IMG/VR virus record: IMGVR_UViG_3300018475_000128
DNA: 20,000 nt
Direction: 5' to 3' (one strand)
Origin: an uncultured virus (IMG/VR IMGVR_UViG_3300018475_000128)
Taxonomy: Duplodnaviria; Heunggongvirae; Uroviricota; Caudoviricetes
Positions within the stretch are counted from its first letter, which is position 1; every line of letters starts with the position of its first letter. The notes below the pieces were generated by a model. That model was not told the origin of the DNA and did not search any database. It worked only from the letters and a program-made list of their open reading frames with translations. The translations under genes were made by a program, and so were the position numbers. Shown piece after piece: positions 1-20,000 of the stretch.

Positions 1-2927
1 AAACCGGCAATAACACCACCCATAATAATGAGCAGTCCAGCTAACATACCAGCGGCTTGCCATGCTTTTCCCATATCATCTATGCTAGATAACACAAGAA
101 TACATACCGTTAATACGCCAAGCGCCAACGCCATGGCTTTAAATGCATCACCGATTGCTTTCCATTTAAGAGAATTTGCAACATTATTTAAGGCACTTGT
201 TATATTCTCAAACGGTGCAACAAAAGAATCCATTAGTTTTATAGCCTTTAATAAGGTTAAAATCCATAGAATTTTCTCTACCGCATCTAGGATAGTCATC
301 AGACTTATTTCTTCAGTACCGAATATAAATTTAACAATACCCTTGAGCGCATCTTGACATATCTTAAACGCGTCTTTTAATTTATCACCGATATTTACCC
401 AAAATTCTACAAAACCGATGAAAAACGATTGGATACCGTTTTCAAAATTTGTTTTCGCTGTTTTTATAGTTTTGTGACCACTGAGTGTTTTACCGATTCC
501 ATCTACTACGCCAGCAAGTCCCTTTTTATCGGATGATTTAATGTTGTCACCAAGATTGGTAAAATTGGTGAAAAACATTCTTAAATTTTCAAGACTAAAC
601 TCTGGTAATTTAAATCCAGCAAAGAACTTTTTAAGTCCATCAAACGCGCCACGTATACTATCAACAGCAAAAGTAACAACTTTACTGTTAGCTACGCTTT
701 TCGCAATTTTGGATATAAAATCAGCTATGGTTTTGAGAGTTTTTCCTAAACCTGAATCGCTAAAATTAGCGAGTTTATTAGAGATATTACCTAATGCGCC
801 AGACATCCTTTCAGATGCATCTGCAAACCATTCGGCTGTGGTCTTAAAGAATTCTGTTTCTTTAAATTTTTCAATCCACTTACCAACATGTTCTACTATA
901 AATTTAGTTATAGTATCTACAACATTATCTACAGTGTCTCTAAAACTAACTAATCCTTCACCAACACTAGCCAGTATATCCAGAACATTTACTCCAAAGA
1001 AACTAAGAATTTCTTTAAGTACATTAAAAGCTAATTTTGCCGGACCTTTTAATATTGTAAGAACAATGTCGATAGCTGCGAATATACCCTTAAAAATACT
1101 CAAGAATTTCTTACCGGTTTCACTTAACTCTCCGGTATCTTTTTCAGTGAGCCTAATGTTCTCACTAAATTCATGTAGAGCAGAAATTATATTATGCAGC
1201 TTAATTACCATATCAGCCGCAGTGGGTATTTCAAATATTTCTCCTAATGCATCCTTAATTATTTGAATAGTATCTAATATGACACTTCCAAAATTCTTAA
1301 AAGAATCTATTAGTAAGTCTCGACCATTATTTTTAGCCATATTATCTGCTATCTGGTTAATGGTCTTACCAGTTCGCTTAGCTTCTTTAGCTAAAGCATT
1401 ATATAATTCAATCTCATCTTCTGTGAGACCTAGATTTTTCAGTGTTTCTTCATCAAGTGCTTCGAGTTTTTTAGTCAACTCTTCTGTTTCTTCAGCACTA
1501 GTAACTAATGTGAGACCAAACTTCTCATGAGAAGCCTGAACATCTTCAATAGTTAACTTGTATTGATAGCCTTTATTAACAAGATCCTGAACAACTCGAT
1601 GATCATATCCAGCGGCTTTTAATAGATCATAACGATCGGGGTTGTCTCCTCGATTGTTAAAATCACCACGCCAAACCTTAGTTACGACATCTTGGAAGTA
1701 CTCTAATGTTTTAGTAGCATTTTTAACTTTTTCAATGCCTTTAGTAACATTACCGAGTTTTTCCTCTATCGCTTTCCATGGTTCAGCAAAGTTTAATGCT
1801 GTTTCAAGAACCCAATTTCGAACCTCAGCACCGGCAGCAAATACGTCCCAAAGAGTATTGGCTAAATCGGTCCATAGAACTTTAGCTTCTGCATAGTTAC
1901 CAAAGATTATTTCAAAGGTTTTCATCCAACCAGAGCTAACAGCATCCTTGGTAGCGTCTATAGCTTCGGAGAATGTTTTTGCTTCCTGTGCTGCTTTAGC
2001 AGCTGTTATAGCAACACCATCATATTTCTTGGATAAAATTTCATAAGCCTCAGACGCGGTATCGACTTCACCAGACTGAACCATCTCATAGGCCAACTCT
2101 GACATCTCTGCAAATTTACCAAATGCTTCTTCCAAAACACTAGTGTCAGCCCATTTATCTTTAAGAGTAGAAGCAAAGTCGGCAACGGTTATTTTACCTT
2201 CTTCGATTTTACCTTGTGCTACCGCGACATCGATGATCATCTGTTTAAGCTGCTTTGAGCTTACACCAGCAAGGTCAATAGATTTCCAGTCTGCATAATC
2301 CAAATAACCTTTGGAATAAGACTGGTTTAAGTTATACATTACGCGGCTAAATTCTGTTGCACCTTTACCAGCAAATGCAGTCGCATTAGCGACACCAGTT
2401 ATAAGCGGTATCAACTTATCGATATCACCGCCGGCTGAGGTCATTTGGCCTAAAGCGGCAGTCATATCTGTGAAACCATAACTAGTCTCGTCTGAGAACC
2501 ACATTAATTTATTTAGATATTGATTAACTTCATCGATAGATTTGCCAGTCGCGTTCATTATGGTCTGAACAGAAGCAGTCTTGTCACCATATTTACCCCA
2601 ACCAGATGCAATCTGATCAACTGATAAAGATTTTACAAGATTCTTACCAGCATTAACTGCTGAATTTGTGATATTCGCGAGGGCGGTTACTCCTATGACT
2701 TCAAGAGCTGAGAACTTAGCGCGAACCGTTTCCACACCGTTTGAAAGTCCAGACATATCGACTTTTTGAGCAGCCGCATTAACATTTTCCAGACCTTTAG
2801 ATGCTCCATCGAGATGAAGAGCATGTTTAAGCTTGTCGAGAGTCGACATCGTTGTAGCGACATTAGATTCGAAATGTTTATTGTCAAATCGCATTTCGAC
2901 AACTCTCTGGTCAACTGTTGTACTCAT
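1..2927 (-). CDS. Tail tape measure protein (partial, runs off the left edge)
   Basis: ATG at 2927 overlaps the upstream TGA (ATGA) and has a GGAGG RBS. It translates as MSTTVDQRVVEMRFDNKHFESNV...FSALEVIGVTALANITNSAVNAGKNLVKSLSVDQIASGWGKY...LMWFSDETSYGFTDMT, a typical tape-measure N-terminus, and is Ala/Lys-rich and helical. It is missing from the ORF track, consistent with no stop inside the window. It lies after the tail chaperones. Confidence 0.92.
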   Translation of the reverse strand, partial: MSTTVDQRVVEMRFDNKHFESNVATTMSTLDKLKHALHLDGASKGLENVNAAAQKVDMSGLSNGVETVRAKFSALEVIGVTALANITNSAVNAGKNLVKSLSVDQIASGWGKYGDKTASVQTIMNATGKSIDEVNQYLNKLMWFSDETSYGFTDMTAALGQMTSAGGDIDKLIPLITGVANATAFAGKGATEFSRVMYNLNQSYSKGYLDYADWKSIDLAGVSSKQLKQMIIDVAVAQGKIEEGKITVADFASTLKDKWADTSVLEEAFGKFAEMSELAYEMVQSGEVDTASEAYEILSKKYDGVAITAAKAAQEAKTFSEAIDATKDAVSSGWMKTFEIIFGNYAEAKVLWTDLANTLWDVFAAGAEVRNWVLETALNFAEPWKAIEEKLGNVTKGIEKVKNATKTLEYFQDVVTKVWRGDFNNRGDNPDRYDLLKAAGYDHRVVQDLVNKGYQYKLTIEDVQASHEKFGLTLVTSAEETEELTKKLEALDEETLKNLGLTEDEIELYNALAKEAKRTGKTINQIADNMAKNNGRDLLIDSFKNFGSVILDTIQIIKDALGEIFEIPTAADMVIKLHNIISALHEFSENIRLTEKDTGELSETGKKFLSIFKGIFAAIDIVLTILKGPAKLAFNVLKEILSFFGVNVLDILASVGEGLVSFRDTVDNVVDTITKFIVEHVGKWIEKFKETEFFKTTAEWFADASERMSGALGNISNKLANFSDSGLGKTLKTIADFISKIAKSVANSKVVTFAVDSIRGAFDGLKKFFAGFKLPEFSLENLRMFFTNFTNLGDNIKSSDKKGLAGVVDGIGKTLSGHKTIKTAKTNFENGIQSFFIGFVEFWVNIGDKLKDAFKICQDALKGIVKFIFGTEEISLMTILDAVEKILWILTLLKAIKLMDSFVAPFENITSALNNVANSLKWKAIGDAFKAMALALGVLTVCILVLSSIDDMGKAWQAAGMLAGLLIIMGGVIAG

Positions 2928-3301
2928 AGTTTAGTAACCTCCCTCCATGCATCATCTGCTAATTGATCGAAAATAGGCTGAATAGCAGGATTAATATAAT
3001 CTCGACCCTCTACCCAGCCTCCAGTTCCAGTTCCGTGACCATATTGCAAAATAATTGCAATCGGAACTCCATTTTGAATGTTTGAATTACAAAAGATCAG
3101 CTTAATCCATTTATCGGTTTGTTCAATCTTGTAGTACCATGAATTAGCTGTTTCTCCGGTATCAACCGGTGTCGCAGACGAAAGGGCGGCCACACCTTTT
3201 CTTCCGTATTCTTCAAGTGACCTTATTTCAACGCCTTTCTTGTATTTGTTCAAGAAACTATACGTCTTAGAAAAGTCACCCTTTTGTCTGAAACCAATCA
3301 T
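2924..3301 (-). CDS. HK97 gp10-like tail completion/neck protein
   Basis: 125 aa with 'ATPVDTGETANSW' and 'LQYGHGT..GGWVEGRDYINPA', which resemble the HK97 gp10 family PVDTG...YG...P signature. GAGGTGA RBS. Confidence 0.75.
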   Translation of the reverse strand: MIGFRQKGDFSKTYSFLNKYKKGVEIRSLEEYGRKGVAALSSATPVDTGETANSWYYKIEQTDKWIKLIFCNSNIQNGVPIAIILQYGHGTGTGGWVEGRDYINPAIQPIFDQLADDAWREVTKL

Positions 3302-3359
3302 ATAGTCACCTCTTACTTCGTGTTAAGAAGTTTTATTATTCTTATAATTATTTTGTTAA

Positions 3360-3902
3360 TTAACCTTTTGAGTTAAATTTCTGTCTACGAGCCGCATTAA
3401 GACTAGCGTTGCGACTCATGATGTCTTTTTTACTCATTTTCTTAGGTGGCTGATTTTTAATATTACATACTCGGACAAGCGTAAGGAGACGATTCAAATG
3501 CCATTTCTGACATTCAAAAGGAATATTCAAAGCTATCATCCAATAATAGATAAGCTCCGAAGTTATAACTTCTCGATTACGCTTGCCGTTTTTTTCTTCA
3601 AAGAATGTGGTTGCTGTCATGGGAGCGTCTATGTAATCATTTATAGCTTTCATGTTTTCTTTGGTTAAACATCTATACACGCTATCATCGATACTTGGAT
3701 TAAGTGTCATGCATTTAACATAATCGATGATTTCTTCGGTTGATTTTTCATCATTACTGATAAATGCTTTGCACCATTTTGACTCCCATTTTGAAATTGA
3801 AATCAGGGAGTGCTCAAGTTGTAAAGTTTGTTCTTTACTATATATGAACTCTCCCTTAACCTCATCAAATGCTTCAGTAGCGGGGATTGTAATGCTTATC
3901 AT
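3360..3902 (-). CDS. Tail assembly protein (chaperone-like, gpT-equivalent position)
   Basis: 180 aa ('LEHSLISISKWESKW', 'ELIYYWMIALNIPFECQKWHLNRLLTL'). Located between the first chaperone and the tape measure gene. Function inferred from synteny. Confidence 0.6.
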   Translation of the reverse strand: MISITIPATEAFDEVKGEFIYSKEQTLQLEHSLISISKWESKWCKAFISNDEKSTEEIIDYVKCMTLNPSIDDSVYRCLTKENMKAINDYIDAPMTATTFFEEKNGKRNREVITSELIYYWMIALNIPFECQKWHLNRLLTLVRVCNIKNQPPKKMSKKDIMSRNASLNAARRQKFNSKG

Positions 3903-3925
3903 TGTTCAAACCCCCAACATATTAA

Positions 3926-4321
3926 TTATTTATTTGCAGGCGCGGGAATGGAGGGCTTACCTTCCATTGCAGGAACGATTCCGTTAACGAAAGCAGCAGC
4001 AGCGTCAGCATTAGTAGCAAGTTCCATGAACAGCTGTGAATATGCTTCAGTCTGTGCAAAGCTATCGGATAATTCCTTAGACTTAATAAAGCGTCTACCG
4101 TCGTCACTCTTTTGACCATAAGCCTTCAATACGAGTTCCTTGAAGATCTTAACAATAGCAGGTGCATCTTGTGCAGCAACTATTTTATTGATCATCTCAG
4201 CAAGACCGCCAGTAGTGCTCAATTCCATTTCCATCAATTCGGCTTTGGACAGATTAAAGTAATGATCCTCTGTTCTCTCAACGCCATTGTAGTCAGTGTA
4301 AGTAAAAGTTTTTTTCAACAT
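3926..4321 (-). CDS. Tail assembly chaperone (gpG-like)
   Basis: 131 aa (MLKKTFTYTDYNGVERTEDHYFNLSKAEL...) immediately after the major tail gene. AAAGGGGA RBS. Confidence 0.7.
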   Translation of the reverse strand: MLKKTFTYTDYNGVERTEDHYFNLSKAELMEMELSTTGGLAEMINKIVAAQDAPAIVKIFKELVLKAYGQKSDDGRRFIKSKELSDSFAQTEAYSQLFMELATNADAAAAFVNGIVPAMEGKPSIPAPANK

Positions 4322-4390
4322 AAGTAGTTTTCCCCTTTCAAATTTGTGCTGTCTATGCAGCGTAATAGGATAAAATAAGATAGTAAATGA

Positions 4391-4424
4391 TAAAAGGGTC
4401 GCCAGCCTAACTGAATACGACCCT
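4391..4424 (-). terminator. Hairpin plus short U-tract after the major tail protein gene (intrinsic terminator/attenuator candidate)
   Basis: Minus strand reads AGGGTCG-TATTCAGTTAGGCTGG-CGACCCT-TTT. This is a perfect 7-bp stem (4395-4401/4418-4424) with an inner CAG/CTG stem, followed by Us. Confidence 0.55.
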
Positions 4425-4457
4425 CATAGGTTTGTTAGATAATTCTAACTATAGAGA

Positions 4458-5156
4458 TTAGCCTTCAGTGCCAAGAATAGTGTATACCTCATCAGGAAGA
4501 GGTAAGTAAGCAGCACCAGTAGCAGAACCATAAAGAATATCTTCCAAAGCTGTCATTTTACTTGCATCAACCTTGGTAGAATCAATAGTGAGACATGCAG
4601 TGGGCTTAGGAGTAACCTTCTGACCGTCAACAGTAACTTCACCGATGGCAACAGGAGTAGTAGTGAACTCCCAAGAGAAAGTGATAGCCTCGGGAGAATC
4701 GTTAATAGTAGCATAAGCCTTCTCAGAAACAGCAGCAAGAGCGCCGTAAACAAGATGGAGCTTATAACCATAGTCATTACCAACGTCATCATTGCCAAGA
4801 GTAGTACGATAGCAGATACCGAAAGTCTTACGACCCTGAGCGCTAATAGTCATACCAGGAATAAGCTCCAACTCGCCATTGCAAGCCTTGAACTCATCGG
4901 GATAAGTATAAGCTTCGATAGTACCACCAAACTCTTCATTAGACATCAGGTTAAGATACTTAATATTATCAGCATACAGAGCTGTAGCCTCAGCACCAGA
5001 AGGTGACTCGGTAACGGCAGTAAGACCATTCCAAGCTACACCGCCCTGATAAGGGCTTTTACCATCAGTAGATTCGCCACGAACATACAGAACGCCACGA
5101 TCAACACCGGTTTCGTAAAAACGCTTACCGGTTTCGTCCCAAATAATTTTAGCCAT
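4458..5156 (-). CDS. Major tail (tube) protein
   Basis: 232 aa with 'WDETGKRFYETGVDRGVLY', 'GVAWNGLTAVTESPSGAE..LYADNIKY' and 'TINDSPEAITFSWEFTTTP', typical of a siphovirus tail tube. AAGGGGG RBS. Confidence 0.9.
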   Translation of the reverse strand: MAKIIWDETGKRFYETGVDRGVLYVRGESTDGKSPYQGGVAWNGLTAVTESPSGAEATALYADNIKYLNLMSNEEFGGTIEAYTYPDEFKACNGELELIPGMTISAQGRKTFGICYRTTLGNDDVGNDYGYKLHLVYGALAAVSEKAYATINDSPEAITFSWEFTTTPVAIGEVTVDGQKVTPKPTACLTIDSTKVDASKMTALEDILYGSATGAAYLPLPDEVYTILGTEG

Positions 5157-5176
5157 AATATAGGCCCCCTTTTTTA

Positions 5177-5494
5177 TTAATAATAGATTGTGAATGGATA
5201 ATGATTTAAATTATCCGCAGTGTATGGACGTCCAGAACTAATCATCTCGAAATGAGCCAAAAGCTTATCCGGGATATCAGTATCGGGGTCTCTAGTTATA
5301 ACGACACCCTCGTATTGATTGGTAGAAAGATAGATCTTATTGTTTGCACGTTTAAGACCTTTTCCAGCCAATTTATAACGAATGGCGCCGGTTGGATCGT
5401 ATTGCATTTTTACATTCTCAGGGGTTTGAAAATAAACATTTCTAGAACCTAGTACTTCGCATAACTCCTCATGGAGTTCGAGTCTACTAGCCAT
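5177..5494 (-). CDS. Tail terminator / head-tail joining protein
   Basis: Probable start is ATG 5494 (MASRLELHEELCEVLGSRNVYFQ...), overlapping the upstream stop, with a GGGGGTG RBS. 105 aa, directly upstream of the tail tube gene. Confidence 0.65.
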   Translation of the reverse strand: MASRLELHEELCEVLGSRNVYFQTPENVKMQYDPTGAIRYKLAGKGLKRANNKIYLSTNQYEGVVITRDPDTDIPDKLLAHFEMISSGRPYTADNLNHYPFTIYY

Positions 5495-5807
5495 TATAAA
5501 CACCCCCGAGAGTTAGTATTAGTCGAGGAGGCTGAGTGGGGTCGACACTATCAACAGACCACTTAGCCCCCATAAACTCAATCCACTTAATGGAGTAGAA
5601 TTTCTCAACGGCAAACGGATCGGCAACAATACTAATCTGCGTATTCACAGTTAGATTGTCATTAGTGCTATCGGAATTTCCAGTCCACCTAGTGACATTG
5701 CGAGTTACATCCCCGTAATACTCACGTACCGTATCCTGGGGCATCCATACTCCGGGAACAGTTTCCACTGTCTCAGAGTAACCTACTTTTCCGAACCATC
5801 TACCCAT
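5487..5807 (-). CDS. Head closure (stopper) / head-tail adaptor protein
   Basis: 106 aa beta-rich protein ('NTQISIVADPFA', 'WIEFMGAKWSV', 'PRLILTLGG') directly after the capsid gene. GGAGTGA RBS. Confidence 0.65.
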   Translation of the reverse strand: MGRWFGKVGYSETVETVPGVWMPQDTVREYYGDVTRNVTRWTGNSDSTNDNLTVNTQISIVADPFAVEKFYSIKWIEFMGAKWSVDSVDPTQPPRLILTLGGVYNG

Positions 5808-5848
5808 CAATAATCACTCCATTTTGATTTTTGTAAGCGCTTACAATA

Positions 5849-6997
5849 TTAGCCAGCGATAACGGGCTCCTCAATAACGATAGCTGAGTAAGGATCAACA
5901 AGAGCACCGGACAAGCGAGTCTCCATGAGATACTTGTACTGGTTGTAGTCGATGTCGAAGTCCTCGAAGCTAGTGATCTCGCCACCCTTAGCGCAACCGA
6001 ACTGATAGTTGCCCATATTTACGAAGATACCAAGAAGCTTGAACTCCTTATCCTCGTCATCCTTACGTGCTTCAAGATCAGCGAACTGCTCAACAGTAAA
6101 GATGTTAGCAACGTTCAATACCTTAGCAAGATCGGCAGCAGAGTCGTAGATACGACGGCCGTTCATGTCACGAGCAAGAAGCATGGTGTTGAGCAAGTTA
6201 GGATCACAGTAGAAGTCAAGAGCGCCCTTGCCCTTATACTTGATGCGAGCTTTCATAACTGCAGCAATAATGGCCTCAGAATAGATGAACTCCTCACCGA
6301 AGTTAGCGCCAGTGCCAGTACCCTGAAGCTTGGTCTTCATACCAGCTACGTCAACAGTCTGACGGATGGTGTAAAGCTCTTCGTCAGTCCAGATAGGACG
6401 AATATTCTGATCAGAGATCTTCTCATCACCTTCGTTGCGCTGATCGCCAACAAGAGCAGCAAGAGCTACAGTCTCTTCCATGGTGTGCTTCATGATATTG
6501 CGCATATATGCGATAGAATCGAAGTCCATATCGATAACGTCATCACGATGCAAGCTGTCCTTGACGTATACGGTCTGAGGATGAGTCTCACGCTTGAGCA
6601 ACTTAACGTTAGCAGCAGTCTTCTTCTGATCACCCTTCTTGTAACCCTTAGCAGTAAGTTCTGCTACACGAGCATCAATCTGGCGAGTACGAACACGAGC
6701 GATAGGGCTCTTGTTAGCTTTAGCCATTACATGACCAACCCAGCCCATGTCGCGCTCCAACAGAGCGGGAGCACCAGGATGAGCATCCTTTACATCGGTG
6801 AACAATACGTCGATGGGTTCGCCATCTTCTGCGCCGAAGCCATGAGCAAGGCTATCAGCATTGTTTCTAGCATAGATTTCTACGCCCTTCTTAAAGCTAC
6901 CTACAGATTTAGCAGTTTCGATAATTTCCATTTGGTCTGCGTGAGAGAGGAAAGTGCCCTCCTGCTCTACGTCACGTTCAAATACATTAGTGTGCAT
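5849..6997 (-). CDS. Probable internally initiated major capsid protein (382 aa, in frame within the fusion ORF)
   Basis: In-frame ATG (Met251, position 6997) preceded by AAGGAGG (7014-7008) with a 10-nt spacer. It shares the GAAGGAGGCAA context of the RBS at the 7747 start. Confidence 0.55.
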   Translation of the reverse strand: MHTNVFERDVEQEGTFLSHADQMEIIETAKSVGSFKKGVEIYARNNADSLAHGFGAEDGEPIDVLFTDVKDAHPGAPALLERDMGWVGHVMAKANKSPIARVRTRQIDARVAELTAKGYKKGDQKKTAANVKLLKRETHPQTVYVKDSLHRDDVIDMDFDSIAYMRNIMKHTMEETVALAALVGDQRNEGDEKISDQNIRPIWTDEELYTIRQTVDVAGMKTKLQGTGTGANFGEEFIYSEAIIAAVMKARIKYKGKGALDFYCDPNLLNTMLLARDMNGRRIYDSAADLAKVLNVANIFTVEQFADLEARKDDEDKEFKLLGIFVNMGNYQFGCAKGGEITSFEDFDIDYNQYKYLMETRLSGALVDPYSAIVIEEPVIAG

Positions 6998-7747
6998 AAT
7001 TTCATTGCCTCCTTCAGAATGTTTAACATTTTCATCATCTTCCTCATCGGTTACGCCAGCATCTTCAAGTGCCTGACCGATAAGTGCATAAACTACAGTC
7101 TTCTGCTCTTCAGTGAGAGTATCGAAGACATCTTTTACGGTTTTGTCTTTGGTTTCAGTTTCAGTCTTAGTTTCGGTTTTAGGCTCTTCTTTAACCTCAG
7201 TTTCAACCTTGTTTTCTTTTTCGTTTACCACGGGTTTGTCATCCTCCTTTTTGTTATTGTTTGAGTGCTCCAAAGTTTGATCTTCTTCAGTATAGTGATG
7301 AATCATAATATTCTCATCATAGCCTACGATCAAGCCCTCTTCTGTGTCTTCACCATGTACCATAACGGAATCGATGAATGCACCGGGATTTGCACCGGCC
7401 ATCACAATACTTACTTCTCTGATCATTCCATGAAGAACGTCATTACCAGTCTGTTTCAACTTGTTAGCGTAAATGGACAAAGCCTTTACGTCACCATGTC
7501 TAACAGCTTCTTTTGCTGCCAAGCCAGATTCGCTTTCGTTAAAGGTGCAGTATGCATAAACACCCTCATCGCGATTCTCAAGCAGCGCATGACCCAGAAT
7601 GTTATCGGGATCATTGTGATTGTGGTTCCAAACCAGAGGAACTGTCTGCCCATCGCTATGTTTGAATGCATCTTTACGAATTGTTCTACCATCACTGCAT
7701 AGGAGATCGTTTCTCGTGGCCCAACCACTAAAATGATATTGCTCCAT
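5849..7747 (-). CDS. Fused HK97-family prohead protease - acidic linker/scaffold - major capsid protein
   Basis: 632 aa. The N-terminal ~125 aa resemble a herpes-like/HK97 prohead protease (FSGWAT, 'VPLVWNHNH', 'LGHALLE', 'LSIYA', 'EVSIV..GANPGA'). An acidic E/K/T-rich linker follows. The C-terminal part looks like an HK97-fold capsid ('FEDFDIDYNQYKYLMETRLSGALV.PYSA'). Located after the portal. Confidence 0.88.
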   Translation of the reverse strand: MEQYHFSGWATRNDLLCSDGRTIRKDAFKHSDGQTVPLVWNHNHNDPDNILGHALLENRDEGVYAYCTFNESESGLAAKEAVRHGDVKALSIYANKLKQTGNDVLHGMIREVSIVMAGANPGAFIDSVMVHGEDTEEGLIVGYDENIMIHHYTEEDQTLEHSNNNKKEDDKPVVNEKENKVETEVKEEPKTETKTETETKDKTVKDVFDTLTEEQKTVVYALIGQALEDAGVTDEEDDENVKHSEGGNEIMHTNVFERDVEQEGTFLSHADQMEIIETAKSVGSFKKGVEIYARNNADSLAHGFGAEDGEPIDVLFTDVKDAHPGAPALLERDMGWVGHVMAKANKSPIARVRTRQIDARVAELTAKGYKKGDQKKTAANVKLLKRETHPQTVYVKDSLHRDDVIDMDFDSIAYMRNIMKHTMEETVALAALVGDQRNEGDEKISDQNIRPIWTDEELYTIRQTVDVAGMKTKLQGTGTGANFGEEFIYSEAIIAAVMKARIKYKGKGALDFYCDPNLLNTMLLARDMNGRRIYDSAADLAKVLNVANIFTVEQFADLEARKDDEDKEFKLLGIFVNMGNYQFGCAKGGEITSFEDFDIDYNQYKYLMETRLSGALVDPYSAIVIEEPVIAG

Positions 7748-7775
7748 TTTGAAGTTGCCTCCTTCTCATAGATTT

Positions 7776-9095
7776 TTATTCATCCATGAGCGCACTGATA
7801 GGTGCATCCCATAGACTTGGAGATTGTATATCATCAGAGGTCTCATTTTCATTTGACCCCGGATAATCATTAGTTGTAGACATCGGATTGCCCGATTGTC
7901 CATTTTCATCAGGATGATTAAGATTGCTATTACGCAACTCATCAGCCTTAGGATCATCAGACGGTTTCATACCGATAATCTGTCTAACTTCATTGCTGGA
8001 CAAGATTTCATTACGTGTAAACTTATCAGCAATGTCTGCAATATTATTGACAGGAACAAGCTTGAACGGATCTTTGAAGTACATGATTGTCTGACCCTGA
8101 GTTCTAGCTGTTTTTGTTAAGAAACTACGTTTCATAGCATCAACAATAGCTGACACTATTGGTTCAATAGTTCTATTATTATAGTTAAGCATTACTTTCT
8201 CATCGGCTGTACCGTCCAATACAGAAGGTGTCATACCGATTTGACTGTAAAGCTGATTTGTTAAATACTCGATCTGTTTCATGAGATTATTCTCAACAGG
8301 TCTATTTAACTGAGTAATTTTCTCGGTTCCATCAGTATAAGCAATACCGTATGGTCCTTTTAACTGATCCTCGATATCCTTGCGGCGCTTTTCAGCCTGT
8401 TGCTGACGAGCTTCGGTCTTAATTACATATGGTAACTGAATAATAAGATCCAATTTACCAGAACCACTCTGCTCATCAATAGCATCCAGAATATTCAGTT
8501 TTCTTATAAGACGCTGCATAGTCGAATTCGGTTCATTAATAACTGCATAGAGAGGATTCTCTATGATAGCAACCGTCTTTTTAGGAAGTATAATGTCTTC
8601 CCTCTTACCAGTCCTATCGTTATAGACTCGAACCTTGACATGAGCAGGATACCACTCTAAAATCTTTCCAGTTCGCATTGACAAGATATCATATGAACTA
8701 GATTTCATAGGATCGATTGAAGTATCAACAGGGACAATAGCTACGGCGCCTTCATCAAACATCGACATTACAACATCCTGAATAAAGGAACGTCCTGTCT
8801 GATCTATGTTGGCTTCGAGTGTCAAGCAGTCATTCAAGGTTGAATTCATATCTTCTATGTATCTACCATTTTTGTCTATACGACAATGTTTGATGGCTAT
8901 AGAAGCTACATCCATAGCTATTCGATTGTATACTGAGGTAACTGTCGATCGTTCGTTACCGCGAGTGAACCGCACACGGTCCGGACGATACACATAACCC
9001 ATACCAACATTGCTATACGGCACGGTCATGTTTTCTTGACTCTTTTTAAATGCATTCCACGCTCGTTTAAGCCTGGATGACAATGTTGACTCCAT
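7776..9095 (-). CDS. Portal protein (HK97-like)
   Basis: 439 aa from ATG 9095 (GAGGTGA RBS). Contains 'VYNRIAMDVASI', 'EANIDQTGRSF' and 'NEILSSNEVRQIIGMKP'. Located between the terminase region and the protease/capsid gene. Confidence 0.92.
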   Translation of the reverse strand: MESTLSSRLKRAWNAFKKSQENMTVPYSNVGMGYVYRPDRVRFTRGNERSTVTSVYNRIAMDVASIAIKHCRIDKNGRYIEDMNSTLNDCLTLEANIDQTGRSFIQDVVMSMFDEGAVAIVPVDTSIDPMKSSSYDILSMRTGKILEWYPAHVKVRVYNDRTGKREDIILPKKTVAIIENPLYAVINEPNSTMQRLIRKLNILDAIDEQSGSGKLDLIIQLPYVIKTEARQQQAEKRRKDIEDQLKGPYGIAYTDGTEKITQLNRPVENNLMKQIEYLTNQLYSQIGMTPSVLDGTADEKVMLNYNNRTIEPIVSAIVDAMKRSFLTKTARTQGQTIMYFKDPFKLVPVNNIADIADKFTRNEILSSNEVRQIIGMKPSDDPKADELRNSNLNHPDENGQSGNPMSTTNDYPGSNENETSDDIQSPSLWDAPISALMDE

Positions 9096-9108
9096 TTTGA
9101 CTTTCACC
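9090..9108 (-). promoter_or_regulatory. 19-bp exact repeat GGTGAAAGTCAAAATGGAG (RBS + start codon), copy 1 of 3
   Basis: Identical at 9090-9108, 9670-9688 and 12206-12224. This copy contains the portal ATG. Confidence 0.85.
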
Positions 9109-9675
9109 TCAATCCTTTAGTGTTTCATTAACAAAAGAATAGGCTCCAGCCAACTCTTCTTGTGACAGATTCGAAATTTTTCTATTCATCGCCGATATGT
9201 AGGCTTTATTATTAGCGATTTTCATACGAGCCTTAGCTGCTTTTTTAGCGACCTTGTCAGACTTAACAGAATACTTCATTGCTTTCGCTCCGTACCCAGT
9301 TGTCTTCGAAATTCTATTAGCATCTACTTTGGCTTTAGCAGACTTGTATTTAGCCTTCTCAGCCCTATATTCCAACGTTGAACGCTTAAATTCGTTATCG
9401 CTATTTAAAGCTTTCTTACCAAGATTAGCAGCTCTCTTAGCATACTTGGCAGACTTCTTAGCAGCACGATTATATCTTCCAAGATCCTTACTAGCATGTA
9501 GCTTTTCAGATTTCTTGTTGAAGTTTGCAGACTTAGCATCTAAAGCAAGAGCCTTATTTCGAAGTCGCTCATTTGATGCTGCTTTATGCTGAGCTCTCCT
9601 AACGCCCCATTTCATACCGACTACACCATAGTGGTAAAGTTCTTCACCTGAAGTTAAATAGTATTTATTCTCCAT
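9109..9675 (-). CDS. ELxH-YGxxGMKWGVRR leader protein with a very basic helical body (188 aa)
   Basis: MENKYYLTSGEELYHYGVVGMKWGVRR, followed by a Lys/Ala/Arg-rich sequence. The start lies in the 19-bp repeat. Confidence 0.8.
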   Translation of the reverse strand: MENKYYLTSGEELYHYGVVGMKWGVRRAQHKAASNERLRNKALALDAKSANFNKKSEKLHASKDLGRYNRAAKKSAKYAKRAANLGKKALNSDNEFKRSTLEYRAEKAKYKSAKAKVDANRISKTTGYGAKAMKYSVKSDKVAKKAAKARMKIANNKAYISAMNRKISNLSQEELAGAYSFVNETLKD

Positions 9676-9688
9676 TTTGACTTTCACC
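9670..9688 (-). promoter_or_regulatory. 19-bp exact repeat, copy 2 of 3
   Basis: Plus strand reads ctccattttgactttcacc. Contains the ATG of 9109..9675. Confidence 0.85.
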
Positions 9689-9691
9689 ACC

Positions 9692-10186
9692 TTACGAATT
9701 CTTGTCGAGTACGGATCTCGTCATATAACGAAATCCTGATTCGGCAAGGGTGGTTACAGCACCTGCACCGATATAGGCAGTCGCAAACGCTGGATTAAAT
9801 GCAGCCAAAGTTAAAGCGGTATATGCATTACTACCGATACTAGCTGCACCAAATAATTGATTAGTAACAGCAAGACCTCTTTTGATAGTAATGTTAGGAA
9901 CTTCTTTTACAGCGGTATCGCTGATGCTTTTACCAAGTTTATCTCGTTCGCTATTACTTTTAGCATTTCTAAACTGGTCTTCAACATCGCTCATGTATTT
10001 CTTCTTACGAAGATTAACTTTGCGTATTGAATCCTTGTATTGCTGTTTTGTGATCTTTCCAGAACGATATTGTTCTTTTAGTTGATCAGCAGCAACATTT
10101 CGGCGATGGTTAGCGAGAATTCGAGTATCTCTTCTAACGCCCCATTTCATTCCTGGGACGCCATAGTGGTATAATTCATCATTCAC
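9692..10186 (-). CDS. ELxH-YGxxGMKWGVRR leader protein with a C-terminal hydrophobic segment (164 aa)
   Basis: Probable GTG start at 10186 after GAGGTGG, giving (M)NDELYHYGVPGMKWGVRR. The C-terminus has an uncharged Ala/Gly-rich stretch, GLAVTNQLFGAASIGSNAYTALTLAAFNPAFATAYIGAGAVTTLA. Confidence 0.8.
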   Translation of the reverse strand: MNDELYHYGVPGMKWGVRRDTRILANHRRNVAADQLKEQYRSGKITKQQYKDSIRKVNLRKKKYMSDVEDQFRNAKSNSERDKLGKSISDTAVKEVPNITIKRGLAVTNQLFGAASIGSNAYTALTLAAFNPAFATAYIGAGAVTTLAESGFRYMTRSVLDKNS

Positions 10187-10197
10187 TGTTAACCACC

Positions 10198-10461
10198 TCA
10201 TCTCTTATAAACCGATGTGGGTAGTTCTTTACCAGAATTATATTCATCCATAGAAATATAAAACGGTTTAAAATCTCTAACTTCACCGGTCTTTTTATTA
10301 ACACTTATCAAACCGTCCAGCATAGGAGATCGTCTATTAGACAGTGACAACATATCGGGTGCTAAATGAAAGACAAATACCGAATCATACTCGAATACTT
10401 TTCCTACCTTAACAGCAGGATTCTTAAATTTTAAAAGCGCATAAGCTTGTTTAGCAGTCAT
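10198..10461 (-). CDS. Small protein, candidate immunity protein (YrhB/Imm35-like or PepSY-like fold)
   Basis: 87 aa, starting 4 nt after the toxin-like gene. It has an N-terminal helix (MTAKQAYALL), beta strands (VFEYDSVFVF) and 'ISVNKKTGEV'. It is the only gene of the cluster without an ELxH leader. Confidence 0.5.
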   Translation of the reverse strand: MTAKQAYALLKFKNPAVKVGKVFEYDSVFVFHLAPDMLSLSNRRSPMLDGLISVNKKTGEVRDFKPFYISMDEYNSGKELPTSVYKR

Positions 10462-10465
10462 GTCA

Positions 10466-11644
10466 TCACCTCTCCTTTCTGTTTCTAACAGTTCTTAATA
10501 TTTCTTCAGTTGGTTCTAAATTGTCAACTCGGACATAGTCATAACTAGATATTAGCGCTGGTTCATATCCTTCCATATTAATTATGATACCTGTAGCCCC
10601 TTCTGTAATATCTACTATTTTGCCATTCTGACAATCTCGAATTACGACTTCACCATTTTCTACTTCCCACACAACATCGTGTCCTCCGCCGTTAGCCCAA
10701 ATCAAACCTAGGTGACCTCTTGCTCCGTCGCCATTACTTTCGAGAGACTTTATTAACAACTCTTTTTTACTAAGAACATCGTCACGAGATTTTATTGTGG
10801 CATAATGCGCATTTCTAACATCAACATTGGATACACTTTTAGCACCTTTGTACCAACTACAAATATCATCAATTGTATAAGCTTCTACAGTGCTTATGGG
10901 GTTGGCTTCCACATCATATCCACGTTTTCGTAAATCGTATGCAGCGGTGCAAAAAGAACAGTTCATGCTGTAATCGTATGTTTTATCGTTGAATTTGGGG
11001 TTTACTTTCTTTTGGTGTTCGTCGTTGCTTTGTTTGCTATCAATTTTCTTAAGTTCAGAAAACGATTTAGGAGTTGTTAGTTCAACTTGTAAAGCTGCCA
11101 AAGCAGGAGCTACTAAATTAAAAACAGCTTTACCAAAACTACCGAATAGTGTTTGCGCTACAAAATTTTTAGCATTAGATTTTGCAGTATCAGAAGGTGT
11201 GGCATTAATTTTTTTATCCAAAGACTTATCAACAGTATTCTTTCCTTTTATATATGCCTGATAAGCTTTTTCTGAATAGAAGTACCTATATGTATCTCCG
11301 ACTGGAACTTTAGCTATGTATTTAAATACTCGCTTTTTAACCGAATCTATAATGTTTTTGGTACCGCTAGTTACTTTACTAATGGTATTTTTAACAGGCT
11401 TATTTACATACTTAGACAAAGTTTTCTTACCAGAGCCAACTAATTTACTAGTCTTTTTACCGATACTATTCAGTGTCGATTTAACGTCTTTTTTAAGACT
11501 CTTATAATCGTAATAGTACTTCCATTTACCTTTGACTTTTTCTTTTTTAATATACTTCCAGTGCATCAATTCGTCGTCTACCGATTCATCAATAGAACTA
11601 TGATGTATTAAATCACTAAGTGGAGTATCTCCGGTGATTTTCAT
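10466..11644 (-). CDS. ELMHWKYIK leader protein with a C-terminal papain-fold (Tox-PL / glutamine-deamidase-like) domain
   Basis: 392 aa. The C-terminal domain has 'VNP...NCSFCTAAYDLRKRGYDVEA' (Cys), 'GARGHLGLIWANGGGHDVVWEVENGEV' (His) and 'IRDCQNG' (Asp), matching the Cys-His-Asp order of papain-fold toxin domains. AAGGAGGTG RBS. Confidence 0.72.
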   Translation of the reverse strand: MKITGDTPLSDLIHHSSIDESVDDELMHWKYIKKEKVKGKWKYYYDYKSLKKDVKSTLNSIGKKTSKLVGSGKKTLSKYVNKPVKNTISKVTSGTKNIIDSVKKRVFKYIAKVPVGDTYRYFYSEKAYQAYIKGKNTVDKSLDKKINATPSDTAKSNAKNFVAQTLFGSFGKAVFNLVAPALAALQVELTTPKSFSELKKIDSKQSNDEHQKKVNPKFNDKTYDYSMNCSFCTAAYDLRKRGYDVEANPISTVEAYTIDDICSWYKGAKSVSNVDVRNAHYATIKSRDDVLSKKELLIKSLESNGDGARGHLGLIWANGGGHDVVWEVENGEVVIRDCQNGKIVDITEGATGIIINMEGYEPALISSYDYVRVDNLEPTEEILRTVRNRKER

Positions 11645-11677
11645 TCACACACCTCCTTTTAGTTTAAAAAATAGAAT

Positions 11678-12211
11678 TTAATATAATCCTCTATAACCCG
11701 CAAGCTTTCTAGCTTCGGAATCGTTATTTATACTTTCTTCAATACCAACTCTTCTGTTAGTTTTGAAGATATCGCTGTCGACAAACATTTCACCGGCAGA
11801 CTCTCCTATTACAGTTCCGACAATTTTTCGTCCAAGACCTGCAATAAAAGTCTTACCTTTAGCCTTTTTGAGAGCGCTACGTTCGTCCATCATATCCTGA
11901 TAAGACATTGACATGACTTTACTACTCTCCAAATATTCCATACCGCTAGCTTTAAACAAACGATACTGGGCTTTCGCAAATCTATTGCTTGTAAACAGAC
12001 CACCTTTAGTCATAGCTTTTTTTTCTAGTCTATTGCGATTTGCTAGAAGTTTATCGACTTGGTATTTTTCAACTATTTTATCGAGTTCTTTTGATTTGTA
12101 TTTATCAAGTCGTTTTTGACCGGCTTCAGTCAAACTGCCGTCGGCATTCTGGTAGCGACGAACACCCCATCGCATACCCTTCGTACCATAATGATAGAGT
12201 TCACGCTCCAT
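11678..12211 (-). CDS. ELxH-YGxxGMRWGVRRYQNxDGSLT leader protein (177 aa)
   Basis: MERELYHYGTKGMRWGVRRYQNADGSLTEAGQKR, followed by a basic body of unknown function. The start lies in the 19-bp repeat. Confidence 0.8.
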   Translation of the reverse strand: MERELYHYGTKGMRWGVRRYQNADGSLTEAGQKRLDKYKSKELDKIVEKYQVDKLLANRNRLEKKAMTKGGLFTSNRFAKAQYRLFKASGMEYLESSKVMSMSYQDMMDERSALKKAKGKTFIAGLGRKIVGTVIGESAGEMFVDSDIFKTNRRVGIEESINNDSEARKLAGYRGLY

Positions 12212-12224
12212 TTTGACTTTCACC
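12206..12224 (-). promoter_or_regulatory. 19-bp exact repeat, copy 3 of 3
   Basis: Plus strand reads ctccattttgactttcacc. Contains the ATG of 11678..12211. Confidence 0.85.
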
Positions 12225-12724
12225 TACTTTTTCTTACTAAACATCTTAGATAACGATTTGGTTATGGCTTTAGTACCTTTATCGATCTTAGATTTTGCTG
12301 CCCGAAGCTTATAAAGAGGTGTTGCTTCATATTTCTTAACAGCATCTTTGTATTTCTTCTCAGAATTTTTAAATTTAGTAGACATGCGTTGTTCCCATTT
12401 TTTATTACTTTTATACTCGTCAATATATTCGTAGTGTTTTTCATTTCCTGTCTTTAAGGCATTCATGACTTTCTTTCTAGAATAACTTGAGTCTTTGACA
12501 GCGTCGTCGTATTTTTTCTTTCTATCGTCCATGTTACTTTTGGCTTTTTTCATTTCGGCTTCAGCATACTGACCGTAGTCATAGTAGTAACGCCATTTGC
12601 CATTGGGGAGTTTTTCTCTCTTGATATACTTCCAGTGCATCAATTCGCCTTCATCAAGATCTATGTAGCGGATGTCTCCACCATGCATAAGCACATCAAC
12701 AGGTGTGTTCATATCTATTCTCAT
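12224..12724 (-). CDS. ELMHWKYIK leader protein with a Lys-rich coiled-coil body (166 aa)
   Basis: Probable ATG at 12724 after AGGGGTGA, giving MRIDMNTPVDVLMHGG...GELMHWKYIKREKLPNGKWRYYYDY. The N-terminus is paralogous to that of 10466..11644. Confidence 0.8.
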   Translation of the reverse strand: MRIDMNTPVDVLMHGGDIRYIDLDEGELMHWKYIKREKLPNGKWRYYYDYGQYAEAEMKKAKSNMDDRKKKYDDAVKDSSYSRKKVMNALKTGNEKHYEYIDEYKSNKKWEQRMSTKFKNSEKKYKDAVKKYEATPLYKLRAAKSKIDKGTKAITKSLSKMFSKKK

Positions 12725-12740
12725 TTCGCTTTTCACCCCT

Positions 12741-14486
12741 TTATTCAAAAGCTTCTTTGTTTACCTTCCAAGCAACGAAGGCATCAAGTAATGCAGCTAC
12801 AGGGTCAATTTTTGCCTCGTAGCGTTTCTTTAATAATTTGCGGTTACCGTTAGTATCTTCAAGAGTAATACAGTTACCCATGGCATAAGACATAAGCTCC
12901 TCATCAAACAGAAGCATTCTTTGCTCAGACAAGTTCTTTAACTCACCTAGCGGTACAGATTCTGTCTTAGCTCCCTGAATAACTTTCTCAATACCAAACG
13001 GTCCGTTTTCACGTTCCCAACGCTCAACAAATTCGCGAGCATTATATGGGTCGAAGCCGAAGCATCGAACATCATAATTACACTCAATAATGTGATTGTC
13101 GAGATCGTCATAAACTTCCATCATATCCAAGATGGTTCCTTCTAGAACTATTAAACTACCTTCTTTCATAAACTCGTCATACTTGGCGCGCATAGCCGAA
13201 GGAAGTTTCATAATTGTAGTAGAGGAGATGTAGTTTCGGGTTTTAATACCGAAAGTACCATCTCGAAGTGGGAATAAGAATGTAAATGAGCAGAAGTCAT
13301 TTCCTTGCGATAAGTCTGCACCTAACGAACAAGGAAGTTTCCAATAATCTCTCTTCCTATGCGGAAGTGTTTCTTCATAAGTGAAGTAATATGTATAACC
13401 TTCCATCGGAATGCCGAAACGTTTTGCGAGAATATCATTACGTGCAGAAGGATTATGTTCTGCTTTTTCAACATCCTGATGGTAAACATCATACTGTACA
13501 GTTTGACCTAGATTAGGATTGGCTTTAAGCCACATTCTAGGATCTTTAACCTCGTCAACCGAATCAAGCTTATACCACCAGATAGAAACACGAGGGTTCT
13601 GATACTCGCCTTTTAGTATCTTAGACAACTCCATTTTGATTGAGTCGCCAGGACCATTACGAACTGTACCCTCTGAACTGATTGCAACTATTAAATAGTC
13701 GTCATTCTTGGATGCGCCCTGTTCGGCAGCACCGATAACATCTTCTCTGATATCACCGGATAACCATTCGTCAATGGTCCAAATTCTAGCTCTGGAACCC
13801 TGAATCTTATCAATACTCATAGGTTTGATTTCCAGTATAGAACCAGTTAAGAAGTTTTCAATACCTTTCTTTGTGGAAGCGAGCTTCACTCGGTTGGCTT
13901 TTGAGCCAGTGGTGTTCTGTAAAGAACCTTCAGTAAGGAATTTAAACAGAGGACCTCTAGCTCGAGTAATTGAGGTTTGAATCGGAGAGAGTACTTCGAG
14001 AGCTTGTCTCATGGTAGGTGCTGTTGTAACCTGCTCGGTTGTTGACGTGTCAACATTCAGGAAGAAGCTATGTAGGCATGAGCCATACATGGATTTTGCA
14101 GCACCACGAGCTACTATCAGATACTGTTTCTGGGTCAAACGCCGTTTAATACGTTTATTAACATAGCGACCGCCACGTCCATCTTTAGAAGGTACATATA
14201 CACTTCGCTCTTCGAAGAAGTACCATCCAAAAATTTGTTCTGCCCATAGTTTGAATGAGTCTAATAGATAAAGATCGTCTCCATCAGTTAGTGTCAATTC
14301 ACTCTCGCAGTATTCGATGAAACCATTAATTGCCTGATCGTCGTAATAGATACCAGGATTAGCAATAAGTTCATCGATTCGGTTCATTTCCATTGAGATT
14401 TCTTTATTTACAGGAATTTCTCCTCGAATGACTTTATCTCGAAATTCACCGTAATATTTAGGAGTAGCGGTATTAGATAAGGCCAT
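12741..14486 (-). CDS. terL: Terminase large subunit
   Basis: 581 aa with Walker A 'VARGAAKS', Walker B 'IWTIDEW', 'WLKANPNLG', and nuclease motifs 'GADLSQGND' and 'KIDPVAALLDA'. Confidence 0.95.
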   Translation of the reverse strand: MALSNTATPKYYGEFRDKVIRGEIPVNKEISMEMNRIDELIANPGIYYDDQAINGFIEYCESELTLTDGDDLYLLDSFKLWAEQIFGWYFFEERSVYVPSKDGRGGRYVNKRIKRRLTQKQYLIVARGAAKSMYGSCLHSFFLNVDTSTTEQVTTAPTMRQALEVLSPIQTSITRARGPLFKFLTEGSLQNTTGSKANRVKLASTKKGIENFLTGSILEIKPMSIDKIQGSRARIWTIDEWLSGDIREDVIGAAEQGASKNDDYLIVAISSEGTVRNGPGDSIKMELSKILKGEYQNPRVSIWWYKLDSVDEVKDPRMWLKANPNLGQTVQYDVYHQDVEKAEHNPSARNDILAKRFGIPMEGYTYYFTYEETLPHRKRDYWKLPCSLGADLSQGNDFCSFTFLFPLRDGTFGIKTRNYISSTTIMKLPSAMRAKYDEFMKEGSLIVLEGTILDMMEVYDDLDNHIIECNYDVRCFGFDPYNAREFVERWERENGPFGIEKVIQGAKTESVPLGELKNLSEQRMLLFDEELMSYAMGNCITLEDTNGNRKLLKKRYEAKIDPVAALLDAFVAWKVNKEAFE

Positions 14487-14509
14487 TAGTCATCGCCCTC
14501 CTCGACAAT

Positions 14510-15514
14510 TTATGATTGTTTGTAATAGCGATCATAGTATAGGTTCCAAGCATCGTTATCCATTTTGTCCAACATCTTGTCTACCTTTTTCTCATAAGCC
14601 TTGGTACCATAGACAACGGTGTCCTTATCTGCTTTTTCAGCTGCTTTCTCGGCGGCTTTAGCTGCTTTTTCAACTTCTTTAATAATCGCCCTCTCAGCAG
14701 CTTTAGCTTCTCTTTCAGCAGCTTTAACTGCTCTTTCCTTTGCTTCGGCTGCTTTTTTAGCTACTTTTTCAGCTGCGTCAGCTTCTGCTTTCTTAGCTGC
14801 TGCTTTCTCAGCGGCTTCTCTTTCGGAAGCTTCCTGTTTCTTTCTAGTTCTTTCATTAGTTTCCCATTGCTGCTTCTTGAGTCTCTCTTCCCAAGTTAGA
14901 TTACTATCATCGCTTTTACCCTTCTTAAGATTATCGATCTTCTTCTCCCAATCCAACTTCTTGTATTCGTTTTCGAGTTCCTTAAGAGGATCGGTGTTAT
15001 TGAGACCGAGCTTATCTTTAAGAGTATTTTCAAGCCAGGATTTACCAACATTCTTTGCGGCGGGAGCCACTACATCATTCATGAGAGAACTTACAAAACG
15101 CTGCCCGGCAGATACCTTTGGCGGATTAGCATTCGCAAGATTTTTCTGAGCGTTATAATAATTAGCCTCTGCTTGTAGACGACTAGTACGTTCCCAAAGT
15201 TCTTCGTTGGTCATTTCACTAACTGTCTTCTTATGAACAGGTTTAGAAGGTGTTCTTTTACCATTCAACTCGTTTTCCCATTCTTCAAGTTCTCTACGTT
15301 TAGCATTCAACCTATCAAACTTATCTTTCGCAGATTGACGTTTCTTGAGACTTCGCTCTTTCTCTTTTAGAGATTGCATTTCGTCAGAATAACGCTTCTT
15401 ACCAGCATCGGTTAAACTACCGTCGGAATTCTGATAGCGTCTTACTCCCCATCGCATACCTTTTATACCCCAGTGGGTTAATTCGTCGTTTGTATTGTGG
15501 GTTTTATACTCCAT
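14510..15514 (-). CDS. ELxH-WGxxGMRWGVRRYQNxDGSLT leader protein with long helical, EAAEKAAAKK-rich body (334 aa)
   Basis: NDELTHWGIKGMRWGVRRYQNSDGSLTDAGKKRY, then 'VSEMTNEEL..RTSRLQAE' and an A/E/K low-complexity helix. GAGGAGG RBS. Confidence 0.82.
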   Translation of the reverse strand: MEYKTHNTNDELTHWGIKGMRWGVRRYQNSDGSLTDAGKKRYSDEMQSLKEKERSLKKRQSAKDKFDRLNAKRRELEEWENELNGKRTPSKPVHKKTVSEMTNEELWERTSRLQAEANYYNAQKNLANANPPKVSAGQRFVSSLMNDVVAPAAKNVGKSWLENTLKDKLGLNNTDPLKELENEYKKLDWEKKIDNLKKGKSDDSNLTWEERLKKQQWETNERTRKKQEASEREAAEKAAAKKAEADAAEKVAKKAAEAKERAVKAAEREAKAAERAIIKEVEKAAKAAEKAAEKADKDTVVYGTKAYEKKVDKMLDKMDNDAWNLYYDRYYKQS

Positions 15515-15533
15515 TTTGATTTTCCTCCTCTCA

Positions 15534-16613
15534 TTAGATGTAGTGAATAGATGCGAGTTTTTTCTGATCCCACTCGAAGATCATGAAGCGACGATGCGCA
15601 CCCACGAAATCTTCTTTATCGGACCAACCATCAACTTTGCCTCCGGATGATAGTCTTCTGACCATCACGCCATAAATGTCAGCCTCTGCTTCATGATGAA
15701 GATGTCCAGCATGGACTTCTCTAATATCAGCATTAGCAAACTCGTTGGCAAATGAGATGGGGAAAATATGTGCTAAATTCTTAGCTGTAGCCTGTCTAGA
15801 ATCGCCGTGTGTTATCATGATGGCATTTCTACCATAAGTAACTACTTTACGATATTCTAAAGTATCGTCAACTACTGAATCACCGTATCTCTCAAGGAGA
15901 ACTTGACAGAACATCCATGCGGTACTTCTATCATGGTTACCAGCAGAATACAGAACTTTAACGTCATTAGCACACTGAATAGCCGTGTCTATTAAAGAGT
16001 ACATAAACTGTTTACCCTCTTTAACTGCACGGATCATATCTACTTTTTCAATAGTAGTACCCTTAGTGGTCTGACCATTAATGATACTATCATTGTGAAA
16101 GAAATCCTGTCCGAAAGGAATTACAATCTTGTCCCACTTTCGACTAGTGATGAGATCTAAAATCTCGTTAAGCACCGGCTCATAGTGATCCATAAAGGCC
16201 ACACCCCAGTGCATATCAAAAAGAGGAATCTCTAGCATTCGAGTAGCGTCATTGAAGTCTTTTGGTGTGTACACAAAAGGCTCTACGCTTTCACGAATAG
16301 CTGCTATAAATTCCTCAGGGTTTATATCACTAGCTTTTTGTTTAATCCAAGCTTGTACGATTTCTCCGGACTTAGATACTTGAACAGTTGCATCGTGAGC
16401 GATAAAGCCTTCATAGGTGCCACACTCGAGAGTGAGATCATCTAAGTCTTGCTTGTCTGCCCACTTATACATCGAACTACGAAAAGAGTTATAACTCATC
16501 GGTTCGACAACATTTTGTGTAAAGTATTCGTCATAAATATTTCTATAGGACATACCTTCAGATCGCATTTTTAGACATGTTTTCTTTACGTGAATAGGGA
16601 TAACTTTTTGCAT
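15534..16613 (-). CDS. Calcineurin-like metallophosphoesterase with a probable N-terminal HTH
   Basis: All five metal-binding motifs are present: 'FDMHWG', 'GQDFFH', 'AGNHD', 'THGD' and 'GHLHH'. The N-terminal 'GMSYRNIY...SYNSFRSSMYKW' is HTH-like. Probable start is ATG 16613 after AAGGGGTGA. Confidence 0.82.
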   Translation of the reverse strand: MQKVIPIHVKKTCLKMRSEGMSYRNIYDEYFTQNVVEPMSYNSFRSSMYKWADKQDLDDLTLECGTYEGFIAHDATVQVSKSGEIVQAWIKQKASDINPEEFIAAIRESVEPFVYTPKDFNDATRMLEIPLFDMHWGVAFMDHYEPVLNEILDLITSRKWDKIVIPFGQDFFHNDSIINGQTTKGTTIEKVDMIRAVKEGKQFMYSLIDTAIQCANDVKVLYSAGNHDRSTAWMFCQVLLERYGDSVVDDTLEYRKVVTYGRNAIMITHGDSRQATAKNLAHIFPISFANEFANADIREVHAGHLHHEAEADIYGVMVRRLSSGGKVDGWSDKEDFVGAHRRFMIFEWDQKKLASIHYI

Positions 16614-16628
16614 AAGTATCACCCCTTT

Positions 16629-16967
16629 TTAGTTATTTTCTGCTATTACATTAAGACGCCATTCGAGCTCCTGGATCTGTCGCTCATAAGCAGCTAATGT
16701 AGAAGCACCTAATGAGGATGGATCAAATAACAACCGTACTTTTAAGTATATGTATGTTTTAACTGACTGAAGTTGGTTAGATTCTGGAATGAAATCTTTC
16801 CATTCAGCAGAGTCATCCTCTATGTAGAATCCCTCAGAAGGACCGACACCGAGCTGCGTCAGAGTCGTGAACACAGAATTAATATGTATAATAATATCTT
16901 CATCGAATTGTGTGTATTCCTCAGCGATTCCAAGCATTTTTTTTATCGATGTCAGTATGCTTTCCAT
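16629..16967 (-). CDS. Head-tail connector protein (gp6/gp15-like)
   Basis: 112 aa, helical: 'SILTSIKKMLGI...FDEDIIIHINSVF..LTQLGVGP...VKTYIYLKVRLLFDP...ELEWRL'. Confidence 0.75.
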   Translation of the reverse strand: MESILTSIKKMLGIAEEYTQFDEDIIIHINSVFTTLTQLGVGPSEGFYIEDDSAEWKDFIPESNQLQSVKTYIYLKVRLLFDPSSLGASTLAAYERQIQELEWRLNVIAENN

Positions 16968-16979
16968 AGCGATTCTCCT

Positions 16980-17420
16980 TTAAATGTTAGCGTTTACAAA
17001 CTTTCTCATGCAATAGCCTTCGCCACCAGTAACGGTGCGGATTTTGAACCACTCATCAGTAGACTCATCTACATCGATGGTAACTTCAACATCTTTATCT
17101 AATACGCAAATAACGTCGCCATTAACGCTGGGTTTTGATCTAACATTAAGTTTTGCGCAATTTGCTACTACACCTTTTCCCACTGCACCAGAATTAGTTT
17201 CGGTCTCTGTGGTGGTCTCAGTTTCAACAGTAGTATCAACAGTAGTATCAACAGTAGTATTAACAACAGTCTCAACAGTAGTCTCTACAACAGTTTCTAC
17301 TTCTTCAGTAACAGCAGTTACATCTCCATTTTGATTATCTACTGTACCTTCAGGAGTGGTATCGAATTTATTATTATAGTTTTTCTTGTTAGAATATTGG
17401 GAATAATTGTGCTTAGACAT
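16980..17420 (-). CDS. Protein with a Thr/Val/Glu-rich linker and a C-terminal bacterial SH3 (SH3b) domain
   Basis: The C-terminus 'GVVANCAKLNVRSKPSVNGDVICVLDKDVEVTI...EWFKIRTVTGGEGYCMRKFV' matches the SH3b consensus (LNVR.GP....vi..l..G..v......W......GyV). AAGGAGG RBS. Confidence 0.8.
   Translation of the reverse strand: MSKHNYSQYSNKKNYNNKFDTTPEGTVDNQNGDVTAVTEEVETVVETTVETVVNTTVDTTVDTTVETETTTETETNSGAVGKGVVANCAKLNVRSKPSVNGDVICVLDKDVEVTIDVDESTDEWFKIRTVTGGEGYCMRKFVNANI
17221..17300. repeat. 12-bp coding tandem repeat (CAACAGTAGTAT x3 plus degenerate copies)
   Basis: Three exact copies at 17225-17260. The region encodes ETVV/ETTV/NTTV/DTTV tetrapeptides. Confidence 0.85.
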
Positions 17421-17434
17421 TTATTTTCCTCCTT

Positions 17435-17875
17435 TTAGCCTTGTTTCCAAGGACATGTGTCATTTTTAGTCCGCACGGTAGGTGCGGTCATTAATAATTG
17501 TTCGTCACCATAATGTATAGCATTATGGGTATTATGGACAGTGCAGATAAGAAACTCTGGATCATAAATCCAATCTCGGTCATTTAAGATATCATCCATC
17601 GTAATAGGATTCATATGATGAACTATAATCTTACCGAAGATCTCATAACCTTCAACACCAAGATCGCAACCATTATCTCTAATAATTACTTTATCTCTTG
17701 CTTTCTTCCATCTCGGATTGCGCTGATATAGTTGCTGGTTTATGTAACGATCATAACCAAAAGTTTCTCTACCTACTAAACCGTCAAGTTTTAAATAATT
17801 AAAACGCTCTTTAAATGTATGAAGCTTGATCAGTTCTGAATATGTTCTAATGTTATTCATACTCATCCGGGTCAT
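17435..17875 (-). CDS. HNH endonuclease (terminase-associated, HK97 gp74-like role)
   Basis: 'WKKARDKVIIRDNGCDLG...IIVHHMNPI...LICTVHNTHNAIH'. The start is uncertain: 17875 (GGAGG 5 nt upstream), 17866 or 17860. The track's extension to 18004 overlaps the upstream gene. Confidence 0.85.
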   Translation of the reverse strand: MTRMSMNNIRTYSELIKLHTFKERFNYLKLDGLVGRETFGYDRYINQQLYQRNPRWKKARDKVIIRDNGCDLGVEGYEIFGKIIVHHMNPITMDDILNDRDWIYDPEFLICTVHNTHNAIHYGDEQLLMTAPTVRTKNDTCPWKQG

Positions 17876-18191
17876 CGTGTCCTCCATATCTTCGCATAGC
17901 CTTAAGTGCTTCTTCATAGAGCACTTTGATTTCTTCGGCATTAGCAAGCGCTTTAGTTTTTGCTGCAGTAAGTTCATTTTCAAGTTCAAGTTTCTTTTGC
18001 TCAAGTTTGGCTTTGGATGAAACTAGTTTTAGAAAATGTGTTGTCTCTTGAGATGAGGCAGTACCGTCTCGCAAACGCTGTTCAACCAGATCCATAGCTA
18101 AAGCTGCCATTTGGTTTTCTCTGTATTCTGGAGACAAAGCCGGTCTCAATTTAGGCATAGGATTAGAATTTGAGACTTTACCTTTTGCCAT
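17853..18191 (-). CDS. Putative terminase small subunit
   Basis: 112 aa helical protein ('RPALSPEYRENQMAALAMDLVEQRLRDGTASSQETTHFLKL' plus a coiled coil). It is the first gene of the packaging block, before the HNH gene. AAAGGAGG RBS. The call rests on size and position. Confidence 0.55.
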   Translation of the reverse strand: MAKGKVSNSNPMPKLRPALSPEYRENQMAALAMDLVEQRLRDGTASSQETTHFLKLVSSKAKLEQKKLELENELTAAKTKALANAEEIKVLYEEALKAMRRYGGHDDPDEYE

Positions 18192-18269
18192 ACTTACTGC
18201 CTCCTTTCGTTTGGGTTTTATTATCTTTTATGATGTTATCATCTCTATTAGTTAATGTTTTAGGGTAGT

Positions 18270-18398
18270 TTCCTGCAACATTTAGAGAGATTCACGAGGT
18301 TAATAGACTGCTCAGCCTGCATTTACTGAAAGGAGAGAAACATGTAAAGAAAACCTTTCACCTATAAACCTCATGAACCTTTTTAAATGCTACAGGAA
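18270..18398. repeat. Long imperfect inverted repeat (37-bp arms) with an inner 7-bp stem
   Basis: Arm 18270-18306 matches the reverse complement of arm 18362-18398 at 30/37 positions. Inner stem is TGAAAGG (18327-18333) with CCTTTCA (18354-18360). Confidence 0.85.
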
Positions 18399-18409
18399 TT
18401 ATATAGATA

Positions 18410-18601
18410 TTAATCTTTTGTGACCACATTTTCAGTTTTTTCCAAAAATGTTTTACAAGCAGAACGCACCTGTGCTATGGTTGTGGCGGTTGACATTGCC
18501 GTTATCATTTCGGTAAGAGCATCAGGAGTTGCAGGCTCTAACTCTGCCAACTCCTCTGCCGTCATTTCTCTGTAAATTCCGTTTTCATATATAATCGGCA
18601 T
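18410..18601 (-). CDS. Small fibre-associated protein (possible fibre assembly chaperone), 63 aa
   Basis: ATG at 18601 is coupled to the upstream TAA (TAATG). MPIIYENGIYREMTAEELAELE resembles small proteins that follow phage fibre genes. Confidence 0.55.
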   Translation of the reverse strand: MPIIYENGIYREMTAEELAELEPATPDALTEMITAMSTATTIAQVRSACKTFLEKTENVVTKD

Positions 18602-19557
18602 TACATTAACCCCCATATTTTTATTTTTGTTCCAATAGGCAAGGTTGAGTTAGTGAATTTAATATATCTAACTTTACTATTGCTTTTAACACTTATACTT
18701 TCAAATATCTGCCTTGTTTTCTTTGTATAAGGTGAAACCGCTATATCCCATAACAAATCATTATGCTTTGTTTCAAAAACGCAAAATGTTTCTGCCGTAT
18801 TTGATTTCCAATCAGTAACATCAACTGCGACTGCACTTGACCCCACTAAACTTGAAGTAAATGTGATGCCGTTACTTGCTAAAGTTGTGTTTGGTGGTAA
18901 GTACAAAGCAACTCGCACACCTTTGGTTGTGTCTCCCAAAGCCTCAACCTTTTCGCTATAAGCCGACACAGCCTCTGTAAGTTCAACCTCTTTTAAAAGT
19001 TCCCATTGTGGTTTTAACTCGGCATAATTATTGACATAATTAACAACGGCACTTGGACTTGCTATACCGCCAATCTCTTCTCCTTCTATTGTAGGTGATA
19101 GACTATAAAATGTGTGCTCATTTATCATATCATTTACTGCGTAACCAGAAAAAAGATTTGATAAATCAAAGTCTCCCTCTTCAGGTTTAAAATTTTTAGC
19201 AGTTATACTTTCAACATAGTCAACAACATAACCTTTAATAACCTTGTTTTGTACGGGGTTTTCACTCTTATCACTCATAGCGGTGTCTATAGTAACACCC
19301 GGTATTGTTGCTATAGCCTGCGCTACAGCTTTACCGCTTTGTGCATTAGCACTTTCAGGACTATAGTCTTGGTCTGTTACAGCATCTTTTCCGTCAACGC
19401 CTTTTTCACCCTTGTCACCCTTGTCACCTTTAGGTCCTCTAGGATATATCGATCCAGTAACACCATCACTGTTATTTTTGATTCCAGTAATATCATCGAC
19501 GTTATTTTTAATTCCGGTCACATCTTCGATATTATTTTTAATTCCAGTAATACTCAT
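18601..19557 (-). CDS. Fibre/whisker-like structural protein with decapeptide repeats and a short collagen segment
   Basis: 318 aa with (I/V)TGIKNNxxx x3, GPKGDKGDKGEKGVDGKD (Gly-X-Y x6), fibre-shaft-like motifs 'SPESANAQSGKAVAQAI' and 'DTAMSDKSENPVQNKVI', and a beta-rich C-terminal domain ending 'LPIGTKIKIWG'. Confidence 0.65.
   Translation of the reverse strand: MSITGIKNNIEDVTGIKNNVDDITGIKNNSDGVTGSIYPRGPKGDKGDKGEKGVDGKDAVTDQDYSPESANAQSGKAVAQAIATIPGVTIDTAMSDKSENPVQNKVIKGYVVDYVESITAKNFKPEEGDFDLSNLFSGYAVNDMINEHTFYSLSPTIEGEEIGGIASPSAVVNYVNNYAELKPQWELLKEVELTEAVSAYSEKVEALGDTTKGVRVALYLPPNTTLASNGITFTSSLVGSSAVAVDVTDWKSNTAETFCVFETKHNDLLWDIAVSPYTKKTRQIFESISVKSNSKVRYIKFTNSTLPIGTKIKIWGLM
19453..19552. 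repeat. 30-bp coding tandem repeat, about 3.3 copies
   Basis: Units start at 19453, 19483, 19513 and 19543 (TCC[A/G]GT[A/C]A......TTATTTTT.AT). They encode ITGIKNNIED / VTGIKNNVDD / ITGIKNNSDG. Confidence 0.88.
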
Positions 19558-19931
19558 GATCGATTACTTCCTTCCGGATATATACGAAATATTTTTGGCC
19601 CATTTAAATCGTAACCGATGATCGTTTGAGGTGCGGTATCAGGATTAAGTTCGATTTCATACCAATACTCTTTTGGCTTATTAATTATTTCGCCAATCGT
19701 GCTATCGTTTTGATCCATGTTGACAAATACAGATTCAGTTTCTTCTGTCACAACAACATCCTTATACATGACCACGTTGTCACAGTTCTTTTTCTCTAAT
19801 ATTTTCAGTCGAACTATATCGTCAGGTTGGAATATATAATTTATTCCGTTGCTCATCTGGGCTTTTACTTCGATGTTAGCGATATCGCCCCTTGTCAAGC
19901 ATATAGTCTGCTCGGAATCAATAGTAAACAT
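19554..19931 (-). CDS. BppU-N-like beta-sandwich adaptor protein
   Basis: 125 aa ('TICLTRGD', 'STIGE', 'YWYEIEL', 'QTIIG...FRIYPE') resembling fibre-anchoring BppU-type domains. ATGA-coupled to the fibre gene. AAAGGAG RBS. Confidence 0.5.
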   Translation of the reverse strand: MFTIDSEQTICLTRGDIANIEVKAQMSNGINYIFQPDDIVRLKILEKKNCDNVVMYKDVVVTEETESVFVNMDQNDSTIGEIINKPKEYWYEIELNPDTAPQTIIGYDLNGPKIFRIYPEGSNRS

Positions 19932-20000
19932 AGGTTACTCCTTTCTGGTTATAAAGCCTAATTTGTTTTTTTCAAAAATCCCGCCGGGGAAATATCAAAG

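What the first reader, a model, noticed from the sequence alone, without database searches (positions are those of the whole stretch)
9109..15514. Six-gene family of shared 'EL-x-H' leaders on unrelated C-termini around terL/portal: candidate capsid-loaded polymorphic cargo/effector system
Seen in sequence: four genes begin ELxH[YW]GxxGM[KR]WGVRR (9109-9675, 9692-10186, 11678-12211, 14510-15514). Two begin ...ELMHWKYIK[KR]EK..GKW[KR]YYYDY (10466-11644, 12224-12724). After the leader the proteins are unrelated: a basic helix, a hydrophobic hairpin, a papain-fold enzyme, a coiled coil and an A/E/K helix. All lie inside the DNA-packaging/head operon. Established knowledge: conserved N-terminal addressing domains on variable C-termini define polymorphic toxin systems, including phage MuF toxins encoded near portal genes. 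T4 internal proteins also use a short N-terminal capsid-targeting sequence that the prohead protease removes. Inference: these leaders load proteins into the prohead, which are then ejected into the host (anti-defence, takeover or toxin). No MuF-like gene is apparent here, so this would be a different delivery module.
Basis: partly seen in the sequence, partly recalled or inferred. Interest (0 to 1): 0.9.

Follow-up and report, generated by a model that had tools for sequence, protein, structure and literature searches.

The report
Protease-unmasked cargo tags in phage heads
This phage starts six unrelated basic proteins, one of them an enzyme with its own inhibitor gene next door, with the same cutting site that studs its capsid precursor, followed by a short tag that stays on after the cut, so they are probably packed into the virus head and delivered with the DNA.

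Summary
Confirmed. Six genes of the head operon of a 1706/Rima-type siphophage begin acidic-E-L-x-H. Four continue with Pfam DUF7211 (tag A); two with an unrelated Tyr/Lys hairpin (tag B). The same L-x-H fills the spacer of the protease-capsid fusion (162 of 178 His, 27 relatives) and lies just before the capsid fold, so it is probably the prohead-protease site. Unlike T4's targeting peptide, the conserved tag lies after the cut and heads every module of polyproteins. Tag A marks 52,673 protein clusters; cargo includes GNAT, 2H, ART-fold and papain enzymes, and a variant heads the phage RNA polymerase. All 180 mature tag-A proteins are basic. New support: depositors of Lactococcus phage 1706 label both of its tagged proteins, including the polymerase, 'structural'. 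Most cargo has no enzyme fold and one is a core gene. Cleavage and ejection are inferred. The scan noted the tag and spacer idea before on five other genomes; I found no paper on it.

The parts
14510..15514 (-). Tag A (DUF7211) core protein, 334 aa; predicted cut after H14; basic helical body of the family found between adaptor and terL in most relatives
   Evidence: PF23847 E 4.5e-11; largest C-terminal cluster, 48 of 182; family present in 58 of 71 loci holding adaptor and terL; body net +16
12741..14486 (-). Terminase large subunit (context, untagged)
   Evidence: PF20441 E 5e-32, phrog_9
12224..12724 (-). Tag B protein, 166 aa; two L-x-H sites (H14, H30) around an acidic linker; basic coiled body
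   Evidence: 53 homologues all carry tag B, bodies fall in 7 clusters and diverge right after the tag; body net +23
11678..12211 (-). Tag A protein, 177 aa, predicted cut after H7; body has no relative in the fetched loci
   Evidence: PF23847 E 3.5e-9; singleton cluster; body net +14
10466..11644 (-). Tag B papain-fold enzyme (Tox-PL1 type), 392 aa; L-x-H at H14/15 and H28, second B hairpin near residue 105, catalytic C229, H322, D337
   Evidence: PF15644 E 1.4e-8; triad invariant in 85 sequences; 102 of 120 homologues carry tag B
10198..10461 (-). Untagged 87-aa PepSY/Imm35-like protein, predicted inhibitor (immunity protein) of the papain enzyme
   Evidence: follows the papain gene in 11 of 11 loci, 7 distinct; Imm35 leads; complex score 0.83 vs best control 0.01, interface on residues 226-230 and 315-323
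9692..10186 (-). Tag A protein, 164 aa, predicted cut after H7; basic body with a mildly hydrophobic C-terminal helix pair
   Evidence: PF23847 E 6.8e-12; body net +15
9109..9675 (-). Tag A protein, 188 aa, predicted cut after H15; very basic helix; orthologue kept in the close relative L006
   Evidence: PF23847 E 6.3e-11; body net +30; 75% identical to L006
7776..9107 (-). Portal protein (context, untagged)
   Evidence: PF04860 E 6.7e-19
7373..7747 (-). S78 prohead protease domain of the protease-capsid fusion (residues 1-125); H53, S87, E111 conserved
   Evidence: PF04586 above cut-off, TIGR01543 below cut-off; conservation in 27 sequences
6842..7372 (-). Acidic spacer/scaffold of the fusion (residues 126-302) with aliphatic-x-His sites at H131, H150/151, H161, H243, H252, H269, H302
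5849..6841 (-). Predicted mature major capsid protein, 330 aa from G303
   Evidence: last site lies 3-23 residues before the conserved capsid start in 27 of 27 sequences; phrog_3270

Best explanation
The six proteins are head cargo of a 1706/Rima/Secretariat-type siphophage. Step 1 (inferred): they co-assemble into the prohead, whose subunits are protease-spacer-capsid fusions. Step 2 (inferred from strong sequence evidence): the fused S78 protease cuts after aliphatic-x-His, shredding its own acidic spacer, removing each cargo's short acidic pro-piece and splitting polyproteins into modules. Step 3 (inferred): the cut unmasks a basic-aromatic tag (A: [YHW]GxxGMKWG; B: the WKYIK..W.YYY hairpin; C on the RNA polymerase) at the new N-terminus of a strongly basic protein; the tag holds the piece in the head, probably on DNA or at the portal, and leads it out with the genome. 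Step 4 (inferred): delivered cargo starts transcription (polymerase) and acts on the host or its defences (papain, GNAT, ART-fold, 2H). The papain enzyme is kept off in the producing cell by the untagged 87-aa inhibitor, which is left behind. Shown here: the motifs, their co-location, modularity, turnover and charge pattern.
For: Spacer: 162 of 178 His have L/I/V/M at -2 (expected 19%), against 25 of 139 in the capsid fold and 35 of 307 in cargo bodies; last site 3-23 residues before the capsid fold in 27 of 27. Tags: L at -2 in 181 of 183 distinct tag-A proteins; all 225 tag-A ORFs on the terL strand; all 22 DUF7211 matches in 5 complete records lie in the head operon, 0 of 14 control genomes. 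Polyproteins: 148 of the top 150 hits have 2-5 tags; 284 of 302 internal tags have L at -2; linkers are acidic and carry extra sites (292 of 496 His vs 210 of 1224 elsewhere). Charge: 180 of 180 mature tag-A proteins net positive, vs 0 of 70 TerL, 4 of 59 portals. The same papain domain carries tag B here and tag A in other phages. Phage 1706 record EU081845 labels orf7 (tags A, A, B) and orf75 (RNA polymerase, tag C) 'structural protein'. Papain-inhibitor model 0.83 vs best control 0.01, runs agree in at least 80% of contacts, partner pLDDT at least 81; mark reached by 116 of 157 solved and 2 of 215 mismatched pairs.
Against: No cleavage site of this protease has been mapped; no solved structure of the capsid protein or cargo exists. 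Aliphatic-x-His alone is not specific: it is also enriched at conserved folded sites of portal, adaptor, terminator, HNH and the protease domain and occurs in the first 45 residues of 31 of 120 inhibitor homologues. Two untagged 1706 proteins (orf62, orf71) are also labelled structural, so the label does not prove the tag is the cause, and I could not read the paper behind it. Five of six cargoes here, and about 106 of 128 representatives, show no enzyme fold. A siphovirus tail is a narrow path, so folded cargo must unfold; ejection is untested. Counts are not independent, as the sequences are related.
Confidence: 0.7

Rival explanations
1. Internal structural proteins. The tagged proteins are loaded and trimmed, but serve as basic DNA-neutralising or core/scaffold proteins that stay in the head; the tag is only a DNA- or shell-binding peptide.
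For: All 180 mature tag-A proteins are basic, median +20.5; most bodies are low-complexity helices; one member is a core gene (58 of 71 loci); B-tag bodies look like fast-diverging versions of one helical type.
Against: The tagged set includes an RNA polymerase with a DFDGD motif, GNAT, 2H, ART-fold and papain enzymes and an enzyme with an adjacent inhibitor, which have no use inside a closed head. May hold for some members only.
Confidence: 0.14
2. Toxin-antitoxin or lysis-released toxin cassettes parked in a late operon: the proteins act in the producing cell or are released at lysis, and the shared N-terminus is only a recombination anchor and translation start.
For: Papain gene plus small downstream inhibitor gene is the usual toxin-immunity layout; tag-coding DNA of two genes is 78-79% identical over 72-77 nt; a 3.1-kb block is missing from the close relative L006.
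Against: The tag is conserved as protein, with free synonymous codons; it recurs inside polyproteins behind L-x-H; the site matches the capsid spacer; both tagged 1706 proteins are labelled virion proteins.
Confidence: 0.06
3. L-x-H is not a cut site but part of one binding motif (for a capsid, portal or protease pocket, or a metal), and nothing is cleaved there.
For: Some leaders are only 3-7 residues long, so little would be removed; His/Asp/Glu-rich spacers can bind metals; no cleavage data exist.
Against: The site sits at the exact border of the capsid fold in 27 of 27 precursors and on both sides of acidic linkers; known prohead proteases cut after comparable x-x-P1 motifs with several sites per propeptide (A-X-E in SPN3US).
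Confidence: 0.1

Closest known systems
Pfam PF23847 (DUF7211)
   Same: Tag A of four window genes is this family, above its cut-off.
   Different: Pfam gives no function; it does not cover tag B or tag C, the link to the capsid spacer, or the polyprotein layout.
Phage T4 capsid targeting sequence, internal proteins IPI-III and Alt (PMC9958956, passages read)
   Same: Short N-terminal address on non-essential head cargo, trimmed by the prohead protease; cargo includes an ADP-ribosyltransferase and anti-defence proteins.
   Different: In T4 the roughly 10-residue address is the piece cut off; here the conserved tag lies after the predicted cut and stays on each module. Site ends in His, not Glu; the protease is fused to the capsid protein; siphovirus; tens of thousands of cargo clusters.
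SPN3US/phiKZ ejection proteins cleaved at A-X-E (PMC10052503, passages read)
   Same: A three-residue motif repeated in propeptides, shared by capsid protein and ejected proteins.
   Different: Jumbo myoviruses with a free protease; the passages I read report no shared tag on the mature N-termini.
MuF polymorphic toxins (PMC5576092) and phage polyvalent proteins (PMC5512222), passages read
   Same: Variable effectors (papain Tox-PL1, ART, GNAT, 2H) in the packaging module, small immunity ORF downstream, proposed head delivery.
   Different: No MuF domain; the address is a 12-25-residue peptide used by up to 8 genes per genome; processing is predicted by the prohead protease, not by embedded metallopeptidases.
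Tox-PL1 / Imm35 toxin-immunity pair (PMC3482391, passages read)
   Same: Papain fold with NC, H, D signature followed by a small alpha+beta protein that caps the active site in the model.
   Different: The 87-aa protein does not reach the Imm35 Pfam model; only feature and structure leads under the bar. Here the pair is phage-encoded with tag B.
Virion RNA polymerases of crassviruses and N4 (PMC10172136, passages read)
   Same: Head-stored cargo including an RNA polymerase, ejected by partial unfolding.
   Different: Podoviruses with large dedicated cargo; no portable peptide tag described in the passages read.

Membership tests
DUF7211 (PF23847) | HMM score above the gathering cut-off of 27 bits | tested here: met
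   4 of 6 genes, 36-45 bits; the two tag-B genes do not match
MuF polymorphic toxins | N-terminal MuF domain | tested here: not met
   No MuF hit among 24 window proteins in Pfam or 23 in PHROGs; PF04233 in 0 of 5 related records, 3 of them complete, while 5 of 14 controls hit. MuF2-4 models not searched in relatives.
Polymorphic toxin system (general) | Conserved N-terminal trafficking part on variable C-termini | tested here: met
   182 tag-A bodies in 66 clusters, 49 singletons; tag-B bodies in 7 clusters
Polymorphic toxin system (general) | Cognate immunity gene directly downstream of the toxin | tested here: met
   For the papain gene only: 11 of 11 loci, complex 0.83 vs 0.01. Other tagged genes are mostly followed by another tagged or core gene.
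Polymorphic toxin system (general) | Demonstrated toxicity to a target cell | not testable with these tools
   No assay possible
Tox-PL1 papain-fold toxin (PF15644) | HMM above cut-off and NC, H, D catalytic residues | tested here: met
   36.2 bits, cut-off 24.1; N228, C229, H322, D337 invariant in 85 sequences
Imm35 (PF15567) | HMM match to PF15567 | tested here: inconclusive
   No hit in 7 of 7 family members; weak PepSY in 2; Atlas leads 0.82 by features and TM 0.57-0.62, under the bar; fold search best Z 4.9 with PepSY-type chains near the top
T4-type capsid targeting sequence | Address peptide is N-terminal of the protease site and is removed | tested here: not met
   Conserved residues lie after L-x-H; the piece before it is 3-30 variable acidic residues. 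Rests on the inferred cut position.
T4-type capsid targeting sequence | Peptide is sufficient to package a foreign protein | not testable with these tools
   Needs a reporter fusion
S78/U35 prohead protease | PF04586 match with conserved His, Ser and acidic catalytic residues | tested here: met
   25.1 bits, cut-off 21; H53, S87, E111 conserved in 27 sequences; their catalytic roles are assigned from recalled HK97 gp4 data
Ca. Heliusvirales | [quoted passage not shown] | tested here: inconclusive
   The paper lists them as two marker genes; here they are one fused ORF and the nearest named TerLs are Streptomyces BI and Gordonia DJ phages. The marker HMMs were not run.

The most novel reading that the evidence does not exclude
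A lineage-wide, portable protein-delivery code for a siphophage: the prohead protease unmasks an N-terminal tag that acts as an ejection signal, so any domain placed behind acidic-L-x-H plus tag is loaded, matured and injected, from the phage's own RNA polymerase to inhibitor-guarded toxins. With over 50,000 tagged protein clusters this would be among the largest unexplored pools of injected phage effectors, and a new class of polymorphic toxin export route.
Probability: 0.4. Interest if true: 0.92.

Novelty: new variant of a known kind. Interest (0 to 1): 0.78.

Why it matters
How phages choose which proteins to pack and eject is known for very few systems, and hardly at all for long non-contractile-tailed phages. 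A 12-25-residue tag plus a three-residue protease site makes the question directly testable in cultured phages (Lactococcus 1706, Streptomyces Rima, Gordonia and Arthrobacter phages). It would give DUF7211 a function, predict a His-specific prohead protease and a virion-borne RNA polymerase for a widespread gut, soil and dairy lineage, turn the tag into a search handle for tens of thousands of candidate anti-defence and host-takeover proteins, and offer a way to deliver proteins into Gram-positive bacteria.

Tried and rejected
Heliusvirales assignment: my first guess, dropped because the protease and capsid are fused here and the nearest named relatives are the 1706/BI/DJ/AM/AU/CC group. One six-member family: rejected, tags A and B do not align. 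DNA-level repeat as cause of the motif: rejected, synonymous codons vary freely in 158 distinct tags. Solved structures: no relative of the protease-capsid fusion or the papain protein by sequence. Fold search of the 87-aa model gave best Z 4.9, rmsd 4.1 over 74 residues, none at Z 5 or more; this is consistent with a PepSY-like fold but names no family. NCBIfam gave nothing for the seven genes. Portal C-terminal L-x-H as a general processing site: present in only a minority of portals, not pursued. The window's own genome is not held; the nearest record is a 5.9-kb fragment, so this phage's own RNA polymerase, host and lifestyle were not seen; the polymerase was not found in the three partial records closest to it. 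The 1706 paper is not held. Literature searches for the tag (DUF7211, PF23847, WGVRR; five motif spellings) and for the lineage or mechanism found no description; the library lacks most subscription papers and supplements were not searched. Sequence look-up in earlier scan notes gave nothing, nor did a word search for the papain-inhibitor pair.
Full report
Setting. The window is the minus-strand morphogenesis operon of a siphophage: HNH, SH3 protein, head-tail adaptor, a metallophosphoesterase, terL, portal, a protease-capsid fusion, connectors, tail tube, chaperone and tape measure. Its TerL is 75-80% identical to Streptomyces BI, Gordonia DJ and gut phages; 251 of 50,697 phage records match at E 1e-60. 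This is the Actinobacteria/Firmicutes group of bioRxiv 10.1101/842583 (passages read), which includes Lactococcus phage 1706 and has a YonO-like RNA polymerase as signature gene. The window's own genome is not held.

Observation. The six ORFs are real, and E-L-x-H lies in the first 45 residues of exactly these 6 of 24 genes tested. Four match DUF7211 above cut-off (tag A); two carry another motif (tag B). A and B do not align as profiles, and the six bodies are unrelated. In each protein the piece up to the His is acidic (net -1 to -6) and the rest is basic (+14 to +30), while the other operon proteins are mostly acidic. The tag is conserved as protein: synonymous codons vary freely in 158 distinct copies.

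Distribution. A 71-aa query with tag A hit 244 phage records, with organism tallies nearly the same as for TerL (251), the protease-capsid fusion (244) and the polymerase (250) (tallies compared, not record lists). In 80 IMG/VR loci, 5 GenBank regions and the window, all 225 tag-A ORFs lie on the terL strand in the packaging region. In 5 complete records all 22 DUF7211 matches lie there; 0 of 14 control genomes match. Of 59 loci spanning adaptor and portal, tagged genes number 1-8 (the single zero is an overlap artefact, and tag B is undercounted). A 33-column tag-A profile finds 52,673 clusters at 50% identity with E up to 0.001 among 1.84 billion.

Variability and cargo. 182 distinct tag-A bodies fall in 66 BLAST clusters, 49 of them singletons. 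The largest (48) is a core family upstream of terL, to which 14510-15514 belongs; it is present in 58 of 71 loci holding adaptor and terL. L006, with TerL 93% identical, keeps the 9109 gene (75%) and the core gene but lacks the block 9652-12732. Tag-B homologues switch bodies right after the tag (7 clusters among 54), though many look like one helical type. Among 128 tag-A representatives about 22 have a recognisable enzyme: GNAT 3, papain 4 more, 2H 2, a weak AAA 1 and 12 of a family with ART leads (Atlas 0.87-0.90; model pLDDT 68; Foldseek best a cyanophage pre-ejectosome chain E 3.5e-4 with poor overall fit, then MbcT E 6e-3 and weaker ART-fold hits). The polymerases of gut relatives, Rima and 1706 start with L-x-H and a variant tag C and hold DFDGD. 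All 180 distinct mature tag-A proteins are net positive, against 0 of 70 TerL and 4 of 59 portals.

The site. Earlier scan notes pointed to L-x-H in the capsid precursor; I tested it. In 27 fusions under 80% identity, 162 of 178 His in the spacer have L/I/V/M at -2 (19% expected), against 25 of 139 in the capsid fold and 35 of 307 in cargo bodies; the last site lies 3-23 residues before the capsid fold in 27 of 27, giving 330 aa here (7 of 53 fusions were dropped because they lacked my N-terminal anchor motif, and the rest were dereplicated). The pattern alone is not specific: portal, adaptor, terminator, HNH and the protease domain also exceed expectation through single conserved folded sites, and the sequences are related. 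Known prohead proteases cut after such motifs, with several sites per propeptide (A-X-E in SPN3US; PMC10052503, passages). The best 150 hits of the tag profile are mostly polyproteins: 148 carry 2-5 tags, 284 of 302 internal tags have L at -2, the 20 residues before them average net -2.8, and the 60-residue linkers carry extra sites (292 of 496 His against 210 of 1224 elsewhere). The window's two tag-B proteins have the same double site. So the acidic linker is the part removed and each module keeps its tag. In T4 the roughly 10-residue targeting sequence is the part removed (PMC9958956, passages). One tag per polyprotein would suffice for loading; one per module suggests a job after the cut (inference; recent gene fusion could also explain it).

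Virion evidence. The depositors' record of phage 1706 (EU081845; bases 1-25,000 and 43,000-55,597 viewed) labels orf7, which has tags A, A and B each behind L-x-H, and orf75, the polymerase with tag C, as 'structural protein'. These are the only tagged proteins found in that genome. Eleven ORFs carry that label in the parts viewed; with portal, capsid and two tail proteins that makes 15, the number I recall from the mass spectrometry in Garneau et al. 2008 (recalled; paper not held). Two untagged proteins, orf62 and orf71, are labelled as well, so the label shows presence, not cause.

The inhibitor. The untagged 87-aa ORF at 10198-10461 follows the papain gene. A protein of the same family follows it in 11 of 11 loci (7 distinct), and 17 contig lengths coincide between the two homologue lists (read by eye, indirect). 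The papain domain carries tag B in 102 of 120 close homologues, tag A in four other distinct phages, and no tag in the same reading frame in two. Its triad is invariant. The small protein folds confidently (pLDDT 83), has weak PepSY hits in 2 of 7 members and Imm35 leads under the bar; Imm35 is reported as specific to Tox-PL1 (PMC3482391, passages). The complex scored 0.83 against a best control of 0.01, runs agreeing in at least 80% of contacts, partner pLDDT at least 81, with the interface over residues 226-230 and 315-323, which hold C229 and H322; the mark was reached by 116 of 157 solved and 2 of 215 mismatched pairs, counts holding only roughly with my own alignments. None of 120 homologues has E-L-x-H near the start, though 31 have the looser pattern.

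Mechanism and rivals. Most likely the proteins enter the prohead, are cut after L-x-H by the fused protease, keep a basic-aromatic tag that holds them on DNA or portal, and leave with the genome; the inhibitor protects the producing cell and is not packed (0.70). Rivals: retained internal structural proteins (0.14), an uncut binding motif (0.10), lysis-released or in-cell toxin cassettes (0.06). Shown: motifs, location, modularity, turnover, charge. Predicted: the enzyme-inhibitor complex. Inferred: cleavage, loading by the tag, ejection, targets.

Comparison and novelty. It works like T4 internal proteins and MuF toxins (PMC5576092, passages; PMC5512222, passages; PMC9503650, passages; crassvirus cargo, PMC10172136, passages) but is a member of neither: no MuF and a retained tag. 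DUF7211 is catalogued without function. Searches found no description; subscription papers and supplements were out of reach and may bear on this. PMC7302621, PMC5883640, PMC4155818, PMC11283538 and PMC13432834 were seen as passages and added only context. The scan noted the tag and spacer idea on five other genomes; the 1706 labels, the polyprotein linkers and the inhibitor pair are my own results here. Verdict: real, a new variant of a known kind, interest 0.78.

Noticed in passing
window, minus strand, sites starting at 17334, 15519, 13639, 12216, 9680, 9100, 7752, 5827, 3794, 3782, 3077: The DNA word TCAAAATGG occurs 11 times on the coding strand and never on the other. TCAAAATG is the commonest 8-mer over all loci, 451 against 6 reverse, also in actinophages and 1706; it sits on start codons of the protease-capsid, portal and tag-A genes, but 269 copies are not at starts. 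Candidate promoter of the phage RNA polymerase or translational operator.
   Followed up: partly
L003:2426-5503, L091, L092 (RNA polymerases of relatives): The lineage's YonO-like RNA polymerase begins with acidic L-x-H and a variant tag (C) and is labelled structural in phage 1706, which predicts a virion-borne polymerase in a siphovirus.
   Followed up: partly
window 15534-16622 (-): Untagged metallophosphoesterase (phrog_704) inserted between adaptor and the core tagged gene; seen in only a few relatives (L006, L007, L010, L012).
   Followed up: no
window 16980-17420 (-): Protein with a Thr/Val/Glu-rich linker and a C-terminal SH3 domain between HNH and adaptor, present in a subset of relatives; cell-wall binding role unexplained.
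   Followed up: no
L002:5953-7653 and L005:10681-12276 (Gordonia phage Secretariat, Rhodococcus phage ReqiPepy6): A 2H phosphoesterase is fused in front of the core tagged protein, with the tag internal; 2H enzymes can degrade immune signalling nucleotides.
   Followed up: no
L020:3355-4290, L024:8889-9986 and relatives: Second commonest cargo family (22 of 182) has an ART/RES-like fold; its best Foldseek hit is a cyanophage pre-ejectosome protein.
   Followed up: partly
L043, L047, L048, L052, L063 between terL and portal: Untagged inserts of 1-5 kb with tail-like genes, and in L043 and L047 a reverse-transcriptase-like ORF with a small accessory gene, occupy the same slot; possibly a diversity-generating element, not tested.
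   Followed up: no
window 7776-9107 (-), portal C-terminus: An L-N-H site precedes the acidic disordered tail of the portal here and in a minority of relatives, and many relatives have R-L-x-H-A-W at the portal N-terminus; possible portal trimming.
   Followed up: partly
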